Of a stretch of DNA of 64,000 nt, positions 1 to 64,000 are shown one piece after another. The number at the start of each line of letters is the position of its first letter. Positions within the stretch are counted from its first letter, which is position 1. The translations under genes were made by a program, and so were the position numbers. The notes under the pieces are model-generated. The model made no database searches and was not told the DNA's origin. It saw nothing but the letters and a program-made list of their open reading frames with translations. Source of the DNA: Rikenellaceae bacterium (GTDB taxonomy: Bacteria; Bacteroidota; Bacteroidia; Bacteroidales; Rikenellaceae); contig SUZE01000007.1 of assembly GCA_015060075.1 (NCBI GenBank), positions 9,119-73,118 on the forward strand, given 5' to 3'.

Positions 1-1
1 G

Positions 2-634
2 CAGATGTCGGGCAAACAGTTGGTGCTTATCTCGGATAAACCGCCTGTGGAGTTAAAGGATATCGAGGAGCGACTTTTAACCCGTTTCAAGTGGGGATTG
101 TCGGCGGAAATTCGTGTTCCTGACTATGAAACAAAGGTTAAGATTATTCGTACAAAGGCTAATCAATTGAATGCCGATATTCCGGATGAAGTAGTTTGTT
201 ACTTGGCGGAGCATATTTCGGCTAATATCAGAGAGATAGAGGGTGCAATATCTTCGCTTATTGCTAATGCTACTTTTATGAATAAGCGCATCACTATTGC
301 TCTCGCAAAAGAGGTTTTGAAGGTCTATGTTTCGATGTATCAGAAGGAGATTACAATCGACCATATTATAGAGGTTGTATGTGCCGAAATGAATGTTGAT
401 AGAGAGCGCATGAACTCTTCGGAGCGTACCCGTGAGGTGGCTATTGCACGACAGTTGGCGATGTTCCTTGCGAAGAAGCATACAAAGCAGCCGCTTACAA
501 ATATCGGTGCAGCAATCGGAGGTCGTAACCATGCTACCGTATTGCACTCCTGCAAGACTATCTCCAACCTGATGGATACTGAAAAATTATTCCGTCAGCA
601 GGTCGAGCAGATAGAGAAACGACTATTGAGCTGA
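2..634 (+). CDS. dnaA: Chromosomal replication initiator DnaA, C-terminal part (5' end is outside the window)
   Basis: The frame is open to the left window edge. It carries DnaA-type motifs LISDKPP...LEERLLTRFKWGL and the domain IV DNA-binding segment REVAIARQLAMFLAKKHT..IGAAIGGRNHATVLHS. Confidence 0.93.
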   Translation, partial: QMSGKQLVLISDKPPVELKDIEERLLTRFKWGLSAEIRVPDYETKVKIIRTKANQLNADIPDEVVCYLAEHISANIREIEGAISSLIANATFMNKRITIALAKEVLKVYVSMYQKEITIDHIIEVVCAEMNVDRERMNSSERTREVAIARQLAMFLAKKHTKQPLTNIGAAIGGRNHATVLHSCKTISNLMDTEKLFRQQVEQIEKRLLS

Positions 635-660
635 TGAAAGTGTGGTGCTTAAAATTAAAA

Positions 661-690
661 TTGGAGTAGGAAACTACTCCAATTTTTTTT
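661..690 (+). terminator. Intrinsic terminator after dnaA
   Basis: A 9-bp stem ttggagtag/ctactccaa with a gaaa loop is followed by an 8-T run. Confidence 0.8.
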
Positions 691-692
691 CG

Positions 693-859
693 GAATTATA
701 TAGCTTAGTGTTGTAAACATAAACAAGAGTGTCATTGCGAGAGCCGATAGGCTCGTGGCAATCTCCACTATTTTTTTAATTACAAAGAGGGAGATTCCCA
801 CGCTCACGCTGTTCGCTCGGAATGACGATTTTTTTCTACAACACTAAACTATATAATTC
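693..859. repeat. Composite palindrome (MITE-like) made of two inverted GTCATTGCGAG..GGCAATCTCC units inside 23-bp inverted ends
   Basis: The left end gaattatatagcttagtgttgta matches the reverse complement of the right end tacaacactaaactatataattc at 22 of 23 positions. The inner units at 731-766 and 789-827 are inverted copies. A single unit recurs at 15936-15972. Confidence 0.75.
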
Positions 860-1049
860 AGATTTTTTTGCGTTAAATAGATGTTATCATTTTTTATAAA
901 AAATAAATCGCAAAATAGAGTTTGTTATTGAAAATTGTATTATCTTCGCACAGTAATTGCGGAAGTATAGAATTTACAATAAATATAAATTAATAATACT
1001 AAATATTTTAATAATTTTAACAATTTCAACCAATTAAATTAAAACTTTT

Positions 1050-3962
1050 ATGAAAGCAAGAAGATTTTTTGCATTTGTGGCCGGAGCAGCGATGCTTCTT
1101 GGCATTGGTGGTTGTACAGACCCTGATGAGGGTTTGAACGACTCGACCGAGGCGACTATCACAGTATCGCCTGAAACTATTGCAACTACATTGCAGGGAG
1201 AGGTAAAGGAGATTACCGTTACTTCGAACGCAGCTTGGGTTGTTACGTGCGACCAAGCAGATGTTACCATCGAGCCTATGGCAGGTGCTAAAAACGGTAC
1301 AGTTACCGTTACTATTCCCACTGTAACCACTGCTCGTAACTTCTCGATTAAGTTTGAGGCAAGCAAGCAGGCTTCAATGCAGGGTATTCCTTACACCTCG
1401 ACAGCCGAGGCCGCTGTTGCTGTATATCAGAACGAGGGTGGCGACACCAGCGTTGCAACCAATGTTAAGGAGGTGCGTGCGCTGTTGTCTGCATTGGAGG
1501 TTACTGAAACTAAAACAGACATCACCGATGAGCTCAAAGCGATGACTCTCACCGGTATCGTTGTGGCAGAGCCTAACGGAAATATGTCTAACGAGTACAC
1601 CATCAACGTTCAAGATGACTCAACAGAGGCTAATTCCGGACTTACCGTTTACAGCGTAGAGAACGCAAAGCAGTTGAAGAAGGGTGATGTTGTTAAGTTC
1701 TCGTTGGCAACTGCACAGTATCAATACTTCAAGGGTTTGTTGCAACTCGTTGCCGGTGCTTCGGTAGAGGTTGTAACAGAGGGCGTAGAGGTTAATCCTA
1801 TTGAGGTAGCAGTTGCAGACCTCAAGAACTACGAGGCGCAGTATGTGAAGGTTAGCGGTTTGACTCCTGCAAAGAGTGCAATCGGTAAGGCTTGGAACTC
1901 TACAACAGACGGTGTAAATGTTAATTTCACCACTGCAAATGGTGAGACTCTTATCGTTCGAGTAAACAAGGCTGCATCGTTTAAGAACGATATCGTTCCT
2001 GCAAAGAGTGGTGCACTTTGTGGTGTAATCAGCATCTACAACAACGATGTTCAGTTGATGCCGCAGTACGCAAGTGATATTCAACTTACCGAGGATGCTC
2101 CTGAATTGGAGGTTCAGGTTGTAACTATCGCCGAGATTACTAAGGCTGGTACATACAAGGTTGAAAACGCTTGGGTTGTAGGTTTCAATGGCAACGGTCC
2201 AATCTTCACCGATGCAAGCGGTGCTTACATCAACAGCTTTATTTACCAACACAACTACAAGACTATCGGTCAGAAGGTTACCATCGAGGGTGATGTAACA
2301 GTTCGTCAGGGTGGTTTCCAATTCGATGGTCCTACCGTTACACCATTGGAGGGTACTGAGGATGTTGTATATCCTGAAAATCCGACCGTATATGAGGGTG
2401 AGACAGTTGTTGCTCTTTGCGAGAAGTTCCTGAGTGGTGCTCACCTTGCAGAGTATGCTGCATTTAAGGGTGTTGCTGAGTATGATGGAACATACTACAA
2501 CCTCGTATTTGCAGGTCTTGATGGCAATAAGTATAAGGGCTCACTCTCTAAGACTCCGGATGCAAGTCTTGGTCTTGATAAGTTGAATGGCGTACCTGTT
2601 ACTTTGTACGGCTTCGTTGTAGATTATGGTGGTCAGTATTTGAGCATTGTTCCTACAAGCGTAGTAGAGGATAAGGACGCTGTTGTTCTTGCCGCTGATG
2701 CTATCACTAATGTTCCAAAGGACGGTGTAACTAATGCTACTCACGATATCACAGTTATTGGTATCGATGCTGTTACTACCGAGGTTGATGGTACTGTTGT
2801 AACTGCTGCTTCGGTTTCGGGCAATGTTTTGACCTACTCGGTATCGGCTAACACCGACAAGTCTCGCGAGGGTTGGATTAAGTTGAGCGCAGAGGGCGTA
2901 GAGACTGTAACCGTTGTTGTTAAGCAGTCGAGCGCACTCGCTTACAACTTTATGTCTGACGCTCCGTTTGTAGATTCTACCGGAAACTACAATGGCAACG
3001 CAAAGGTTAATGGCTCGATTGAGGTTAATGCAAGCGGTTTCAAGATTGGAACAGGTAAACTCTCTGGCTATTTCGCATCACAGCCGGTTGCAGTAGATGG
3101 CGACGTAACATTGGAGTTCTATGCAGTGGCATGGAAGGGCAAGAGCGCAACATTGTATGTTCGCAAGCAGGGCTCGACAGAGCTTCTTGGTCAGTTCATT
3201 TTGAAGGCAAATGATGGCGCAAACAATCAATCACCTTATACATTGACTCTTAATGACGACAACTACTACTCTGTAGCTGTTCCTGGCGTTGCTGCAAATA
3301 CCGTATTGGAGTTTGCAACAGATGCATCGTTTGGTAATGTTGATAACACTTCGAGTGGTCGTGCAATCGTTGTAGGCGTTCACCTCTTGGGTGGCACTCC
3401 ATCAACTCCTGATACTCCAGTTACTCCTGAGCCAGAGCCAGAACCAAATCCTGGTACACCGGAAGTAGATGGAAATGCATATCAGCTCACGCTTGCAGAT
3501 ATCAAATCAATCACTTATGCTACAGAGTGGGCGGCTTGGTCTACAACTGCCGGCGATGGCTCTGCTTGGAGTGGATTTGCATACAAGCAGACAAATTACT
3601 ATCAGTTTAGCTGGAAGAAGGATGTTGCTGCTACGGCAAATCAGAATCTTTCCCATATTCTTTGCCCTGAGGTTCCTGCTGGAAAGAAGATAACAAAGAT
3701 TACTATTACTCCGGACGCCACAACTACAAATGACCGTAAGTTTGTTGTATTGCCTGCAGATTTCGCTTACACAACAACTGTTGATGCTAACGCAACGGAG
3801 GCTGTTAATGCTGCTTATGCTGTTTCGGAGCCAACAGTAAAGAATTCGACTACACCAATCGTTATTGATTTGAGTGGCGTTGCAAACTTGCCACAGCAAG
3901 TGCAGATTCGTACTATACTTGGTGCTGCGTACGTTACAAATATTAAGGTTAGCTTCGAGTAA
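1050..3962 (+). CDS. Large surface lipoprotein with an N-terminal BACON-like domain and repeated OB-like (DUF5689-like) modules; function unknown, possibly nucleic-acid binding
   Basis: It has a lipoprotein signal (MKARRFFAFVAGAAMLLGIGGC). A BACON-like segment follows (ITVSPETIATTLQGEVKEITVTSNAAWVV). Repeated modules resemble the 9525-10958 product. A PEPEPEPNP linker is present. It is the first gene of a co-directional nuclease/TonB cluster. Confidence 0.6.
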   Translation: MKARRFFAFVAGAAMLLGIGGCTDPDEGLNDSTEATITVSPETIATTLQGEVKEITVTSNAAWVVTCDQADVTIEPMAGAKNGTVTVTIPTVTTARNFSIKFEASKQASMQGIPYTSTAEAAVAVYQNEGGDTSVATNVKEVRALLSALEVTETKTDITDELKAMTLTGIVVAEPNGNMSNEYTINVQDDSTEANSGLTVYSVENAKQLKKGDVVKFSLATAQYQYFKGLLQLVAGASVEVVTEGVEVNPIEVAVADLKNYEAQYVKVSGLTPAKSAIGKAWNSTTDGVNVNFTTANGETLIVRVNKAASFKNDIVPAKSGALCGVISIYNNDVQLMPQYASDIQLTEDAPELEVQVVTIAEITKAGTYKVENAWVVGFNGNGPIFTDASGAYINSFIYQHNYKTIGQKVTIEGDVTVRQGGFQFDGPTVTPLEGTEDVVYPENPTVYEGETVVALCEKFLSGAHLAEYAAFKGVAEYDGTYYNLVFAGLDGNKYKGSLSKTPDASLGLDKLNGVPVTLYGFVVDYGGQYLSIVPTSVVEDKDAVVLAADAITNVPKDGVTNATHDITVIGIDAVTTEVDGTVVTAASVSGNVLTYSVSANTDKSREGWIKLSAEGVETVTVVVKQSSALAYNFMSDAPFVDSTGNYNGNAKVNGSIEVNASGFKIGTGKLSGYFASQPVAVDGDVTLEFYAVAWKGKSATLYVRKQGSTELLGQFILKANDGANNQSPYTLTLNDDNYYSVAVPGVAANTVLEFATDASFGNVDNTSSGRAIVVGVHLLGGTPSTPDTPVTPEPEPEPNPGTPEVDGNAYQLTLADIKSITYATEWAAWSTTAGDGSAWSGFAYKQTNYYQFSWKKDVAATANQNLSHILCPEVPAGKKITKITITPDATTTNDRKFVVLPADFAYTTTVDANATEAVNAAYAVSEPTVKNSTTPIVIDLSGVANLPQQVQIRTILGAAYVTNIKVSFE

Positions 3963-3974
3963 CCATTTCATAAT

Positions 3975-4001
3975 CCAAGGCAGGCTGATTACCTGCCTTG
4001 G
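3975..4001 (+). terminator. Hairpin after the 970-aa lipoprotein gene (weak T tract)
   Basis: A 10-bp stem ccaaggcagg/cctgccttgg with a 7-nt loop lies 13 nt after the stop codon. Confidence 0.45.
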
Positions 4002-4034
4002 GTACAAAATTATTTACGCTGCAATAGAGAAATT

Positions 4035-4130
4035 AGGGAATATAAGGAATATAGCGATGTGCCAATCCTTAAATTCATTAAACTCCTTAAACTCACTAAA
4101 TTCATTAAAAAAGCCAATGGCTAATAGCCA
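4035..4130. repeat. Intergenic short-word tandem repeats (ggaatata x2; ccttaaa/tcattaaa words; gccaatggctaatagcc)
   Basis: Read directly from ccttaaattcattaaactccttaaactcactaaattcattaaaa. It belongs to a window-wide class of 6-10-bp word stutters. Confidence 0.6.
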
Positions 4131-4169
4131 AAAAATATTTTGAAGAACTTGAAAAACATACTCTCCGCT

Positions 4170-5402
4170 ATGCAGGGCATCAACCACAAGATTATGATTG
4201 TGTTGGTGCTTGTACTCGCTTTTACGGCTTGCGAGGAGGTTGATGACACTTGGTCGCCATATAAATCGAGTGCAACACTTCGAGATAGCCGTATCACATT
4301 CCGAGGTTACTCAATATCAGGCTACACATATGGTGACCCAGCGCTCACTTGGAGTTTACAAGTGGTAAAGGGTGCGGATTTCTGCAAGCCCGTTGCAAGT
4401 GCCGGCTTTGTAGGTAGTTCGTTCTCGTTGCATTTCTCTGAGAACAAAGGGGATTCGGACCGTATCGCAGAGGTGCGTATTACGTTTAGTGATGGTTACA
4501 CAAATAGTTTTGTAATACGCCAGCTCGTCATAACCGAACATCCGGATTATGACCTCGCTTGGGCAGAGCAACCCGAGTACAAAGAGGGTGGAGAGTTGGC
4601 ACACAAGACATATTTCACGACTACGATGAGTGGCGAGGTGGTACGAAACTACTCGGTATGCTACGACACCGACAATCTCGTGGCTCGTTGGGTGGCATAT
4701 CCCGTACACTCGATGTATATGCAGCGTGGTAGTTACAAGGCGAAGAATAGCAACGGTCGCACCGATGCGTGGGCGTTCGATGATGCGGTGTGCGAATATT
4801 CGGCGAATGGAGGGTATCGTGTTGTGCGTTACGACTATACCGACCCTGTAATTCCGCAGTCGCAGCAGTGGCAGGCGACATCAACATACGGTAGCGGTTA
4901 TGCACGAGGTCATATCCTACCTTCGGCATCGCGATACAACACCTTCAACACCAATGCGCAGACCTTCTATTCGACCAACATTATGCCGCAGGCGTACGAT
5001 TTCAATGGCGGCTCGTGGGTAACGATTGAGGGTAAGGTGCGTGGTTGGTCGTGTGCGGACACGCTATTTGTCGTTACAGGAACGCTGCTCGAAAGCACCA
5101 ATACACTGTCGAAGAGTGGTCGCACGGTAAGAGTGCCTTCGCACTGCTATAAACTTGTTTTGCGCACGAAGAGTGGCAACACCCGCAAACATATTAGCGA
5201 TATCACCTCGGCAGACGAGCTGAAATGTATCGGCTTCCTCTATGAGAACGATAACTCGGAGAAGAATACAACCCCTGCACAAGCTGCCGTATCGGTTGCA
5301 GAGATAGAACGCCGTTCGGGCTTTAAGTTCTTCCGCAACCTAAACCCTGCGATTGCCGATAAGGTGAAGGCACAGAAGAATTTGAAAGATTGGGGGTTAT
5401 AA
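4170..5402 (+). CDS. Secreted lipoprotein DNA/RNA non-specific endonuclease (Serratia NucA / Endonuclease_NS type) with an N-terminal BACON-like domain
   Basis: The ATG at 4170 gives MQGINHKIMIVLVLVLAFTAC. The active-site block is GYARGHILPSASR, followed by TNIMPQAYDFNGGSW. The 4140 start in the ORF track is a TTG. Confidence 0.85.
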   Translation: MQGINHKIMIVLVLVLAFTACEEVDDTWSPYKSSATLRDSRITFRGYSISGYTYGDPALTWSLQVVKGADFCKPVASAGFVGSSFSLHFSENKGDSDRIAEVRITFSDGYTNSFVIRQLVITEHPDYDLAWAEQPEYKEGGELAHKTYFTTTMSGEVVRNYSVCYDTDNLVARWVAYPVHSMYMQRGSYKAKNSNGRTDAWAFDDAVCEYSANGGYRVVRYDYTDPVIPQSQQWQATSTYGSGYARGHILPSASRYNTFNTNAQTFYSTNIMPQAYDFNGGSWVTIEGKVRGWSCADTLFVVTGTLLESTNTLSKSGRTVRVPSHCYKLVLRTKSGNTRKHISDITSADELKCIGFLYENDNSEKNTTPAQAAVSVAEIERRSGFKFFRNLNPAIADKVKAQKNLKDWGL

Positions 5403-5470
5403 AAACGGAAAACTAAAAAAATATAATAATCAGCTAATGGCTAATGGCTAAAAGCTAAAAGCAAAAAAAC

Positions 5471-6502
5471 ATGAAAAGAGCACTTTTATCTATTTTGTGC
5501 GTGTCGGCAATGCTGATTGCATTTGCGCAGAAACCTTACAAGGTGGTTTTCTACAACCTTGAAAACCTTTTCGACACCATCAATGACCCTAACAAAAATG
5601 ACGAGGAGTATCTCCCTAATGGTGAGCGTAAGTGGACAACTTATCGCTATAACCAAAAGTTGGCAAACATGTCGCGCGTATTGTTTGACATCGCTGCCGA
5701 AGACAAAAATTTCCCTGCCGTAATCGGTGTGTCGGAGATTGAGAACCGCCTCGTATTGGAGGATTTGTTGGCAACACCGAAGTTGGCAAAGGCGAACTAT
5801 CGTATTGTTCACTATGATTCGCCTGACCGCCGAGGAGTCGATTGTGCTTTCTTCTATCGCCCCGACAAATTCAAGTTGGAGGGCTCGGAGGCGCATCGTA
5901 TATCGTTCCCTGGTCAGCCAAACTTCCTCACCCGTGACCTCGTAGCAATGTGGGGCAAGATTGGGGGCGAGCCATTCTACTTTATCGTGTCGCACTGGCC
6001 ATCACGCCTCGGAGGTAAAGAGCGTTCACAGCACTCGCGCGACTTTGTTGCTGCAAAGTGTAAGCACATCTGCGACTCGGTACGCACTGCAAACCCTGCA
6101 ACCAAAGTTGTGATTATGGGCGACTTCAACGATGATGCTACCGACAAGAGCGTTACCGATGTGCTTGGTGCAAAGGGCTCAATGAAGAAGTTGCAGCCGA
6201 CAGATATGTACAACCCATTCTACGCAATGTACAAGGCGGGCTATGGTACTTTGGGCTATCGTGATGCTTGGAACTTGTTCGATAATATCGTAGTGTCGGA
6301 GAACTTGGCAACAGGCTCGACCGGTGCTTTGAAGATTCAGAAGAAGCAGGGTGCAAAGTTCCATGGAAATATCTTCAACCGTTCATATATGATACAGCAG
6401 GAGGGACAATACAAGAACTATCCGTTGCGTTCGTTCGTAGGCTCGAACTTCCAGAACGGATATAGCGACCACTTCCCTGTATATATCTATATCTCGAAAT
6501 AA
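5471..6502 (+). CDS. Secreted endonuclease/exonuclease/phosphatase (EEP) family protein
   Basis: A signal peptide is followed by the EEP hallmarks VVFYNLENLFD, GVSEIEN, VIMGDFND and the C-terminal SDHFPV. Confidence 0.85.
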   Translation: MKRALLSILCVSAMLIAFAQKPYKVVFYNLENLFDTINDPNKNDEEYLPNGERKWTTYRYNQKLANMSRVLFDIAAEDKNFPAVIGVSEIENRLVLEDLLATPKLAKANYRIVHYDSPDRRGVDCAFFYRPDKFKLEGSEAHRISFPGQPNFLTRDLVAMWGKIGGEPFYFIVSHWPSRLGGKERSQHSRDFVAAKCKHICDSVRTANPATKVVIMGDFNDDATDKSVTDVLGAKGSMKKLQPTDMYNPFYAMYKAGYGTLGYRDAWNLFDNIVVSENLATGSTGALKIQKKQGAKFHGNIFNRSYMIQQEGQYKNYPLRSFVGSNFQNGYSDHFPVYIYISK

Positions 6503-6523
6503 TACATATATTAAATAAAAGGT

Positions 6524-9496
6524 ATGAAACTGAAATTTTTACTTATTGCAACGATGACGCTGCTCGTTTCGACCGTCTTTGCACAAGAGAACGGTTTGAA
6601 GGGTAGGGTGTTGTCACGAAACGGCAGAGCAGCCGTTGGAAATGCTGCGGTAACGATTGCGGGAACCGACTTTAAGGCTACAACCAATGACGAAGGTTAC
6701 TTCGAGTTGAAAGGTGTGCCTGCCGGTGACTACAAAATCTCGTTTACTGCTCCCGAATTTGAAAACCTCGATATCGTGGTTAAGGTTGAGAATGGCGTGA
6801 AGGATATCAATGCCGTGATAGTTGTGCCAAAGGCCATTCAGGGCGAGGTACTTGACGATGCAATCTTTGCGGAGTTCGATAACGACTCTTCGGCATCGGA
6901 TACTCAGGCGTTGCCATCATCACTCTCGGCATCGAAGGACCTCTACAACAATATTGCATCGTACCGATTCAGCGAGATGCGTTTCAATGTGCGTGGATAC
7001 GACTCGAAATATACCGATGTATATCTCAACGGTATCCGTTTCAACGATGCTTTGACAGGCTATGGTCCTTGGTCCTTGTGGAGTGGTATGAACGATGCAA
7101 CCCGTAACCAGGAGAGCACCGCAGGTTTGACCGCTACCGAGTATGGTATTGGTGGTTTTGGCGGTACAACCAACATCAACGCTCGTGCATCGCAGATGCG
7201 TAAGGGCTTCCGTGCAAGTGTGTCGGGTGGTAATCAAATGTACAACTTCCGTGCGATTTTGTCGTATGCTTCGGGTATGCTCGATAGCGGTTGGTCGTAC
7301 GCCTTCTCGGTATCGACTCGTCAGGGAGGTAATGGCTATGTTGATGGTGTATATTACAACTCTTACGGCTACTTCGCAGCTGTTGAGAAGCAGTTTAACC
7401 CACAGCACCGACTCTCGTTGATGGTCTTGGGTACTCCGCAGCAGCGTGGTGCACAGCAGGCATCGACACAGGAGGCTTACGATATGTTCGGTAGCAACTA
7501 CTACAACCCGAATGTAGGTATTCAGGATGGAAAACTTCGCAATACCCGTGTTCGCCGTTCGCACGAGCCTATTGTGATGTTGAACTACTACTACGACATC
7601 AGCGAGAAGACTCGCTTAATCGCTGCTACATCGGTGCGTTTTGGTTTTAATGGCTACTCGGCAATGACTTGGAAAGATGGCGCAGACCCTCGTCCTGACT
7701 ACTATCGCTACTTGCCATCGAACTATACAACTCAAATCCTCACCGAGAATGGTTTCGCACAATGGCTTACCAAAGATGGTGGTGCAAATATGAGCGAGTT
7801 GAGCAACCTCGGACTTGTTGATGAGGCTCTAATTGCTTTGCGCAATGGTACTCCAAGCGTAGCAATTCCTGGTATCTTTAATCCTTCGAGTGATGACCAG
7901 ATTCTCTCCTATTTGCAGGGTGCAGCATCTGCTCGTTCGATTTGGAACGGTCGTATTGACTTCGATAATATGATTAACTCGAATAAGAACGGCACAACCT
8001 CGCCATACGCACAGGGACACCGTTCTAACTACATTATCGAGGAGCGTCACACTGACCAAATCGACTATAATTTTGTGGCGAATATCTCGCACGACTTTAA
8101 TGCAAACCACCATCTCCTCGGAGGAGTCAAGGCTCGTGTAAACCGTACCGAGTACTATGATAAAATCAAGGATTTGCTTGGTGGCGATTTCTGGGTAGAT
8201 GTCGATAAGTTTGCAGAGCGTGATATGGGTAGTGACCCTGTGAAGTATCAGAACGACCTCGACTACTACAATGAGCATGGTCACGCACGCATTGTTCGCG
8301 AGGGCGATAAATTCTCGTACGACTACTATGCACATGTGCGTCAGGCGCAGTTATGGGCTATGTACCAATATCGTACAGGCGGTTTCGAGATGAATGTAGG
8401 TGGAGAGGTCGGCTATGCAGGCATGTGGCGTCATGGTTTGTGGCGCAAGGGATTATTCGTAGATAACTCGAAGGGCGATTCCGAGCATTTGAACTTCTTG
8501 ACTTACAAGGCAAAGGCTACATTCTCGTACCGTTTCTCGCAGGCGCACCACTTGGCATTGAATGTTGGTGCTGTGCAAGATGCTCCGACCTTCAATTCGG
8601 CATTTGTTTCGCCTCGTACTCGTAATACCGTAACTCCTGGTTTGACACCTGAGCAGGCATATAGCGCAGAGTTGGTATATAACCTCAATTTGCCATACAT
8701 TCAGGCTCGTGTAGCGGGTTACTTTACCGAGATGACAAACGGCTCGAAGGTTATTTCGTTCTATGATGATACGCAGTCATCGTTCACCAACTTTGCGATG
8801 AGTAATATCGACAAGCGTTATATGGGTGTCGAGGTTGCAGTGCGTGTTCCAATCTGGAATGGCTTGGCATTGCAGGGTGCTTTGAACTATGGTGATTACC
8901 GCTATACATCGAATCCTAACTTTGTGCAGACCGTAGATAACAGCAACAAGATTAAGTTGATGGATAAGGTCTATTGGAAGGGCTACTATGTGGAGAGCAC
9001 ACCACAATTTGCTGTCAATGTAGGTCTTGACTTCCGTGGTCCGAAGAATTGGTTTGCTTCGATTAACTTCAACTACTATGATAAGTTGTACCTCTCGATG
9101 AACCCTGCATACCGTACCAACAATGCAGTAGAGCCTTATGTTAAGGTATTTACAAATACCAAAAACGCCATCGAACAACGCGCTTGGGCAGCAGGCGAGA
9201 TTTCGAAGATGCGTGCCGAGGAGGAGTTGGGTAGTGCCTACACTTTAGCTGCAAGTATCGGTAAGAACTGGTATATCAAACGCAAGTATACTCTCGGATT
9301 CTCGGCAGAGGTTAAGAATATCCTGAATAATCAGGGCTTCCGTACAGGCGGTTACGAGCAGATGCGTATGCGTAAGGTGCGTGGTATGTTGCCTGGACAG
9401 ACCAACCCATCAACAACTTACTATACACACTTCGATGCAAAGTACTTCTATCTGCTGGGTACAACATGCTTCGTAAATGTATATTTCCGTTTCTAA
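6524..9496 (+). CDS. TonB-dependent outer-membrane receptor with an N-terminal carboxypeptidase-regulatory-like domain
   Basis: A signal peptide is followed by a CarboxypepD_reg-like segment (GRVLSRNGRAAVGNAAVTIAGTDFKATTNDEGYFELKGVPAGDYKISF). The plug motif is RGYDSKYTDVYLNGIRFND. The roughly 990-aa barrel ends in the aromatic sequence YFRF. Confidence 0.88.
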   Translation: MKLKFLLIATMTLLVSTVFAQENGLKGRVLSRNGRAAVGNAAVTIAGTDFKATTNDEGYFELKGVPAGDYKISFTAPEFENLDIVVKVENGVKDINAVIVVPKAIQGEVLDDAIFAEFDNDSSASDTQALPSSLSASKDLYNNIASYRFSEMRFNVRGYDSKYTDVYLNGIRFNDALTGYGPWSLWSGMNDATRNQESTAGLTATEYGIGGFGGTTNINARASQMRKGFRASVSGGNQMYNFRAILSYASGMLDSGWSYAFSVSTRQGGNGYVDGVYYNSYGYFAAVEKQFNPQHRLSLMVLGTPQQRGAQQASTQEAYDMFGSNYYNPNVGIQDGKLRNTRVRRSHEPIVMLNYYYDISEKTRLIAATSVRFGFNGYSAMTWKDGADPRPDYYRYLPSNYTTQILTENGFAQWLTKDGGANMSELSNLGLVDEALIALRNGTPSVAIPGIFNPSSDDQILSYLQGAASARSIWNGRIDFDNMINSNKNGTTSPYAQGHRSNYIIEERHTDQIDYNFVANISHDFNANHHLLGGVKARVNRTEYYDKIKDLLGGDFWVDVDKFAERDMGSDPVKYQNDLDYYNEHGHARIVREGDKFSYDYYAHVRQAQLWAMYQYRTGGFEMNVGGEVGYAGMWRHGLWRKGLFVDNSKGDSEHLNFLTYKAKATFSYRFSQAHHLALNVGAVQDAPTFNSAFVSPRTRNTVTPGLTPEQAYSAELVYNLNLPYIQARVAGYFTEMTNGSKVISFYDDTQSSFTNFAMSNIDKRYMGVEVAVRVPIWNGLALQGALNYGDYRYTSNPNFVQTVDNSNKIKLMDKVYWKGYYVESTPQFAVNVGLDFRGPKNWFASINFNYYDKLYLSMNPAYRTNNAVEPYVKVFTNTKNAIEQRAWAAGEISKMRAEEELGSAYTLAASIGKNWYIKRKYTLGFSAEVKNILNNQGFRTGGYEQMRMRKVRGMLPGQTNPSTTYYTHFDAKYFYLLGTTCFVNVYFRF

Positions 9497-9524
9497 AAGT
9501 CAAACCGAAAAGAGAGAAAAGATT

Positions 9525-10958
9525 ATGAAACAGTATAAGATGATTTTGGTAGCACTGCTCGGTTTGGTATTGACCGCTTGCTACAATAAATTCGAAGAGC
9601 CGAAACCGACCATTATCTATAATGATGAGACTTTCGAGGCTTTGAATCCCGATTTGGAGCATATTACAATCAAGGCATTGAAGGATATGTATGGCGAAAT
9701 TGAGGATAATGGTAGTACAAACAGCTTTGAGGAGACACGATATATGCACTTTGTCGGAGACCCAAAGAAGGAGTGTACGCCTTGGGAGCTTAGCCACACC
9801 AATTGGTATAATACCGGAAACTACTATATCAAGGGTAAGGTTATCTCTAACGACGAGCAGGGTAATATCTACAAGTCACTCCATATCTTCGATGGAACGG
9901 CTGCTATCGAGTTGAAACTTACCAATGGATTATATCTCGACTATCCGTGCGACCTCTCTACGGGTGAAACAATGTGGGTATATGTCAAGTTGCGTGGTTT
10001 GTATCTCGGTAACTTCCGTATGATGTTGTCGTTGGGCGATATTCCTACATCGAGTTACAACTCGTGGGGTACACCTAAATTCTACTCTAACTCTAATATC
10101 GTTAGCGTTAATAAAGTTCGCCAACATGTATTCAAGGGCGAGAAGACTATGCTCACCGAAGGTACAGCGGATAATTCAGATATTCTTGTCGTAGATAAAT
10201 CTTCCTATTCAAAACTATTTAGGAAGAAGGAGTATCTTGGTCGTTTGATTCGCTTCAAGGGGCTCAAAGTCTGCTATGCAGGTGCTCCAAACGAGGCCGG
10301 ACCGACTACAGGAATTGGCGACAATGTATATCCACAATGGCTCTGTTCGGCAGGTATTCCAACCTCTATTGGCGGTACTCCTGAGCAGGTATCACAAAAA
10401 CCATGGTATAAGATGGCTTATAGTGTTGATGGTGTAGCGCAGTATGGTAGTGTTCTTGTGACATATAGTGATACCCACCCGACATCAACCAACGCATCAG
10501 GAGTATATACCGTTCGTACAAGCGGTTACTCTCGCTTTGCCGGCAAGTTTATCCCAAAAGACGGTGCTGTTGGTGATGTGTTGGCGATATACAGTATCTA
10601 TGCGCACGATTGGGAGTATCAATATGGAACTTATCAGTTGTCTATCAATCGTTATGAGGATTTCGTATTTGATGTTGAGCCAAAGGAAACTTATCCGGCA
10701 TGGAGTAGTTTTCTCGCCCAAGTTGAAAATACATTTCCTAAATATACGCTTGTGCCTCTTACCGATGACGCTGTACATGCTGAACAAGTTGATGCTTGGA
10801 AGGCATACTATATAGCAAATAAACCTGCTGATGATGGTACCGATGAGTGGGATAAATGGAATGAGTGGGGCGATTGGGTAGTATGGTGCCTCGAAAATAC
10901 CACAAAAGAGGCTTGGTTGCTTCCACAGTATCTCACCGAAGATGATGATGCCGAGTAG
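9525..10958 (+). CDS. Surface lipoprotein, OB-fold-like (DUF5689-like) partner of the TonB receptor
   Basis: The ATG at 9525 gives MKQYKMILVALLGLVLTAC. The segment ITIKALKDMYGEI...YYIKGKVISNDEQGNIYKSLHIFDGTAAIELKL resembles the repeated modules of the 1050-3962 product. It sits where a SusD-like gene would normally be. Confidence 0.6.
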   Translation: MKQYKMILVALLGLVLTACYNKFEEPKPTIIYNDETFEALNPDLEHITIKALKDMYGEIEDNGSTNSFEETRYMHFVGDPKKECTPWELSHTNWYNTGNYYIKGKVISNDEQGNIYKSLHIFDGTAAIELKLTNGLYLDYPCDLSTGETMWVYVKLRGLYLGNFRMMLSLGDIPTSSYNSWGTPKFYSNSNIVSVNKVRQHVFKGEKTMLTEGTADNSDILVVDKSSYSKLFRKKEYLGRLIRFKGLKVCYAGAPNEAGPTTGIGDNVYPQWLCSAGIPTSIGGTPEQVSQKPWYKMAYSVDGVAQYGSVLVTYSDTHPTSTNASGVYTVRTSGYSRFAGKFIPKDGAVGDVLAIYSIYAHDWEYQYGTYQLSINRYEDFVFDVEPKETYPAWSSFLAQVENTFPKYTLVPLTDDAVHAEQVDAWKAYYIANKPADDGTDEWDKWNEWGDWVVWCLENTTKEAWLLPQYLTEDDDAE

Positions 10959-10984
10959 TAATCCCACATTCTTTGTTTGATAAA

Positions 10985-11018
10985 ATCACCGCAGGGCAAA
11001 CCTTGCGGTGATTTTTTT
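10985..11018 (+). terminator. Intrinsic terminator ending the nuclease/TonB cluster
   Basis: The stem atcaccgcaggg/ccttgcggtgat has one mismatch and is followed by a 7-T run. Confidence 0.8.
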
Positions 11019-11217
11019 GTCGTTTTTTGAACGAAAAACCGAAAGAAATTACTATTTTTGTACGGAAATGTGCCTGTAAGTGTAGTTTTTTTAGGTGGCA
11101 AAGCGTCTTATTTAAGAGGGGCAAAACAATAAAAATCCATTTCGGGCGTTGTAGTTTACGATGAGCAGACAAATTGAGATAACAAAACAATAGTTAAAAA
11201 TCCAAATTTTTGGTACA

Positions 11218-14040
11218 ATGAAACACTTATTTACATCCGTCATTGCGTTGTTGGTTACTTTCGCAGTGGCTGCGCAGCCGGGAGCGCAACAGATTCCGGT
11301 AATCCCTGCGGACAAGGCCGTTCGTGTGGGACAGTTGCCGAATGGTATGAAATACTACCTTCGTCACAATGACAAACAGAAGAATCTCGCCGACTTCTAC
11401 ATCTCGCACGATGTAGGTGCTATTCAGGAGGAGGACGACCAGCAGGGCTTGGCTCACTTCTTGGAGCACATGGCGTTTAACGGTACAAAGAACTTACCGG
11501 GCAAGATGCTTATCGAGTACCTCGAAACCGTAGGCGTAAAGTTCGGAGTAAACCTCAATGCGGGTACTTCGTGGGACTACACTCAGTATCTCTTGAAAGA
11601 TGTTCCTACAATCCGTCCGGGAATTATCGATTCGGCGCTCCTTATCCTTCACGATTGGTCGCACTTTATCGCTTTGCAGCCAAAGGAGATTGATGCCGAG
11701 CGTGGCGTTATCATGGAGGAGTTGCGTATGCGTGATGGTGCATCGTGGCGTGGAACAATTCAGCTGTTGAAGGCGGTAGGTAAGGGTACTCGCTACGAGC
11801 ACCGCAACCTTATCGGTCACCTCGATGGCTTGAAGTCGTTCGACCACTCTTCGCTCGAAAACTTCTATCACAAGTGGTATCGCCCTGAGTATCAGGCAGT
11901 AGTTGTTGTTGGAGATATCAATGTTGATGAGGTAGAGACAAAATTGCAGAAGTTGATGGCAGATATCCCTGCTTCGCCTGCTGATGCACCGCAGAAGGAG
12001 GTTATCGTAGTACCTGACAACAAGGAGCCTATCATCTCAATCTTTGAGGACCCAGAGATGACTCAGTCGAGCGCATCGCTCTTTATCAAGCGTCAGGCTC
12101 TGCCTAAGCAGTTGAATAATACTGTTGTAGCTGAGCAGTTGGCTCTTATTGATGCCTTGGCTAGCGAGATGGCAAATGCTCGTTTGCAGGAGATTGCAAT
12201 GAAGCCAAATGCTCCATTTACAGGCGCTCGCTTTATGAACGGAGGTATCGGCATCTGCTCGACTTTGGAGTGCGCAGGCGTTGATGTCAATACGCAAGAT
12301 GGCAAACTCCTCGGAGGTTTCGAGGCTGCTTATACCGAGTTGGAGCGTATCCGCCGTCACGGCTTTACCGAGAGTGAGTTGGAGCGTGCAAAGCAGAGCG
12401 TGATGAAAGAACAAGAGTTGGCATACAACAACCGTAACGACCGCAAGAATGGTCAGTATGTACAGCGCTACTTGAACGCATTCCGCAAGAACGCTGCTAT
12501 GCCTGATGCAGAGACCGAGTGGAAGTTGGATAGTATGATTATCTCGCAGTTGCAGTTGCCTATGATTAATCAGGTTGTGGCGCAGTATATCACCGACCAC
12601 AATCAGGTATTGGTCGTACAGGCTCCAAAACGTGAGGGCTTGACTAATCCTACCGAGGCGCAGTTTGCAGAGGTTTTGGCAAAGGTTAAGGCTGCGACAA
12701 TCGCACCTTATGCTGATAATACCGTTAAAGAGCCTCTTATCCCTGCCGACAAGAAGTTGAAGGGCTCGAAAGTTAAGAAGGAGAGCAAGAACGAGGAGTT
12801 TGGTACTATCGAATGGACCTTGAAAAATGGCTTGAAGGTGGTTGTTAAACCTACCAAGTTTAAGGCTGACGAGGTGCAGGTTGCTATGGTTGCACACTCG
12901 GGACAATCTTCGTTGAGCGATGAGTTGTATTGGCCATCGGCACTTCTCCCAACATTTGTAGGTCGTATGGGTGTGTCGAAGTTCTCGGCTACCGACCTTC
13001 GCAAACAACTCTCGGGTAAGAATGCACAGGTATATGTATCGCCGGATGATTATGCGTCGCAGGTTGTGGGCGTAGGCTCGCCAAAGGACCTCGAAACAAT
13101 TATGCAGTTGCTCTACTTGCAGTTTACTGACCCTCGTTTCTCGAAGGAGGACTACGATGTTGCAATGGCGCAGTTGAAGCCTTATGTTGAGAATTTGCAG
13201 ACAAACCCTGACTATATCTCGGCTGTTGAGCGTCAAAAGACTCTTTACGGCAACCATTTCCGCCGTCAGCAGATTACCCCTGCATTGCTCGACAAGGTGA
13301 AGTTTGAGCAGTTGGAGCCTGCATATAAGGCATTATTCTCGAATGCGGCAAACTTTACCACCTATATCGTAGGTAATGTGGATGTCGAGGCGTTGAAGCC
13401 TCTCGTTGAGAAGTATCTCGGCTCACTTCCTGTATCGAAGAAACTTGCCAAGAAGGTTGATGATGGCGTGCGTGCCGTTAAGGGCGAGGTTGTAAATGAC
13501 TTCAAGGTTAAGATGCAGCAGCCAAAGGTTGGCGTAACACGCATCTATACAGGTCCTATCGACTATACAATGAAGAATCGCGTTACGATGAATGTCCTCT
13601 CGCAGGTGCTTCGTAGCCGCTACACAATCTCTATCCGTGAGGAGAAGGGTGGTACTTACAGCGTAGGCGTAGGTGGTCGTGTAATGGCAGAGTATGAGCC
13701 TTGGTATCAGCTTATCGTATTGTTCGACACCAACGAGCAGATGGCTGATGAGTTGAGTCAGATTGTAGTGAAGGAGATTCAGACTATCGCTAACGAAGGC
13801 CCTAACAAGGAGGATGTAGAGAAGACTCGCAAGTACCTCTTGAAGGAGTACGAAAATCAGATTCAGCAGAATGGCAACTGGGTAGATTGGCTCGACCAGC
13901 GTGACTATCGAGGTGTAAACTATCCTGCCGAGTACAAGAAGGCAGTCGAGGAGCTGACCTACGATGATTTGAAGGCTCTCGCAGCAAAGATTTTGAAGGA
14001 TAACAATATGACCTATGTCGTAATGCGACCTGAGAAATAG
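11218..14040 (+). CDS. Secreted M16 (pitrilysin/insulinase) family zinc peptidase, tandem M16 halves
   Basis: A signal peptide is followed by the inverted zinc motif HFLEHMAFNGT (HxxEH). The 940-aa length is typical of PqqL-like double-domain M16 proteins. Confidence 0.88.
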   Translation: MKHLFTSVIALLVTFAVAAQPGAQQIPVIPADKAVRVGQLPNGMKYYLRHNDKQKNLADFYISHDVGAIQEEDDQQGLAHFLEHMAFNGTKNLPGKMLIEYLETVGVKFGVNLNAGTSWDYTQYLLKDVPTIRPGIIDSALLILHDWSHFIALQPKEIDAERGVIMEELRMRDGASWRGTIQLLKAVGKGTRYEHRNLIGHLDGLKSFDHSSLENFYHKWYRPEYQAVVVVGDINVDEVETKLQKLMADIPASPADAPQKEVIVVPDNKEPIISIFEDPEMTQSSASLFIKRQALPKQLNNTVVAEQLALIDALASEMANARLQEIAMKPNAPFTGARFMNGGIGICSTLECAGVDVNTQDGKLLGGFEAAYTELERIRRHGFTESELERAKQSVMKEQELAYNNRNDRKNGQYVQRYLNAFRKNAAMPDAETEWKLDSMIISQLQLPMINQVVAQYITDHNQVLVVQAPKREGLTNPTEAQFAEVLAKVKAATIAPYADNTVKEPLIPADKKLKGSKVKKESKNEEFGTIEWTLKNGLKVVVKPTKFKADEVQVAMVAHSGQSSLSDELYWPSALLPTFVGRMGVSKFSATDLRKQLSGKNAQVYVSPDDYASQVVGVGSPKDLETIMQLLYLQFTDPRFSKEDYDVAMAQLKPYVENLQTNPDYISAVERQKTLYGNHFRRQQITPALLDKVKFEQLEPAYKALFSNAANFTTYIVGNVDVEALKPLVEKYLGSLPVSKKLAKKVDDGVRAVKGEVVNDFKVKMQQPKVGVTRIYTGPIDYTMKNRVTMNVLSQVLRSRYTISIREEKGGTYSVGVGGRVMAEYEPWYQLIVLFDTNEQMADELSQIVVKEIQTIANEGPNKEDVEKTRKYLLKEYENQIQQNGNWVDWLDQRDYRGVNYPAEYKKAVEELTYDDLKALAAKILKDNNMTYVVMRPEK

Positions 14041-14199
14041 TTAATTGACCAATTGAGAATTGACAATTATAGGTAAAGTGCCGAGCAAAATCGCTCGGCA
14101 CTTTTTAGTTATAGTATGAGCTTATATAAATAATATTGCCTTGCAGAATATGCAAGGCAATACCTTTAATTATCAATTATCAACTGTCAATTATCAATT
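14041..14199. repeat. Palindromic word-array module: aattgac-type words (forward), two hairpins, aattatcaatt-type words (reverse)
   Basis: The left words are ttaattgaccaattgagaattgacaatt. The hairpins lie at 14075-14104 and 14134-14162. The right words are aattatcaattatcaactgtcaattatcaatt. The module fills the whole gap between two convergent genes. Confidence 0.65.
14075..14106. terminator. Probable bidirectional terminator between convergent genes
   Basis: The 12-bp stem aaagtgccgagc/gctcggcacttt has A-rich sequence upstream and T-rich sequence downstream. Confidence 0.7.
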
Positions 14200-14930
14200 T
14201 ATCTCCACTCGATACAAGCGGTGCAGGCGACTGCGCCTTCGTCATTGCGAATCTCGAAGAGCGATACACTATCTCGCTGTTCGTAGCCGATGGTCAGCAC
14301 CTCACCCAAGCGGCACTCCTTCGCAAAGTGAATATCAAGGCGTAGTGGGCGTGGCTCGGTCAGATATTCTATCGGTAAAGTATTGAGCATCATACGAATA
14401 TAACGCATTGTATTGACATGGCGATTGAAGTCTATATCGCTATAACGCACCTCGTGTTTGCGAGTTACGCTCGGCTCGATACCTCGCACCTTGCGTGGTG
14501 CTTCGCAAGGCGAAGGAGCCTCGCAGAACTTATCGGTAAAGAGGTGTTCAACCTCCTCCAACGACACCGGCATACGCTTCTCGAAGTCGATGACGCACCA
14601 CTGCGACACGGCACGACCAAACTGCTTGCCATCGTTGTCGCTCAACTCGAAATTACGAGTCGAGATGAGGCGTGAGGTGTGCGGATTTACCCAAGTGAGA
14701 ATATTATACTCCTCGTACTGCTCAGGCTGGCGGTCGAGTTCAACCGACATACGCGAGAGTACCCACGAACGGTTGTGCTGCATCAACACATCGGCACTGA
14801 TGCCCTTGTTCTTCGCATCGACTCCGGCAACATTCAGAATGTCCGAACAGAGCGATTCGATGGTTGCGTGGAGCATAAAATCAACTTTTTCGGGCGCAAC
14901 TGAAAAATTATAGTTTGTCTTCTCTGCCAT
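14199..14930 (-). CDS. Acyl-[acyl-carrier-protein] thioesterase
   Basis: The ATG at 14930 gives MAEKTNYNF. The double-hotdog acyl-ACP thioesterase pattern is present (DVLMQHNRSWVLSRMSVEL...YSDIDFNRHVNTMRYIRMML). The longer start in the ORF track lacks support. Confidence 0.8.
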   Translation of the reverse strand: MAEKTNYNFSVAPEKVDFMLHATIESLCSDILNVAGVDAKNKGISADVLMQHNRSWVLSRMSVELDRQPEQYEEYNILTWVNPHTSRLISTRNFELSDNDGKQFGRAVSQWCVIDFEKRMPVSLEEVEHLFTDKFCEAPSPCEAPRKVRGIEPSVTRKHEVRYSDIDFNRHVNTMRYIRMMLNTLPIEYLTEPRPLRLDIHFAKECRLGEVLTIGYEQRDSVSLFEIRNDEGAVACTACIEWR

Positions 14931-15117
14931 AATTCCTATTTTAATTGTTAGGCAAAAGTAACTATTTTGACAATAATCCGCAATAGAAAAGCCTAAAAAA
15001 CGACTTTTGCGACACTTTGCAGCAGTAATAGGGTGGTCTGCAAAATTTGGAAGATAGCGCATTTTTGCCTATATTCGCACTTGGTTAGTTAGGTTAACGA
15101 GAAAAAATGTTACGAAA

Positions 15118-15324
15118 ATGGGTATCAAAGTGAAACTTGACGCAGTGATGGCTCGGCGAAATATTTCGCTGACAGAGTTGTCGGAAAGAGTGGGAATAAC
15201 ACCTGCCAACCTCTCGATTTTGAAGACGGGCAAGGGTAAGGCTGTGCGCTTCTCGACACTCGAAGCCATCTGTCACGAGTTGCACTGTCAGCCAGGTGAC
15301 ATCTTGGAATATGAGGAGGAGTAA
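15118..15324 (+). CDS. Small XRE/Cro-type helix-turn-helix regulator (YozG-like)
   Basis: The 68-aa product contains LDAVMARRNISLTELSERVGITPANLSILKTGKGKAVRFSTLEAICHELHCQPGDIL, typical of the short YozG-like HTH family. Confidence 0.8.
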   Translation: MGIKVKLDAVMARRNISLTELSERVGITPANLSILKTGKGKAVRFSTLEAICHELHCQPGDILEYEEE

Positions 15325-15379
15325 CCCTCCGATGGCACCATCTTTGCACAGTAGTCTGCTTCGTAAAAGTTTATATTTT

Positions 15380-15886
15380 ATGGAGCAGACTTCTAAATAT
15401 CAGCGTAGCATCGACCGACTGAACGATGCACTTGGCAAGGAGATTTCTTCAACCTTGCAGTATATCTATTTCCACACCATCTTCGAGGATGCGGGCTATG
15501 AACATTTGGCCCGACTGATGCGCCGTATCTCGATTGCCGAGATGGAGCATATCGAGCATATTGCCGAGCGAATTTTGTTCCTCAATGGCAAGGTTGATAT
15601 GAACCCTTCGGAGCGTGCACGACAGATTGACGAGCCGGTCGAGGCGTTGTATTTTGCCGTAAAGTTGGAGCAGAGTACTATCGACCACTACAACGAGTAT
15701 TCGCGCCTTTGTGCAGCGGAAGATGACTCTGTTACGCACAAGATATTTCAGGATATGGCGGCGGAAGAGGAGGAGCACCTCGATATTTTCCGTACCGAGT
15801 GGCAGAACTTGCTCGACTACGGCTCGCACTACCTCGCCCTGCAATCCATCGCCAACAGCAAACACAAGTCGAAAGGGGAGAAGTAG
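15380..15886 (+). CDS. bfr: Bacterioferritin-like ferritin-fold protein
   Basis: The ATG at 15380 gives MEQTSKYQ. Di-iron ligand blocks are EISSTLQYIYFH, IAEMEHIEHIAERILFLNG and AAEEEEHLDIF. Confidence 0.75.
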   Translation: MEQTSKYQRSIDRLNDALGKEISSTLQYIYFHTIFEDAGYEHLARLMRRISIAEMEHIEHIAERILFLNGKVDMNPSERARQIDEPVEALYFAVKLEQSTIDHYNEYSRLCAAEDDSVTHKIFQDMAAEEEEHLDIFRTEWQNLLDYGSHYLALQSIANSKHKSKGEK

Positions 15887-15935
15887 AAATGCAAAATTCA
15901 AAATTCAAAATGCAGAGTTAAAAGTTAAATACTCC

Positions 15936-15972
15936 GTCATTGCGAGGCTTGGCACAAGCCGTGGCAATCTCC
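15936..15972. repeat. Single copy of the GTCATTGCGAG-hairpin-GGCAATCTCC repeat unit
   Basis: The sequence gtcattgcgaggcttggcacaagccgtggcaatctcc matches the two units at 731-766 and 789-827. Confidence 0.7.
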
Positions 15973-16064
15973 CTTACATCGGCTTTTAGCCATTAGCCAT
16001 TGGCTTTTACGATTATCGCCTCGCAGATTATTCTGCGAGGCGATATTGCTATATTATTCAAGGT

Positions 16065-16688
16065 CTAATCATTTAAGTTTTTTAGATGGTATGCTATTGC
16101 ATCATTCATCATCTTGCTAACTTCGAGTACCTGATTTACAATAGTAACAAGATATGTTCTAACTGCTGGCATATTATGCATTATGGATTCAGCCGAAATC
16201 AATATTGCATCATCTGCATTGGAATATATCGCTTTGATGCACGATAAATTTTGGGAGATATGGTTACAAGCTTTGTATATAGCAAGCTCCTCTTTGGCTG
16301 TAAATGGTCTATCTTTGAGTGCATCCAAATTCTTTATATTGTATACAGGTGTTCTAACCAACAATATATTGCCTTGAAGTTCTAATCCAATACCCTTGCC
16401 TTCGCAGTTTAGCAAGATGAAAGTTCCGTTATCTCGGACTTCGTGAGGAAGATTTTCTGCTTGCAAGTATTCTTGTATAGCGCTCATACTAATTCCTGGC
16501 GTAAGAGCCTCTAAAACAGCCTTTGCCATACCATCGCCCTTTTCGGCTTGTCGTTGGAGTTTTGTCTTTTTTGCAGGCTGTTCTGTCTTCTGCTTTGGCG
16601 TTTTCTGTTTCTCCTGCTTCTCCGAAGCAACTCCCTGCTGCACACCCAATAATAAAAGGGAGAGGAGGATGGTTAATGTCTTTTTCAT
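16065..16688 (-). CDS. Secreted hypothetical protein, last gene of the AT-rich island
   Basis: It has a signal peptide (MKKTLTILLSLLLLGVQQGVAS), a Lys/Gln-rich linker and a globular domain of about 150 aa. A YbjN/chaperone-like fold is only a weak impression. The gap to the upstream gene is 11 nt. Confidence 0.6.
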   Translation of the reverse strand: MKKTLTILLSLLLLGVQQGVASEKQEKQKTPKQKTEQPAKKTKLQRQAEKGDGMAKAVLEALTPGISMSAIQEYLQAENLPHEVRDNGTFILLNCEGKGIGLELQGNILLVRTPVYNIKNLDALKDRPFTAKEELAIYKACNHISQNLSCIKAIYSNADDAILISAESIMHNMPAVRTYLVTIVNQVLEVSKMMNDAIAYHLKNLND

Positions 16689-16699
16689 AGAAATAAAGT

Positions 16700-17392
16700 T
16701 TAGTCGTTTTTGTCCTCTTGGAAAAGATTTAGTTGCGATTTTTTAGCCTCTTTTTGTCGTTTTCTGCGTTCAGAGGCAAGTTCTTTTTCTCGTTTTTTAC
16801 TCTCTTCTTTCGTCAAAGGAATAAATATATCATTGTTATTAGGATAGTTGCCTTCTATGTATAATTTTACTAATCCTGCATGAGATATAGGCTTTGTTAT
16901 ATCCCTAAATTCTGTATTGGTATTATAATCAAGGAGGACAATATCACTTTTATTTGATTGCTCTTTGATGCGAGATATAACATGTCTTACCTCTGGAATA
17001 TTATCTAATACCCATTTATATGTAGGTAGATAAATCTGCATACGAGCATCAAAATAATTTAGCAACTCTTTGCTCCTTGCTCCTTTTGCATGTCCTAGCA
17101 TTTTACCGTATTTACGAATAGTGCGTTTAACATCTTTTTGAGTATCATTTCTAAATGTTCGAAAATCGACTCCATGATGTTTGAATACTTTTAAGCCTTG
17201 CCATACCGACTCAACACAGGTTGCTGTTAAGCCATCTGTAAATGGAATGGGAATGTTTCCATGAGGATAAAATGGGCTTAATATCTGACCTGAATGTAAA
17301 GGGGAAGTTGATGTTATATCCAAAATAATGGCATTCGGAAATTCTGCCTTAATACTCTCTAATTTTCGTTTTTTATTTGCAATGTAAATCAT
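16700..17392 (-). CDS. Hypothetical protein with weak NADAR (YbiA/DUF1768)-like N-terminal motif and a Lys/Glu-rich tail; candidate antidote to the DarT-like protein
   Basis: Its start overlaps the upstream stop by 4 bp (ATGA at 17389-17392). The block SPFYPHGNIPIPFTDGLTATCVESVWQGLKVF resembles the NADAR block FSNF..DG...SxEHxFQxxKF. The C-terminal D..WG.G NADAR motif was not seen. Confidence 0.55.
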   Translation of the reverse strand: MIYIANKKRKLESIKAEFPNAIILDITSTSPLHSGQILSPFYPHGNIPIPFTDGLTATCVESVWQGLKVFKHHGVDFRTFRNDTQKDVKRTIRKYGKMLGHAKGARSKELLNYFDARMQIYLPTYKWVLDNIPEVRHVISRIKEQSNKSDIVLLDYNTNTEFRDITKPISHAGLVKLYIEGNYPNNNDIFIPLTKEESKKREKELASERRKRQKEAKKSQLNLFQEDKND

Positions 17393-18183
17393 CTTATATA
17401 TTCTGGGTTATCCAAATTTACAATAAATTCTTTTGGAATTACAGTTTTTACTAAAATTTCTGCTTGGTGATGCTTAAAATCGTTATCATCTCTACTTACA
17501 TAAGTTTTCTTGACCGCAACAAAATTAACTCTTTTTAAGTCATAAAGTGTTCCTCCAACATGATGGTTGCTATCTGTTGCATTTATATCGGAGAATAGAG
17601 TCCTTTCCCATAATGCTACATCTGTTTTGATTTTCAATAGTACCAATCTTTTGCCATCTTTTTTATGCCTATAAGCCATAGGATGATCCTCGCAAAAACT
17701 TAAACGAACATAATCTTGTAAATTATATTTCTTATCTAATTGTCGAGACTGCAAATCTCCTCCGGGTGATGGAATTTCTACGCCGTATGTATTGCACGAT
17801 TTCCACGATAATAGACCGCCATATTTTCTTATACTATCCAAGTTGCTTTCATCTGTAAAGTGGTAAAAATATCTTATGCCGTGCGATGCTAACAATTGTC
17901 TAATACTCTCACTATTCTCTTTTTTTGTAGGGAAAAGATTTTTCGTAATAGATAGTCGCAATGGTGAATCAATATTTGCGTTCTTTATCGGAGATGCTGG
18001 CTTAGAAACATCAGATGTTGTATTTATAGGTTTTCTTAACTCAGCTTCTTCATTAGACATTTTAATCAATAGGAATATGACTACTATAAGTGCAATAAGT
18101 CCTAAAATAGGGTGACACGCAAAACATCCTCCTACAATTATTATAGCCCACCAAGCACAGCCACAACCAAATCCCACATCCAT
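17389..18183 (-). CDS. Membrane-anchored DarT-like (DUF4433) ADP-ribosyltransferase
   Basis: The N-terminus has two hydrophobic helices (CAWWAIIIVGGCFAC, ILGLIALIVVIFLLI). The C-terminal domain carries DarT-type blocks YFYHFTDESNLDSIRKYGGLLS, DYVRLSFCEDHPMAY, LFSDINATDSN and HHQAEILVKTVIPKEFI, compared with DarT YH(I/F)T..NL.SI, DYVPFYF, FTD.NA and KQAE(F/V)LV. Confidence 0.7.
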   Translation of the reverse strand: MDVGFGCGCAWWAIIIVGGCFACHPILGLIALIVVIFLLIKMSNEEAELRKPINTTSDVSKPASPIKNANIDSPLRLSITKNLFPTKKENSESIRQLLASHGIRYFYHFTDESNLDSIRKYGGLLSWKSCNTYGVEIPSPGGDLQSRQLDKKYNLQDYVRLSFCEDHPMAYRHKKDGKRLVLLKIKTDVALWERTLFSDINATDSNHHVGGTLYDLKRVNFVAVKKTYVSRDDNDFKHHQAEILVKTVIPKEFIVNLDNPEYIR

Positions 18184-18226
18184 AATTTAAGTTTTTAAGA
18201 TTTAACAAATTTTATTATTATAGTAG

Positions 18227-19363
18227 TTAATAGTTTACAACTTTATCAAATGGTAGCCAACGACCATTTACATTTACTCCAATCCATCGCCATAAGCGGA
18301 TATCTTCTTGTTTGTATTTGGTGATAAACTTGAAATTTCTGTCATAAAAGTACCACTCATTTTCTCTAAGGAGGCAAATTATGTCATCTCTAAATTCAAC
18401 CTGTTCAAAGGAAGCATTTATAACTTGTTGTTCATTTGAATCTACAACGATAAAATACTTATCTCGTTTGGCACCAACGATATAAATATATTCACCTTCT
18501 TTCATGATTGGATATATCTCTTCGTAATTAAATGATATGATAACATTTCCTTCTATATCTGTAACACCCTTATAATAGGGACTTTCAAAGGCTATGCATA
18601 AATTATCGTCATACCTATAGCCTGGATATTTTAAGTTAAGCACAATTTCATTATCCAAGTTTATGTAACACATACCCTCATAATTATCGTTTATAGACAC
18701 CAAGCCATCATATTCTCTCCAACAATCTTCAAGCAATGATAAACTAGAAGCAAACGAAGCATTCCTTTTAAGAATAATTTCTCCTGATATTGAAAAAATA
18801 TAGATAGTATCTGGATGTCTATTTGTCGCCAAAATATATCCATCTAAAGTAAGTGAGATATCGTCATATTCAATAGGTATTATCATTCTACAATTCTTAT
18901 CTATTACTCCATATTTGTAGTCATTAAAGCCACCATGACCTCTTTTATACCTTACTTTTGCCAATCCAAATTCATTGAAATCGCCACAATATTCATATGG
19001 AGCATCTATACCATGACAAAGCGAAAAAGTTTTTGCGTCGTATATGAAACAATGCGGCTTGTTGTTTTCATCCATTTTTAGATGCCTATGCGTAGGATCA
19101 GTGTTATCTTTCAAACACGAAATATTCTCGTTGCTCCAATCTACTGATACAATATAAGCAGTACAAACTGAGTCAGGCGTTAAAGAGAGCATAAGAGTTT
19201 TTTCTATTACACCCTCTTTTTCGATAAAGAACTCTATCTTATAATTTTGGTTAACCTCTAAATCGAGGCAAACTATTTTGTTCGTTTTTAGAGCCTTTAC
19301 CTCTGATGAGCCAACAACCATTGTGCATGGTTTGTTACTGAAAATTCTTGCAATTGTCTTCAT
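18227..19363 (-). CDS. WG-repeat (KWG-like beta-propeller repeat) protein
   Basis: Repeated units of the form F.E.GLA.V......YG.ID..G..IIP..YD are present, for example FNEFGLAKVRYKRGHGGFNDYKYGVIDKNCRMIIPIEYDDI. No signal peptide is present. Confidence 0.7.
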   Translation of the reverse strand: MKTIARIFSNKPCTMVVGSSEVKALKTNKIVCLDLEVNQNYKIEFFIEKEGVIEKTLMLSLTPDSVCTAYIVSVDWSNENISCLKDNTDPTHRHLKMDENNKPHCFIYDAKTFSLCHGIDAPYEYCGDFNEFGLAKVRYKRGHGGFNDYKYGVIDKNCRMIIPIEYDDISLTLDGYILATNRHPDTIYIFSISGEIILKRNASFASSLSLLEDCWREYDGLVSINDNYEGMCYINLDNEIVLNLKYPGYRYDDNLCIAFESPYYKGVTDIEGNVIISFNYEEIYPIMKEGEYIYIVGAKRDKYFIVVDSNEQQVINASFEQVEFRDDIICLLRENEWYFYDRNFKFITKYKQEDIRLWRWIGVNVNGRWLPFDKVVNY

Positions 19364-19395
19364 ATCAGTACTATTTTCAGAGAGAGCTAAATTTA

Positions 19396-19581
19396 CTATT
19401 CATCGTCATAATCTTCATAATCACTACCGTCCCAATCAAAATCGTCATCTTCTTCATCGTTATAGCGACTATATCGATTTCGATTAACCATCTCCATGGC
19501 TTCCTCCATAGCTCTATCACATATATCATCCCAATCCTCCATTGACAACATGTCGTTGTCGTAATCATCAGTGTATCTCAT
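19396..19581 (-). CDS. Hyper-acidic 61-aa protein, first gene of the island
   Basis: The product is MRYTDDYDNDMLSMEDWDDICDRAMEEAMEMVNRNRYSRYNDEEDDDFDWDGSDYEDYDDE, with close to half of its residues Asp or Glu. It lies directly after the conserved leader and 32 nt before the WG-repeat gene. Confidence 0.55.
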   Translation of the reverse strand: MRYTDDYDNDMLSMEDWDDICDRAMEEAMEMVNRNRYSRYNDEEDDDFDWDGSDYEDYDDE

Positions 19582-19908
19582 AATATTTAAGTTGTTTTTT
19601 GCCCACCAACCCCGAATAAGGCGTTATTATAAATAAAGAAAGTGTGAGGTTGATTTTCGTTTATTTATAAGAAGGTTGTGGAATGACCTTGGAAGAATAA
19701 ACGCTACAATGCCTCACACCTGTATATAGCAACATATCGGTACAAGACATACCAACAGCATATATACAAGAAATGAGTGTTGCTCGTCTGCCCTCTTCCT
19801 TTGAAAACTTCCACATTTTCTTATAAGGACTTCGAAAAACACTTTCTATATGTCTGCAACCCAACGGACTGCACCACAAATATAGCAACTTATCTCGAAA
19901 AGTGCAAA
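19582..19908 (-). promoter_or_regulatory. Promoter plus a conserved 5' leader of about 290 nt (copy a of three)
   Basis: On the minus strand, -33 TTTG is at 19905-19908 and -7 TATATTTG is at 19877-19884, with 20-nt spacing. The leader aligns along its length with 35581-35913 and, more distantly, with 27162-27439. All three end in ccttattcggggttggtgggcaaa just before the ATG. Confidence 0.65.
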
Positions 19909-20090
19909 AAATAAGAGCTAACGGTAAAAAGAGAAGTAGTTTTCCGCTTTCCGTTTTAACCCTGCTACGCAGGCTTTTCTTCCTTGCGGCTCGGAAAAAT
20001 GTAAATAAATTTACTTTTTTCGCTCGCTCCGCATCGTCGGTTCCGTTTTGTTTTGTATCTTTGTAAAACAGATACAAAACAGAGATTGGT

Positions 20091-21212
20091 ATGAAGATTG
20101 TTATTCTTGGTCCTGCGCACCCATATCGTGGCGGTTTGGCATCGATTATGGAGACTATGGCACGCGAATATCAGAGTCGCGGAGATGAGGTTAAGGTCTA
20201 CACCTTCTCGCTGCAATACCCTTCGCTGTTGTTCCCCGGCAAGAGTCAATTAGTCGATAGCCCCGCACCGCACGATTTGCATATCGAGCGCATCGTCAAT
20301 ACCTGCAACCCTCTGAATTGGGTGGCGGTGGGCGAGCGTCTGCGCAAGGAGGCTCCCGATATGATTTTGATGAAGTATTGGACTCCGTTTATGGCGCCCT
20401 GCTTCGGTACTATCGCCCGTATTGCCCGCCGAAACGGCAAGACGAAGGTCATCTGCCAAATCGATAATGTCGAGCCACACGAACACCATTTGATTGATAA
20501 GCCATTCAACCGTTACTATCTCGGTGCGGTAGATGGCTTTGTCTATATGTCGGAGCAGGTGGGTGGCGAACTGCGAGCCTACACCTCCGCACCGGCGATT
20601 TTTTCGCCGCACCCGATGTTCGAGAACTTTGGCGAGAGGGTTGAGCGCAACGAGGCGTGCGAGCAACTTGGGCTTGACGCCGACAAGAGATATTTGCTCT
20701 TCTTCGGTCTTATCCGCAACTACAAGGGTTTGGATTTGCTTTTGGAGGCGTTTGAAGGGGTTGAGAATAGCGATTTGCGACTGCTTGTTGCAGGCGAGTT
20801 TTACAACGATAAAGAGCAGTATCGCCCTCTGCTCGACCGCCTTGGCGAGAGGGTAGTGATGCACGAAGGTTTTGTCAAGGATGATAATGTGCGCTACTAC
20901 TTTTCGGCGGCTGATGCGCTCATTTTGCCATATCGCACCGCTACGCAGAGTGGCGTGACGCAAATAGCATATAATTTCTCTGTGCCTATGATTGTTACGC
21001 GCGTGGGCGGTCTGCCGGAGATTGTGACTGATGGCAAGGTGGGCTTTGTTTGTGAGCCTACGGCAGAGAGTATTCGTGAGGCGATAGAACGCTTGTATAG
21101 TGGCGATGCACTTGCTTGCTTTGCCGAGAACTTCCCTGCCGAGCGCAAACGCTTTTCGTGGGCTACGATGTGCGACAAGTTGGTAGAAGTTATGAAAAAG
21201 AGTAAGGGCTGA
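20091..21212 (+). CDS. Glycosyltransferase, group 1 (GT4-like)
   Basis: The N-terminus is MKIVILGPAHPYRGGL. The C-terminal GT-B block is ADALILPYRTATQSGVTQIAYNFSVPMIVTRVGGLPEIV. Confidence 0.8.
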   Translation: MKIVILGPAHPYRGGLASIMETMAREYQSRGDEVKVYTFSLQYPSLLFPGKSQLVDSPAPHDLHIERIVNTCNPLNWVAVGERLRKEAPDMILMKYWTPFMAPCFGTIARIARRNGKTKVICQIDNVEPHEHHLIDKPFNRYYLGAVDGFVYMSEQVGGELRAYTSAPAIFSPHPMFENFGERVERNEACEQLGLDADKRYLLFFGLIRNYKGLDLLLEAFEGVENSDLRLLVAGEFYNDKEQYRPLLDRLGERVVMHEGFVKDDNVRYYFSAADALILPYRTATQSGVTQIAYNFSVPMIVTRVGGLPEIVTDGKVGFVCEPTAESIREAIERLYSGDALACFAENFPAERKRFSWATMCDKLVEVMKKSKG

Positions 21213-21256
21213 AAGCCCGAATGTCATTCAATGCCATACCCCCCCCTACAACAAAA

Positions 21257-21280
21257 AAGGCGACCTCACAGGGTCGCCTT
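21257..21280. terminator. Bidirectional terminator hairpin between convergent genes
   Basis: The stem aaggcgacc/ggtcgcctt has an A run upstream and T-rich sequence downstream. Confidence 0.65.
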
Positions 21281-21300
21281 AAAATTTGCTGTTTGTAAGA

Positions 21301-22470
21301 TTATTTTACGAAACGAGCAGCGGTAAACTTCTTAGTAACAAACTTCTGGTTAGCCATCTTGTGCATAATCTTGAAGTTCTTCTTTGCCGACAACTTAGCA
21401 GGAGCAGGTGTAGCACCGCCATTGTCCTCAGCAGGAACCTTAACAGCAGTCATAACATCGCCTGAGAAAGTGTATGCTGGCTCCTCATAATTCCAAACAT
21501 AGATATCCTCGCCGACAACAGGGAAAATATTGAAGTTAAGAACGTTGAAAATCATGCCATTTGTAAGCTCACCTACATATGCCTCGATTTGAACATTGCC
21601 GTCCTTATCCATTACAAAGGTGTATGGCGGATACTCGCCACCAACAGGTACATCAGAATCGTAACCCATCTCAGTAACAGCAGACATTGCAATCCACTGA
21701 TATATTGCACCCTGCTCAGGGTCCTCGTAAACAATCTCATTGTTAATAAGTTGAATAGTATTACCTACATACATACCAACTGCTGGAGCATCGTAAACGA
21801 AGAAACCGTCCCAACCATAAATTGCGCATTGACCTGCCAACGATGGATCGACTGTCTCACCATCTACAATCTCAACAGGACGAGTGAAACCACCCTCTAC
21901 CTCAGTAAATGCTTGCTGATACTTTCCTTCAACAGTTGTCTGAACGAAAACACTTGGAGAAGTTATATTCCAAACACCTGCCCAAACCGATGAGTCAAAT
22001 GTAGAAGGCAAGGTCTTGAACTCATAATAAGAGAGGTCGGAACTAGTGAGGTTACCATTTACATCTACACCGAAAGCATAAGCCAAATATGTGGTATCAG
22101 GGTCCAATGACTCGAAAGAGTAGCTATTGACACCTGTGAAAAGAAGGGACTTTTTACCTGCTTCCCATGTTCCCTTTTCATTCTCAACCGACTGTTTTAA
22201 ATACTCGTATACATATTGCATGTAAGCGGCGGTAGACTCAAAATTGCTGAACAAATTACTCTTTGCAGTTACCTGCCAATAATAGGTGCGAGCCTCGTCC
22301 TTAGGAGTAACAGTTACAGTAGCGCCCTGCTCACCAATATTAGTAACTTCAAATGTGAACTCGTTAGAGCCACCAGCTCCTCCATTACCGCCAGGACCAT
22401 CTTCTCCACCAGGAGTACAACTTGCAAAAGCAAGTCCAACCATTGCTAAAAGTAAAAACAACTTTTTCAT
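21301..22470 (-). CDS. Hypothetical surface lipoprotein
   Basis: It has a lipobox (MKKLFLLLAMVGLAFASC), a Gly-rich linker and beta-rich sequence. I recognise no family. Confidence 0.6.
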   Translation of the reverse strand: MKKLFLLLAMVGLAFASCTPGGEDGPGGNGGAGGSNEFTFEVTNIGEQGATVTVTPKDEARTYYWQVTAKSNLFSNFESTAAYMQYVYEYLKQSVENEKGTWEAGKKSLLFTGVNSYSFESLDPDTTYLAYAFGVDVNGNLTSSDLSYYEFKTLPSTFDSSVWAGVWNITSPSVFVQTTVEGKYQQAFTEVEGGFTRPVEIVDGETVDPSLAGQCAIYGWDGFFVYDAPAVGMYVGNTIQLINNEIVYEDPEQGAIYQWIAMSAVTEMGYDSDVPVGGEYPPYTFVMDKDGNVQIEAYVGELTNGMIFNVLNFNIFPVVGEDIYVWNYEEPAYTFSGDVMTAVKVPAEDNGGATPAPAKLSAKKNFKIMHKMANQKFVTKKFTAARFVK

Positions 22471-22712
22471 AATTGCATTTTTTTTAGTTAATAAATAAAA
22501 GTTAATAATAATTAATAATAAATTGTAAGTGTGTCTATCTTTTTTTGTTCGTTTTATCCTCCAATAAACTCAATTTTTGCCCGTCAAACGGCACTATCAG
22601 CGAGATAAAACGTTGAGCAAAGTTATATTAAAATTTTTTAATATCCAAATAAAATAGTGATTAAAATGTGCTTAAATTACGATTTTTATGTTTTTTGGTA
22701 ATAATACTAATG

Positions 22713-22741
22713 AACAAGCCTCCCAAATAGGAAGGCTTGTT
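22713..22741 (-). terminator. Hairpin after the MFS transporter gene
   Basis: The stem aacaagcct..aggcttgtt lies 23 nt downstream of the stop codon. Confidence 0.5.
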
Positions 22742-22763
22742 ACAATTTGTAAGTGGGGATAAT

Positions 22764-24167
22764 TTACTCCTTTATATTCGGCAACTCCAAGCCGTAGCCG
22801 TTGCGCTTATCCATAGCCTTCAACCAAAGGCTGAAAATAAGAGCCAAACCGCCCAATGATGCGAAAATCAACATCGGCAAAGTGTAGTTGTATACCACGT
22901 CTGCGCCGGCTGCTATCTGCTCGGCAACGCCCGGGTTACTCTTCTCCAATGCCCAGCCGATAAGTATAGGTGTGCCGCTCAAACCGAAGTTCTGCACCCA
23001 GAAAATCAATGAATAGGCACTACCCAAGAAGCGCTTGTCCATAATCTTCGGAATCGAAGGCCAAAGTGATGCCGGTACCAACGAGAACGAGATACCCAAA
23101 AGGATAATTGCTGCAAATGCAATAGCCTTGCTCGGATAAGCCGGCAAAACCAATGCAAATGTCAGGTGGCAGATAATCATCAGCAATGAGCCGAGGATAA
23201 GCATCGTTGCGCCCTTACCCTTCTTATCGAGGAACCAACCGAGGAGTGGGGTAATGCAGGCTGCACCGATAGGGAACCAACGGAAGATATCTGCCGCAGT
23301 AGTTGCCGACACGCCGAGGTTGCTCTGTAACATATTTGCTGCAAACTTCTGGAATGGGAAGATTGCCGAGTAGTACAACACGCACAACATCGCAACAATC
23401 CAGAATAGTTTACTTTTGAAGATATTTACAACATCTGCCAACTTGAACTCCTCCTCGCTATCGCCCTGGACAGCATCGGTGCCGAGTTGTTTGTCGAGTT
23501 TCTTATCCATCAGGCAGAAGATGGTGAAACAGATAAGTCCGATAAGCAGGAGGGCCGTGCAGAATGCCACAGGCTTAACTACGGTAGGGTTGATTTCACC
23601 CGCCAAGCGTGGCGAGATTGTGAATATAAAGAATACGCCCACGCGCGCAAGAGCCATCTCCAAGCCCATAGCCAAAGCCATCTCCTTGCCTTCAAACCAC
23701 TTTGCCAACGCCTTCGATGCGGTGATACCTGCCATCTCGCAGCCACAGCCGAAAATCATAAAGCCGAGCGATGCGAGTTTTGCGCTACCCGGCATTGCTA
23801 CCCACCAAGAGTTTAGCCAAGCCTCGAAAGCCGAGCCGGCGAACAAATCGCTGACAGCGTAGAATTTGATACATGCACCGAGGAACATTACGGTTGCCGA
23901 CAACTCGCCTGTAAAGCGAATGCCCATCTTGTCGAGGATAATACCTGCAACAATTAAGAATCCAAGTACATTGAGCAGATACTCCGAACCCATAAATGAG
24001 CCAAATACATCGGGTGTCCAGCCGTGTGTCTTCTGAATAATCTCCTGCAATGGGGAGATAGCATCAACGAACATATGCGCAAAGAGCATCATCAGCGCAA
24101 TCAGCACCATCGCTCCCCAACGGGCCCACGCATAGTCGTTCAATTTCTTTTGGATTGTTTGAGTCAT
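22764..24167 (-). CDS. MFS-type transporter
   Basis: The 467-aa product has about 12 hydrophobic segments and an MFS loop motif (DKMGIRFTG). Confidence 0.8.
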   Translation of the reverse strand: MTQTIQKKLNDYAWARWGAMVLIALMMLFAHMFVDAISPLQEIIQKTHGWTPDVFGSFMGSEYLLNVLGFLIVAGIILDKMGIRFTGELSATVMFLGACIKFYAVSDLFAGSAFEAWLNSWWVAMPGSAKLASLGFMIFGCGCEMAGITASKALAKWFEGKEMALAMGLEMALARVGVFFIFTISPRLAGEINPTVVKPVAFCTALLLIGLICFTIFCLMDKKLDKQLGTDAVQGDSEEEFKLADVVNIFKSKLFWIVAMLCVLYYSAIFPFQKFAANMLQSNLGVSATTAADIFRWFPIGAACITPLLGWFLDKKGKGATMLILGSLLMIICHLTFALVLPAYPSKAIAFAAIILLGISFSLVPASLWPSIPKIMDKRFLGSAYSLIFWVQNFGLSGTPILIGWALEKSNPGVAEQIAAGADVVYNYTLPMLIFASLGGLALIFSLWLKAMDKRNGYGLELPNIKE

Positions 24168-24199
24168 AATGTTTTATTTAAGTTTTTTATAAGTGTTAT

Positions 24200-26182
24200 T
24201 TACTGTTTGGCGTAGTTTTTTAGCACTTCATACGCCTCCTCAATGCCGAGTTCTCCCGCTTTCGAGATGTCAAGGCAACCCTTGCGGGTATCTTTCATAT
24301 AAATCTGTATCAAGCCACGATTGTAGTACGCCTCGGCAAAGTGAGGATTTAACTCGATAGCCTTCGAGTAGTCCTCGTATGCCTCCGGCAACTTGCCCGA
24401 CAGAGCATAGAGGTTTGCACGGTTGTAGTAGGCGTAAGCGAAGCCCGAATGGAGCTTTATCGCCTTTGTCAAGTCGGCAATCGCCTCGTCATAGTTGTAT
24501 GTGCGTGTAGGGCGATTGTGCAACTGACGAGCAGGGTCCGACTCAATCGAAATTCGCTGATAGGCGTTGTCAATCGAGGATATAAAGTCAATCATCTCCG
24601 CCTGTGTAGCGGCACGATTGAGGTAAACAAACGGATTAGTTGGCAAAGCCTGAATGGCTGCTGTATAGGTATTTACAGCGTTTGTATATTGCTTAACCAA
24701 CGACTCCGAAATGGCGAGTTGGAACAACTGCCCAAATGTTGCAGCATCGGCTGTTACACTATGTTTCAATCGGCGATTTATAGCCACAAGCGAGTCGGGC
24801 AGAATATTGCTCTCTCGGCACGAAATGGCAAGTAGAGGGTTGTCGAGTTGCTTGATAAAGTCTTCGGCTCGTTGCGAATGGAACTTGCGTGCCGTAGCGG
24901 TCTGTTCGGTCGAGTCCTGCGTAAATGTAAACTTGAAGAGTGGCAACAGAGCCATCTTCTCGTCATTTGTACGGCGTGAAGTGATGCGCTCGAACGATGA
25001 GCCTGCCAATTTGCTCTCGAACGACAACAACTTATCGAAACGGCGTGTTGTGTCGGCATAAATCGAATATGTCGTGTCGTTCAGACGCGATTTGTACTCC
25101 GCAATTTTGCGCTCGGCAATCTGTTTGTCGCTGCGAGAGCCTTTGTAGTCGCGCAACAGGTGTCGCAGATAACTACGACCAAGATAGGCATTTGCAAAGT
25201 CGGGGTAGAGCTCTATCGCCTTGGTGTAGTCGCTCTTTGCTCGCTCAATCTCGCCAAGTTGCTGATAGAGTAGTGCGCGATTATAATAGACCAGAACATT
25301 GTCGGGCGAATACTGCGCTACCTTGTTGTAATCTTCGAGCGCACGGTTATAATCGCCTATGCGACTGCGAATTATGGCTCGATTGAAGTAGGTTATCGAA
25401 CTTGTTGAGTCGAGCTGAATTACACGGTCGAGGTCCGCAAGCGACTGCATCGGGCGATTGGTTTCGTTATAGACCAAAGCACGATTGAAAAAGGACATCG
25501 CCAACATCGAATCGCACTTTACCGCCATATCGAAATCTTTTTCGGCTTCGGCAAAGCGATTTTGTTGCATCAGCAGCACGCCTCGGCGATTATACCCGAA
25601 TGGGCTCTCTCGGTTGGTGCGAATACCGAGGTCGAAATCGGCATACGCTCGCACGGTATCTTTGAGGTAGAGGTGGCAAACGCCTCGATTTATGTAGGCA
25701 TCGGCAACCTTCTTCTCATAGCGTATAAAGTTGTCAAAATCCTCGATAGCCTCTTTGAATTGCTGATTCAGCAGACGGGTAACACCTCGTGAATAGTATG
25801 GATTTGGGAGGTCGGGGCGCAACTCTATCGCCTCGCGGAAATCCGAAAGTGCATCGTCATAATTTCCTAAACGAGAACGAGTTATGGCACGGTATGTAAA
25901 GGCGGTTGTAAATACGGGATTTTTCTCTATTGCCTCCGTAAAGTCCGCCTCGGCACCGAGCAAATCGTCAAGGTTGTATTTGGCAATTCCTCGCAGAAAA
26001 TAGCCCTCGTAGGCATCTTCATCAAAGCGCAACAGCACATTTAGCGTGCGTATCGCCTCCTTGAAGTCGTTATCCATCATCTGACGGCGACCGATATAGA
26101 AGAAGTAGTCACGATTGTACTGCGCCACAACCGAAGTAGTGGCGAACAACACAAACAATATCGCAATTACTACTTTACGCAT
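24200..26182 (-). CDS. Secreted tetratricopeptide (TPR) repeat protein
   Basis: The ATG at 26182 gives MRKVVIAILFVLFATTSVVAQ. Many TPR units follow (A..DF..AI.L.P....AYYNRG). The longer start in the ORF track would overlap era. Confidence 0.8.
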   Translation of the reverse strand: MRKVVIAILFVLFATTSVVAQYNRDYFFYIGRRQMMDNDFKEAIRTLNVLLRFDEDAYEGYFLRGIAKYNLDDLLGAEADFTEAIEKNPVFTTAFTYRAITRSRLGNYDDALSDFREAIELRPDLPNPYYSRGVTRLLNQQFKEAIEDFDNFIRYEKKVADAYINRGVCHLYLKDTVRAYADFDLGIRTNRESPFGYNRRGVLLMQQNRFAEAEKDFDMAVKCDSMLAMSFFNRALVYNETNRPMQSLADLDRVIQLDSTSSITYFNRAIIRSRIGDYNRALEDYNKVAQYSPDNVLVYYNRALLYQQLGEIERAKSDYTKAIELYPDFANAYLGRSYLRHLLRDYKGSRSDKQIAERKIAEYKSRLNDTTYSIYADTTRRFDKLLSFESKLAGSSFERITSRRTNDEKMALLPLFKFTFTQDSTEQTATARKFHSQRAEDFIKQLDNPLLAISCRESNILPDSLVAINRRLKHSVTADAATFGQLFQLAISESLVKQYTNAVNTYTAAIQALPTNPFVYLNRAATQAEMIDFISSIDNAYQRISIESDPARQLHNRPTRTYNYDEAIADLTKAIKLHSGFAYAYYNRANLYALSGKLPEAYEDYSKAIELNPHFAEAYYNRGLIQIYMKDTRKGCLDISKAGELGIEEAYEVLKNYAKQ

Positions 26183-26198
26183 CAAAAAAGTTTTCAGT

Positions 26199-27083
26199 TT
26201 AGTTGTCGTTGTATCCGAAGCGTGTGAGTTGGCGGTCGTTGTTGCGCCAATCGTCATTCACCTTGACAAAGAGTTGCAGGAATACCTTTTTGCCGAGGAA
26301 CGCTTCGATATCGGCACGAGCCTGCTGTCCCACCTTTTTGAGTCGCTCGCCCTTATGACCGATAACGATGCCCTTCTGCGAGTTGCGTGCCACATATATC
26401 GTTGCCGAGATGCGGTCGATGGTCGGCTCTTCCTTGTAGGAGTCAATCTCAATTTCGCAGCAGTAGGGTATCTCCTTGTCGTAGTTTAATAAAATCTTCT
26501 CACGGATAATCTCCGATGCGAAGAAACGCAAAGTCTTGTCGGTTAGAGTATCCTTCGGATAGTAGGGCTCGCCCTCGGGCAGTCGCTCCAAAATTGCACC
26601 GAAGATAGCCTCGATATTGAACTGCTCCTTTGCCGATGCAGGAACAATCATTGCCTCGGGCAAACGCTCGTGCCACTCGGCAACGATTTTTTCGAGCTTC
26701 TCCTGCGTGGTAAGGTCTATTTTGTTGATAACCACGATTGTCGGAATTGCGCTTACGGCAATCTTCTCGATAATATCGGCGTTGCGCTCGCTCTGCTCCT
26801 CGACCGTATCGGTAACATAGAGAATCACATCGGCATCGCTCACTGCGCCACGCACAAAATTCATCATCGACTCCTGTAACTTGTATGCAGGCTTCAAGAT
26901 TCCGGGCGTATCGGAGTAGACGATTTGGAAATCATCGCCATTTACGATACCCATAATGCGATGGCGTGTGGTCTGTGCCTTCGATGTTATGATAGACAAC
27001 TTCTCGCCCACAAGGGCATTCATCAGTGTCGATTTGCCGACATTCGGATTACCGATAATATTTACAAAACCGCTTTTATGCAT
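26199..27083 (-). CDS. era: GTPase Era
   Basis: The G1 motif is GNPNVGKSTL, G3 is DTPG and G4 is NKID. The C-terminal KH domain contains VARNSQKGIVIGHKGERLK. Confidence 0.93.
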   Translation of the reverse strand: MHKSGFVNIIGNPNVGKSTLMNALVGEKLSIITSKAQTTRHRIMGIVNGDDFQIVYSDTPGILKPAYKLQESMMNFVRGAVSDADVILYVTDTVEEQSERNADIIEKIAVSAIPTIVVINKIDLTTQEKLEKIVAEWHERLPEAMIVPASAKEQFNIEAIFGAILERLPEGEPYYPKDTLTDKTLRFFASEIIREKILLNYDKEIPYCCEIEIDSYKEEPTIDRISATIYVARNSQKGIVIGHKGERLKKVGQQARADIEAFLGKKVFLQLFVKVNDDWRNNDRQLTRFGYNDN

Positions 27084-27161
27084 CTTCGTTCATATTTTTG
27101 CGTGCAAAAATACGAATTAAAATTGATAATTGACAATTGACAGTTGACAATTAAAGGTATT

Positions 27162-27439
27162 TTTGTGATTTTGAAAATAAATTTCTAAATTTGCGATACA
27201 TAATTACGCAGAAAGTGTAAGTTTATTCTCGGTTTGCGAATGTAGGAAGTTCGTTTTTACAATGAGGATAGGCTGCATCATCTTTCGTCATACCATCAGG
27301 TATGGCGTGGTGTTGTTGCTTATTTTAATTGTAAAGGTCTCCTACAACCTGCAAACCTAAAATAAGTCTTCAATCCCACGCTTTCTTTTTTATATTAACG
27401 CCTTATTCGGGGTTGGTGGGCAAACAAAAACTTACTAAA
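27162..27439 (+). promoter_or_regulatory. Promoter plus a conserved 5' leader (copy c, diverged)
   Basis: -33 TTTG is at 27162-27165 and -7 TAAATTTG is at 27186-27193, with 20-nt spacing. It shares the blocks cagaaagtgt, aatgt(a/g)ggaagtt, tcaggt.., aggtc..c.acaacc, and taacgccttattcggggttggtgggcaaa with copies a and b. Confidence 0.6.
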
Positions 27440-29641
27440 ATGAAGAAAATTCTTCTTTTTTCACTAATTGCATTACTTGTTAGCTGTGTTGATTATACAG
27501 ACGACATCAATGCGATTGATGAACGCCTCGATGCGTTAGAGCAATCTGTGCCTTCTATCGATGAGCAGATTGCAGCAATTCAGACCTCTATTAAGGCTCT
27601 CAAAGAGGTTGATGAGTCGTTAGACGAGAGTATCAAAGCCCTCGAAGCGAACGATGAAGCTACTGCCGAGGAGATTGCCGCATTGCAAGATGCAGACGCA
27701 GCTATCGAGGCTAAAATCGAGGAGTTGAAAAAGTATGTTGATGACGCCATCAAATCGACCAAAGATTGGGTATCCGCAACATTTGCCACTTTGGAGCAAC
27801 TCAACGCCTTGTCGAGCGAGGTCGCAGCCCTCAAATCGTTTGTTGATGCAAACAAAACTGAGGCTGCCGCAAATCTTGCAACCGCTATCACAAATCTCGA
27901 AACCTCGCTCAAAGCGTGGATAGGCGAGCAGTTGTCGAATTACTACACTATTGCCGAAATGGATGCAAAAATCGCAAATCTTGAAAAGGCAATTGCCGAT
28001 GGCGACAGCGCATTGCAACAGCAACTCAACGAGTTGAAATCGCAACTTGAATCTGCTAAGCAAGAAATAACCGAAGCGTACAAAACCGCCATTGCAGAGG
28101 CTATTACTAATAATAATGGCGTTATAGATGAAAAAATTGCAGCTGAAATTGCAATAGTAAACGAGCGAATAACAGCATTGGAAAATCGACTTAACACCCT
28201 CGAGGAGCGTATTTCAGCAGTGGAAGATGCTATTGAACAGATTAAAGCACTTGATATAACATTCGACAATGCCGACAATCTCGCTTGTAAAGCTGGCGCA
28301 AGCGTAGAGGTCTCTTACACCATTACGGGTGGCGACAGTCAAACAACTATTGAGGCTTGGGGCGATGGTGGTTGGAGCGCCGATGTCATTGCCGAAAGTA
28401 CCACAGCAGGCAAGGTTAAAGTTACCGCACCGAGTGAGATTTCTAAGAGGGGAAAAGTTGCTGTACTCGCAACATCAGGTGCTGGTGGTGTGGCTATGAA
28501 AACGCTCTACTTCGATAAGGGTATTTTGACTGATATTCTTGATACTTACGAGGTTGATTGGGAGGCTTGCACACTTAAAGTTACGCTTAAAACTAACCTT
28601 AACTACATTGTAAGTATCCCTACCGAAGCGCAAAGTTGGATAGCGGTTGCCGACACTCGTGCAACGCTACGCACCGAAACACTTACATTTACCATTGCCG
28701 AGAACCCCGAAGATATGCCCGTTCGTTCGGCTACTATAAATCTTATTAGTGAGTGTGGCGATGTGTTGCAGAGTTTCGAGATTATTCAAAACTACCAGCC
28801 TTCGAGTGCACCTATTGAGTTTGCTGATGCAAATGTTAAAAAGGTTTGTGTGGAGAAGTTTGACCTCAATGGCGATGGAGAACTATCGTATATGGAAGCA
28901 TCAAAAGTCAAAACTTTACCCTATCATTTTTTTGGCGACTATGCAACAGCTGTAACCTCTTTTGATGAGTTGCAATATTTTGTAAGACTTATTTCGATTG
29001 AAGGTTTTGCCTTTTATGATTGCAGTTCACTGATAAATATCAAGATTCCCAATAGTGTTACATCTATAGGTCAAGCATCTTTTTATGGTTGTGAAAACCT
29101 TGTAGATATAGTCATTCCAGAGAAAGTAAGCTCAATTGAAAGGGCAACATTTTTAGCTTGTAACAATCTTGTTAGTGTTACAATTCCCGATAGCGTCACT
29201 TCGATTGGTACAGAGGCATTTGGGTATTGTCATAAACTTAATGATATCAATATTCCCCACAGTATTATCTCTATTGGAAGTATCGCATTTCGAGGCTGTG
29301 CTATTGAGAATATTGCTATCCCGGAAGGGGTTACAGTTATTAGAAATTTAACATTTTATGAATGTAAGACTCTATTAAATGTGGTTATTCCAAAGAGTGT
29401 TATTTCTATTGAGAAACAAGCATTTTATGCTTGCTCAAACTTGACGACAGTTTGTTGTAAAGCAACAACGCCACCTCTCCTTGGAAAAGATGTATTTAAG
29501 CACAATGCTTATACGGGAAATGGTTATGAAAGTGTTAATGTTGGTTGTAAAATTTATGTGCCACGCAATTCGGTAGAGGCGTATAAGGCTGCCGATGGTT
29601 GGAGCGACTATGCTGCCTATATCGAAGGCGACGACTTCTAA
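27440..29641 (+). CDS. Surface lipoprotein: long coiled coil, BACON-like domains, dockerin/EF-hand-like loop and BspA-type leucine-rich repeats
   Basis: The ATG at 27440 gives MKKILLFSLIALLVSC. A heptad-rich region of about 260 aa follows, then DLNGDGELSYMEAS. The LRR units follow the pattern IPNSVTSIGQASFYGC.NL. The C-terminal block is CKATTPP...IYVP..S...YK.A.GW..YA.YI.G.DF. Confidence 0.8.
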   Translation: MKKILLFSLIALLVSCVDYTDDINAIDERLDALEQSVPSIDEQIAAIQTSIKALKEVDESLDESIKALEANDEATAEEIAALQDADAAIEAKIEELKKYVDDAIKSTKDWVSATFATLEQLNALSSEVAALKSFVDANKTEAAANLATAITNLETSLKAWIGEQLSNYYTIAEMDAKIANLEKAIADGDSALQQQLNELKSQLESAKQEITEAYKTAIAEAITNNNGVIDEKIAAEIAIVNERITALENRLNTLEERISAVEDAIEQIKALDITFDNADNLACKAGASVEVSYTITGGDSQTTIEAWGDGGWSADVIAESTTAGKVKVTAPSEISKRGKVAVLATSGAGGVAMKTLYFDKGILTDILDTYEVDWEACTLKVTLKTNLNYIVSIPTEAQSWIAVADTRATLRTETLTFTIAENPEDMPVRSATINLISECGDVLQSFEIIQNYQPSSAPIEFADANVKKVCVEKFDLNGDGELSYMEASKVKTLPYHFFGDYATAVTSFDELQYFVRLISIEGFAFYDCSSLINIKIPNSVTSIGQASFYGCENLVDIVIPEKVSSIERATFLACNNLVSVTIPDSVTSIGTEAFGYCHKLNDINIPHSIISIGSIAFRGCAIENIAIPEGVTVIRNLTFYECKTLLNVVIPKSVISIEKQAFYACSNLTTVCCKATTPPLLGKDVFKHNAYTGNGYESVNVGCKIYVPRNSVEAYKAADGWSDYAAYIEGDDF

Positions 29642-29667
29642 ACAGAAAGCAGTGCATTTTAATAACG

Positions 29668-29795
29668 GCAAGTAAGGGCTGTTATCGGCCAGTAAGGGCT
29701 AGTAAGGGTATGCGCTCCTCTTTACTAGCCGTTACTAGCCGTTAACTACCCTTAATCTGTTGCGCCGTGACAACGTTCGGAGTCTGCATAACGGA
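29668..29795. repeat. Solo palindromic word array (AGTAAGGG words) joined to a TGCGCCGTGAC..GGAGTCTGCATAAC scaffold
   Basis: Three forward agtaaggg words are followed by the centre tatgcgctcctc and then three reverse ttactag/cccttaa words. Next comes ttgcgccgtgacaacgttcggagtctgcataacgg, which resembles the segment tctgcgccttgacaaccctcggagtccgcataaccg in the arms of the ATPase element. Confidence 0.65.
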
Positions 29796-29799
29796 CAGC

Positions 29800-29842
29800 A
29801 CCCTCCGCAGAAAAAAACTCTGCGGAGGGTTTGTTTTTTTTT
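29800..29842 (+). terminator. Strong intrinsic terminator after the LRR lipoprotein gene
   Basis: The stem accctccgcag/ctgcggagggt is followed by tttgtttttttt. Confidence 0.85.
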
Positions 29843-30134
29843 GAGGGGGCGCAGGTTTTTGTGGCATTGAATGGCATTCGGGCTTTCAGCCCTTAATGGC
29901 ATAGAATGACACTCAATGACAGCGCAGTCTGCGACTGCTTAATGACAAAAAAATCGCTGAGCATAGAAAAATTGCTCAGCGATACCTTTAATTGTCACCG
30001 CTGCGATTAAGCCGAGCGCAGAGGCTGCTTGCAGACTTTGCCGAGGCGGAGCAGTGAAGACCGAAGGTCAATTCTCAATTATCAATTGTCAATTTGATAA
30101 GAAAAGCAACCCGAAGGCCGCTTTTCTTATCATC

Positions 30135-31466
30135 TTATCTTCTCATCATTCCCATCATATTGCGAGGAATCTTCATCTTGCCACTCGTTACCATCTTCAT
30201 CATCTTGCGCATATCCTCGAACTGCTTAATCAGGCGATTAACCTCCGCCATCGAAGTTCCCGAGCCCTTCGCAATACGCTCACGGCGGCGAGCATTCAGA
30301 ATTTCGGGTTTCTCACGCTCCAACGGTGTCATCGAGCCGATAATCGCCTCGGTATGCTTGAAGACATCATCGCCAATCTCCACATCACGCAACATCTTTC
30401 CCATACCCGGAATCATCGAGGCAACATCTTTGAGGTTACCCATCTTCTTCACCTGGTCAATCTGCGAGAGGAAGTCGTTGAAGTCGAACTTGTTGGTCAT
30501 CACCTTCTTGGTCAGACGGCGAGCAGCCTCCTCATCGTACTGCTGCTGCGCACGCTCTACGAGCGAAACGACATCGCCCATACCCAAAATACGGTCCGCC
30601 ATACGCTCGGGGTGGAAGACCTGCAAAGCGTCCATCTTCTCGCCACTCGAAATAAACTTCAACGGCTTATTTACCACCGAACGAATCGAAATCGCAGCAC
30701 CACCACGGGTATCGCCATCGAGCTTGGTCAAAACTACGCCATCGAAATCGAGGCGGTCGTTGAACTCACGAGCGGTATTTACAGCGTCTTGACCGGTCAT
30801 CGAATCGACCACAAAGAGCGTTTCGCAAGGGTTTACGGTCTGCTTAATCGTGGTAATCTCCTGCATCATCGCTTCATCGACTGCCAAACGACCTGCGGTA
30901 TCGACAATAACTACGTTGTAGCTGTTCTGACGAGCATATTTAATCGCATTCTCGGCAATCTCGACAGGGTCTTGGTTGCCCTCCTCGGTATATACCGGCA
31001 CGCCAGTCTGCTCGCCCAAAATTTTCAGCTGGTCGATAGCGGCAGGACGATAGACATCGCCCGCAACGAGCAATACCTGACGGCCTTTTTTGCTCTTTAT
31101 AAACGATGCAAGTTTTCCCGAGAAGGTTGTCTTACCCGAACCCTGCAAACCAGCAATAAGAATTACGGCAGGGGTGCCTTCGAGCTTGATATCGGTAGCC
31201 TCACCACCCATCAGCGCAGCCAACTCGTCACGCACAATCTTGGTCATCATCTGACCGGGCGATACCGCTGTGAGGACATTCTGACCGAGAGCCTTCTGCT
31301 TAACCTCATCAGTGAACTGCTTGGCAACCTTGTAGTTAACATCGGCATCAATCAGCGCACGGCGAATCTCTTTGAGCGACTCGGCAACATTTATCTCGGT
31401 AATGCGACCTTGACCTTTCAGGATTTTGAACGACCGTTCGAGGCGGTCAGTAAGTTTTTCAAACAT
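30135..31466 (-). CDS. ffh: Signal recognition particle protein Ffh
   Basis: The N-terminus is MFEKLTDRLERSFKILKGQGRITE. The GTPase P-loop is GLQGSGKTTF, with DTAGR also present, and the C-terminal M domain is Met-rich. Confidence 0.95.
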   Translation of the reverse strand: MFEKLTDRLERSFKILKGQGRITEINVAESLKEIRRALIDADVNYKVAKQFTDEVKQKALGQNVLTAVSPGQMMTKIVRDELAALMGGEATDIKLEGTPAVILIAGLQGSGKTTFSGKLASFIKSKKGRQVLLVAGDVYRPAAIDQLKILGEQTGVPVYTEEGNQDPVEIAENAIKYARQNSYNVVIVDTAGRLAVDEAMMQEITTIKQTVNPCETLFVVDSMTGQDAVNTAREFNDRLDFDGVVLTKLDGDTRGGAAISIRSVVNKPLKFISSGEKMDALQVFHPERMADRILGMGDVVSLVERAQQQYDEEAARRLTKKVMTNKFDFNDFLSQIDQVKKMGNLKDVASMIPGMGKMLRDVEIGDDVFKHTEAIIGSMTPLEREKPEILNARRRERIAKGSGTSMAEVNRLIKQFEDMRKMMKMVTSGKMKIPRNMMGMMRR

Positions 31467-31549
31467 ATATATTTTTGTTTATTTTCTATAATTGCATAAT
31501 TGCGCTGCGAAGGTACGAAAAATATCTATTTTACGCAAACCTCGCTCCG

Positions 31550-31921
31550 TTATCCCAATTTTGCCATGAATTTCTCGCGATTTACAATAAAGCGGGTGTG
31601 CGTTCCTTCGCCGATGATACTAACCTCGTCACGGGCTGCGATATTAAACTTTAATTCACGCCCGTTAATCTCTGTAAGTACGGCAGTTGCGGTGATTATC
31701 TCACCTACTTTTGTAGCTTTGGAATGTTCGATATTCAGAGCCGTTCCGACAGTTGTATTTCCCTCCTCCAAGTGGGGTGCTACTGCCATCATTGCGGCAT
31801 TCTCCATCAAGGCACACATTGCAGGCGTAGCCAATACTGCCAAGTCGCCCGAACCGATATATTCTGCCGTAACCTCCGGCGTTACACGCATTGTTGCGGT
31901 AAATGATAATCCCTCCTTCAT
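31550..31921 (-). CDS. Hotdog-fold thioesterase family protein
   Basis: The ATG at 31921 gives MKEGLSFTATMRVTPEV. The 123-aa single hotdog domain contains VLATPAMCALMENAAM. Confidence 0.65.
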   Translation of the reverse strand: MKEGLSFTATMRVTPEVTAEYIGSGDLAVLATPAMCALMENAAMMAVAPHLEEGNTTVGTALNIEHSKATKVGEIITATAVLTEINGRELKFNIAARDEVSIIGEGTHTRFIVNREKFMAKLG

Positions 31922-32028
31922 ATTATATTTAGCTTTTAGCCATTGGCTTGTTTCAAATTGACAATTGACGAATTGACAATTGACAATTAATTGTATTTTT
32001 TGTTTAGACCTACGGCGCAATTTTACAT

Positions 32029-32058
32029 CTCTCGTCTCTCGTCTTTCGTCTCTCGTCT
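32029..32058. repeat. CTCTCGT-word array, identical 30-mer also at 50518-50547
   Basis: The sequence ctctcgtctctcgtctttcgtctctcgtct occurs at both places, each upstream of a TAnnTTTG -7 box. Confidence 0.7.
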
Positions 32059-32122
32059 AATTTTTTTCTGCCACAAAAATAATGAAATTTTCCGCCAAAT
32101 CGTTATATTTGCGGAAAGAATT

Positions 32123-32701
32123 ATGAAAAACAGGATGGTCATATTGCTGTTGTTACTGTCGTTTGTTGCGCCGAGCGTGTCGGCACAACGGTGGGGACGT
32201 GGTTTCTATCGCCAAGAATGGGCGGTGGAGAATGGCGACTCGATACCTCATATCCATATTCTTCCAATTCGCAAATATGCCCGCAAACCCGATATGCGCC
32301 GTTATCAGCGACTTATACGCCAAGTGAAGAAGTGCTATCCGTTGGCAAAGCAGGCACGCGCAGAGATGGAGCGTATGGAGCGACAACTGCTTGCTGTAAA
32401 GGATAAGAAAGAGCAAGAAAAACTCGCAAAGCAGTTGCAAAAACAACTTATCAAGCAATATACGCCCGTGATTTTGAAGATGACAATTTCGGAGGGTAAG
32501 GTGTTGCTGAAACTTATCGATAGAGAAACAGAACAAACGGCATATCAGATAATTAAAGATTTTCGTGGAGGCTTTGTTGCGGGCTTTTGGCAGATGTTTG
32601 CCAAGATGTTTGGTAACAACCTCAAACTCGACTATCAACCCGAAAAGCGCGATAAACTCCTCGAACAGATTGTGACCTATTACGAAATGGGGTGGCTGTA
32701 A
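32123..32701 (+). CDS. DUF4294-like secreted protein
   Basis: The ATG at 32123 gives MKNRMVILLLLLSFVAPSVSAQ. The conserved block is MTISEGKVLLKLIDRETEQTAYQIIKDFRGGFVAGFWQMFAKMFGNNLK. Confidence 0.7.
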   Translation: MKNRMVILLLLLSFVAPSVSAQRWGRGFYRQEWAVENGDSIPHIHILPIRKYARKPDMRRYQRLIRQVKKCYPLAKQARAEMERMERQLLAVKDKKEQEKLAKQLQKQLIKQYTPVILKMTISEGKVLLKLIDRETEQTAYQIIKDFRGGFVAGFWQMFAKMFGNNLKLDYQPEKRDKLLEQIVTYYEMGWL

Positions 32702-32853
32702 AATCGTTCTGCTTGACTCTTTTTGCACGAGTCAGCGGATAGCAAAATGCTCACATAGGCTTACTATGCTCCGCTTTTGCTCCCTTGCCTCGCACAAAAA
32801 TAGTTCAAGCATATTCGATTTTCCTATCAACCAGAAAGCGGAGTCGTATATCG

Positions 32854-32900
32854 CTCAACACAACAAAAGGAGGACTAAATCCTCCTTTTGTTGTGTTGAG
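32854..32900 (-). terminator. Long hairpin downstream of tRNA-Gln that overlaps its 3' acceptor end
   Basis: A 21-bp stem ctcaacacaacaaaaggagga/tcctccttttgttgtgttgag has a ctaaa loop. Confidence 0.55.
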
Positions 32901-32966
32901 CTGCCGGGACTCGAACCCAGAACGACAGAACCAAAATCTGCTGTGTTACCATTACACCACAGCTCA
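32896..32966 (-). tRNA. tRNA-Gln (anticodon UUG), 71 nt, CCA not encoded
   Basis: A hand-folded cloverleaf has a 7-bp acceptor stem TGAGCTG/CAGCTCA with a U1:A72 pair. The D stem is GTGT/ACAC with a GG loop. The anticodon stem is GCAGA/TCTGT with loop TTTTGGT. The T arm is CTGGG-TTCGAGT-CCCGG. Confidence 0.88.
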
Positions 32967-33138
32967 ATCCGTTGCTCGTAAGCGGTGGCAAAGGTACAAC
33001 AAAAATTTAGAATTAAAAATTAAAAATTAAAAATTTGATAAAAAATATATATTATTCTTTTAATTGTCAATTATCAATTGTCACTTAAATTCCTTGTGCG
33101 CCACCTTACTTGCCGTTATAAATTGCACCGTTTTCCGT

Positions 33139-35580
33139 TTAGAAGTCGTAACAGACAATATAGTCCGCATACTCATTCCAGCCGTTAGCGGTTTTATATA
33201 CTTCAATCGAAGCTGTCGGCACATAAATCTGACGGTGCGAACTCGTACTATAAAACATATAACCACCGCCAGATGGGGGAGTTGTCGGTTTACAATATAC
33301 CTTTGTTAGCGAAGTGCAATTAGAAAATGCCCAATCTCCAATCGAAGTAATGCTATTAGGAATTGTAACAACCGTCAGCGACTCGCAAGTATTAAATGCG
33401 TAATTTCCAATACTAGCGACACTATTACCAATTGTTACACTTGAAAGCGATACACAGTTGTTAAATGCGTGATTTCCAATGCTAATAACACTATCAGAAA
33501 TTATTGCAGTTATCAGAGATGTACATTCAAAAAATACGGTATTTCCAATTGAGGTTACACCATTTCCCATTGTTATACTTTGTAGCGTATTGCAATTGTA
33601 GAACGCATAGTCCCCAATCGAAGTAACATCACCGTCAAACTTAATAACGCCTTTTCCATTCTCATAGGTATTCGACACGATATTCGCACCAAACGTAGCA
33701 AGTGCAGTTGCATAGTTATTTCCATCTCCATAGTATGGTGTTACAATTGCTCCATCTGATGAGGTGTACCAAATTTCATTATTTGCAGGTGATACAAGAG
33801 CCGCTTCGCCTTTTTCAAAATCGTATCCCGCAATATATGAAGCGTACTCTTTCCAATGCGTCTTTACCATATATGTACATATCGATGCCATAGGCACATA
33901 AATTTTAGGGCCCGAAGCATTAGCGTAAAACATACTGCGACCTCCTGTCGGTGGAGTAGTTGCCTTACAATACACCTCTTTTAGTGAGGTGCAGCAATCG
34001 AACGCACAGTCTTCAATCGAAGTAATACCGTTGCCAATAGTAACTCTTTTCAGCGACTTCAGATCATAAAATGCAGAATTTCCAATCCTAATAACTCCAT
34101 TACCAATTTTCACATCCTCTAAAGAATTACAACCTTCGAATGCACCATTGTCAACTGATGTGACACTATCAGGGATTGTAATGCTGGTAAGCGAGGAGCA
34201 ACTATCAAATGCTGCTGCTTCTATCGAAGTGACGCTGTCAGGAATCGTGATAGTTGTCAGCGAAGTACAACTAGAAAACGCATATCTTCCAATAGATGTT
34301 ACATCGTTAGGGATTGTGTAATGTGTTAGCCCACAGCCAATAGCAAATGATTCTAATACCCCATTATCTATTAGACAACAACCGTCAGATGATGCAAATT
34401 TTCCATAGAAAGCTTTTAACGAAGGACAACAATCGAGCGCATACTCATCAATTTCAATAACACCATTAGGTATTGTAATACTTGTCAGCGACATACATTC
34501 TTCAAATGCTCCATTGCAAATCTTTGTAACAACGCTATCAAACCTAATAATACCCTTGCCATTTTCATATGTATGGGACACGATAGTAGCACCAAATGCA
34601 TCTATTTGTTCATCTTCCTCTATACCAAGTTCTACAATCTGTCCATCTGTCGAGGTGTACCAAATTTCGTTATTAGCAGGCATTGGCGTACCTGGATTTA
34701 TTGTCGCAACGCCCTCGTAAACATTGTCATCGAGACTCCACTCTTTGATGCTGAAACTTGCAACTAATCCATTACTGGGCGCAGAGATTGTTACCTCAAT
34801 CTTATGTTGAGTTCCCGCCGTAAAGGTTATATCGGTGGCAAATGAATACTCTTTACCGTTAATTTTTACCGAAACGAGATTTGTGTCACTACTAACGGTC
34901 TGAGGAACTATCATTGCACGATAGTACGCTCCAGTGTTCCAAGGTGTAATCTCAGTTGCGCTACCCGTTGCCGTTGCAATACCGGTTGCAAGGTTGATGG
35001 TTGCAGAGTTCTTGATATTGCAAATTTTAACCTCGACATCTGCTGCTGCAAGTTCTGCTGCGGAGTAGCCATCGCCAGCCTTAATATATACCAAAGCATT
35101 GCTCAAAAGATGCTCTGTGGTAATTGTTACCGCACTCTTCGTAGGAGCAACGCCTGCGCATTTTCCCCACAAAAAGTCACTCGCCCAATAATCAGCCTCT
35201 GCGCTTTGGTCAGTATTAACGCTAAATGGGTATGCCGAAACATCGGTTGGGTTACCGTATGGATAGTAAGCATAAAAATCTGCTTTGGTAGATGCATCTT
35301 TCCAATACAACTCCTCATCTGCTCTCCAATCGGTTGAAAGAGTAAAACAAGCATTGTTTACATGGTTCTCGGTAGATGTTAAAGTTCCTGCCGTAGAGCC
35401 ATTGTAATTTACCACATAGAGCCCGACCTGATCGCTACTCTCGAAAGCTGTGTCATTGGCACGAGACTTCTCAAAGTTGATTTTAATTGGCAATCGGTCC
35501 ACAAGTTGCTCGTCTTGTGATGCATCATTCGTACAACCAATCAATAGAGCCACCAATGCAAATAGTGAAAATCTTTTCAT
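33139..35580 (-). CDS. Surface lipoprotein: fimbrillin-like N-terminal region plus two blocks of BspA-type leucine-rich repeats
   Basis: The ATG at 35580 gives MKRFSLFALVALLIGC. The LRR units follow the pattern IPDSVTSI...AF..C.SL. Two copies of the module CKATTPP..G...F....IYVP..S...Y....W.EYA.YI.GYDF are present. Confidence 0.8.
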   Translation of the reverse strand: MKRFSLFALVALLIGCTNDASQDEQLVDRLPIKINFEKSRANDTAFESSDQVGLYVVNYNGSTAGTLTSTENHVNNACFTLSTDWRADEELYWKDASTKADFYAYYPYGNPTDVSAYPFSVNTDQSAEADYWASDFLWGKCAGVAPTKSAVTITTEHLLSNALVYIKAGDGYSAAELAAADVEVKICNIKNSATINLATGIATATGSATEITPWNTGAYYRAMIVPQTVSSDTNLVSVKINGKEYSFATDITFTAGTQHKIEVTISAPSNGLVASFSIKEWSLDDNVYEGVATINPGTPMPANNEIWYTSTDGQIVELGIEEDEQIDAFGATIVSHTYENGKGIIRFDSVVTKICNGAFEECMSLTSITIPNGVIEIDEYALDCCPSLKAFYGKFASSDGCCLIDNGVLESFAIGCGLTHYTIPNDVTSIGRYAFSSCTSLTTITIPDSVTSIEAAAFDSCSSLTSITIPDSVTSVDNGAFEGCNSLEDVKIGNGVIRIGNSAFYDLKSLKRVTIGNGITSIEDCAFDCCTSLKEVYCKATTPPTGGRSMFYANASGPKIYVPMASICTYMVKTHWKEYASYIAGYDFEKGEAALVSPANNEIWYTSSDGAIVTPYYGDGNNYATALATFGANIVSNTYENGKGVIKFDGDVTSIGDYAFYNCNTLQSITMGNGVTSIGNTVFFECTSLITAIISDSVISIGNHAFNNCVSLSSVTIGNSVASIGNYAFNTCESLTVVTIPNSITSIGDWAFSNCTSLTKVYCKPTTPPSGGGYMFYSTSSHRQIYVPTASIEVYKTANGWNEYADYIVCYDF

Positions 35581-35913
35581 TGTTGAAATAAGTTTTTTGC
35601 CCACCAACCCCGAATAAGGCAGTTATATAAAATAAAGAAAGTGTGAGGTTGATTTTCGTCTATCTATGTGACGGTTGTGGAATGACCTAAACTGAAATAA
35701 ACGAAGCATTACCTCACACCTGAATAGTATGAGGTACGCAGAAAAGCGTATAGCCACATAACTATACAAGAAATGAGTGCTATTCGTCTGCCCATCAGTT
35801 TGCTGAAAACTTCCACATTTTCACATAAGGACAAAAGCGAAAAACACTTTCTATATGTCTGCAATCCAACGGACTGCGTTACAAAAGTAGAAACTTTTTC
35901 TGAAAAGTGCAAA
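35581..35913 (-). promoter_or_regulatory. Promoter plus a conserved 5' leader of about 290 nt (copy b)
   Basis: On the minus strand, -33 TTTG is at 35910-35913 and -7 TACTTTTG is at 35882-35889, with 20-nt spacing. It aligns with copy a over the whole length except a variable central block. Confidence 0.65.
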
Positions 35914-36094
35914 AAAATCAGCCAATGGCCAATGGTTAAAGGCTAATGGCTCACGAAAATCTGCAAGGTTGAAAAATTGTTAATAAGTGAAATGGTCGCT
36001 ATACCTCCTATTATTATAGGAAAGTGTAATTTTGTAAGCGTAAAAAAGTGAGAACTCACAAAATTGCATAGGAAGACTCAAAACATTATATAAA

Positions 36095-37360
36095 ATGAAA
36101 AAAGTAGATGTAATTCTCGGTCTCCAATGGGGTGACGAGGGTAAAGGCAAGGTTGTCGATGTATTGACTCCTAACTATCAGGCTGTTGCTCGTTTTCAGG
36201 GCGGTCCAAACGCAGGTCACTCGCTGAAATTTGAGGGCAAAAGTTTCGTTTTGCACACCGTTCCTTCGGGTATTTTCCGTGACGGCTCAATCAACATTAT
36301 CGGTAATGGTGTGGTGATTGACCCTGTAATTCTCGCAGAGGAGGTTGCCGACATCGAGAAGATGGGCGTAGATGTAACCGAGCGTATGGTTATCTCGAAG
36401 CGCGCACACCTTATTCTCCCAACCCACCGCATGCTCGATGCTGCGAGCGAGGCTGCAAAGGGTAAGACCAAAATCGGCTCGACATTGAAGGGTATTGGTC
36501 CTACTTATATGGATAAAACAGGTCGTAACGGCTTGCGTGTAGGCGATATTTTGATGCCTGACTTCGAGGAGCGTTACAACCGCTTGAAGGCAAAGCACGA
36601 GGAGATGCTTCGCCAATATGCTTACTCTTACGACATCACCGCATACGAGCAGGAGTGGTTCAAGGGTATCGAGGTTATCCGCAAATTTAACCTTGTAGAT
36701 AGTGAGCAGATGGTAAATGAGGCACTCAAAAACGATACCGCTGTTTTGGCGGAGGGCGCACAGGGCTCGTTGCTCGATATAGACTTCGGAACATACCCTT
36801 ATGTAACATCTTCCAACACGCTCTGCTCGGGCGTATGTAGCGGTTTGGGCGTTGCGCCAACCCGCATCGGTAACGTTTACGGTATCTTCAAGGCTTACTG
36901 CACACGCGTAGGTAGTGGTCCGTTCCCAACAGAGTTATTCGATACTACGGGCGAGACTTTGCGCCAGATTGGTAACGAGTTCGGTGCTACAACAGGTCGT
37001 CCTCGCCGTTGCGGTTGGTTGGACTTGGTAGCGTTGAAATATACCGTTATGATGAACGGTGTAACCGAGTTAATTATGATGAAGAGCGATGTTTTGAACG
37101 AGTTTGCTACTATCAAAGTCGCTGTTGGTTACGAATTAGACGGCAAGCAGTTGGACTACTTCCCATACGAGTGCACAGACGACATCGTACCTATCTACAA
37201 GGAGTTCAAGGGTTGGAACTGCGACATCTGCAATGTTCGCAATTACGAAGATTTCCCTGCTGAATTTAAGGAGTATGTAGAGTTTATTGAGAAGGAGACA
37301 GGTGTGCCTGTAAAGATTATCTCGGTAGGTCCTGACCGTGCAGAGACTATTGTACGATAA
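36095..37360 (+). CDS. purA: Adenylosuccinate synthase
   Basis: The N-terminus is MKKVDVILGLQWGDEGKGKVVD and the motif GIGPTY is present. The length is 421 aa. Confidence 0.95.
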   Translation: MKKVDVILGLQWGDEGKGKVVDVLTPNYQAVARFQGGPNAGHSLKFEGKSFVLHTVPSGIFRDGSINIIGNGVVIDPVILAEEVADIEKMGVDVTERMVISKRAHLILPTHRMLDAASEAAKGKTKIGSTLKGIGPTYMDKTGRNGLRVGDILMPDFEERYNRLKAKHEEMLRQYAYSYDITAYEQEWFKGIEVIRKFNLVDSEQMVNEALKNDTAVLAEGAQGSLLDIDFGTYPYVTSSNTLCSGVCSGLGVAPTRIGNVYGIFKAYCTRVGSGPFPTELFDTTGETLRQIGNEFGATTGRPRRCGWLDLVALKYTVMMNGVTELIMMKSDVLNEFATIKVAVGYELDGKQLDYFPYECTDDIVPIYKEFKGWNCDICNVRNYEDFPAEFKEYVEFIEKETGVPVKIISVGPDRAETIVR

Positions 37361-37390
37361 GTAGATAAAACCTTAAAATATTTCGACAAA

Positions 37391-38578
37391 ATGAAGATTG
37401 GAACTCCGCTTACGAAGGTGGCAAAAAAGGCTCTTCTTTGTGGCTCGGGAGAGTTGGGCAAAGAGGTTGCGCTCGAACTGCAACGATTTGGTGTAGAGGT
37501 TATTGCACTTGACCGCTACGAGAATGCTCCTGCTATGCAGGTGGCACATCGCAGTTATGTACTCTCAATGCTTGACGGAGAGCGTTTGCGCAAAATTATC
37601 GAAACGGAGAAGCCTGATATTATTATTCCGGAGGTGGAGGCTATTGCAACCCCGGTGCTTGTAGAACTCGAAAAAGAGGGCTACAAGGTTGCTCCGACAG
37701 CAAAGGCAGTGTGGCTTACCATGAATCGTGAAGGTATTCGCCGTTTGGCTGCCGAGGAGTGTGGTTTGAAAACCGCAAATTATCGTTTTGCCGACACTCG
37801 CGAGGAGTTCGAAAGTGCTGTGACAGAGATTGGTGTCCCTTGCGTTGTGAAGCCGATTATGAGTTCGTCAGGGCATGGTCAATCGACCATCAAATGCGAG
37901 ACTGATATCGATAAGGCGTGGAAAATTGCGCAGGAGGGTGGTCGTGCCGGAGCAGGTCGTGTAATTGTGGAGAGTTTTGTCAATTTCGACTACGAAATTA
38001 CACTTCTGACAGTGCGTCATATTGGCGGTACTACGCTGTTGGAGCCTATCGGTCATCATCAGGTTGATGGCGACTATCGTGAGTCGTGGCAACCACAGCC
38101 AATGAGTGAAAAGGCGAGAGAGAAAGCACATGAGGTAGCGCGTACAATTACCGATGCCTTAGGAGGTTACGGAATCTTTGGTGTCGAGATGTTTATCAAG
38201 GGTGACGAGGTTATTTTTAGTGAAGTTTCGCCTCGTCCGCACGATACCGGAATGGTAACAATGGCATCGCAGGATTTGTCGGAGTTTGCACTCCACGCTC
38301 GTGCGGTTCTCGGTTTACCAATTCCGGCTGTTCGTTTTATTGCGCCGAGTGCTTCGAAGGCGATTGTTGTGGAGGGCGATACCGACAAGGTCGAGTTCGA
38401 GAATATCGAAAAAGTCCTCGAAGAGGAGGGTGTGCAGATTAGACTCTTCGGCAAGCCTGAGGTCGTTGGACATCGCCGCTTCGGTGTAATTTTGGCTACG
38501 GGAGTGTCAGTTGAAGATGCCTTGTCAAAGGCTGAAAGGGCATACGCAAAACTCGGAGTGAAGATTTTGCCGAGATAA
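37391..38578 (+). CDS. purT: Formate-dependent phosphoribosylglycinamide formyltransferase
   Basis: It has the ATP-grasp architecture with N-terminal [12 protein letters not shown] and the motifs [14 protein letters not shown] and [11 protein letters not shown]. Confidence 0.9.
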
Positions 38579-38601
38579 TTGCAAGTTTTAGGATAATTTA
38601 C

Positions 38602-38632
38602 TTTGTAAATTGGTGCAAAAATATTATCTTTG
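38602..38632 (+). promoter_or_regulatory. Bacteroidota-type promoter of the pyr operon
   Basis: -33 TTTG is at 38602-38605 and -7 TATCTTTG is at 38625-38632, with 19-nt spacing. Confidence 0.6.
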
Positions 38633-38654
38633 CACCTAAATAAAGGATAGGGTA

Positions 38655-38783
38655 ATGAAACGATTTACTTTACTTAATGATAAGTCGTGCCCGACAACGG
38701 GCTATGAGAGCGCACAAGTCGCCCCACAGCCGTTGTTGTCAAATTGTCGTTACAACTATTCTATTACTATTTTGACACATTAA
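38655..38783 (+). promoter_or_regulatory. 42-codon leader ORF spanning alternative hairpins upstream of pyrC (candidate attenuator)
   Basis: The ORF runs from ATG 38655 to TAA 38781-38783 and encodes MKRFTLLNDKSCPTTGYESAQVAPQPLLSNCRYNYSITILTH. The segment cgacaacgg (38691-38699) can pair with ccgttgttg (38730-38738). The segment gtcgccc (38718-38724) can pair with gggcgac (38792-38798). Confidence 0.45.
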
Positions 38784-38791
38784 CTATTATC

Positions 38792-38818
38792 GGGCGACCT
38801 ATTTGGTCGCCTGTTTTG
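38792..38818 (+). terminator. Intrinsic terminator inside the pyr leader, 12 nt before the pyrC ATG
   Basis: The stem ggcgacc/ggtcgcc has a tattt loop and is followed by tgttttg. Confidence 0.6.
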
Positions 38819-38829
38819 TAAAAATTAGT

Positions 38830-40101
38830 ATGGCAAAGTTGCTTATAAAGGGTGGAACCGTAGTTGCCGAGGGGGTAAGTCGAAAGACCGATTTACTTGT
38901 TGCTGACGGAAAAATCGAAGCAATAGGGGAATCGCTTACGGCTGATGAAACGACCGAAGTATTTGATGCAGAGGGTTGTATCGTAACATACGGTTTGGCA
39001 GATGTTCACGTTCATCTGCGAGAGCCCGGCTACTCTGTTAAGGAGACCATCGCTACGGGAACTCGTGCTGCTGCTCGTGGCGGAGTAACAACAGTCTGCT
39101 CGATGCCTAACCTTCAACCTGCGCCCGATGCGCCTGAAACTATCGCAGTTCAGCAACAGATGATTGATGAGCAGTCGGTAATTGAGGTGCGACCTTTTGC
39201 GACCATCTCCAAGGGGCGTGAAAGACGAGAGCTGGCGGAGATTGAGGCTTTGCGACCATTGTCGGTGGGTTATTCCGATGACGGAAACGGTATTCAAACC
39301 GAGGAGTTGATGCGCCAAGCGATGCAACGAATTGCTGCGGTAGATGGCATTATCGCAGCGCATTGCGAAGATGACTCGCTTTTGCACGCAGGATATATTC
39401 ACGATGGTAAGTACGCCCGTCAGCACGGACACAAAGGTATCTGCTCGGAGAGCGAGTGGGGACCTATCCAGCGTGATGTAAAACTCGCCGAGGAGGAGGG
39501 TTGCCGCTACCATGTATGCCATATTTCGACAAAAGAGAGCGTTGAGATTATTCGTGAGGCAAAACAAAATTGTAGCCATATCTCTTGCGAAACTGCGCCA
39601 CACTACCTCGTTTTGTGCGATGCAGACCTAAAAGAGGAGGGTCGCTTCAAGATGAATCCCCCATTGCGTGCATCGGAGGATAGAGCCGCACTTATTGAGG
39701 GTATAAAAGATGGAACAATAGAGGTTATTGCCACCGACCATGCGCCGCATACTGCTGAGGAAAAATCACGAGGTTTGAAGGGTAGTGCGATGGGTATCGT
39801 TGGTATCGAAACCTCATTTGCAATATGCTACACACACCTTGTACGCAAGGGGGTAATTACGATTGAAAAACTTATTGCGCTGATGTCCGAAAATCCTCGC
39901 CGCATATTCCGCTTGGGCGGAGCATTAAAAGTTGGCGAGAGGGCAGATATTGCAGTTTTTGATATTACAAAGCCATATACGATTGACACTAACGAGTTTT
40001 TATCGATGGGTAAGGCTACGCCATTTGAAGGCGAGGAGGTTTACGGACGATGCGTGCTGACACTTTTCAATGGCGAAAAGGTTTGGAGTGAAAACAAATA
40101 A
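38830..40101 (+). CDS. pyrC: Dihydroorotase
   Basis: The ATG at 38830 gives MAKLLIKGGTVV. The metal ligand block is DVHVHLREPG and the motif ATDHAPH is present. The 38803 start in the ORF track lies inside the terminator hairpin. Confidence 0.9.
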   Translation: MAKLLIKGGTVVAEGVSRKTDLLVADGKIEAIGESLTADETTEVFDAEGCIVTYGLADVHVHLREPGYSVKETIATGTRAAARGGVTTVCSMPNLQPAPDAPETIAVQQQMIDEQSVIEVRPFATISKGRERRELAEIEALRPLSVGYSDDGNGIQTEELMRQAMQRIAAVDGIIAAHCEDDSLLHAGYIHDGKYARQHGHKGICSESEWGPIQRDVKLAEEEGCRYHVCHISTKESVEIIREAKQNCSHISCETAPHYLVLCDADLKEEGRFKMNPPLRASEDRAALIEGIKDGTIEVIATDHAPHTAEEKSRGLKGSAMGIVGIETSFAICYTHLVRKGVITIEKLIALMSENPRRIFRLGGALKVGERADIAVFDITKPYTIDTNEFLSMGKATPFEGEEVYGRCVLTLFNGEKVWSENK

Positions 40102-40118
40102 CAACAAAATATAGAACA

Positions 40119-41210
40119 ATGAAACAACCCGACAAAAAATTAGTTTTGGAGAGCGGTCATGAGTTCTTGGGTTACGGTTTCGGCGCAGACACAAATGCAG
40201 TGTGCGAAATCGTATTCAATACCTCGATGGCCGGCTATCAGGAGATTTTATCGAATCCTGCCTGTACTAATCAGATTGTTGTGATGACCTATCCGACAAT
40301 CGGCAACTATGGTATTACAGACGAGGATTTTGAGGCGAGAAACCTTACAATCGGAGGTTTGGTGGTGCGTGAGGAGTGCAAGACACCGAGCAACTTCCGC
40401 TATACAAAAACCATCTCGGAGTTGATGGAGGAGTACTCCATTCCGGGTATCAGCGGGGTAGATACCCGAATGCTTACCCGCATTATTCGTGATTCGAAGA
40501 GTTGCCGTGCAGCAATCGTCTCGGCAGATATGTCGAAGGAGGAGGCGTTGGCACTTATCGCTTCGACACCCGAGGACCACAACGCTGTGGAGCGAGTAAG
40601 TTGCAAGAAGCGTTGGTATTCCCGCACGCCTAATCACCGTTTCGATGTTGTGCTGGTTGATTGTGGCGCAAAATTAAACTTGGTGCGCATGCTCAATAAG
40701 CAGGGTTGCAATGTAGTTATCGTTCCGTTTAACACCTCGGCAGAGGAGATTTTGGCATTCAACCCTCACGGTATTCTCGTGTCGAATGGTCCGGGTGCAC
40801 CGACAGATGTTCCTGCGGTTGTAGAGTTGATTAAGAAGTTGAAGGGTAAGTTGCCAATCTTCGGAGTAGGACTTGGTCACCAACTCATCGCCTTGGCATA
40901 CGGTGCAGAGGTATCGCAGATTGAGGGCGTACATCGTGGCGGAGGTCACCCTGTTCGCAACTTGGCGAGTGGCAAAATCGAGATTACGGCACAAGGCTCA
41001 CTCTACTTTATAGATGAGAAGTCATTGGGCGCAACCCCACTTGAAGTTACCCATCGCAGCGTAATTAACAACACCATCGAAGGTGTTGAGTGCAAGAAGG
41101 ATAAGACCTTCTCGGTACAATACAATCCGGAGTCGGCTCCGGGAGCGCAAGACAGCGCATATCTTTTCGATAAATTCATTAAATTGATGGAGGAGAATCA
41201 CAATGCCTAA
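40119..41210 (+). CDS. carA: Carbamoyl-phosphate synthase small (glutaminase) subunit
   Basis: The N-terminal CPSase small-chain domain is followed by a GATase domain containing [11 protein letters not shown] and HRGGGHPV. Confidence 0.93.
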
Positions 41211-44200
41211 GAGAACAGATATAAAGAAGGTTATGGTTATCGGCTCTGGTCCAATCGTTATTGGTCAGGCAGCCGAGTTCGACTATGCAGGCACACAGGC
41301 TTGTCTTGCACTCAAAGAGGAGGGTTACGAGGTTATCCTCGTGAACTCAAACCCTGCAACCATTATGACCGACACATTCATTGCGGATAAGGTCTATATG
41401 GAGCCTTTGAAGTTGGAGTATGTCGCAAAGATTATTCGCTACGAGCGACCAGACGCTATCGTTCCGGGCTTGGGAGGTCAGACAGGTCTGAACCTCGCCG
41501 TACAACTCGCAAAGAAGGGTGTTTTGGAGGAGTGCGGTGTTGAAATTCTCGGAACATCGTTCGAGAGTATCGAGCAGGCAGAGGATAGAGAGTTGTTCAA
41601 AGAGTTGTGTATATCGCTCGGAGAGCCCGTATTGCCTTCGGAGGTTGTGAATACCATTGAGGAGGCTGTCGAGGTTGCCAAAGAGATTGGTTATCCGTTG
41701 GTACTTCGCCCTGCATTTACACTCGGAGGTACTGGTGGTGGCTTCGTGGATAACGAGGAGGAGTTGCGTGAGTTGATGCGTAACGCCTTGGCTCTCTCGC
41801 CGGTACATCAGGTTTTGGTAGAGAAGAGTATCAAGGGCTATAAGGAGATTGAGTACGAGGTGATGCGTGACAAGAACGACACGGCTATCACCATCTGTAA
41901 CATGGAGAATGTAGACCCTGTGGGTGTGCATACGGGCGACTCAATCGTAGTTGCTCCGTGTCAGACTTTGACCGACAAGGAGGCGCAGATGCTCCGTACC
42001 AGCGCATTGAAGATTATTCGTGCATTGAAGATTGAGGGTGGTTGTAATGTGCAGTTTGCATTGGACCCACTCTCGTTCAAATACTATATTATCGAGGTTA
42101 ATCCACGAGTTTCACGCTCTTCGGCATTGGCATCAAAGGCGAGTGGTTTCCCAATCGCCCGAGTTACGGCGAAGGTGGCTGTGGGAATGACGCTCGATGA
42201 GATTATGCTCTCGAATGGTCCTGCTTGCTCGGAGCCTGCATTGGACTACATCGTAACAAAGATTGCTCGTTTCCCATTCGACAAGTTCAGCGAGGCATCG
42301 AACGAACTCGGTACGCAGATGAAGGCAACGGGCGAGGTTATGAGCATTGGTCGTACCATCGAGGAGAGTTTGTTGAAGGCAGTTCGCTCGCTCGAAACGG
42401 GAGTTTGCCACATCTACCACAAGAAGTTTGATGATATGGCAACTGCTGATATGTTGCAATATATCACTCGTGCTACCGATGACCGTATCTACGCTATTGC
42501 AGAGTTGTTGCGCCGAGGTGTAGACCGTTCGTTGATTTACGACCGCACGAAGATTGATATGTTCTTCTTGAAGAAGATGGATAATATCGTAAACTTCGAG
42601 CGAGAGGTTAAGGCTCACAAGGGCGACCGTGAGGTACTCTACGAGGCAAAGCGTATCGGCTTTGGCGATAAGTTTATCGGACAGTTGTGGGGTATGACCG
42701 AGTCGGAGGTGTTCGAGTTGCGTCAGGAGTTGGATATTAAGCCGGTATATAAGACTATCGACACTTGTGCAGGCGAGTATTCGGGCTATGTGCCATACTT
42801 CTATTCGACCTACGAGCAGGAGAATGAGTCGGTGGTTAGCGACCGCAAAAAGATTGTCGTACTTGGCTCTGGTCCTATCCGAATTGGTCAGGGCGTGGAG
42901 TTCGACTATTCGACCGTACACTCGATTTGGGCTATCCGTGAGGCTGGTTACGAGGCTATTATTATCAACAATAACCCTGAAACCGTTTCAACCGACTTTA
43001 CCATTTCGGACAAGTTGTATTTTGAGCCACTTACAGTGGAGAATGTGATGAACATTATCCGTATGGAGCAGCCTGACGGCGTTATCGTGACACTTGGCGG
43101 TCAGACCGCTATCAACCTTGCGAAGCCGTTGTCGAAGATGGGCGTAAAGGTTGTTGGTACAGGCATTGAGGCTATTGACAACGCAGAGGATAGAAAACTC
43201 TTCGAGGCTATTATGCGCAAGGTCGGTATTCCGCAGCCAAAGGCAAAGGCTGTAACTGATATCGAGGATGGTGTTGCTGCGGCAAAGGAGATTGGCTACC
43301 CTGTATTGGTGCGCCCAAGTTTCGTGTTGGGTGGTCGTGCAATGCAGATTGTCGGCAACGAGCAGGCTTTGCGCCACTACTTGCACAATGCGGTAGAGGT
43401 GTCGGAGGATTCACCGGTATTGGTCGATAAGTACATTATGGGTAAGGAGGCAGAGGTTGATGCCATCTGCGATGCCGAGGGCAATGTCTTTATTCCGGGT
43501 ATTATGGAGCATGTCGAGCATACGGGAGTCCACTCGGGCGACTCGATTAGCGTCTATCCATCTTTCTCGTTGAGCGCAGCCGTTAAGGAGAAGATGATTG
43601 ACTACACCGTACGCCTTGGTCGTGCTATCGGCATTGTAGGTCTTTACAATATACAGTTTATTGTTGATTCGGAGGAGAAGGTTTATGTGATTGAGGTAAA
43701 CCCTCGTTCTTCGCGTACAGTGCCATTCCTCTCGAAGTCTACAAATGTACCAATGGCAAAGATTGCAACTCGCGTAATGTTGGGCGAGTCGTTGCCTTCG
43801 CAGGGCATAACAAAAGTTTATGGGGATGAGCGCAAGCGTCACTTTGTGAAGGCTCCTGCATTCTCGTTTGCAAAGATTAAGGGTGTAGATTCGTACCTCT
43901 CGCCTGAAATGAAATCTACGGGTGAGGCTATCGGCTACGATGATTCGCTTACTCGTGCATTGTACAAGTCGTTGCAGGCTTCGGGTATGACAATCGTGAA
44001 CTACGGTACTATCTTCGCAACTATTGCCGACAAGGACAAGGAGGCTGCATTGCCATTGATTCGCCGCTTCTACAACCTCGGTTTCAATATCGAGGCTACG
44101 GCAGGTACAGCATCGTTCCTTCGTGAGCATGGTATTCGCACACGATTGTTGCGCAAAATCAGCGATGGTAGCGATGATATTATAAAGAGTCTTGCGAAGG

Positions 44201-44400
44201 GACATGTAAGTTATGTAATCAACACTATTGATGTAAATCAGCATAATACACGCCTTGACGGCTACGATATTCGTAACGCTGCGGTAGAGAACAATGTGTC
44301 GATTATTACGGCACTCGAAACAGTTAGTGCATTGCTCGATGTATTGGAGGAGATTACTCTCGGAGTTTCGACTATCGATGCCGAGTATAGAGCAAAATAG
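41203..44400 (+). CDS. carB: Carbamoyl-phosphate synthase large subunit
   Basis: The 1065-aa product has duplicated ATP-grasp halves ([21 protein letters not shown] and [20 protein letters not shown]) and an MGS-like C-terminus. It overlaps carA by 8 nt. Confidence 0.96.
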
Positions 44401-44410
44401 ATTATAAACG

Positions 44411-45148
44411 ATGCAGAGAGTTATATTAACCGTAACAAAGAACGAGGCTCTGACACCTCTCATCTACAAGATGCAACTTGCAGGTGATGTGTCGGGCGTT
44501 ACTCGTGCCGGACAGTTTGTCGAGATTGCACTCGATGGCTTGTATCTGCGCCGACCAATCTCGGTTTGTAATTACGATGAGGGCGAATTGACTATCATAT
44601 ATAAAGTAGTAGGCAAGGGTACCGATTTGATGTCGCAGATGGCAGAGGGTACGCAGTTAGATGTACTTACAGGCTTGGGCAATGGCTTCGATACGGAGCA
44701 TGAGTGCAAAAAACCGCTGCTCGTAGGCGGTGGAGTAGGCGTTCCGCCATTGTATCGTTTGACACGTGATTTGATTGCACGAGGCAAGGAGGTGACCGTA
44801 GTGCTTGGCTTTAATACCGAGTCGGAGATTTTCTACGCCGAGGAGTTCGAGGCGTTGGGTGCAAAGGTTATTCTTGCTACGGCTGATGGCTCGGTGGGCG
44901 TAAAGGGCTTCGTTACAGATGCAATTCGAGAAAGCGGGGTAGAGGCAGACTACTTCTACTCGTGCGGTCCATTGCCGATGTTAAAGGCGTTGTGTAACTC
45001 GCTCGAAATCAGCGGTGAAGTATCGCTCGAAGAGCGTATGGGTTGCGGTTTTGGTATCTGCATGGGTTGTTCGATTCATACAACAAAGGGGGCAAAGCGC
45101 GTCTGCAAAGATGGTCCCGTATTTAGGAAGGAGGAGGTCGTATGGTAA
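44411..45148 (+). CDS. pyrK: Dihydroorotate dehydrogenase (class 1B) electron-transfer subunit
   Basis: It has an FAD/NAD-binding fold (RRPISV, GGGVGVPP) and a C-terminal 2Fe-2S cysteine cluster (CGFGICMGC....C). Confidence 0.9.
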   Translation: MQRVILTVTKNEALTPLIYKMQLAGDVSGVTRAGQFVEIALDGLYLRRPISVCNYDEGELTIIYKVVGKGTDLMSQMAEGTQLDVLTGLGNGFDTEHECKKPLLVGGGVGVPPLYRLTRDLIARGKEVTVVLGFNTESEIFYAEEFEALGAKVILATADGSVGVKGFVTDAIRESGVEADYFYSCGPLPMLKALCNSLEISGEVSLEERMGCGFGICMGCSIHTTKGAKRVCKDGPVFRKEEVVW

Positions 45149-46056
45149 GAGATTTATCTGTTGAATTGTGCGGTGTTGCACTCGACAACCCCGTAATTCC
45201 TGCCAGCGGAACATTCGGCTTCGGCAAGGAGATGGCTGAGGTGTACGATATCAACATTCTCGGTTCTATCTCGTTCAAGGGCACTACTCGTGATGCCCGT
45301 TTCGGAAATCCGACACCTCGTATTGCCGAGTGTCCAAGCGGACTTATCAACTCGGTAGGTCTGCAAAATCCTGGCGTAGATGCAGTTATTGCACACGAAC
45401 TGCCCGAACTCCGCAAGATTTTCCGCAAGCCTATTATCGCCAATATCAGCGGTTTTTCGATTGAGGAGTATGTGGAGTGCTGCTCGAAGTTGGACAAGGA
45501 GGAGCAGGTGGCAATTTTGGAGGTCAATATCTCCTGTCCGAATGTGCATAACGGAGGTATGGCGTTTGGTACATCGCCAGAGTCTGCGGCTGCGGTAACT
45601 CGTGCAGTTAAGGCGGTTACTACAAAGCCCGTATTTATCAAGTTGTCGCCAAATGTAACCGACATTGTCGCTATCGCAAAGGCGTGCGAAGAGGCTGGTG
45701 CTGATGGTATTACGCTGATTAACACCATGCTCGGTATGCGTATTGACATCGCCCGCAGAAAGCCCGTAATCGCCAACAAGATGGGAGGATTTTCGGGTGC
45801 TGCGATATTCCCGATAGCGGTACGAATGGTCTATCAGGTGGCTCACGCTGTTAAGATTCCTGTTATCGGTTGCGGTGGTGTGGCTACGGCGGAAGATGTT
45901 GTGGAGATGATGATGGCAGGTGCTACGGGCGTTCAGGTGGGTGCAGAAAACCTGCGTAACCCATACGCCTGCAAGGAGATTATCGAGGAGTTACCGTATG
46001 TTATGGAGCGCCTCGGCATCGAGAAATTAAGTGATATAATTGGAATAATTGAGTAA
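45142..46056 (+). CDS. pyrD: Dihydroorotate dehydrogenase class 1B catalytic subunit
   Basis: The motifs are NPVIPASGTFGFG, NISCPNV and GGFSGAAIFPIA. It overlaps pyrK by 7 nt. Confidence 0.93.
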   Translation: MVRDLSVELCGVALDNPVIPASGTFGFGKEMAEVYDINILGSISFKGTTRDARFGNPTPRIAECPSGLINSVGLQNPGVDAVIAHELPELRKIFRKPIIANISGFSIEEYVECCSKLDKEEQVAILEVNISCPNVHNGGMAFGTSPESAAAVTRAVKAVTTKPVFIKLSPNVTDIVAIAKACEEAGADGITLINTMLGMRIDIARRKPVIANKMGGFSGAAIFPIAVRMVYQVAHAVKIPVIGCGGVATAEDVVEMMMAGATGVQVGAENLRNPYACKEIIEELPYVMERLGIEKLSDIIGIIE

Positions 46057-46069
46057 AACATAATAAGTT

Positions 46070-46771
46070 ATGGCAAAAGATGTAATTATTGCGTGCGATT
46101 TCAGCAGCAAGGAGCAGACGCTCTCGTTCTTGGATAAGTTCACAGGTCGTAAACCTTTTGTAAAGATTGGTATGGAGTTGTTCTATGCCGAAGGACCTGC
46201 TATTGTGCGTGAGATTAAGGCTCGTGGACACAAAATTTTCCTCGACCTCAAATTGCACGATATTCCAAACACCGTACGTAAGGCAATGAACGTACTCTCA
46301 CGCCTTGATGTCGATATGTGCAATGTTCACGCTGCGGGAACGGTGGACATGATGCGTGCAGGCTTGGAGGGTTTGACACGTGAGGACGGTACTCGTCCAT
46401 TGTTGATTGCCGTAACACAACTCACCTCGACCAGCGAGGAGCGTATGCAGAAGGAGTTGCTTATTGATGCAACTATCAACGACTGCATCGCAAAGTATGC
46501 CGAGAATGCAAAGGAGGCAGGTCTTGACGGAGTAGTTTGCTCGCCACTCGAAGCATCGCTCGTGAAGGAGCGTTGTGGCAAGGAGTTCTTCACAATCACT
46601 CCGGGTGTGCGCTTTGCAGATAGTTCGAAAGACGACCAAGTGCGCATTATGACTCCTGCACAGGCTCGTGAGATTGGCTCGGACTACATTGTAGTAGGTC
46701 GCCCTATCACCGCTGCCGAAGACCCTGTGGCAGCATACGAGCGTTGCTGCAAAGAGTTCTTAAATGAGTAA
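46070..46771 (+). CDS. pyrF: Orotidine-5'-phosphate decarboxylase
   Basis: The motifs are [29 protein letters not shown] and IVVGRPIT. Confidence 0.93.
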
Positions 46772-46793
46772 TAACGAATAAAAATATAAGACT

Positions 46794-47423
46794 ATGGAGA
46801 AGAAGATTGCAAAAGAGTTACTTTCGATTAACGCAGTATTTTTGCGCCCAGAGCAACCATTTACTTGGGCAAGTGGCATCAAGAGCCCAATCTACTGCGA
46901 CAACCGCCTTATCTTGACTGCACCACGTGTTCGTGAGCAGGTGGAGGCTGGTTTGGCAGAGTTGGTAAAGAAGCATTTTCCTGAGTGCGAGGTGTTGATG
47001 GGAACTTCGACCGCAGGTATTGCTCACGCTGCTATTGTGGCTACAATTCTCGATTTGCCAATGGGATATGTTCGTAGTGGTGCGAAGGACCACGGTCGTA
47101 CAAACCGCATTGAGGGTAAGTTGGAGAAGGGACAGAAGGTTGTTGTTGTCGAGGATTTGATTTCGACAGGTGGCTCTTGTATCGAGGTTGTCGATGCCTT
47201 GCGTGAGGCAGGAGCAGATGTTTTGGGTATAGTGAGCATCTTTACCTACGGCATGAAGCGTGGTGTGGAGCGCATCGCCGAGGCTAATACCGTAAACTAC
47301 TCACTCTCAAATCTCGATGCACTCGTAGAGGTTGCTGCCGAGGAGGGATATATCGCTTCGGAGTGGAAGGAGCGTATCCTCACATTCCGCAATAACCCAA
47401 GCGATGAGAGTTGGATTAAATAA
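46794..47423 (+). CDS. pyrE: Orotate phosphoribosyltransferase
   Basis: The N-terminal block is [16 protein letters not shown] and the PRPP-binding loop is [13 protein letters not shown]. Confidence 0.93.
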
Positions 47424-47449
47424 ACGGAAAACATTTTATTCTTACAACT

Positions 47450-48532
47450 ATGAGACATTTAACTGACCCTACGGATTTAACCCGCAAAGAGACCGATGAT
47501 ATTGTCGCTCTGGCACTCGATATTATAGCAAACCGTCAGAAATATAGCGAGGTTTGCAAAGGCAAGAAGTTGGCTACGCTCTTCTACGAGCCTTCAACCC
47601 GTACCCGTTTGAGCTTTACCGCTGCAATGATGGAGTTGGGCGGTAATGTACTCGGCTTTTCCGATGCTAACTCTTCGTCTGTAAGCAAGGGCGAAACGGT
47701 GGAGGATACCGTTCGTGTAGTTGGTAACTTCGTGGATATTATCGCTATGCGCCACCATATTGAGGGTGCTCCACTCGATGCTTCGATGGTGTCGAAAGTG
47801 CCTATCATCAATGCTGGCGATGGTGCGCATGCTCACCCAACACAGACTCTGACCGACCTCTTGACGATGACTCGTGAGTTGGGACACTTGGATAACCTTA
47901 CAATCGGCTTCTGTGGCGATTTGCTCTATGGTCGTACCGTTCATTCGCTTATTAAGGCGATGTCACGCTACGAGGGGACCAAGTTTGTGCTTATCGCTCC
48001 CGATTCGCTCCGTTTGCCCGACTATATCAAGCACGATGTGTGCGAGAAGAATGGCATAGAGTATCGTGAGGTATCTTCGCTCGAAGAGGTTATCGGAGAG
48101 TTGGATATCCTCTATATGACACGTGTTCAGCAGGAGCGTTTCTCGGATAAGGCGGAGTATGAGCGTGTGAAAGATTGCTATATCCTCGATGCCGAGAAGA
48201 TGGCGTTGGCAAAGGAGAAGATGGCAGTTTTGCACCCACTCCCTCGTGTAAACGAGATTGCAAAGGAGGTTGATGCTGACCCTCGTGCAGCCTATTTCCG
48301 TCAGGTGGAGAATGGTAAGTTCGTGCGTATGGCACTGATGTACACACTGCTGAAGTGGAAAGAAGAGGGCGCAGAGCCGTTGCATAACCACGAAGGCGTG
48401 GAGGTTGAAGGCTTGACTTGCCCGAACAAGAAGTGCATCTGCAACAACGAGCCTGTGGATTATAAGTTCCAACTCTCGGAGGGTGGGGTATATCGTTGCC
48501 TCTACTGCTCGACAAAGGCAGAAGAGAGATAG
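47450..48532 (+). CDS. pyrB: Aspartate carbamoyltransferase catalytic chain fused to a PyrI-type zinc domain
   Basis: The ATCase motifs are [13 protein letters not shown] and HPLPR. The C-terminal roughly 45 aa, [37 protein letters not shown], have the Cx4C...Cx2C pattern of the PyrI zinc domain. No separate pyrI gene follows. Confidence 0.88.
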
Positions 48533-48556
48533 TGAAGAGGTCTCTTCCTCTTGCGG

Positions 48557-48599
48557 GTGAGGAGTGAGGAGATAGGAGATAGGAGATAGGAGTGAGGAG
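48557..48599. repeat. GGAG-word tandem array (gtgaggag / ataggag)
   Basis: The sequence is gtgaggagtgaggagataggagataggagataggagtgaggag. It lies immediately outside the left inverted repeat. Confidence 0.65.
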
Positions 48600-48601
48600 T
48601 T

Positions 48602-48809
48602 GAAAACTTTCAGCGCACCCCATAAAGCGAACGGAGTGAGCGCCCCCAGTAAGGGCGGAACGCCCGCCCCCAGTAACCCCCAGAAAGGTTGCGCCGTGAT
48701 GAGAGTAGGAGTCCGCACAACCGTAACACCGTAACAAGCGTAACATAACCGTAACAGCGTAACAAGGGGCGTGCCTATGTTACGGTGTTACGCTGTTACG
48801 CTGTTACGC
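48602..48809. repeat. Left inverted-repeat arm: GC-rich hairpin region plus a palindromic array of 5 forward and 4 reverse CGTAACA units
   Basis: The array reads ccgtaacaccgtaacaagcgtaacataaccgtaacagcgtaaca-aggggcgtgcct-atgttacggtgttacgctgttacgctgttacgc. Confidence 0.8.
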
Positions 48810-49948
48810 TACGGTAGATATAGAACACCTCCGTTCTCAACTACAAGCCTTTTGGCTATCGCCCTCGCCACCTTCACACGGGCGTGGGCACGATTTATAT
48901 TCTCACTCTCTACCAACTTGGTTATCATTATTTTGCGCTCAATACCATTCGGATAACCCTCTTGTATTATCCGCACGCAACTATTTACTTCGGTGGTCGC
49001 TTCACTCGACTCGTTAGGCATCTCACACTCTTCGGGTAAGCCACTCTCCGTAATATGGAATGCAAAGGGTGCAAACTCCTCGTTACGGCAGTATTGTGGC
49101 TCCACAACGGAACGCTCTCCAACCTTACGGACATATATCATTGTTTCGACCTTACGCTGCAAAGTCGAGCCTATATGTCCTCTCGCTTTGTCGCTATTGG
49201 GGTTGGTGTGTAGTACGCTCATTATATGGCAGCGATACTCCGTGGAGAGTGCCATAAATTCACCTACTACGGCATCACTCTCCTCGATGCAGTTGCTGTT
49301 ATACATCAAGTCGCTAATGCCATCTACAACCACCAATCGTGGGTGGTAGTAGGCTATTGCGGCACGCAGTATGTTGAAACGCTCCTTCGGCTCTACCTCA
49401 CGCAGAGTGAGCGTTTGCAACCTATCGAAGGGCGCAGTGTCATCTACGCCAGCCATACGATGTATGCGCTGAATAACTTTCAGCACATGGTTAGCCGACT
49501 GCTCGGTATCAACCCACAACACCGTAGTTTTGGGTGAGGGTGCAATACCGAAGCAGGCTGTACCGGGTGAGCGTAGGAGTGCGCCTACAAGAGCCGTACA
49601 GAGAAATGTTTTCTTGCTCTTGGCAGCACCTACGATAGCCGAGATATTGCCTTCGGAGGCTATGACCGAGCCGTAGTGCGAAATTATCGGTACGGGTTCG
49701 GGAATATTGGCTGACGCATCTATAAGGTGCGGTTTGATGGCGTTATAACGGCAGTTCTGCTCGATACGCTCACGCACCTCATCACTATTATACTTAGGTT
49801 TCAACTCCTCGTATAGTTCGCTTTTGGGCGATTGCGGTGAGGAGTCTGCGGGTGGCTTGCCCGAAGCGAATTCGAGCATCTCTTTGAGCGAAGTACCCAA
49901 TAAAGGTGTACGGGTAGTATTCTCACTACCCTTATCAGTAATTGACAT
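48809..49948 (-). CDS. RecA-fold P-loop ATPase (RepA/AAA_25-like) with a probable C-terminal winged-helix domain
   Basis: The Walker A-like motif is VGAAKSKKTF and the Walker B motif is PRLVVVDGISDL. A sensor block HIMSVLHTNPNSDKARGHIGSTLQRKVE follows. The basic helical C-terminus is ERKIMITKLVESENINRAHARVKVARAIAKRL. The stop codon abuts the left arm. Confidence 0.7.
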   Translation of the reverse strand: MSITDKGSENTTRTPLLGTSLKEMLEFASGKPPADSSPQSPKSELYEELKPKYNSDEVRERIEQNCRYNAIKPHLIDASANIPEPVPIISHYGSVIASEGNISAIVGAAKSKKTFLCTALVGALLRSPGTACFGIAPSPKTTVLWVDTEQSANHVLKVIQRIHRMAGVDDTAPFDRLQTLTLREVEPKERFNILRAAIAYYHPRLVVVDGISDLMYNSNCIEESDAVVGEFMALSTEYRCHIMSVLHTNPNSDKARGHIGSTLQRKVETMIYVRKVGERSVVEPQYCRNEEFAPFAFHITESGLPEECEMPNESSEATTEVNSCVRIIQEGYPNGIERKIMITKLVESENINRAHARVKVARAIAKRLVVENGGVLYLP

Positions 49949-50058
49949 ATTTTTAATAGATTAAAGGTTAATAAATAGGTCTTTGTGGCCAAAAGACAGT
50001 GCAAATATACAACACGAAAAAGCCCTTGTCAATATATATTTTTTAGAAAAAGTTACAA

Positions 50059-50280
50059 AGCGTAACAGCGTAACAGCGTAACATAGGCACGCCCCTTGTT
50101 ACGGTGTTACGGTTTTGTTACGCTTGTTACGGTGTTACGGTTTTGTTACGGGTGTTACGGTTATGCGGACTCCGAGGGTTGTCAAGGCGCAGACTTTTCT
50201 GGGGGTTACTGGGGGCGGGCGTTCCGCCCTTACTGGGGGCGCTCACTCCGTTCGCTTTATGGGGTGCGCTGAAAGTTTTC
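50059..50280. repeat. Right inverted-repeat arm: 3 forward and 7 reverse CGTAACA units plus the GC-rich region
   Basis: It is the reverse complement of the left arm but with different unit counts. The centre is ataggcacgcccctt. Confidence 0.8.
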
Positions 50281-50517
50281 TGCTACCCCGAACTCTGAGC
50301 GTGGTCACGGCGCAGACTTAAATGGCATGCGCTCGTTTCACTCGCTGAATGACAAGGAATGACATGCGCTCCCGTTGGTCGCTGAATGACAAGCGCTGGT
50401 TGCTGTTGTCAGTGCGCCCTGCTATTAAGCAGTCGTTAGACTGCGCTGTCATTCAATGCCATCTTATTGGCGCAACTCTCGTCTATCGTCTTGAATTATC
50501 GTTATTTTTTGAAATTT

Positions 50518-50547
50518 CTCTCGTCTCTCGTCTTTCGTCTCTCGTCT
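50518..50547. repeat. CTCTCGT-word array, identical to 32029-32058
   Basis: The sequence ctctcgtctctcgtctttcgtctctcgtct ends 5 nt before the rlmD -7 box TATCTTTG at 50553-50560. Confidence 0.7.
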
Positions 50548-50578
50548 TTTTATTATCTTTGTGCCAAAGTTTGAAAAG

Positions 50579-51988
50579 ATGGCAAGAAAGAAGGGACCTA
50601 TGCCCCTGATTGAGGGGTTGGAGATAACGACTTTGGCAGCCGAGGGTAAGGCGATGGGGCACCACGAGGGGGTGGTGATTTTCGTGCCTATGACCATACC
50701 TGGCGATATTGTCGATGTACAGATTACCAAGCGACACCGCCGCTTTATGGAGGGCAGGGTAGTACGCTTTGTGCATAAGTCGGAAAATCGTGTAGAGCCA
50801 ATCTGCAAGCACTTTGGTGTTTGCGGAGGTTGCAAGTGGCAAAATCTCCCATACCAAACACAACTCGACTACAAGACGCAGCAGGTGTGCGACCAACTTG
50901 TGCGTATCGGCAAACTCGATATTCCCGAAGTGCGCCCTTGTCTCGGCTCGGAGCAACAACTCTACTACCGCAATAAAATCGAGTACACCTTTGCCGATAA
51001 GCGTTGGCTCACCTACGAGGAGATTGCCGAGCAGGGCGATATTGCGCCAATGCCCGCACTCGGTTTCCATATTCCGAATATGTTTGACAAGATTCTCGAT
51101 ATCGAGGAGTGCCACTTGCAGGCTTCGCCATCGAACGAGATTCGCAACTTTATAAAGCAGTTCTGCATCGAAAACGGCTACTCGTTCCATAATGCTCGTG
51201 CGCATGAGGGTTTGATGCGTGGAATTATCCTCCGGACCGCCTCTACGGGCGATATTATGCTCACAATAATCTTCAACGAGAACGACAAGGAGCGCATCTC
51301 GGCGTTGTTTGATGCTGTTTTGAAGGAGTTTCCGCAGATTACATCGGCTGTATATTTCATCAACGAGAAGTGGAACGACTCTACGGGCGATTTAGTGCCT
51401 ATCTGCTACGCTGGCAAGGACCATATTATGGAGGAGATGGAGGGCTTACAGTTTAAGGTAGGACCAAAATCGTTCTACCAAACCAACTCGAAGCAGGCAT
51501 ACGAACTCTATAAGGTTACTCGTGAGTTTGCCGATTTGAAGGAGGGCGATACCCTCTACGACCTCTACACGGGTACGGGAACGATTGCCAACTTCTGCGC
51601 AAAGCGTTGTAAGAAGGTTGTCGGCATCGAGTATGTGCCCGAAGCAATTGAGGATGCAAAAATCAACTCGGCAATCAACAAAATCGAGAATACGGTATTC
51701 TACGCAGGCGATATGAAGAAGGTCTTAAACAACGACTTTATCGCCAAGAACGGTCGCCCTGATGTGATTATTTTGGACCCTCCACGTGCAGGAGTTGATG
51801 AGCCTGTTATTGAGGTTATTCTGAACGCTGCACCCGAGCGAATTGTCTATGTTAGTTGCAACCCTGCAACTCAGGCACGAGATTTGGCATTGATGAGCGA
51901 AAAGTATCGTGTTGTAGCGGTGCAGCCTGTGGATATGTTCCCACACACTCACCATGTCGAAAATGTCGTAAAACTCGAAAAACGATGA
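50579..51988 (+). CDS. rlmD: 23S rRNA (uracil-C5)-methyltransferase RlmD/RumA family
   Basis: A TRAM domain is followed by the Fe-S cysteines CKHFGVCGGCKWQ. The SAM motifs are DLYTGTGTI and ILDPPRAG. I prefer the ATG at 50579 over the GTG at 50561 because the -7 box ends at 50560. Confidence 0.88.
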   Translation: MARKKGPMPLIEGLEITTLAAEGKAMGHHEGVVIFVPMTIPGDIVDVQITKRHRRFMEGRVVRFVHKSENRVEPICKHFGVCGGCKWQNLPYQTQLDYKTQQVCDQLVRIGKLDIPEVRPCLGSEQQLYYRNKIEYTFADKRWLTYEEIAEQGDIAPMPALGFHIPNMFDKILDIEECHLQASPSNEIRNFIKQFCIENGYSFHNARAHEGLMRGIILRTASTGDIMLTIIFNENDKERISALFDAVLKEFPQITSAVYFINEKWNDSTGDLVPICYAGKDHIMEEMEGLQFKVGPKSFYQTNSKQAYELYKVTREFADLKEGDTLYDLYTGTGTIANFCAKRCKKVVGIEYVPEAIEDAKINSAINKIENTVFYAGDMKKVLNNDFIAKNGRPDVIILDPPRAGVDEPVIEVILNAAPERIVYVSCNPATQARDLALMSEKYRVVAVQPVDMFPHTHHVENVVKLEKR

Positions 51989-53094
51989 ACAGATTTATTC
52001 TATACTTGATAGGTCTATCCCTTGCCATAGTATCTTGTACAAAGGCAGAGCCAACTACACCCATTATATCTGTTACTCCCGAAGTGCTGAACTTCGAGGC
52101 AGAGGGTGGCTCGCAGAGGGTAACGGTTACCACAAATATCACATACGATATTTCGGAAAGTGCCGATTGGTTATCGTGCGAGAAGGGTAATGGTGAGATA
52201 AAGGTTGTTGTAGCCGCATCGACAGAGAAGAATCCTCGCCGTGCCAATATCTTGATATGGAATTTGGATTGCGACATAGCAAAGAGTATTCAGGTAATAC
52301 AAGCAGCATATACTCAACCCATCAATATCGAAGGTTGGGCAGAGATGCCGGCAAAGGCTGAGAATGTAAATTGGGAGTATGGCTACCACGATAAGTTGCC
52401 ATCGAACAACAAGTTGCGCAACTACTCATTCTGCTTTGACAAGGAGAAACATTGTGCTTTGTGGGTGGCGTATCCGTTGCACAAATGTTACATAGAGGGC
52501 GATGGTCATCGTACCGAAGATTGGGAGTACGACCCTTGCTGTATAGAGGATAAGTATGAGCCTAATTTAAAGTATTCGTACTACTCACAGGGTGGCGGAA
52601 CGAATACCCACTCAAAAGGGCATCACCTTCCATCGGCGGACCGTTTGGCTTCGGACGAGGACAATGCCACAACCTTCTACTTTACCAATATGACGCCACA
52701 ATTGCAGTCGCTCAATGGTAGCACTTGGGCTTCACTCGAAGGAAATATAACCAACAAGTGGATATGTTCCGATACGCTCTATGTAGTTACAGGAGCGCAC
52801 TTTGCAGAGGGTTATGGCTACGCATACGATAATAAAGGAATGGGCAAGGCGTGTGCCGTTCCGACTCACTACTACAAGGTTATTCTGCGTACCAAGTCAG
52901 GTAAGAGTGGCAAATGGGTAGGCGACTGCTCGGCAAGTGAGTTGCAGTGTGTAGGTTTTTGGTTTGAACATAAGGGTAATGCTCCTCGCCAAACAATGTC
53001 GGTAGCGGAGATTGAGGAGAAAACAGGCTTTACCTTCTTCCCGAATGTACCAAACGCCCCTAAATCGACCTATAACGCCTCCGATTGGCAATAA
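51985..53094 (+). CDS. Lipoprotein DNA/RNA non-specific endonuclease with an N-terminal BACON domain (paralog of 4170-5402)
   Basis: The ATG at 51985 overlaps the rlmD stop (ATGA) and gives MNRFILYLIGLSLAIVSC. The BACON segment is ISVTPEVLNFEAEGGSQRVTVTTNITYDI. The nuclease blocks are SKGHHLPSADR and TNMTPQLQSLNGSTW. Confidence 0.82.
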   Translation: MNRFILYLIGLSLAIVSCTKAEPTTPIISVTPEVLNFEAEGGSQRVTVTTNITYDISESADWLSCEKGNGEIKVVVAASTEKNPRRANILIWNLDCDIAKSIQVIQAAYTQPINIEGWAEMPAKAENVNWEYGYHDKLPSNNKLRNYSFCFDKEKHCALWVAYPLHKCYIEGDGHRTEDWEYDPCCIEDKYEPNLKYSYYSQGGGTNTHSKGHHLPSADRLASDEDNATTFYFTNMTPQLQSLNGSTWASLEGNITNKWICSDTLYVVTGAHFAEGYGYAYDNKGMGKACAVPTHYYKVILRTKSGKSGKWVGDCSASELQCVGFWFEHKGNAPRQTMSVAEIEEKTGFTFFPNVPNAPKSTYNASDWQ

Positions 53095-53118
53095 ACTGAC
53101 ACAAAGAATAACGGAATT

Positions 53119-53156
53119 ATAGATGGGTATCGTTTTCGATACCCATCTATTGTTTT
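53119..53156. terminator. Bidirectional intrinsic terminator
   Basis: The 14-bp stem atagatgggtatcg/cgatacccatctat has a tttt loop and is followed by tgtttt. Confidence 0.8.
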
Positions 53157-53174
53157 ACATCTCAACGACTTTGA

Positions 53175-54158
53175 CTATAAGTGGCTCGCAAGTATTTGAG
53201 CCTTACCTTTGACTAATACCTCGTTGGCAATAGCAGGTATAAGCATCACCTCGCCCGTACGGAGCGTTTCCCTCTCCTCTCCATCAAGCACTACTTCTAC
53301 ATCACCTTCGATACACATATAAATCGTAAACGAGTCACGCTTGCAATAGTCCAACTCTGCCTCTCCGTCTACGAGAAGTATATCGGTCTTAAAGTGGTCG
53401 CAATCAACGATATTGACCTCCTCGTTTGTCGCCATAGCGTATGTTCTGCGACACTCATCTACGCCCGACTCGAAATCTATCGCATCAACTGCCAATGCGG
53501 TGTGGAGTTCACGAGATTTACCCTCGCTATCAACTCTATTCCAATCAAAAATGCGATAAGTTATATCCGAAGTCTGCTGAATCTCTATCACATTCAGCCC
53601 CTTTGCCAAGGCATGTACCGTACCCGCAGGGATAAAGAATACATCACCCTTCTTTACGGGTACAGCCTGCAAAATATCAGCTACCGTACCCTCGGCAACT
53701 GCTCGGATATACTCCTCACGGGTAATTTTCTTATTCTTGAAACCAAGATAGATAACAGCCCCCTCCTCAGCATCGGCAATATACCACATCTCGGTCTTTC
53801 CGAATGAGTTGTGACGCTCGGCTGCCAACTCATCGTTAGGGTGTACCTGTACCGATAGGGTATCGTTGCAATCGAGGTTCTTAATCAGCAACGGAAAATC
53901 CAAGCCAAACTGCTCGAATACCTCCTCGCCAACCAATTCACCCATATAAACCTCTATAATCTCTTGCAGGTCATTGCCTTTGAGAAAACCGTTTGCGACC
54001 TTTGATATTGAGCCTTTTACGCCCGAAATATCCCAGCTCTCGCCATAGACTTTCGATTTGTCCACCGAACGAGAGTATAATCCCTTTTTGATTTCGAGAA
54101 GGCGTTTTCCTCCCCAAATATTCTCTTTAAGCTGTGGTTTGAATTTGATAGGATACAT
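53175..54158 (-). CDS. manA: Class I mannose-6-phosphate isomerase (short bacterial type)
   Basis: The N-terminus is MYPIKFKPQLKENIWGG. The cupin metal site contains LSVQVHPND, and FIPAGTVHAL is also present. Confidence 0.85.
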   Translation of the reverse strand: MYPIKFKPQLKENIWGGKRLLEIKKGLYSRSVDKSKVYGESWDISGVKGSISKVANGFLKGNDLQEIIEVYMGELVGEEVFEQFGLDFPLLIKNLDCNDTLSVQVHPNDELAAERHNSFGKTEMWYIADAEEGAVIYLGFKNKKITREEYIRAVAEGTVADILQAVPVKKGDVFFIPAGTVHALAKGLNVIEIQQTSDITYRIFDWNRVDSEGKSRELHTALAVDAIDFESGVDECRRTYAMATNEEVNIVDCDHFKTDILLVDGEAELDYCKRDSFTIYMCIEGDVEVVLDGEERETLRTGEVMLIPAIANEVLVKGKAQILASHL

Positions 54159-54170
54159 ATATATATCGTT

Positions 54171-55460
54171 TTATTTGAATAACTCTTCGCACTTGGCTAC
54201 AACATCGTCTGCATCGGGTGTGAGTGAGAATACATGGCTCGGTTTAAGATAGAAAATATCCTTGTTGGCTCTGTAACGAGCCTCTCCGCCACCTGTAACA
54301 TTCAGCATAATAGTCGCCTTACGGTCGATATTGCCGGCTTGCACCTCTTTGATAAGAGTTGCCAACGCTACGGCAGGCGCAGGGTGAATGTCTATACCCT
54401 CGGTTTCGAGGAATAGTCGTGCAGCCTTTTGTGCTTGCAGGTTTGTAGCCTGCAAAACATCTCCACCTGTCGCTTTCAGTGCATCATACAGACCGCCCAC
54501 AATGCCGTATGGAGGTTTGCGGTTGGACAAAACCTTTGCATTGATAATAGTAGCATCACGGCGTGCATGATTGTCATCGTATGGCAACATATCTCGTGAG
54601 CTGGCACGCCAAGCATCGTACATCGGTACAAATGGCGCATTCTGCGAAACCATCAGTCGCATAAGGTTTGTACCATAGCGACCATCTTCGATAAGACGCA
54701 TATTTGCTTCCCATGCAGCGATTGCTCCCGTACCACTACCAACTGCTTGGAAATAGTAGTCGGGGATACGACCAATTGTGGTTACAGCCGACAATACGGT
54801 TGTTCCCATACCGTCACGGCGTGCGATGTTTTTTGCACCACCTTCGGCGTAGAACATTGGTGATTTCAACACCAAGTTGCTCAAATGAATTGCATCGAAG
54901 TAGTCGCCACCCTTTGTGCATGCAATCAACTTTACGCAATCATTCAGCGGAGCATCAAACCACAAGGCATCGAGATTATCCTCCGGCACTGCCAAAAGAA
55001 GTTTTATGTTATTTTCGGAGCAAACCTTTGCGAATGCTCGTGCAGTATTTCCTGCCGAAGCAACAACCAAAACTTTCTCGTTGTCGGCATCGGTACGGGC
55101 GCAAACACTATACGCCTCGGTCTCCTTGAACGAACAAGTTGTCATTGTCGCCCCTTTTTCGGGGAAATAACCATTAAAGGTGATGTAGAGATTCTCCAAA
55201 CCGAGGGCTTTTGCCAAGCCCTCACTCTTGTATGTCGTATGTGTTGCCTCGCAGTGGAGCATGCGCTTCATCGGTAGCCAATCACGATATTTATAGAGCC
55301 CTTTGTCATCGTAAACGGTCAGTTGTTTTTTAGCATACTGCGCACGAATAAGCGAAGGCTTTTCGCAAGTAGGGCAGTCAAGCGACCAACCATTATCCTC
55401 GAACTCCTCGCCTGTTGCCACACAGAGGAGATTGTATTCGGTAGGGGTAAAACCTTTCAT
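54171..55460 (-). CDS. Threonine-synthase-fold PLP enzyme, cysteate-synthase-like
   Basis: The N-terminal block YNLLCVATGEEFEDNGWSLDCPTCEKPSLIRAQY and the PLP-lysine block TCSFKETEAY resemble cysteate synthases rather than canonical ThrC. This assignment is from memory only. Confidence 0.6.
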   Translation of the reverse strand: MKGFTPTEYNLLCVATGEEFEDNGWSLDCPTCEKPSLIRAQYAKKQLTVYDDKGLYKYRDWLPMKRMLHCEATHTTYKSEGLAKALGLENLYITFNGYFPEKGATMTTCSFKETEAYSVCARTDADNEKVLVVASAGNTARAFAKVCSENNIKLLLAVPEDNLDALWFDAPLNDCVKLIACTKGGDYFDAIHLSNLVLKSPMFYAEGGAKNIARRDGMGTTVLSAVTTIGRIPDYYFQAVGSGTGAIAAWEANMRLIEDGRYGTNLMRLMVSQNAPFVPMYDAWRASSRDMLPYDDNHARRDATIINAKVLSNRKPPYGIVGGLYDALKATGGDVLQATNLQAQKAARLFLETEGIDIHPAPAVALATLIKEVQAGNIDRKATIMLNVTGGGEARYRANKDIFYLKPSHVFSLTPDADDVVAKCEELFK

Positions 55461-55632
55461 ATAGTCTCTGTTATCTACTTTTTTGACACTATTTTATCCT
55501 TTCAAGGAAGGACCTCGCAAATATAGTAAAATAATCTGTAAAGATGAAATGGCTGTTCCAAATTGGGTATTTCTGCGGATAAAACAGACCTAATCACCAT
55601 AAAAACAAAACGACCACCTTCTTTGGTGGTCG

Positions 55633-55802
55633 TTTGCGTGAATCCGCCGGGGTTCGAACGGCGGAGCCGAAGCGAGGACTCAATTTATTTGAGCGAAGCG
55701 ACAAGTCCCCCTCACAGGAGGGGGATTTAGGGGGTGGGTAACACACTATTCACGCAAAAAGAGAAGGCTTTTGACCTTCTCTTTTGCGTGAATCCGCCGG
55801 GG
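55633..55802. repeat. 20-nt direct repeat TTTGCGTGAATCCGCCGGGG (55633-55652 and 55783-55802) flanking a hairpin-rich 130-bp unit
   Basis: Each copy directly follows a different terminator-like hairpin (cgaccacc..ggtggtcg and agagaagg..ccttctct). The inner unit is bounded by tgcgtgaat/attcacgca. Confidence 0.6.
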
Positions 55803-55864
55803 CTTTAATCTTGTTGTGTTGTTCTTGGATAATCAAAGAGTTGTGCAAATTTAGCGTTGTGCAC

Positions 55865-56101
55865 TCACATCATCCGGGTATAAATCTCCATAATAGCACG
55901 CTCGTCTACAACCGAGTTCGATATTCTACGCAAGAACTCGGTGTTATTGCAAACAAAGTGCTTCAAGCACGCCATTGTACCTGTGCCTTGCATACCGACA
56001 ACATAGTTCTCTACCATGCGAGCAGCCAAGTATGGATCCTCGCCCATATACTCGAAGTTACGACCGCACTGCGACAAACGAAAGAATCAGTTTCTTCATA
56101 G
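55865..56101 (-). pseudogene. Remnant of a glycoside hydrolase family 3 gene (internally deleted and 3'-truncated)
   Basis: The fragment CGRNFEYMGEDPYLAARMVENYVVGMQGTGTMACLKHFVCNNTEF...VVDERAIMEIY matches the GH3 catalytic-domain core. A signal-peptide start (MKKLILSFVA) is joined to it out of frame. A stop codon follows after about 70 aa. Confidence 0.7.
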
Positions 56102-56280
56102 CTTTATAGACTTCGATTACTCTTTGTTAAATCGTAAAGTAATATTTTATATGGAATGTTAATTCCAATTACCTTCACGCTCGGTTACACCACTGAGTTG
56201 TGAAGACTCCTTAACGATTGCAGGTTCGATGTAATCGCACGCCTGCTGGTAGATGTAATTTGCCATAACCTCAATTATTA

Positions 56281-59130
56281 TTACCACTCGACCTTTTCGG
56301 TATAGGTCTTGCCGAAGTTGTCGGTTACGCGAATTTCACCGTTGCGAACGCCCTCGCTCGGCTTGATGCGGAACATATATTGTGATTTGGCAGGCTGTGC
56401 ATACTTCTTTGCTGTACCTCGCAAGTGGGTAAGTTTTGTGGCGTGAATTTCCACATAATCAGGGTCGAACTCGGCAAAATGCTCGAAATTGCCGACCTTC
56501 TTGCCGTTCTCCCACCATTCAACATCGCCCCAATAGCCATCGGTGTAACCCCAAACATTCGCCTTTACATAGCCATCGCCCGTACGGGTAGGGGTGTAGA
56601 CACGCATTTGGTAGTTACGGTCGTGACCTACGGTCTTGTACCACCACTCGAAATTATCGCCATCGACCTCTACTACCATATAGCCGTTCGGAATACCGAG
56701 ATTATCCAACTCCATATTCGAACGCAAAGTTCCAATACAACGAGCTGCTGTGATAGCCGAGAAGTGTTGCATATCCTCGTAATTGGCCTTTCCTGCGTAG
56801 TCGAAGCCGTAGTTATTGTGGTAGTGTCCCGACCACGAGATAATACGCTTATAAGGCTGCAAAAGGGCTTTGTAACGCTCGTAATTGACGTTGTACTTGC
56901 CATACGAGCCTTTTGGCGATGTGCCCGGCTTCTTAAAGAGGTTAGCGTGGCCGCAGACATAGATTGTGTAGTCCTTCGGAACATACTTCAAATCCTCTTC
57001 CAGCCACTTGACTTGCTCGTCGTCCAAGCCCGAACCGTAGTGCTTTTTGTAGTCCTCACGACTATACTCGATGCTATTTACCATTATGTAGTGCACCTTA
57101 CCAATGGTAAATGAGTAGTAGGTTGGCGATATATACTCCTCGAAGAATGGAGTTCCCAACTTGCCATCGATAATGTTCTGCTGGTCGTAGTCGTGGTTGC
57201 CTATAACGTGGCACATAGGGTAGGTGGTGCTTGCGCTGATATCCATATAGTCGTCATAACCTGCCATCCAGTTATACACCAAGTCGCCGAGGTTGATAGC
57301 GAAGAACTCGCCCGTAGTTGTCTTTTTGTACTCTTCAATATCCGGCAATACAACATCGCGATAACGCTCGCCAGAGCCATCAATTCCAAGACCGCGCATT
57401 TGTGGGTCGCCAATCATTACGATGGTATATTTGTCGGTTGGCTCAGTGCGCTTTTCGAGTGTGAAGTTTGCAGTTGCGCCCTTCTGGTAGCGAGGAATGC
57501 GACAGAAATTCTGTATCACGCTCTTGCGGAACGGAATCTTGTAGCCATCAGGTATAGAGATAAATACAAAACGAGTAGAACTCATATCACTCTTCAACGT
57601 GTATTGTCCGTTGTTGTTGGTCGCAACGCACTGCTTACCGTCCGAAACCACACAGCCTACAACAGGCTCACCTTGTGGCGTGGTTACACGACCATAGATT
57701 GTCGAGCCATCAACCATAGGCTCCACGGGCTCGGCATAGTTGTTAAACTCCTCGCCCTTGACATCTACGCTTGTGATATATCCAGCAATATTGCCACGAC
57801 GGCCCGAAACAGCCTTAACCTCGCCCTTGTTGGCACAGTCGAGTAGGCGCACAAGGTTATTCGGTGTACCAGCTGCATAGCCGAGAATTCCGCCCGTATG
57901 AATTGCGTTGTTGTGGTTTTCGTAGTTGTTACCACCCGAAAGACTCTCGACCTTGCCGTAGTTTACGCAACGGCGCAAATAGGCGTTGAACTTCGCCTTG
58001 CGAGTGGTGTAGATATTGCCCACGATGCCACCGATATACGATGCTCTTGTTGGGCTGGCACCCGCAAAAAGCACCTCGCCACGATTGGCGCAATTCACAA
58101 GATGCACTTCACGACCAATTGTTGCCGCAATACCTCCAACGTGCGAAGGAACATCGTTTGCGCACTCGACCTTGCCGTAGTTTGTGCAGTCGGCAATAAC
58201 AAGTTTGTTGTGTGGCATAGAGCATATACCTGCTGTGTGAGCCATATTTACGCCCGACGACGACACCTTACCGAAGTTGTCGCAGCAGATAATATCGAAT
58301 TTGGTGTAGCCTGCAATGCCGGCAGCCCAAGTCTCGCCCGGAGTACCCGACTCGGAAGCAGTCGAGGTGCTTGTAACATCACCTCGGTTTACACACAATT
58401 TGACCGATGAACGGAACGCCTCGCCAATGATTCCGCCCACCTTATCGTATCGTGCATCGTTCAACGATTTAACCGCTCCATAATTCTCGCAGCGAGCCGT
58501 AGTGGCACTCGGAAGGGACTTTGCGTAGGCTGCACCTGCAATACCTCCGACATATACGGCAATATCCTTTGCGCAGGCAATACTTGCCGAGGAGACCTCG
58601 CCATAGTTGCGACAACGATATACGACATAGCGGTTCGAACCTACCAAACCTCCCACATAGATATTGCCATCCGTATAGTTCGATTTGTGGGTAAGAATAC
58701 CGTGATTCTCGCAGTTCTCGATGGTACCATTGTTGATGTGGGCAATCCAACCGAGGAAATACTCGCCACCTTTGCTCTGTGCCTTCATTACGCACGAAGC
58801 ATCGATGCGGAGATTACAGACCTTACCGCCTTCGAGTAGTTCGTGAATAAGACCACTCTGCGCCTTCCAATTCTTCAAAGCGAAGCCTTGACCGTTGAAT
58901 ACGCCGCCAAAGGTCTTTATAGCAACCATTTTCTTCGCCTTTGCCATATCGATATCGGCTTCGAGGCACACTTCACCCTTGTCATTCTTGTAGGCGGAGT
59001 AGTCCTGACCGCTGTTTATGGCACTGACAAATGCCATCATCTCTTGTGCGTTTTTGATTCCACCTGCATATACCGAAATAATCGATAGCAGGAGAACAAA
59101 AAGCAAGGAAAATCTCTTGATGTAGTTCAT
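56281..59130 (-). CDS. Secreted GLUG-repeat + carboxypeptidase-regulatory-like + calcineurin-like metallophosphoesterase protein
   Basis: A signal peptide is followed by about 450 aa of GLUG-type repeats (VGGLVG, VGGIAG, VGGIIGEA, GGIVGN). A CarboxypepD_reg segment follows (YGRVTTPQGEPVVGCVVSDGKQCVATNNNGQYTL). The phosphoesterase motifs are IGDPQ, GDLVYN, GNHDYD and SGHYHNNY. Confidence 0.8.
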   Translation of the reverse strand: MNYIKRFSLLFVLLLSIISVYAGGIKNAQEMMAFVSAINSGQDYSAYKNDKGEVCLEADIDMAKAKKMVAIKTFGGVFNGQGFALKNWKAQSGLIHELLEGGKVCNLRIDASCVMKAQSKGGEYFLGWIAHINNGTIENCENHGILTHKSNYTDGNIYVGGLVGSNRYVVYRCRNYGEVSSASIACAKDIAVYVGGIAGAAYAKSLPSATTARCENYGAVKSLNDARYDKVGGIIGEAFRSSVKLCVNRGDVTSTSTASESGTPGETWAAGIAGYTKFDIICCDNFGKVSSSGVNMAHTAGICSMPHNKLVIADCTNYGKVECANDVPSHVGGIAATIGREVHLVNCANRGEVLFAGASPTRASYIGGIVGNIYTTRKAKFNAYLRRCVNYGKVESLSGGNNYENHNNAIHTGGILGYAAGTPNNLVRLLDCANKGEVKAVSGRRGNIAGYITSVDVKGEEFNNYAEPVEPMVDGSTIYGRVTTPQGEPVVGCVVSDGKQCVATNNNGQYTLKSDMSSTRFVFISIPDGYKIPFRKSVIQNFCRIPRYQKGATANFTLEKRTEPTDKYTIVMIGDPQMRGLGIDGSGERYRDVVLPDIEEYKKTTTGEFFAINLGDLVYNWMAGYDDYMDISASTTYPMCHVIGNHDYDQQNIIDGKLGTPFFEEYISPTYYSFTIGKVHYIMVNSIEYSREDYKKHYGSGLDDEQVKWLEEDLKYVPKDYTIYVCGHANLFKKPGTSPKGSYGKYNVNYERYKALLQPYKRIISWSGHYHNNYGFDYAGKANYEDMQHFSAITAARCIGTLRSNMELDNLGIPNGYMVVEVDGDNFEWWYKTVGHDRNYQMRVYTPTRTGDGYVKANVWGYTDGYWGDVEWWENGKKVGNFEHFAEFDPDYVEIHATKLTHLRGTAKKYAQPAKSQYMFRIKPSEGVRNGEIRVTDNFGKTYTEKVEW

Positions 59131-59157
59131 ATTGTATAGATGTTATAGTTAGTTATT

Positions 59158-61617
59158 CTACCACGAAACGGTCGATGAATAGGTGTTGCCGAAGCGGTCA
59201 GTTACGGTAACCGTTCCCGAACCACTTGCGCGACTCTCTACTGCGCGGAAGATGGTATGGATGTTGTTGTCCTCAGGTCCATATCCACTGTCGGTTTTCA
59301 GCGTGTAGCCGTATGTCTTGAAGTGGTTGCGAATCTCGTATGTAGCCAAGCAGTAAGCATCTTGATAGCCCACAGCCTCCATCTCTACGCCGTTGTACTT
59401 CGGCTTTTCCCATTTGTTGTCCCAAAGGAATACATTTACATAGACATAGTTGTTTGTCGGATTACCGGCAATCATATCGGCATAGGTGTTGTGATACTGG
59501 CCAGGCTTGTAGACCTTCATCTGATACGACTCCGATAGGGTAGAGCCGTCCGACTTCATCTTTGCTACGCCATTGATGTAGTTCCAATCACGATAGAGGT
59601 AGCTAGGCTTCTTTGAGGTGTATTTGATGGTCGAAACAAACGAGCCCGTCTGGTAGATTGTAGGCTTGAAGTGCCACTCTATGTTGTCGCCATCAACCTC
59701 TACAACGGTATAACCACGCGGAGTACCATCTGCGAGGTACTCGTTGGTCCACAACTCACCGGTCGAGCGAGCTACGGTGTGCTCCTCGATAGGTGCCCAC
59801 TTGTTCGATGCGGCGTAGTTGTAGTTGTAGGTGTTGTGGGTGTGACCTGTCCATACGTGCACCTTCTTGAACTCGGCAAACAGATCGCCATACTCCTCGC
59901 GATATTGAGCGGTACGGTTGTGAGTGTTTATAAGCTTGAACATTGGCGAGTGAGCTGCCACCATAAGGGTTGTCGAGCGGTCCACATACGAGAGGTCGTT
60001 CTGCAACCACTGCCAAATCTCGTCGGTAAGACCCTGAACATCATAACCCTTCAACTCGCCATTATCGTTGAGATTCATAATGAGGTTGTCCAACACCACG
60101 AAGTGCAACTTGCCGATGTTGAACGAGTAGTAGGTCGGGCCTAACTTCTCCTCGAATACGCGGCGACCTTCGACGTCGGTCTTTGCAGTCTTGTCGTTGT
60201 CGTGGTTACCCAAAACATTAAACATCGGGAAACCGAGAGTCGAAAGACCGGCGAGATAGTTGTCGTACAACGACATATTCTCGTGAACAATATCACCCAA
60301 CATCAGACCATAGACATTGTGCCCACTGATTGTCGCAGCCTTCTCTCGCATATCACGGTAGAGGTCCTCACAACAATCGAGCGAGTGGTAGGCATTGTAG
60401 TCATAACTTGCAGTGCGTGCACGTGGCTGAGGGTCGGCACCTACGAGCAACGTAAAACGGTCCGAGTTATTCGTAATCTTATTGAATGAGAAGTCGGCTA
60501 CGCAGATGTTTTCACTCTTTTCGCTATCGGTTATGCGGTGATAGAAAATCGGCAGTCCATTCTCATTAGTTGGCGCTGAATAGCCCGAAGGTATGCTTGC
60601 CATCACAAACTTTGCATTGGCGAGGTCGCTCTTCAACGAGTAGAAGCCATTGACATTGGTTGTAGTACACAACAATCCGTCAGATACGACAACACCCTCC
60701 AAGCCCTTACCATTGCTCTTTACATAGCCTTTGACCGTTACGCCAGGTTCGGTTCCCCACTCATCAACGATATTTTCCCTCATATTTTCGAGCATAACAC
60801 TATATTTAGTCTCGCGGAAAGCGATACTCTTGAACTCGCGTACGATACCTGGGTTTACCGATGAACCGTTCCATTGAGCCTTCATCGTTATACCCTCCGA
60901 ATCTTTAAATACGAGGTTACAAAGACCTAAGTTACCGTGAGGAACTGCAATATAGATATATCTATCCGCATCTGCCGAAAGAGAGAAGTTTTCGGGGAGA
61001 GAGTATGTGATACTTTTGTTGCTATTCTCCGTTGGAGAGATTGTGCCATCTTGACAATTTACCGCAAATTCTCCCGACAAGGCATTAGGAGAGGTAATAG
61101 TTACACTTTTCAACACCGTTTGTGCCCCCACCTCGCTACGAAGTGCAAAGCGCAAGATACCTGCCAGATGTCTAAGTGCAATCGTATTGCTTTTCATTTC
61201 AACATATCCACACATAGGGGCACTTCCATTGTCAAATGAGCCTTCGGTGTAGTGCTGTTCGGTAGCAAATACCACTTTCGGGCTCTCCTTTGTACTGGAC
61301 GCAGTGTGTGGATAGGTGATTGCATAAGGATACGCCAAGACACCATCTACTTCAAAAGTTGCACGAGAAGCGTTCTCTGCATCAATCAATACGGCGTTCG
61401 ACTTGATTCCATTTACCGAGATGCAATCTCCCGTTGTCCAATAGGTAGGATAGACGTCCCCACTCTTTTCGCCCAACGATGTCCTACTCTCCGCCAGCGA
61501 TATTGAAATGGTTGTTTTACCGGGATAGTGAATATCCTCAGTTGCCATATCGTTTTGGCAACCGATAAGCACCATAATAGGTATTAATGCCGCAATCGTA
61601 AAGAGGTTTAGTTTCAT
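59158..61617 (-). CDS. Lipoprotein: fimbrillin-like N-terminal region + carboxypeptidase-regulatory-like + calcineurin-like metallophosphoesterase
   Basis: The ATG at 61617 gives MKLNLFTIAALIPIMVLIGC. The phosphoesterase motifs are GADPQPR, LGDIVHEN, GNHDND, AAHSPMF and TGHTHNTYNY. Confidence 0.8.
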   Translation of the reverse strand: MKLNLFTIAALIPIMVLIGCQNDMATEDIHYPGKTTISISLAESRTSLGEKSGDVYPTYWTTGDCISVNGIKSNAVLIDAENASRATFEVDGVLAYPYAITYPHTASSTKESPKVVFATEQHYTEGSFDNGSAPMCGYVEMKSNTIALRHLAGILRFALRSEVGAQTVLKSVTITSPNALSGEFAVNCQDGTISPTENSNKSITYSLPENFSLSADADRYIYIAVPHGNLGLCNLVFKDSEGITMKAQWNGSSVNPGIVREFKSIAFRETKYSVMLENMRENIVDEWGTEPGVTVKGYVKSNGKGLEGVVVSDGLLCTTTNVNGFYSLKSDLANAKFVMASIPSGYSAPTNENGLPIFYHRITDSEKSENICVADFSFNKITNNSDRFTLLVGADPQPRARTASYDYNAYHSLDCCEDLYRDMREKAATISGHNVYGLMLGDIVHENMSLYDNYLAGLSTLGFPMFNVLGNHDNDKTAKTDVEGRRVFEEKLGPTYYSFNIGKLHFVVLDNLIMNLNDNGELKGYDVQGLTDEIWQWLQNDLSYVDRSTTLMVAAHSPMFKLINTHNRTAQYREEYGDLFAEFKKVHVWTGHTHNTYNYNYAASNKWAPIEEHTVARSTGELWTNEYLADGTPRGYTVVEVDGDNIEWHFKPTIYQTGSFVSTIKYTSKKPSYLYRDWNYINGVAKMKSDGSTLSESYQMKVYKPGQYHNTYADMIAGNPTNNYVYVNVFLWDNKWEKPKYNGVEMEAVGYQDAYCLATYEIRNHFKTYGYTLKTDSGYGPEDNNIHTIFRAVESRASGSGTVTVTDRFGNTYSSTVSW

Positions 61618-61646
61618 TTTATTATGTTTTTTTTGTTGTTTTATCT

Positions 61647-63365
61647 CTACCACTGTATTGTAGATGAGTATTCGTTTCCGAAACGGTCTTTTACCGTAAC
61701 CGTTCCCTTGCCTGTCGATTTAGGCTCGTAGGCACGGAATATGGTGTGAATGTTATTGTCGGCAGGACCGTAATCATCAGAGTCCTTCAACTTGTAGCCT
61801 ACGCTACTATAATGACTCTTAATATCGTAGTCCGTCAAGCAGTAGGCATCCTTGTAGCCCACCTGCGACATTGTTGTACCGTTGTATTTAGGCTTTTCCC
61901 ACTTGCTATCCCAAAGGAACACATTTACGTAGATATAATTCTTGTCGGCAGCCTTATCCTCCACCAAGTTGGTGTAGGTCTTGTGGTACTCGCCGGGCTT
62001 ATAGACCTTCATCTGGTAACGTTCCGTTAGGGTAGAGCCATCGCTACGCATCTTCGCCACACCAGCCTCATCGTAGTCCCAATCGCGGTACTTGTACTCC
62101 ATAAGTGGCGATTTGCCCGTAGGTTGTGTGCGCTGATAGATTGTCGGCTTGAAATACCACGATATGTTGTCGCCATCAACCTCCACTACGGTATATCCGC
62201 GCGGTGTGCCATTTGCCCAATACTCGTTAGTCCAGAGTTCGCCCGTAGAGCGTGCTACGGTGTGTACTTCGAGGTTTCGGAGGTTTGACGACTCGGGATA
62301 TACATAGTTGAATGTCGTGTGCGAGTGTCCTGCCCAAGCGTGTACCTTCGCATACTTCGAGAAGAGGTTTGCATAATCGCTGCGATGTCCCTGTGTAGCG
62401 TTAGAACGCTCGCCCATAGTGTCGCCCATAAACATCGGCGAGTGCGCTGCCACCATAATCGTGGTCGAGAAATCCACATACGAGAGGTCGTTCTGCAACC
62501 ACTGCCAAACTTCGTCAGTAAGACCTTGGTCGTAATCTCGCAACGAGCCGTCGCTTGCTCGAAGTTTCATAATGAGGTTATCCAACACTACATAGTGCTG
62601 CTTGCCGATGTTGAACGAGTAGTAGGTCGGACCTAACCACTGCTCATAGATGCGGCGACCATCGGTGTCGTTCTTTGCAGCGGGGTCGTTGTCGTGGTTA
62701 CCGAGAATGTTGAACATAGGGAAACCGAGCGACTTTAAGCCTGCAACATACTCGTCAAAGAGATTCATATTCTCGTGAATCAAATCGCCCAGCATCAAAC
62801 CATAGACATTGCGACCGCTGATAGTTGCCGCCTTCTCCTTCATATCGAGGTAGAAGTCGTCACAGATATCGAGCGAGTGGTAAGCTATGTTGTCGTAGCC
62901 GGCAGTGCGTGCTCGTGGCTGAGGGTCAGCACCCACAATAAGGGTGTAACGCTCAGGATTATTTGTTATGGGATAGAACTCGAAGGTGTGTTGTACCATA
63001 TTCTTCGTTCTCTCCTCGTCAGTTACTTTGTGATAGAAGATTGGCAGACCATTTGCGTCCACCGGAGCAACATATCCCGAAGGAATACTTGCCGTAATAA
63101 ACTTCGTGCGCGAGAGGTCACTGTCAATCTCGAAGTAACCCGTTTCATCGGTCTGCACGCACAGCAAACCGTCCGATATTACCACTCCGGCGAGTTTATT
63201 GTTGCCACCGCCATAGACAAGACCTTTGACAGTTATCTTGCCCGTAGGCTTGTAACCACCTACACCATTGCCGTTATTGGCGTTGTTATTGTCGTCACTA
63301 CCATTATCGGGCGTGCAAGCCAACGCAAATATGAGAGTTAAAATTGGAATGAAAAGTCGTTTCAT
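61647..63365 (-). CDS. Lipoprotein: carboxypeptidase-regulatory-like + calcineurin-like metallophosphoesterase (close paralog of 59158-61617)
   Basis: The ATG at 63365 gives MKRLFIPILTLIFALAC, followed by an Asn/Gly-rich linker. The motifs are GADPQPR, LGDLIHEN, GNHDND, AAHSPMF and AGHSHTTFNY. Confidence 0.8.
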   Translation of the reverse strand: MKRLFIPILTLIFALACTPDNGSDDNNNANNGNGVGGYKPTGKITVKGLVYGGGNNKLAGVVISDGLLCVQTDETGYFEIDSDLSRTKFITASIPSGYVAPVDANGLPIFYHKVTDEERTKNMVQHTFEFYPITNNPERYTLIVGADPQPRARTAGYDNIAYHSLDICDDFYLDMKEKAATISGRNVYGLMLGDLIHENMNLFDEYVAGLKSLGFPMFNILGNHDNDPAAKNDTDGRRIYEQWLGPTYYSFNIGKQHYVVLDNLIMKLRASDGSLRDYDQGLTDEVWQWLQNDLSYVDFSTTIMVAAHSPMFMGDTMGERSNATQGHRSDYANLFSKYAKVHAWAGHSHTTFNYVYPESSNLRNLEVHTVARSTGELWTNEYWANGTPRGYTVVEVDGDNISWYFKPTIYQRTQPTGKSPLMEYKYRDWDYDEAGVAKMRSDGSTLTERYQMKVYKPGEYHKTYTNLVEDKAADKNYIYVNVFLWDSKWEKPKYNGTTMSQVGYKDAYCLTDYDIKSHYSSVGYKLKDSDDYGPADNNIHTIFRAYEPKSTGKGTVTVKDRFGNEYSSTIQW

Positions 63366-63376
63366 CGTCTGATTTT

Positions 63377-63500
63377 TTATAGGGTCATAGGGGCTATGGG
63401 GGTTATAGGGGTTATGTTTTTTCAACTTACTGCGCATCCTATTGCCCCTAGAATCCCTAGTACCCATAGGAAACACTGCGCCGTGACTACTTTTGTAGTT
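63377..63500. repeat. Solo palindromic word array (ATAGGGG words) joined to a CTGCGCCGTGAC scaffold
   Basis: The forward words are tagggtcataggggctatgggggttatagggg. The centre is ttatgttttttcaacttactgcgcatc. The reverse words are ctattgcccctagaatccctagtacccatagg. These are followed by aaacactgcgccgtgactac. Confidence 0.65.
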
Positions 63501-63601
63501 CCCACAACCTTATTAATAGTTTTCCGTTTTCCGCTTTCCGTTCTTAAAAAACCTTTGCCGAGTGGCTGCAAGAGCCACCCGACAAAGAGATTGAAAGAGT
63601 A

Positions 63602-64000
63602 CTACTCGGTGAGGAAATAGCAACCTGTTGGGGTTGTGTTAGCATCACCAACGATATGGTCTGCAAAGTTCTCTGCAGTCAATGCTGTACCAAGTACGCT
63701 ACCTGCAACACCGCAGTTCTCGATTACAGCACCAGCCTTTGTGAATGACGCAACGGCCTTGCAAGTGAGAATAGTGCCCTCAGCTGCAATAGTACCGTTG
63801 AATGTAGAGTTCTTGATTGAAGAGCCTGCATTTACACCCGAAGCAATACCACCGATGTAGGTGTTGTTATAAGAATACAACCTTGGACTGGTAACGCTAC
63901 AGCCTGTGATATGAGAATTGTCGAGGTAGGCTGCAATACCACCCAAACGAACACTTGTGTTGATACCAGCCATAGTAGCAGTGCTGCTACAAGCGGTGAT
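63602..64000 (-). CDS. C-terminal part of another GLUG-repeat surface protein (5' end is outside the window)
   Basis: The frame stays open to the right window edge. The repeats include LGGIAAYLDNSHITGC and YIGGIASGVNAGSSIKNSTFNG. Confidence 0.7.
   Translation of the reverse strand: MTACSSTATMAGINTSVRLGGIAAYLDNSHITGCSVTSPRLYSYNNTYIGGIASGVNAGSSIKNSTFNGTIAAEGTILTCKAVASFTKAGAVIENCGVAGSVLGTALTAENFADHIVGDANTTPTGCYFLTE

Follow-up and report, generated by a model that had tools for sequence, protein, structure and literature searches.

The pairing of a DarT toxin with a NADAR antitoxin constitutes a described class, DarTG1, known from E. coli C7 and Geobacter lovleyi (PDB 8baq, 8bat; Schuller et al. 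2023, PMC11543638). The DarTG2 class, represented by the DarT proteins of Thermus, Thermosipho and Mycobacterium tuberculosis (PDB 7omv, 7omu, 7yk3), employs a macrodomain antitoxin, DarG, and follows a toxin-antitoxin logic of reversible ADP-ribosylation of DNA bases; the M. tuberculosis DarTG has been proposed as a regulator of replication or growth (PMC12170906). In myxobacteria, YarT, an ADP-ribosyltransferase toxin unrelated to DarT, is associated with an antidote of the NADAR superfamily, in this case of the YbiA type (PMC11125620). The subject of the present analysis is an AT-rich island of five genes, A through E, in a 64,000-nucleotide stretch of Rikenellaceae DNA (the window; Table 1). 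Its working core consists of two genes, C and D, a divergent member of the already known DarT1-NADAR (DarTG1-type) modules. We consider it probable that the island is a mosaic cassette, obtained by horizontal transfer and composed of promoter and leader RNA, cargo, an E-type gene and a hairpin, with C-D as its DarT1-NADAR core, acting by the mechanism proposed below.

Table 1. Coordinates of the features of the island within the window.
Feature	Position	Strand	Description or basis
Five-gene AT-rich island	16065-19581	-	A-B-C-D-E in transcription order
Promoter, Bacteroidetes-type	19877..19908	-	-33 TTTG (19908-19905), -7 TAtaTTTG (19884-19877); sequence reading
Structured leader RNA, ~290 nt	19589..19885	-	Between promoter and gene A; 5' frame of cassette
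Gene A, hyper-acidic 61-aa protein	19396..19581	-	26 Asp/Glu in 61 residues (43%)
Gene B, 378-aa WG-repeat protein	18227..19363	-	Pfam WG_beta_rep 1.5e-9
Gene C, 264-aa DarT1-like ADP-ribosyltransferase, toxin	17389..18183	-	Pfam DarT, PADLOC DarT, Foldseek, profile
N-terminal hydrophobic hairpin of C	18064..18162	-	Residues about 8-40; Kyte-Doolittle, AlphaFold2
DarT domain of C	nt 17392-17901	-	Residues about 95-264
Gene D, 230-aa DUF6939 / NADAR-like protein	16700..17392	-	Pfam; 4-bp overlap with C
QLNLF motif of D	16721..16735	-	Residues 220-224, after Lys/Arg/Glu-rich tail
Gene E, 207-aa exported or signal-anchored protein	16065..16688	-	Signal-peptide-like start
Perfect 13-bp hairpin	16015..16044	-	ATCGCCTCGCAGA-ATAA-TCTGCGAGGCGAT; 20 nt past gene E stop codon

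The five co-directional reading frames lie where the initial annotation had placed them, with the spacings that it gave (32 nt for A-B, 43 nt for B-C, 11 nt for D-E, and the 4-bp overlap of C and D); its hand-counted G+C samples (0.28 at 17401-17500 and 0.50 at 20101-20200) were exact, and its descriptions of the products of A, B, C, D and E as acidic, WG-repeat, DarT, weakly NADAR-like and secreted hold. The G+C content of the island is 0.342, against 0.459 for the whole window; no other 3.5-kb stretch of the 64 kb is lower, and only 0.4% of sliding windows are equally low. The third-position value (GC3) is 0.24-0.39 in the island genes versus 0.57-0.66 in the flanking genes, which form a housekeeping neighbourhood with no defence island around the locus.

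Membership of protein C in the DarT family, claimed at the outset, is borne out by Pfam (5.1e-26; 92.1 bits for a cut-off of 22.5), by PADLOC (9e-18), by Foldseek, where four DarT proteins were matched at E 4.8e-8 to 7.5e-6 (Thermus DarT 4.8e-8, M. tuberculosis DarT 8.9e-7, E. coli C7 DarT1 7.5e-6), and by a domain profile that ranks 8baq (DarT1, 5.7e-13) ahead of 7omv (DarT2, 5.5e-10). C thus has the fold of the DarTG2 toxins, which also provide its top Foldseek E-values, but its score with the NCBIfam toxin_DarT equivalog, 45.7 bits, is far under the cut-off of 150. Throughout the clade of C six residues do not vary: H108, F109, S162, M169, N201 and E242. In the domain-profile alignment, read against PMC11543638, E242 corresponds to the catalytic Glu E152 of DarT1 and M169 to M71, while F109 matches F18 (Ile in DarT2), S162 matches S63 (Tyr71 in DarT2), and N201 matches the base-reading N104 (the thymine-reading His119 in DarT2). 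These comparisons demonstrate a DarT fold with an intact catalytic set and, at the level of alignment, the residues that separate guanine-specific DarT1 from thymine-specific DarT2; since all three DarT1-specific markers are present, C is most likely guanine-directed. Unlike DarT1, to which it is only about 22% identical, C does not reproduce the arrangement of the catalytic Arg52/Asp54 pair: its clade has an invariant D150 followed at +2 by a conserved Lys/Arg, in the opposite order.

A further difference from DarT1 is an N-terminal extension of ~95 residues, in which a hydrophobic N-terminus and a Ser/Thr-rich linker precede the C-terminal toxin domain. The membrane helices that had been described for C are present: Kyte-Doolittle means over 17-residue windows are 1.6-2.9 in the first ~40 residues, and AlphaFold2 predicts two helices, 8-23 and 25-49; for residues 11-40 the block-mean pLDDT is 86-91. 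At locus L096, a near-identical DarT domain carries another two-helix hydrophobic N-terminus. We infer from these features that the hairpin may act as a membrane anchor, and its presence on the N-terminus of a DarT toxin looks new.

Protein D belongs to the Pfam family DUF6939 (2.5e-64), separate from NADAR-DarT1, which it reaches only at threshold (27.3 bits; cut-off 27) and which is also precomputed for most of its homologues. The sole meaningful PDB fold match of its AlphaFold2 model (pLDDT 91.7) is the G. lovleyi NADAR 8bat (E 3.8e-3, probability 1.0, TM 0.46-0.48), so that the weak NADAR call made earlier was correct. LSPF...E61-x6-K68 of D lines up with FSNF...E-x6-K of YbiA, and the family keeps both this NADAR signature, Glu-x6-Lys, and an invariant Asp that ends the last core strand. 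A profile search of PDB sequences with D found no NADAR, its hhalign comparison with YbiA-type NADARs was not significant, and none of the PADLOC models matches it. As far as motifs and predicted fold indicate, DUF6939 is a remote NADAR relative, and D is presumed to be a de-ADP-ribosylating antidote. Fusions in other proteins join DUF6939 to microbial PARG, canonical NADAR and DprA, partners that include ADP-ribose hydrolases.

The motif by which proteins bind the beta sliding clamp has the consensus QL[SD]LF. D, unlike the DarTG1 antidote, carries a basic tail with a QLxLF sequence that appears to resemble it; of 74 distinct DUF6939 proteins, 28 have a strict Q[LIVM]x[LIM]F among their last 15 residues and 61 have [LI]F, against 0 of 984 internal windows for the strict pattern. 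A clamp-binding-like tail of this kind on an antidote looks new.

The constant part across 87 DUF6939-bearing loci is the C-D pair only: a DarT gene adjoins the DUF6939 gene or lies within 100 nt of it in 86 of them, and the same linkage holds for 76 of the 77 loci whose source is a named Bacteroidales genome or one of a few others. Because of this linkage, C-D is read as a divergent DarTG1-type module. Two gene orders occur; when DarT comes first, the two genes are spaced by -7 to +74 nt. The pair shares with DarTG1 an ARTD-type DarT toxin with F, S and N at the three specific positions next to the catalytic Glu, an antidote gene directly downstream, and a NADAR-like antidote instead of a macrodomain, and the best sequence or fold matches of C and D are DarTG1 entries; with YarT-YbiA it shares the more general combination of an ADP-ribosyltransferase toxin and an antidote of the NADAR superfamily, and with DarTG2 it would share the toxin-antitoxin logic built on reversible base modification. 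By Pfam, no macrodomain is present in any of the five proteins, as the initial annotation had noted; this absence, which sets the island apart from DarTG2, is not the oddity it was taken for, DarT with NADAR being a described class (PMC11543638). In other Bacteroidales ZorA-like and ZorB-like genes come after the pair, as in Zorya (ZorAB plus effectors), or the pair lies within a set of kinase, TerY and PP2C genes in which DarT and TerY are fused, as in TerY-P (TerY, PP2C, Ser/Thr kinase). This wiring looks new; the window lacks those genes, and C bears its own membrane hairpin instead. The N-terminal regions of DarT are highly polymorphic (coiled coils, Sel1, LRR, TerY/vWA fusions), and some relatives of the pair are found near Mob_Pre relaxases.

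Proteins A, B and E, in contrast to C-D, are not conserved partners. A gave no hit above the curated Pfam cut-off and none in NCBIfam, PADLOC or PHROGs. One congeneric lineage (L099-L101) has A, at 92% identity; the other DarT loci examined all lack it. B, which gene callers start at Met15 (364 aa), has no signal peptide evident by eye and no match among PDB sequences, and is 67% identical in L099-L101 and nowhere else among the DarT loci examined. Both are missing in the close relatives L096, L008, L011 and L015. In L099-L101, A and B occupy the same chromosomal site, between flanking proteins 84-91% identical, so that in this congener vertical inheritance explains their recurrence; they are lineage-specific additions, or cargo. 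The claim of a five-gene system therefore survives as a gene order that recurs, a weak form of synteny, and not as a set of partners. Family searches with E (Pfam, NCBIfam, PADLOC, PHROGs) gave no match, and its own family comprises 29 clusters. Identity to the E of the window is 97% in L096, 39% in L099 and 26% in L008, whereas D remains 96.5-98% identical in L096 and L099; E evolves quickly. Homologues of E terminate DarT-free arrays in L222, L224 and L225, and L224 is, in a relative, the same locus as that of the window, with other cargo and an E homologue. E frames the cassette at its 3' end, is common to other cassettes and is no DarT-specific partner. No evidence was found for a part of A, B or E in the DarT reaction. 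Horizontal acquisition, suspected initially, is supported by the 34-36% G+C of the cassette in four different genomic settings, and two different loci are joined by 97% nucleotide identity over 1992 bp.

In the mechanism that we propose, C would be tethered to the inner membrane through a helical hairpin of N-in/C-in topology, its NAD+-dependent domain lying in the cytoplasm, and would ADP-ribosylate guanine in single-stranded DNA, thus blocking replication of the cell's own or phage DNA. D, which would be translationally coupled to C, would remove the adduct and allow the cell to survive; its C-terminal QLNLF may bring it to the replisome sliding clamp, where single-stranded DNA adducts matter most. 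The balance would tip to the toxin if infection or stress lowered D or brought DNA to the membrane.

An integrated defence system made up of all five genes, with A, B and E as sensor or regulator subunits of a membrane-tethered DarT, would agree with the tight packing of the genes between one promoter-leader and one terminator, with the order repeated in L099-L101 and with the conservation of A there; the coupling of the pair elsewhere to sensor-like modules (ZorAB-like, TerY-P-like, LRR or Sel1 fusions) makes a trans-acting WG-repeat sensor conceivable. It is nevertheless unlikely, considering that every other DarT locus examined, close relatives included, lacks A and B, that the single recurrence needs nothing beyond vertical inheritance, and that E homologues close unrelated arrays, one of them, L224, at the very same locus. 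Also unlikely, although we give it a little more room, is the possibility that C-D serves chiefly to regulate replication or growth in normal physiology, under joint control with surface-protein genes via the leader RNA, and is not an anti-phage device. In its favour, the tail of D suggests a link with the host replisome, the window has LRR_5 lipoprotein genes with the same leader, the neighbourhood is one of housekeeping genes, and M. tuberculosis DarTG offers a precedent (PMC12170906); but the cassette has a scattered occurrence, is rich in A+T and has been exchanged among loci and lineages, with relatives in Zorya-like or TerY-P-like architectures and near Mob_Pre relaxases, a sporadic, exchanged and defence-wired pattern typical of accessory conflict systems.

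Two further readings concern the roles of the proteins themselves. An interbacterial toxin, exported or delivered on contact, with D as its immunity protein, is a very improbable reading of C: the layout of C, its polymorphic N-terminal regions and the antidote gene directly downstream would be compatible with delivery, but secretion-system genes were not found near the island, the N-terminal variants are of cytoplasmic type (coiled coils, Sel1, TerY/vWA fusion), the model shows the hydrophobic segment as a hairpin of two helices and not as a cleavable signal, and a replisome-targeting-like motif on D is in keeping with ongoing repair of the producing cell's DNA. The marginal NADAR similarity of D, together with a protein (P0316) that holds DUF6939, canonical NADAR and PARG in one polypeptide, suggesting non-redundant activity, could mean that D is no hydrolase and neutralises C by binding or processes other ADP-ribose species, and that C may target RNA or protein instead of DNA. 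The retention of Glu-x6-Lys and the invariant Asp across the D family, and of the DNA-base-reading Asn of DarT1 in C, makes this improbable.

The mosaic cassette, which remains our preferred reading, is framed by two nucleic acid elements. The TAnnTTTG box is unchanged in 15/15 aligned copies of the leader element, and this box and TTTG are presumably those of the Bacteroidetes promoter consensus. Where the cassette occurs at other loci the leader RNA (nhmmer E 8e-80) is found with it, and the window itself contains two more copies. From the 15 copies RNAalifold derives 46 predicted pairs, with compensatory changes in 19; in the pair count, both sides are changed in 20. Paired cells amount to 94%, versus 42-53% in slid controls, and on four of five measures the real alignment is matched by none of 500 shuffles, while for the fifth, the number of further pair types, 3/500 reach it. 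With no Rfam match at E<=1, this covarying RNA at the head of the cassette looks new, and the fact that it also drives surface-protein genes hints at a role other than phage defence. At the opposite end, the 13-bp hairpin, which a consensus terminator scan missed because it has no T-run, is likely both terminator and 3' cassette boundary. Its stem recurs behind the E homologue at three loci, L096, L099 and L224; the loops of L099 and L224 are not the same as in the window, and the L224 stem has one change.

The layout of the AT-rich island (16065-19581) was confirmed as initially annotated: five minus-strand ORFs, named A to E in transcription order, lie 32, 43 and 11 nt apart, except for one pair that overlaps by 4 bp. 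The descriptions of their products were likewise borne out. The five are a hyper-acidic 61-aa protein (A), a 378-aa WG-repeat protein (B), a 264-aa DarT-like protein (C), a 230-aa DUF6939/NADAR-like protein (D) and an exported or signal-anchored 207-aa protein (E). The two hand-counted G+C samples (0.28 and 0.50) proved exact, and the island, with a G+C content of 34.2% versus 45.9% for the window, is the lowest-G+C 3.5-kb stretch in 64 kb, just 0.4% of sliding windows being equally low; GC3 is 0.24-0.39 in island genes versus 0.57-0.66 in their neighbours. None of the five proteins matched PHROGs, A, B and E found nothing in NCBIfam or PADLOC, and a single-sequence search of the PDB with B gave nothing useful.

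The initial annotation had also proposed that the five genes form one conflict or defence system, a proposal that is not supported by comparison across genomes, where C and D alone are conserved. Eighty loci were fetched from GTDB species genomes via DUF6939 alignment and pooled with contexts from exact-protein look-ups. A DarT-domain gene adjoins the DUF6939 gene, or lies no more than 100 nt away, in 86 of the resulting 87 DUF6939 loci, and in 76 of the 77 that are genome-derived, the exception being a 2.5-kb contig. Two gene orders occur, one with DarT first (spaced -7 to +74 nt from DUF6939) and one with DUF6939 first. The DarT proteins differ widely in their extensions, which may be a membrane hairpin or coiled coil, a C-terminal LRR or, in a protein of 1025 aa, LRR_5 together with Sel1 repeats; a protein of 176 aa has none. 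Apart from the window's own species, a single congeneric lineage (loci L099-L101) was found to carry A and B; its block lies at the same chromosomal site, with flanking housekeeping proteins that are 84-91% identical; identities to the window are 92% for A, 67% for B, 78% for C, 96.5% for D and 39% for E. A different locus in L096-L098 displays the order leader, 69-aa membrane protein, C, D (98%) and E (97%), and positions 5409-8207 of L096 share 97% nucleotide identity with window 16045-18183 over 1992 bp covering the DarT domain, D and E. The L096 toxin begins with a different two-helix hydrophobic segment, and the 69-aa membrane protein replaces A and B, a pattern that indicates a recent recombination in which an anchor would have been retained. 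An Alistipes MAG (L008) holds C, D and E only. In L011, C and D are preceded by a 61-aa gene, which was considered as a homologue of A and rejected, its product being a small membrane protein.

The assignment of C to the DarT/DUF4433 family, put forward at the outset, stands. Residues 107-256 match the Pfam DarT profile (PF14487) with 92.1 bits against a gathering threshold of 22.5 (E 5.1e-26), the PADLOC DarT model is matched at 9e-18, and the only confident Foldseek matches of the AlphaFold2 model (pLDDT 86.5) are DarT structures (7omy, 7yk3, 7omu and 8baq, from Thermus DarT2, M. tuberculosis DarT, Thermosipho DarTG and E. coli C7 DarT1; probability 1.0; E 4.8e-8 to 7.5e-6), with target-normalised TM scores of 0.54-0.59 against stand-alone DarT chains. 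A single-sequence PDB search with C gave nothing useful; a DarT-domain profile built from nine diverse relatives has E. coli C7 DarT1 as its top match (5.7e-13), followed by Thermus DarT2 (5.5e-10). In a difference from DarTG2, C reaches 45.7 bits against the NCBIfam toxin_DarT equivalog, far under the cut-off of 150, and it can therefore be regarded as a distant, DarT1-like family member.

Residue equivalences were obtained from the profile alignment to 8baq, whose PDB chain numbering is that of the paper plus 1, read against the mutational analysis of DarT1 by Schuller et al. 2023 (PMC11543638), which is also the source of the DarT1-specific residue definitions. The five equivalences listed in the table are all invariant in the clade of C, and H108 (in YHFT; the His of the H-Y-E motif) and E242 are invariant in 45 homologues. 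C thus shares with DarTG1 three DarT1-specific positions (Phe, Ser, Asn); the Arg52/Asp54 pair has no clear equivalent in the alignment. For the proton-abstracting Arg of the NAD-binding loop (R51 in DarT2, R52 in DarT1) the alignment is ambiguous, with K151/K152 (Lys or Arg across the clade), R147 (variable) and R160 as candidates; the residue aligned with the additional catalytic D54 of DarT1, next to Arg52, is Y153, and an invariant D150 lies three residues upstream, in an order relative to the basic residue that differs from that of DarT1. At the level of sequence, C is classed as a distant DarT of the DarT1 type, most likely guanine-directed. Its first ~40 residues are strongly hydrophobic and modelled as two helices, followed by a Ser/Thr-rich linker that is disordered in the model, and the protein is most likely membrane-anchored, in a topology predicted from these features.

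The partner D matches Pfam DUF6939 at 2.5e-64 and NADAR-DarT1 (PF22397) with 27.3 bits, right at the cut-off of 27; the latter domain is also precomputed for most D homologues. Of the solved structures, its AlphaFold2 model (pLDDT 91.7) resembles only one to a meaningful degree, the NADAR associated with DarT1 in Geobacter lovleyi (8bat; E 3.8e-3, probability 1.0, but TM 0.46-0.48). The motif LSPFYP...E61-x6-K68 could be aligned with the NADAR signature of E. coli YbiA and Phytophthora NADAR, E61 and K68 being invariant and having the same 7-residue spacing as E88/K95 of E. coli C7 NADAR. D155, also invariant, ends the last core strand of the model (151-155), and DarT1-linked NADARs have been reported to carry a catalytic Asp at the end of their last core strand (PMC11125620); D155 would thus be equivalent to D171 of E. 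coli C7 NADAR. A search of PDB sequences with the D profile yielded chance matches only, with no NADAR, and the single-sequence search nothing useful. Alignments by hhalign of DUF6939 profiles to E. coli YbiA and to a three-sequence NADAR profile were not significant, so that NADAR membership rests on Pfam, Foldseek and the motifs, which make D a probable remote NADAR relative. Independent support for its tie to ADP-ribose chemistry comes from other proteins in which DUF6939 is fused to microbial PARG, canonical NADAR (PF08719) or DprA/SLOG; fusions to WYL-WCX and LRR_5 domains occur as well.

At the C-terminus of many DUF6939 proteins, a basic tail leads into one of the pentapeptides QLSLF, QLTLF, QLNLF, QLDLF or QLELF. 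The bacterial beta-sliding-clamp-binding consensus is QL[SD]LF, and D, with such a C-terminal pentapeptide after a flexible linker, fits the sequence pattern of clamp-binding proteins. The strict tail pattern occurs in 28 of 74 distinct DUF6939 proteins versus none of 984 internal windows, and the QLxLF-type motif recurs in both DarT/DUF6939 gene orders (L049, L078 and L092 among other loci), being less general among the most distant DUF6939 relatives. The motif suggests that D could be recruited to the replisome through its QLNLF tail; the literature search found no paper joining NADAR proteins to a clamp-binding motif.

Features of the window and of compared loci, with residue equivalences of C
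Feature	Location	Strand	Remarks
Gene C	17389-18183	-	DarT-like, 264 aa
Gene D	16700-17392	-	DUF6939/NADAR-like, 230 aa
Gene E	16065-16688	-	Exported or signal-anchored, 207 aa
Promoter and leader	19589-19908	-	-33 TTTG, -7 TAtaTTTG, then ~290 nt
Hairpin	16015-16044	-	Perfect 13-bp stem, no T-run; 20 nt after E
Leader copy	35890-35591	-	Upstream of 822-aa lipoprotein gene with BspA/LRR_5-like repeats (by eye)
Leader copy, partial	27296-27433	+	Upstream of 742-aa LRR_5/BACON gene
QLNLF	16721-16735	-	D residues 220-224, after basic tail
Catalytic Glu of C	E242 (in HQAE)		DarT1 E152 (E152A position of 8baq); E160 in DarT2
Met of C	M169		DarT1 M71
Phe of C	F109		DarT1 F18, Phe in beta-1; Ile in DarT2
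Ser of C	S162		DarT1 S63; Tyr71 of H-Y-E motif in DarT2
Asn of C	N201		DarT1 N104, guanine-reading; His119 in DarT2
DUF6939 fusion proteins	P0314, P0316, P0291, P0283, P0297
Zorya-like four-gene unit	L014 6001-10097; L017, L031, L038, ~20 other loci
TerY-P-like loci	L092 6001-8096; L086 1790-3565; L071 2261-3064		Segatella copri, Prevotella

The best-supported reading is that C and D would constitute a DarTG1-type module for reversible DNA ADP-ribosylation, in which a membrane-anchored, most likely guanine-directed toxin would be balanced by a NADAR-like hydrolase. The comparisons establish the DarT fold and aligned residues of C, the linkage of the two genes and the mosaic make-up of the cassette; topology, substrate, hydrolysis, clamp targeting and any anti-phage role are predictions. 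In DarTG2, the macrodomain antitoxin DarG adjoins DarT, whereas searches of Pfam, NCBIfam and PADLOC with the five proteins of the island found no macrodomain, in agreement with the initial annotation. Three features set the window's pair apart from known systems and were not found in the literature searched: the anchor, the antidote family with its tail motif, and its setting in a cassette. Nor did the search return any paper tying DarT/NADAR to Bacteroides systems, DUF6939 or transmembrane anchors.

The cassette context emerges from gene E and the sequences that bracket the island. The E family is small (29 clusters, without a Pfam domain), and in L224 (GCA_052831405.1) the same glycosyltransferase/ferritin site (3076-5160, versus window 16015-19908) has neither DarT nor DUF6939; between the leader and an E homologue with the hairpin lie three unrelated small genes, which encode a 126-aa protein (TerB-like by eye), a 110-aa and a 136-aa protein. 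In L222 and L225, too, an E homologue closes another array of small genes that begins with the same leader. By eye, these arrays (L225 1828-5118, L222 2718-5121) include small membrane, zinc-ribbon membrane, membrane-anchored J-domain and TerB-like proteins. The hairpin stem recurs 3' of E homologues in L096, L099 and L224; the loop differs in the latter two, and the stem of L224 has a single difference. Since E homologues and the same leader and hairpin surround other cargo, the island is a cassette frame, consisting of a 5' promoter and leader, exchangeable cargo, and a 3' E-type gene with the 13-bp-stem hairpin. Its G+C content is 34-36% versus 44-51% in the flanks in every setting checked, and the glycosyltransferase-ferritin site looks like a hotspot of cassette exchange. 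The hairpin could serve as a terminator or mark a site of recombination.

The 5' end of the frame lies in the ~500-nt gap upstream of A, which holds a Bacteroidetes-type promoter and a ~290-nt element that travels with the cassette. A consensus structure from 15 copies of this leader contains 46 pairs, 19 of which show compensatory changes, while the pair count gives 20 pairs changed on both sides; the paired share of cells is 94% versus 42-53% in slid controls, and no shuffle out of 500 reached the leader on four of five measures, three doing so for the count of further pair types. Many G-U pairs are invariant, which fixes the gene strand as the transcribed strand of the leader. Rfam gave no match for the leader or for the rest of 15800-20200, and a scan with sigma-70 promoter and terminator consensus sequences returned background levels, missing both real candidates, the promoter and the hairpin. 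A metagenome scan by degenerate DNA pattern was too loose and gave mostly chance matches, and only ten nhmmer-confirmed loci were used; in metagenome contigs the element precedes many unrelated genes, many of which encode lipoproteins or large surface proteins. The leader is a candidate for either a new regulatory RNA or an element of the cassette frame.

In other Bacteroidales, the DarT/DUF6939 pair is embedded in two kinds of loci whose architecture is recognisable from defence systems. In the first, DarT (~413 aa, with a coiled-coil N-terminus) and DUF6939 are followed by a ZorA-like protein of ~500 aa and a ZorB-like protein of ~215 aa with a SYSDLMT motif and an OmpA-like domain, the ZorA-like gene being present in 22 loci (PADLOC 1.4e-7) and the ZorB-like gene in 27 (1.7e-17). 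Hosts of this Zorya-like unit are Bacteroides, Phocaeicola, Parabacteroides, Barnesiella and Prevotella, and the loci often adjoin a Mob_Pre relaxase. In the second, seen in 19 loci of Segatella and Prevotella, the pair has a Ser/Thr kinase gene as its neighbour; in the loci that were scanned as examples, DUF6939 is placed between the kinase (STK_OB 4e-56), which carries LRR_5, and a 487-aa DarT-TerY/vWA fusion (TerY 1e-46), and in seven loci the fusion is followed by a PP2C gene (6.5e-14). Some of these TerY-P-like loci also carry a DUF1810 protein. The window's five proteins have no match to the PADLOC ZorA/ZorB or TerY/PP2C/kinase models, and no paper linking DarT/NADAR with Zorya or TerY-P was found in the literature search. 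A relationship of E to the ZorA-like and ZorB-like proteins of other loci was rejected, hhalign being negative.

A broader reading, possible if rather doubtful, would see in the pair a portable cartridge of DarT1-like toxin and clamp-targeted DUF6939 antidote plugged into varied Bacteroidales sensors, and, separately, in the leader a new riboregulator heading exchangeable Rikenellaceae cassettes. The sensors may be the toxin's own membrane hairpin in the window and ZorAB-like stators, TerY-P kinase/phosphatase triads or LRR/Sel1 fusions elsewhere. If true, this cartridge would represent a so far undescribed family of immune systems that are coupled to the membrane and ADP-ribosylate DNA. Apart from this reading, three ideas follow from the pair: membrane tethering may restrict the reach of a DNA toxin to incoming DNA, a repair-type antitoxin may reach the replisome via a clamp-binding motif, and one toxin-antidote pair may serve under sensors as unlike as Zorya-like and TerY-P-like ones. 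The shared structured leader could also represent a new class of regulatory RNA for variable surface and accessory genes of gut Rikenellaceae. To our knowledge, DarT-NADAR has been characterised only in Proteobacteria-type models. Gut Bacteroidales carry the DUF6939/DarT clade in abundance, a search for DUF6939 returning 5836 database clusters (947 at 50% identity). Sources that name the antidote call it "hypothetical protein", and no PADLOC model matches it, so that such loci have probably been missed in counts of gut defence systems.

The fold of D, searched against viral models, matched just uncharacterised giant-virus and Erwinia phage proteins. Hypothetical proteins of Erwinia jumbo phages (pEa_SNUABM_32 and relatives; matches H1-H15, around record position 215,500) are 28-30% identical to D residues 10-158 and may be phage-borne antidote mimics.

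Follow-up and report, generated by a model that had tools for sequence, protein, structure and literature searches.

A predicted membrane-anchored DarT1-like toxin and its NADAR-like partner in a mobile cassette of gut Bacteroidales

The closest described relatives of the locus reported here are the DarT toxin-antitoxin systems. In DarT1-NADAR (DarTG1; PDB 8baq, 8bat), a guanine-specific ADP-ribosyltransferase (ART) of the DarT fold is encoded directly upstream of, and overlapping, the gene of a NADAR-fold hydrolase, the two genes forming a mobile cassette. The catalytic residues of DarT1 (M71, R52 and D54) and the roles of its other residues have been described together with those of the NADAR partner (E88, K95 and D171 in E. 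coli C7 numbering), and the residue that coordinates the base is N104 in E. coli C7 DarT1 as opposed to H119 in DarT2 (PMC11543638). In the second type of system, DarT2-DarG (DarTG2; Thermus aquaticus, M. tuberculosis; PDB 7omv, 7omu), the partner is the macrodomain protein DarG. The characterised DarT toxins are, as far as known, soluble, as the first-pass annotation of this DNA had stated: the searchable literature yielded no membrane-anchored DarT, and E. coli C7 DarT1 is a compact protein of 207 aa that has no N-terminal extension. A general question about DarT toxins is by what means they avoid the DNA of the host and come to act on that of a phage.

Membrane attachment of a DNA-targeting effector has been described in SNIPE, a defence system based on a membrane-bound GIY-YIG nuclease. 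[quoted passage not shown]

Here we describe a locus in a 64,000-nucleotide stretch of a Rikenellaceae genome assembly (the window) that very probably encodes a DarT1-like toxin anchored in the membrane, together with a NADAR-like antitoxin. The explanation that we favour for the whole, and consider reasonably probable, is a DarTG1-like toxin-antitoxin system that moves horizontally on a small low-GC cassette and probably serves against phages, and in which the anchor would restrict the access of the toxin to DNA.

A DarT-family toxin and a DUF6939 partner

The first-pass annotation had proposed a protein in which an N-terminal two-helix hairpin and a linker precede a DarT-like ART domain, and this three-part layout holds for the 264-aa toxin (Table 1). 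The open reading frame is real and lies on the minus strand, which had been left unstated. Three points were absent from that annotation: the DUF6939/NADAR-like antitoxin, the affinity to DarT1 rather than DarT2, and the modular exchange of the anchor.

Table 1. Features of the cassette and of the encoded toxin, in window coordinates
Feature	Position	Strand	Basis or remark
Low-GC islet holding the cassette	16010..20000		GC 0.31-0.38 vs flanks 0.48-0.52
Islet portion conserved with locus L013 (97-100% DNA identity)	~16010-17960		DNA comparison
Accessory third gene, 207 aa, signal-peptide-like N-terminus	16065..16688	-	11 nt downstream of antitoxin
DUF6939 protein, 230 aa, divergent NADAR-like predicted antitoxin	16700..17392	-	Profile, fold, alignment
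Membrane-anchored DarT-like toxin (predicted), complete CDS, 264 aa, ATG start	17389..18183	-	Sequence identical to MBE6212091.1 (Rikenellaceae MAG)
DarT ADP-ribosyltransferase domain, residues 92-264	17392..17910	-	Profile matches and conserved residues
Codon of E242, predicted catalytic Glu of QAE motif	17458..17460	-	Aligned with E152 (E. coli C7 DarT1) and E160 (Thermus DarT2)
Clade-specific conserved basic motif LRLSITKNLFPTKKENS, residues 75-91, first part of non-swapped module	17911..17961	-	Conservation
Disordered S/T/P/N/K-rich linker, residues 41-74, contains recombination breakpoint	17962..18063	-	Length varies among homologues
Hydrophobic helix 2, residues 26-40, ILGLIALIVVIFLLI, strong transmembrane segment	18064..18108	-	Kyte-Doolittle 2.62
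Hairpin turn H24-P25, predicted periplasmic	18109..18114	-	No K/R in turn in 25/25 aligned hairpin proteins
Hydrophobic helix 1, residues 4-23, FGCGCAWWAIIIVGGCFAC, Cys-rich, weaker helix	18115..18174	-	Kyte-Doolittle 1.86

By profile, the assignment of the C-terminal domain to the DarT family lies far beyond chance, as the annotation had anticipated. Pfam PF14487 (DarT/DUF4433) matches residues 107-256 with E=5.1e-26 (92.1 bits, cut-off 22.5), the PADLOC DarT model matches at 9.1e-18, and profile alignments agree; the motifs that had been quoted are all present (YHFT..NL.SI at residues 107-118, DYVRLSF at 157-163, FSDINA at 197-202 and HQAEILV at 239-245). The NCBIfam equivalog model toxin_DarT (NF048013) gives 45.7 bits, short of its cut-off of 150. 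Judged by these models, the protein belongs to the DarT family without being an equivalog of canonical type II DarT. Y107, H108, R147, D150, M169, N201 and E242 are invariant in the domain, and among 25 aligned hairpin proteins this holds for Y107, H108 and T110 of the YHxT NAD-site motif as well as for E242 of QAE. In the AlphaFold2 model of the full toxin the DarT domain came out poorly (mean pLDDT 45.6), and single-sequence searches of the PDB with toxin and antitoxin gave no useful match for either, DarT structures being reached by profiles only.

Within the family the toxin is closest to guanine-specific DarT1 and is probably guanine-directed as well. Aligned by hhalign, the clade profile matches E. 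coli C7 DarT1 with 95.5% probability (E=1.5e-8, 146 columns, starting at DarT1 residue 4) and places M169 on M71, N201 on the base-coordinating Asn and E242 on the catalytic Glu. The E. coli C7 locus was obtained via a DNA search; a rebuilt DarT1 fragment used as query returned fragments only. The HMM profile also matches Thermus DarT2 (7omv, E=3e-4) and DarT1 (8baq, E=0.012), and in profile alignments E242 falls on the catalytic Glu of both types. With DarT2 the toxin has in common the Pfam DarT family, the QAE and YHxT motifs and the DY-V..F strand. However, N201 falls on the PTNAAS Asn of DarT1, at the position that His119 takes in DarT2, DarT2 carries no membrane anchor, and the partner of this toxin is not the macrodomain DarG. 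The invariant R147 and D150 lie in a loop matching R52/D54 of DarT1, where the two alignments differ by at least two residues or place a gap. A soluble relative from Sutterella, 42% identical, adjoins a canonical DarT1-associated NADAR. The differences from DarT1 itself are 91 extra N-terminal residues (hairpin, linker and basic motif) and a catalytic domain only ~32% identical over aligned columns.

As in DarT1-NADAR, the second gene lies directly downstream, its start overlapping the toxin stop by 4 nt (ATGA). Its product matches Pfam DUF6939 at 2.5e-64, and this pairing of DarT with DUF6939 was found in nine of ten clade loci examined, in unrelated housekeeping neighbourhoods. The relationship to NADAR is marginal by sequence (NADAR-DarT1 model, 27.3 bits with the cut-off at 27; hhalign of DUF6939 with NADAR, E=9e-5 to 3.5e-4 and probability 37-59%, in the N-terminal half only) and clear by fold: the AlphaFold2 model is confident (pLDDT 91), and Foldseek against the PDB returned as its sole meaningful match the G. 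lovleyi DarT1-associated NADAR 8bat (prob 1.00, TM 0.47-0.49, 161 columns). The invariant E61 and K68 of DUF6939 align exactly with the catalytic E88 and K95 of E. coli C7 NADAR, at the same 7-residue spacing. The alignment stops short of D171, for which the invariant D155 in LLDYNTN is a candidate equivalent. We read the protein as a divergent NADAR-like eraser, which differs from the described NADAR partners in belonging to a separate Pfam family and in an extra C-terminal K/R-rich helix (residues 195-223). We found no literature on DUF6939, a family with 5,836 hits and thousands of members in gut Bacteroidales, to which a likely function as NADAR-type ADP-ribose eraser and antitoxin can now be assigned.

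The N-terminal hairpin, its start site and its predicted topology

The two hydrophobic stretches singled out in the first reading, GFGCGCAWWAIIIVGGCFAC (residues 4-23) and PILGLIALIVVIFLLI (residues 25-40), are both present. Kyte-Doolittle averages over 19-residue windows, computed on P0001, a protein 97% identical to the window toxin with the same first 66 residues, are 1.86 (residues 5-23) and 2.62 (residues 25-43); the hydrophobicity of helix 1 is marginal. AlphaFold2 places helices at residues 7-23 and 25-49; averaged in blocks of 10 residues, pLDDT is 79-86 across residues 11-40, and it drops to ~32 in the linker, consistent with disorder. A linker of about 50 aa had been noted; it is present and disordered, at ~35-50 aa. 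Helix 1 opens with a GCGC motif that is invariant within a sub-group of 13 sequences, and the hairpin is kept as a feature in ~30 homologue clusters despite sequence divergence. A signal peptide or lipoprotein N-terminus was considered and rejected in view of the acidic N-tail, a hydrophobic stretch as long as 37 aa with a central His-Pro, and the absence of a lipobox context.

Whether the hairpin is made at all depends on the start codon. An in-frame TAA two codons upstream of the ATG makes a longer form of the toxin impossible. A shorter, soluble product could start at Met42, whose ATG directly follows helix 2 in the window, leaving the upstream hydrophobic codons untranslated or confined to a minor isoform; Bacteroidota have no strong Shine-Dalgarno signals, which makes sequence by itself a poor guide to their start sites. 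However, a Met near codon 42 is limited to 6 of the 25 aligned proteins with a hairpin, the window toxin included, the frame stays open and hydrophobic across the ~30 diverged clusters, and swapped modules always recreate an in-frame hairpin. Between the window and the related locus L006, moreover, the first 47 codons differ at 8, 2 and 12 first, second and third codon positions (22 in total; 10 synonymous and 9 conservative changes), a distribution that indicates protein-coding constraint. The start codon does not appear to lie downstream of the hydrophobic region, which would have undone the first reading, and judged by these comparisons the hairpin is translated. Met42 initiation is scarcely credible overall, and as the source of the sole product it is largely refuted.

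Topology was called from hydropathy, K/R distribution and the AlphaFold2 helices. Summed over the 25 hairpin proteins, the turns contain no K/R residue, the N-tails contain 12 and the 15-aa C-terminal flanks 42. This distribution, with K/R in the flanks and none in the turns, predicts a cytoplasmic catalytic domain behind a membrane hairpin; the net charge of the flanks is acidic, however, and the positive-inside argument is weaker for it. NAD+, the substrate of the toxin, is cytoplasmic, and the predicted antitoxin has no signal peptide. As a prediction, the cytoplasmic placement proposed for the ART domain is supported by all three observations. With helix 1 marginal, a single-span, N-out topology is possible and would still leave DarT in the cytoplasm.

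Mobility of the cassette and exchange of its anchor

The insertion sites of the cassette differ between genomes. No recognisable defence island surrounds it, and PADLOC recognises the toxin alone. Searches of phage collections gave no match to toxin or antitoxin, and plasmid collections gave distant DarTs only. The accessory third gene has no family match; it is found in three of the cassettes examined and is absent from the others. An upstream WG-repeat gene and an acidic 61-aa ORF were rejected as cassette parts, being conserved with it only in L009, a 97%-identical Rikenellaceae MAG that has upstream ORFs of matching sizes in the same order.

This layout, with a variable N-terminal module, a linker, a C-terminal toxin and a neutraliser immediately downstream, resembles that of toxin-immunity pairs, and one could propose an interbacterial (polymorphic) toxin whose hydrophobic module mediates export or entry into target cells and whose immunity protein is DUF6939. 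Cassettes do swap their N-terminal modules, some carry the signal-peptide gene alongside, Tre1-Tri1 is a precedent for enzymatic immunity against an ART effector, and certain T6SS effectors have N-terminal TM domains. Yet domain searches with the toxin detected no trafficking domain, whether PAAR, prePAAR, MIX, Rhs, LXG or another, and neither a trafficking domain nor an Eag-type chaperone among its neighbours; the ~10 neighbourhoods are all housekeeping and contain no secretion-system genes. The acidic N-terminus has neither a signal-peptide n-region nor a cleavage motif. Polymorphic toxins, moreover, vary at the toxin end and conserve the N-terminus, the reverse of the pattern here, and the nearest characterised relatives are intracellular toxin-antitoxin and defence systems. 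We regard this alternative as quite improbable.

A natural deletion, seen in three independent sources, removes the catalytic C-terminus of the toxin and the N-terminus of the antitoxin together and leaves the hairpin intact, which indicates that the toxic part is the ART domain. The same allele bears on the idea of a dual-action abortive-infection protein, in which the hairpin would be a second, membrane-damaging effector of the holin or type I toxin kind. Short two-TM modules commonly do the killing in CBASS, Pycsar and retron systems, and a Cys/Gly-rich hairpin could support oligomerisation. Against this, the inactivated allele keeps its hairpin, the only neutraliser retained is an ADP-ribose eraser, the DarT catalytic residues are invariant, and the hairpin sequence drifts freely and is replaced by single TMs in sister branches. 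A second effector is therefore highly improbable.

The anchor and linker together form a recombining, exchangeable module. N-terminal regions with only 21-35% identity sit on DarT domains 93-98% identical to that of the window, and at the DNA level L013 matches the window at 97-100% identity between positions 17960 and 16010 and no better than randomly upstream of ~18000, which puts a sharp breakpoint near codon 70 (roughly 17940-18000), inside the linker. A search of 1.84 billion representative proteins with the anchor profile found nothing outside the clade and no fusions to other effectors. The module diverges fast and may tune specificity too.

This last point can be taken further: hairpin and linker might act as a sensor or specificity adapter for a membrane component of phage or host, such as injection machinery, a holin or a superinfection-exclusion protein, or the linker might be cleaved on infection to release or activate DarT. 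Exchange of such divergent anchors between nearly identical catalytic modules fits this proposal, as do the wide variation in linker length among homologues, the small two-TM ORFs directly upstream in L006 and L013, and the adapter role suggested for the SNIPE N-terminus. On the other hand, the periplasmic turn has only 2-8 residues and the helices keep mainly generic hydrophobicity; with the GCGC motif and one Gly as sole invariants, in one sub-group only, little surface is left for recognition. A simple anchor that recombines and is under relaxed constraint would be expected to give the same pattern, and no conserved partner gene was found among the loci examined. In either form, the sensor proposal is unlikely, and it extends the membrane-anchored toxin-antitoxin reading more than it replaces it.

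Comparison with SNIPE and a possible role for the anchor

Under the toxin-antitoxin reading, the hairpin and a disordered leash of ~35-50 residues would hold the catalytic domain in the cytoplasm beside the membrane. The toxin would be a guanine-directed DNA ADP-ribosyltransferase of the DarT family, and the translationally coupled DUF6939 hydrolase would strip ADP-ribose as an enzymatic antitoxin. The tether would limit access to the nucleoid, lowering self-toxicity, and would bias activity to DNA at the membrane, such as an entering or membrane-associated replicating phage genome; the first-pass annotation had raised both ideas, as alternatives. Retention of the enzymatic antitoxin implies that tethering alone does not render the toxin safe. 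We infer a defence role for the cassette; the architecture suggests that membrane location helps to decide which DNA a DarT toxin attacks.

The spatial-restriction role has a direct experimental precedent in SNIPE, and we regard it as plausible but tentative. Both proteins would combine an N-terminal anchor with a DNA-targeting effector and a cytoplasmic catalytic domain, features that, for the toxin described here, are predictions. In both the N-terminal region is poorly conserved and variable in length, SNIPE having mostly one TM, sometimes two, and other devices in other homologues. Prevention of autoimmunity by the tether is a feature of SNIPE and extends to this toxin by analogy. The two proteins share neither sequence nor fold, the toxin having no DUF4041 or GIY-YIG domain (Pfam detects DarT only). 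SNIPE cleaves DNA, whereas the chemistry predicted for the toxin is reversible ADP-ribosylation of a base, and the present system keeps an eraser antitoxin. The resemblance, as far as the analogy carries, is functional and architectural and is not one of family membership.

A broader and more doubtful possibility is that the DarT1-like clade of gut Bacteroidales tells self from non-self by subcellular position through interchangeable inner-membrane anchors. The enzyme would then mark phage DNA that is incoming or associated with the membrane, the NADAR-like eraser would remove stray chromosomal marks, and the range of phages or entry routes covered would depend on the rapidly swapped anchor and linker. 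If true, the principle seen in SNIPE would have been reached independently, with a reversible DNA-modifying effector. Swappable anchors would thus extend location as a self/non-self cue from a nuclease to reversible DNA modification. A naturally tethered DarT would also offer a simple experimental handle on the question of how host DNA is spared.

Elsewhere in the clade, relatives of 403-414 aa have N-termini (MIFKWLKKLFGL and similar) that were considered as amphipathic membrane-targeting segments. The candidate was rejected: 41% of the window's ordinary N-termini score at or above the threshold of 0.45, and a MinD sequence scores only 0.27 on the same measure. That amphipathic N-termini make the whole clade membrane-associated remains a weak lead. 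In other branches of the clade the anchor is a single TM (P0106/P0118/L011, P0087/P0101 and P0031).

A divergent DarT toxin and its DUF6939 partner

All the sequence blocks from which the first-pass annotation had recognized a DarT toxin are present in the 264-aa protein: YHFT..NL.SI at residues 107-118, DYVRLSF at 157-163, FSDINA at 197-202 and HQAEILV at 239-245. Residues 107-256 match the Pfam DarT family (PF14487, E=5.1e-26) and the protein matches PADLOC DarT at 9.1e-18. Against the NCBIfam equivalog for canonical DarT it scores 45.7 bits, far under the cut-off of 150, and the toxin is thus a divergent member of the DarT family. An identical protein, MBE6212091.1 from a Rikenellaceae MAG, is annotated as 'DUF4433 domain-containing protein'.

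A profile of the toxin's clade matches Thermus DarT2 (7omv, E=3e-4), a DarTG fusion (7omu) and E. coli C7 DarT1 (8baq, E=0.012). Taking the E. coli C7 DarT1-NADAR locus for comparison, hhalign aligned the clade profile with DarT1 at 95.5% probability (E=1.5e-8, 146 columns, 32% identity). Using the DarT1 residue roles of Schuller et al. 2023 (PMC11543638), M71 aligns with the invariant toxin residue M169 and the catalytic Glu with E242. The base-coordinating Asn of DarT1 corresponds to the invariant N201, whereas DarT2 has His119 at this position. R147 and D150 are also invariant and lie in the loop of DarT1 R52 and D54, where the alignment is ambiguous.

The antitoxin matches DUF6939 at 2.5e-64 and barely reaches the NADAR-DarT1 model (27.3 bits, cut-off 27). 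Its AlphaFold2 model is confident (pLDDT 91) and finds a sole meaningful fold match in the PDB, the DarT1-associated NADAR of Geobacter lovleyi (8bat; prob 1.00, TM 0.47-0.49, 161 columns), the next match having E>5. With hhalign, the antitoxin aligns with E. coli C7 NADAR at E=3.5e-4 and with a two-sequence NADAR alignment at E=9.4e-5. VESVWQGLKVF is thereby paired with NADAR VESAFQASKVF, so that the invariant antitoxin residues E61 and K68 fall exactly on catalytic E88 and K95; the third catalytic residue, D171, is beyond the alignment. Past the aligned region, residues 195-223 form a long K/R-rich C-terminal helix, KKREKELASERRKRQKEAKK, whereas NEEAE makes the toxin flank near the membrane acidic; the two might meet through their charges, or DNA might be bound.

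A Sutterella sp. MAG (L012:3968-5172) encodes a 183-aa soluble DarT, 42% identical to the catalytic domain in the window, followed by a canonical DarT1-associated NADAR (MAVRPFFV...) and adjoining a transposase. This pairing ties the clade to the DarT1 lineage, and the locus, being proteobacterial, connects classical DarTG1 with the clade in Bacteroidales. We conclude that the module is of the DarT1/NADAR type with a divergent eraser, and infer guanine specificity for the toxin.

The N-terminal hairpin as a predicted, exchangeable membrane anchor

The two hydrophobic helices reported earlier occupy residues 4-23 (GFGCGCAWWAIIIVGGCFAC) and 25-40 (PILGLIALIVVIFLLI), within the reading frame. An in-frame TAA lies two codons 5' of the ATG, after an AT-rich spacer of 43 nt from the preceding gene, so the hydrophobic N-terminus is no artefact of an over-extended ORF. 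A soluble product initiated at Met42 is disfavoured on two grounds. Counting the window, only 6 of 25 aligned hairpin proteins have a Met to match it, and the hairpin is under coding constraint: over the first 47 codons, the window is separated from the related locus L006 by 10 synonymous changes and 9 conservative replacements of a hydrophobic kind, with only 2 of the 22 nucleotide differences at codon position 2, a pattern that reads as a protein-coding signature.

A search of 5.8 billion clustered proteins returned 457 relatives of the toxin, and N-termini were surveyed in the best 120 clusters and 4 genome loci. The anchor proposed by the first-pass annotation recurs: about 30 of the best 120 clusters, 245-310 aa in length, carry a pair of N-terminal hydrophobic segments (P0001-P0031 without P0014, plus P0034 and P0084). 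Helix 1 of these homologues is moderately hydrophobic (Kyte-Doolittle about 1.6-2.1) and helix 2 strongly so (about 2.2-3.0). The hairpin is present throughout these clusters despite sequence drift; in a 13-sequence sub-group, invariance is confined to a GCGC motif and G28, with the turn HP-I-x-G mostly kept. AlphaFold2 models helices at residues 7-23 and 25-49; averaged in blocks of 10 residues, pLDDT is 79-86 across residues 11-40. The linker that follows, at about 32 pLDDT, is suggested to be disordered.

Topology was gauged by counting K/R in 25 homologues (positive-inside test). The N-tails hold 12, the turn none and the 15 residues past helix 2 hold 42; five 'core' K/R all lie at the C-terminal edge, and the turn frequently contains D, E or H. 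This distribution favours an N-in/C-in hairpin with a periplasmic turn. Helix 1 is marginal and a single-span N-out form is a possible alternative. Under either topology the DarT domain is predicted to be cytoplasmic, as had been proposed, consistent with an enzyme that requires NAD+ and DNA and with an antitoxin free of a signal peptide.

The anchor varies independently of the toxin domain. Clusters P0004-P0008 share 93-98% identity with the window across the DarT domain (residues 74-264) but only 21-35% across the N-terminal 73 residues; P0011 shows the converse, its N-terminal region being 63% identical (81% for the hairpin alone) and its catalytic domain only 64%. In DNA sequence, the window matches the related locus L013 at 97-100% identity between about 17960 and about 16010, a stretch that takes in the catalytic domain together with the antitoxin and third genes; upstream of about 18000 the identity is random. 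The breakpoint falls around codons 65-75, just ahead of the conserved motif LRLSITKNLFPTKK. Each anchor variant occurs in several samples and therefore does not reflect an assembly chimera. Searching 1.84 billion representative proteins with an anchor profile found only members of the toxin's clade; the anchor is thus not a widely shared domain. A neighbour-joining tree of catalytic domains puts the hairpin proteins in a single group and single-TM forms at no fewer than three other places. The clade thus keeps some membrane anchor plus a flexible leash but no particular sequence, and anchor and linker together are an exchangeable module, a new finding. A rival reading, in which the anchor acts as sensor or adapter, agrees with its hypervariability, but the exposed turn is tiny.

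Most non-TM relatives (P0035-P0120, 403-428 aa; for example L008:6001-7242) have N-terminal extensions of about 250 aa in which no Pfam domain was found. These open, for example, with MIFKWLKKLFGL or MGFFDFFRKL and continue as charged coiled-coil-like sequence. Membrane binding of the 403-414-aa relatives through an N-terminal amphipathic helix was considered but did not hold up against a control.

Proposed tethering and a natural deletion allele

Three elements make up the reading with the best support: the toxin would be an inner-membrane-tethered DarT1-like DNA ADP-ribosyltransferase, the co-translated NADAR-like hydrolase would wipe off stray activity, and the tether would limit access to the nucleoid and favour DNA at the membrane. 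SNIPE, a membrane-bound GIY-YIG nuclease, is the closest functional precedent. Without its TM segment the nuclease is toxic and goes to the nucleoid, and SNIPE cuts phage DNA during injection; its N-termini are of very low conservation and variable length, with one TM in 59% and two in 7% (bioRxiv 10.1101/2025.11.03.685801). The parallel to the variable anchors of the toxin is close, but the proteins are unrelated.

A natural allele in Rikenellaceae MAG SIG179 (L009:4001-5002) has lost about 213 bp, equivalent to about 17275-17495 of the window. The deletion fuses DarT at codon 229 with DUF6939 at about codon 38. The toxin loses its C-terminus from residue 229, HQAEILV included, and the antitoxin its first ~38 codons, while the hairpin stays intact. 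Besides L009, the 246-aa product occurs in three other, independent sources (P0247, P0250, P0251). The allele supports real ART-dependent toxicity. It argues, together with the eraser antitoxin and the invariant ART residues, against the hairpin acting as a membrane-damaging effector. Nor is an interbacterial polymorphic toxin favoured: trafficking domains are lacking, and none of the contexts examined holds secretion genes.

Literature searches found no paper on DUF6939 and none that describes a DarT with a transmembrane segment or other membrane anchor. The toxin family, the fold of its NADAR-like partner and the toxin-antitoxin logic are of known kinds; the new variations are the architecture with its membrane anchor, the exchange of anchors as modules and an antitoxin of the DUF6939 family.

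Genomic setting

Features of the cassette and of related loci
Locus	Coordinates	Strand	Feature
Window	16065..16688	minus	third gene, 207 aa, 11 nt past antitoxin, signal-peptide-like N-terminus MKKTLTILLSLLLLGVQQGVASE
Window	16700..17392	minus	DUF6939 antitoxin, start 4 nt inside toxin end (ATGA)
Window	17389..18183	minus	toxin, 264 aa, ATG start
Window	18227-19363	minus	378-aa WG_beta_rep protein
Window	19396-19581	minus	61-aa extremely acidic ORF (D, E, Y rich)
L001			pair adjoins purT-like genes
L005, L010			pair adjoins pckA
L006, L013			pair between radA and rseP-dxr
L006	5784-5969		two-hydrophobic-helix ORF, 61 aa, 31 nt upstream of anchored DarT
L013	3734-3943		two-hydrophobic-helix ORF, 69 aa, 57 nt upstream of anchored DarT
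L008 (Bacteroides genome)			pair adjoins Mob gene; toxin form 413 aa, non-TM
L011 (Paludibacteraceae)			pair present; toxin form 554 aa, single N-terminal TM
L015			pair present; toxin form 312 aa, single TM

The DarT and DUF6939 pair is found in 9 of the 10 clade loci examined, amid unrelated housekeeping genes. In the window the cassette occupies a low-GC islet (about 16010-20000; GC 0.31-0.38, flanks 0.48-0.52). No homologues of toxin or antitoxin were found in 50,697 phage records, and plasmids yielded only distant DarTs. The third gene, which has no family match, recurs in L013 (97% identity) and L001 (26% identity, E=3e-12), is absent from L005 and L006, and is treated as accessory. Were it a periplasmic partner for the membrane-anchored toxin, for which it is a candidate, this would be of interest.

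The WG_beta_rep and acidic ORFs lie upstream of the toxin in the same islet; ORFs matching them in size and order also lie upstream in L009, a 97%-identical Rikenellaceae MAG. The cassette has no such association at the other loci examined. The small two-helix ORFs directly upstream of the toxin in L006 and L013 differ in sequence from each other, and the window has no equivalent.

The exception among the 10 loci, L014, carries a C-terminally extended variant (P0084, L014:3304-4428); P0084 and P0034 are hairpin-DarTs that end in an additional domain about 100 aa long. At its locus, P0084 stands without a DUF6939 gene and adjoins an Xre-type HTH gene as well as two serine recombinases (resolvases), which suggests another neutraliser and a mobile element.

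Follow-up and report, generated by a model that had tools for sequence, protein, structure and literature searches.

A DUF6939 protein as the probable NADAR-like antidote of a DarT-family toxin in a Rikenellaceae genome

In the window, that is the whole stretch of 64,000 nucleotides of Rikenellaceae bacterium DNA under analysis, two overlapping genes are found on the minus strand within a low-GC island:

15900..20000, no strand: low-GC island carrying the module between housekeeping genes (composition profile and flanking Pfam annotations)
17389..18183, minus strand: toxin gene, encoding a 264-aa DarT-family ADP-ribosyltransferase (Pfam DarT, PADLOC DarT, invariant motifs, Foldseek)
16700..17392, minus strand: antitoxin gene, encoding a 230-aa DUF6939 protein, divergent member of the NADAR superfamily (ORF, Pfam, AF2, Foldseek, hhalign)
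17389..17392, minus strand: ATGA start/stop overlap of toxin and antitoxin (sequence; translational coupling)

The plus-strand letters tcat at 17389-17392 give ATGA on the minus strand, where the antitoxin ATG (17392-17390) overlaps the toxin TGA (17391-17389); the overlap with a DarT-like stop that an earlier note on this DNA had pointed out can thus be read directly from the sequence. Neither the minus-strand location of the antitoxin gene nor the QLNLF ending of the tail of its product, described below, appeared in that note. The island is about 4 kb long and has a GC content of 0.30-0.39 against 0.45-0.53 in its flanks, with acyl-ACP thioesterase, HTH and ferritin-like genes on one side and a glycosyltransferase gene on the other as assigned by Pfam. 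Such a low GC relative to the flanks, in between housekeeping neighbours, is consistent with horizontal acquisition of the module. At the ends of the island, neither a tRNA gene nor direct repeats on the flanks were found, and promoter and terminator scans returned signals at background level. One Rikenellaceae MAG contig (locus L058) is almost identical to the window. The same island also carries a WG-repeat gene, a small acidic ORF and a lipoprotein-like gene, which were considered as further components of the system and, since none of them recurs at other loci, were excluded from the core module.

The antitoxin gene is a real gene rather than a spurious ORF, as its product matches Pfam DUF6939 (PF22075) with a score of 216.4 bits (cut-off 27; E 2.5e-64) over residues 6-175, i.e. 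profile positions 1-167 of 167, and as homologs make up 5836 clusters when grouped at 90% identity and 947 representatives when grouped at 50%. These homologs are spread over at least 550 species genomes and include eukaryote-like proteins, with structural look-alikes in giant viruses. In public records, the relatives are labelled hypothetical proteins, and neither a mention of DUF6939 nor a described function was found in the literature searched. Models of PADLOC, NCBIfam and PHROGs gave zero matches to the antitoxin protein. The Pfam scan reveals no macrodomain, in line with the earlier note, which had set the partner apart from macrodomain antitoxins on this very point. DarG partners are recognised by a macrodomain in DarTG2 and by PF22397/PADLOC DarG in DarTG1; the present protein falls outside this definition, and both PADLOC and NCBIfam are silent on it, so that current defence finders would miss the module as a DarTG system.

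Regarding the toxin, two regions can be delineated:

17416-17865, minus strand: DarT domain, toxin residues ~107-256 (Pfam DarT, E 5e-26)
18034..18159, minus strand: Cys-rich hydrophobic helical hairpin, toxin residues 9-50 (conserved in ~20 homologs; AF2)

The product of the upstream gene had been called DarT-like in the earlier note, an assignment borne out by Pfam DarT (E 5e-26) and PADLOC DarT (E 9e-18), and the YHFT and QAE catalytic motifs are invariant among the toxins. The toxin domain profile retrieves E. coli C7 DarT1 at 3e-11, the T. africanus DarTG fusion at 7e-11 and Thermus DarT2 at 2e-10. By Foldseek, the AF2 model (pLDDT 85.5) matches DarT2 structures with E 2e-8 to 1e-6, those of Thermus and M. 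tuberculosis being the best, and DarT1 with E 5e-6. The toxin is a genuine DarT, which lies outside both characterised subfamilies and is approximately equidistant from DarT1 and DarT2. The earlier note had referred to a pairing of NADAR-type hydrolases with one DarT subfamily; the nearest kin of the partner are the DarT1-associated NADARs, and profile and Foldseek do not place the toxin clearly in the DarT1 subfamily. Not being a DarT1 and being structurally slightly nearer to the thymine-specific DarT2, this toxin does not allow guanine specificity to be assumed. As the amines of guanine and cytosine are the sites from which NADARs release ADP-ribose (PMC11543638; PMC12945103), an exocyclic amine of guanine/cytosine would nonetheless be, by analogy, a better guess for the target linkage than thymine N3. 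At the N-terminus of the toxin, the AF2 model gives helices at residues 9-23 and 25-50, followed by a disordered linker (residues 51-72, pLDDT <50), and this predicted hairpin is a probable membrane anchor. Other relatives of the toxin bear a vWA-like domain at the C-terminus, N-terminal domains that are large and uncharacterised, repeats of the LRR or Sel1 type, or coiled coils.

As to the nature of the antitoxin, the earlier note had hesitated between a divergent NADAR and a new antidote fold. Five lines of evidence support the view that it is a diverged member of the NADAR superfamily, nearest to the DarT1-associated (DarG1/BC4488) type, and no new fold. First, Pfam NADAR-DarT1 (PF22397) matches the protein at 27.3 bits for a cut-off of 27, over profile positions 43-119 of 212 only, i.e. 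the N-terminal half, and is matched by 25 of 65 diverse DUF6939 members at E<=0.01. Second, when canonical DarT1-NADARs are reciprocally compared with Pfam, DUF6939 ranks second among the families (E 0.017 and 0.059), and PF08719, the model for NADAR in general, gives no match with them. Third, hhalign of 65 DUF6939 members against 72 full-length canonical DarT1-NADARs recovered from genome loci reaches a probability of 95% (E 1e-8 to 3e-8) over ~190 columns, for a sequence identity of ~20% between the antitoxin and the DarT1-NADAR type; the results with PF22397 and hhalign are to be read as homology and not as membership of PF22397 itself. Fourth, the AF2 model of the antitoxin (pLDDT 92.5), submitted to the fold comparison that the earlier note had proposed, meets a single meaningful match in the PDB by Foldseek, namely the DarT1-associated NADAR of Geobacter lovleyi (8BAT; E 1.4e-3, prob 1.00, 176 columns), which is the only one with E <1, the runner-up having E >3. 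The superposition is modest, with a TM-score of 0.43/0.45 and an rmsd of 5.6 A, where the 40-residue tail depresses the query-normalised TM. Fifth, the broad family HMM pairs SVEgiWQgLKVFE with SVESAFQSSKVFE of 8BAT.

At the sequence level, HMM searches of PDB sequences left 8BAT below significance (E 0.17), and the antitoxin sequence and two family profiles found no significant NADAR match among PDB sequences, where the top matches, i.e. a designed TIM barrel, a 3C protease and RNF8, were discarded as chance similarities over short segments only. Besides, a YbiA-type alignment of four sequences gave no significant result with hhalign. Sequence comparison equally fails to connect accepted NADAR subfamilies with each other, as a search of PDB sequences with E. 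coli YbiA finds 8BAU and misses 8BAT.

The residues on which catalysis would depend are located as follows:

16868..17377, minus strand: DUF6939 / NADAR-like catalytic domain, residues 6-175 (Pfam envelope; covered by hhalign against canonical DarT1-NADAR)
17189..17212, minus strand: E61-x6-K68 motif (VESVWQGLK), paired with SVESAFQSSKVF in the HMM and hhalign alignments
16928..16930, minus strand: codon of D155, near-invariant Asp and candidate equivalent of D171 of C7 (conservation; end of strand 151-155)

The NADAR-like block of the antitoxin, SPFYPHGNIPIPFTDGLTATCVESVWQGLKVF, corresponds to residues 39-70. Its Glu, Gln and Lys positions, the retention of which had been remarked upon in the earlier note, align with SVExAFQxSKVF of the canonical family, where E61 and K68 fall on E88 and K95 of the E. 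coli C7 NADAR in both HMM and hhalign alignments. In the C7 enzyme, E88, K95 and D171 catalyse guanine de-ADP-ribosylation (Schuller et al. 2023, PMC11543638), and K115 is conserved among DarT1-associated NADARs (Schuller et al., PMC11543638). On the canonical alignment, E88 is the E of SVE, K95 the K of SKVF, K115 the K of EAK and D171 the D of FTDIE, a numbering verified on one canonical locus, L082, with an offset of one (E89/K96). E61 and K68 are invariant in one alignment of the family (A1) and K68 is at least 90% conserved in another (A3); in addition, hhalign lines up K89/R90 with the K115 region. Across DUF6939, orphans included, little or no variation is seen at E61, K68, K89/R90, H101, D155 and an SHA motif. 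The acidic residue in the last strand by which the NADAR family is defined, as described in PMC11125620, fits D155. In a weak alignment D155 also stands opposite the Glu of LVE in YbiA; hhalign instead sets the canonical D171 opposite about residue 161. From these alignments, the catalytic set likely comprises Glu61, Lys68 and a conserved Asp, either D155 or an acidic position near 161. The earlier note had searched in vain for the distal D..WG.G motif, which is proper to YbiA-type NADARs and is missing from DarT1-type NADARs as well; the latter carry FTDIEFNP and the antitoxin LLDYNTNxDF.

The genomic context was surveyed at two evolutionary depths. In the genomes of the closest homologs, mainly Bacteroidales, a DarT-family gene lies directly adjacent in 75 of 80 species genomes, the toxin coming first at ~57 of the linked loci, mostly with a 4-nt overlap or a 1-4 nt gap, and the order being inverted at ~18; all the toxins scanned (61/61) match Pfam DarT. 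The linkage of homologs to DUF4433 genes elsewhere, the lack of which the earlier note had named as one possible refutation, is therefore found for the close-homolog clade (75/80 loci). The second set comprised 80 loci collected with distant DUF6939 seeds from Actinomycetes, Myxococcota, Planctomycetota and other Bacteroidota, with matches in at least 552 genomes. There, a DarT neighbour occurs at only ~5 of the 80 loci, and the other members are mostly orphans with heterogeneous neighbours, among which a Nudix/NrtR-like or ARH-like gene in some loci. That all DUF6939 proteins would be antitoxins was rejected on this ground, and, the wider family standing mostly away from DarT, the fold is not intrinsically that of an antitoxin. 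In a neighbour-joining tree of the domain, the DarT-linked members gather in coherent clades, with one clade of 60 leaves linked at 93% and another of 71 leaves with no linked member. Given these linked clades and the orphan-rich distant set, DUF6939 resembles NADAR as a whole, i.e. it consists mostly of stand-alone enzymes, one lineage of which was recruited to DarT, and the protein of the window belongs to that lineage. DUF6939 also occurs in fusion with NADAR, with NADAR and microbial PARG, with PARG and WYL, or with DprA, which points to ADP-ribose and DNA chemistry. As YbiA-type domains are joined to DUF6939 in one polypeptide, the two domains are not redundant, and fusion to other ADP-ribose hydrolases could signify a different bond specificity for DUF6939.

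Downstream of the domain, the antitoxin is extended by a charged tail:

16703..16816, minus strand: Lys/Glu-rich C-terminal helical tail, residues 193-230 (a single long helix, 195-224, in the AF2 model)
16721..16735, minus strand: QLNLF, residues 220-224 of 230, fitting the β-clamp-binding consensus QxxLF / QL[S/D]LF

The Lys/Glu-rich tail of roughly 40 aa reported in the earlier note is thus recovered as residues ~193-230, with the modelled helix at 195-224, and its peptide, KKSQLNLFQEDKND, carries QLNLF six residues before the stop. Among DarT-linked members, the tails differ in length as well as in sequence, and nearly all finish with QLSLF, QLTLF, QLNLF, xSLF or similar, some relatives having QLSLF, QLTLF or QLDLF at the very C-terminus. 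Within the last 12 residues, [LIVM]F is observed in 56 of 65 DarT-linked DUF6939 proteins against ~5 expected from shuffled tails, and the strict form Q[LIVM]x[LIVM]F in 20/65 against 0 expected. Orphan DUF6939 proteins terminate directly after the domain (...YIEGNYPE*), with [LIVM]F in the last 12 residues of only 1/75, and the five DarT-linked proteins of the second locus set all have tails, which end in SLF, GLF, KLF or PGF. The combination of Lys/Glu tail and terminal motif is therefore confined to DarT-linked DUF6939. Canonical DarT1-NADARs also show an ending of the Q..L[FL] type in 30 of 70 cases (2.7 expected). The bacterial β-clamp-binding consensus is QL[S/D]LF, or more generally QxxLF, and is often C-terminal (PMC12309361). 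The clamp goes unmentioned in the two DarT1-NADAR papers searched for the term, namely the Schuller paper (PMC11543638) and the AdfN preprint. A literature search returned no paper joining clamp-binding motif, antitoxin and ADP-ribosylation. To our knowledge, no ADP-ribose hydrolase or antitoxin uses the QL[S/D]LF motif. Judging from the motif and its distribution, the most likely role of the QLNLF tail would be that of a tether to DnaN (the β sliding clamp). The strict tie of the motif to partnership with DarT also fits a toxin-binding or degron role, and QLNLF could alternatively be a toxin-binding peptide or a degron.

Altogether, the description that suits the module best is that of a DarTG variant in which a DarT from a third clade is associated with a NADAR-like hydrolase of the DUF6939 type and which is widespread in gut Bacteroidales. 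We consider it likely that the DUF6939 protein is the enzymatic, NADAR-like antidote of this DarTG-like module, and propose that it is tethered to the clamp. The analysis itself shows homology, fold, residue conservation, gene linkage and where the motif occurs; that the protein is a hydrolase acting on DNA, its base specificity, toxicity with rescue and clamp binding are what we infer. In such a scheme, the two-gene module would have reached a Rikenellaceae-like (Bacteroidales) genome on a low-GC island. The membrane-anchored DarT-family toxin would attach ADP-ribose from NAD+ to bases of ssDNA, as expected from its family, and the DUF6939 protein, presumably a strongly diverged NADAR enzyme sister to the DarT1-associated NADARs (DarG1), would most likely hydrolyse the N-glycosidic bond between ADP-ribose and base, following a type IV antitoxin logic, and so rescue the cell from the expected toxicity. 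The QLNLF motif at the end of the Lys/Glu helix may dock the enzyme on DnaN, which would put the hydrolase at replication forks, where modifiable ssDNA lies exposed. In a tentative extension, which we hold with rather less than even confidence, NADAR-type DarT antitoxins at large, i.e. the DUF6939 clade together with canonical DarG1, might be replisome-tethered DNA de-ADP-ribosylases, docked on DnaN by a C-terminal clamp motif that toxin-linked lineages alone would have gained, so as to police ssDNA at the forks. Should this tether be lost or outcompeted, e.g. in the course of phage infection or replication stress, the toxicity of DarT would be unleashed.

Among the other explanations to be weighed, the module might be a reversible ADP-ribosylation switch or defence module acting on something other than a DNA base, be it RNA, protein or some small derivative of ADP-ribose. 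E. coli YbiA, which is also a NADAR, does work on riboflavin intermediates (PMC11543638). Some orphan DUF6939 genes adjoin Nudix/NrtR-like and ARH-like genes, the fusions of NADAR with PARG suggest complementary specificities, and the predicted membrane anchoring of the toxin is unusual in a DNA-acting enzyme. Against this, the toxin retains the DarT fold and motifs, and all the characterised DarT enzymes that we know of modify ssDNA bases. Moreover, the clamp-binding-like motif and the fusion to DprA, a ssDNA-binding recombination mediator, both indicate DNA, which makes a target of this kind rather unlikely.

Another conceivable situation is a type II-like system, in which the antitoxin would neutralise DarT by binding only, with a NADAR-derived fold deprived of catalysis and the QLNLF tail as toxin-binding element. 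The NADAR domain can indeed be aligned with the DarT2-binding domain of DarG (Schuller et al., PMC11543638), and the tight translational coupling of the two genes as well as the restriction of tail and motif to DarT-linked members would suit such a role. This is hard to reconcile with the active-site-like pattern of E61, K68, K89/R90, H101, D155 and SHA, near-invariant even in orphans without toxin, and with the fusion of the family to other ADP-ribose hydrolases; besides, the presence of the same motif on canonical DarT1-NADARs, the toxins of which are only distantly related, favours a universal partner, e.g. DnaN, and neutralisation by binding only is accordingly judged improbable. Finally, a new antidote fold unrelated to NADAR, with a chance likeness in the N-terminal block, would accommodate a TM-score to 8BAT below 0.5 and the non-significant results obtained with PDB NADARs by sequence and with the small YbiA-type alignment by hhalign, yet is very hard to sustain when independent lines agree (Pfam and its reciprocal, hhalign at 95% over the whole domain, 8BAT as sole fold match and a common genomic partner) and when accepted NADAR subfamilies are also mutually invisible by sequence, YbiA missing 8BAT.

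With the DUF6939 protein seen as an enzymatic, NADAR-like antidote, a large domain of unknown function is given a testable function. DarTG would gain a third antitoxin lineage, common in the Bacteroidales of human and animal guts and overlooked by current defence-system finders. A toxin clade situated between DarT1 and DarT2 and endowed with a NADAR-like partner is also a good place to seek a new base specificity of DNA ADP-ribosylation. Provided that the motif does bind the clamp, toxin-antitoxin control of DNA ADP-ribosylation would be tied physically to the replisome, a link that is not addressed in the DarTG literature examined, and this might account for the way in which infection or stress is sensed by such systems.

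Compared with known systems, the module most resembles DarT1-NADAR (DarTG1; DarG1, PF22397; 8BAT, E. coli C7), which likewise consists of two genes, one for a toxin of the DarT family and one for a partner that is no macrodomain protein. The antitoxins are alike in fold class, in the Glu-x6-Lys motif and in the Lys/Arg of the K115 region; the extension that DarT-associated NADARs typically have at the N-terminus can be aligned in part, and a Q..L[FL] C-terminal motif is common to many members of both groups. They differ in that the present antitoxin belongs to a separate Pfam family, DUF6939, with ~20% identity, and has LLDYNTNxDF where the canonical proteins have FTDIEFNP. The toxin is not a DarT1 and the extra domains vary (TM hairpin here; coiled coil, LRR or vWA-like elsewhere), the gene order of the module is invertible and the hosts are mainly Bacteroidales. 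With DarT2-DarG (DarTG2), the module shares a toxin of DarT fold, an adjacent and translationally coupled antitoxin and the expected reversal of DNA ADP-ribosylation, but its partner is devoid of a macrodomain. The DarG macrodomain, the fold of which is unrelated to NADAR, hydrolyses thymine-N3-linked ADP-ribose.

YbiA-type or orphan NADARs (PF08719; YbiA 2B3W, P. nicotianae 8BAU) have the superfamily in common with the antitoxin and likewise retain the Glu...Gln..Lys block, with an acidic residue after the strand, LVE in YbiA and LLD in the antitoxin, as far as the weak alignment goes; for both YbiA-type NADARs and DUF6939, the majority of members stand alone. They differ from the antitoxin by the absence of any significant sequence or profile similarity and by the D..WG.G motif, which the antitoxin lacks. 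DarG3 of DarHTG, an ARH-type antitoxin found with a helicase and partnered with a DarT homolog (PMC13069673), is also a non-canonical DarT partner of recent description, but its ARH (ADP-ribosylglycohydrolase) fold is unrelated to DUF6939; it is this unrelated protein that the name DarG3 designates in the literature. The mentions of DarT3 in a V. cholerae preprint were uninformative for the module. Beyond ADP-ribosylation, the nearest parallel is provided by the β-clamp binders with a terminal QL[S/D]LF, such as PolC, Hda and Pol IV: like theirs, the QLNLF of the antitoxin is placed near the C-terminus, after a flexible charged linker.

Upstream of the antitoxin, a divergent NADAR relative of the DUF6939 family, the DarT-family toxin looks membrane-anchored, because its N-terminus combines a conserved hydrophobic hairpin with a disordered Ser/Thr/Pro linker that follows it. 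Such anchoring is surprising for a DNA-modifying enzyme. The hairpin and the surroundings of the module are as follows.

Features in and around the toxin/antitoxin module
16014-16045: inverted repeat with perfectly matching 14-nt arms around a 4-nt loop, between convergent ferritin-like and lipoprotein-like genes
16065-16688, minus strand: 207-aa protein whose N-terminus resembles a signal peptide or that of a lipoprotein
18034-18159, minus strand: Cys-rich hydrophobic helical hairpin, conserved (GCGCxWWA...HPIxG...), toxin residues 9-50
18227-19363, minus strand: WG-repeat protein, 378 aa (Pfam WG_beta_rep)
19396-19581, minus strand: Asp/Glu-rich ORF, 61 aa

Other domains accompany DarT at loci with close DUF6939 homologs. 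An N-terminal domain of about 350 aa that bears no annotation recurs in several long toxins (L037, L043, L045); it exhibits a conserved '(Y)ISL[LF]K[EG]YD' motif and precedes a charged coiled coil. At the reverse-order loci (L060-L080, e.g. L068:4633-6096 from Segatella copri), the DarT domain is N-terminal and the C-terminal fusion partner of about 300 aa carries a vWA/MIDAS-like DxSxS motif, Pfam VWA_2 matching just one member of this group.

Regarding the neighbouring genes, the low-GC island that carries the toxin also holds, immediately upstream of it, the WG-repeat gene and the small acidic ORF, neither of which is conserved at the other loci compared. Of note, the C-terminal extension of another DUF6939 protein (P0137) appears WG-repeat-like by eye, with no Pfam call. 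On the other side, the lipoprotein-like gene starts 11 nt past the antitoxin stop and may therefore be co-transcribed with it; its product has neither a family match nor a counterpart at the other loci compared. At the edge of the island, the inverted repeat probably acts as a bidirectional terminator.

Beyond the clade of the window, most DUF6939 genes are orphans with no toxin (L161-L240, loci from distant members), and a few adjoin Nudix/NrtR-like or ADP-ribosylglycohydrolase-like genes. Fusion partners include YbiA-type NADAR, microbial PARG, DprA, WYL-WCX and BspA-type LRR (P0141, P0142, P0134, P0165, P0167, P0148), one protein associating DUF6939, NADAR and PARG in a single polypeptide. 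Besides, DUF6939 is found as the C-terminal domain of long eukaryote-like proteins of 507-977 aa (P0239, P0251, P0252, P0263), and uncharacterised giant-virus proteins (Megaviridae, Solivirus, Pithovirus) match the antitoxin model with a TM of ~0.5 (BFVD).

As for the canonical DarT1-NADAR systems (L081-L160), a search for the word 'clamp' in Schuller et al. and in the AdfN preprint on DarT1-NADAR returned no mention of clamp-like endings. A C-terminal motif resembling those that bind the β sliding clamp is present in 30 of 70 canonical antitoxins, vs. 2.7 expected, with endings such as QLSLF, QQLSIFD, QGSLF and QSSLL, and the proteins bearing them come from many phyla.
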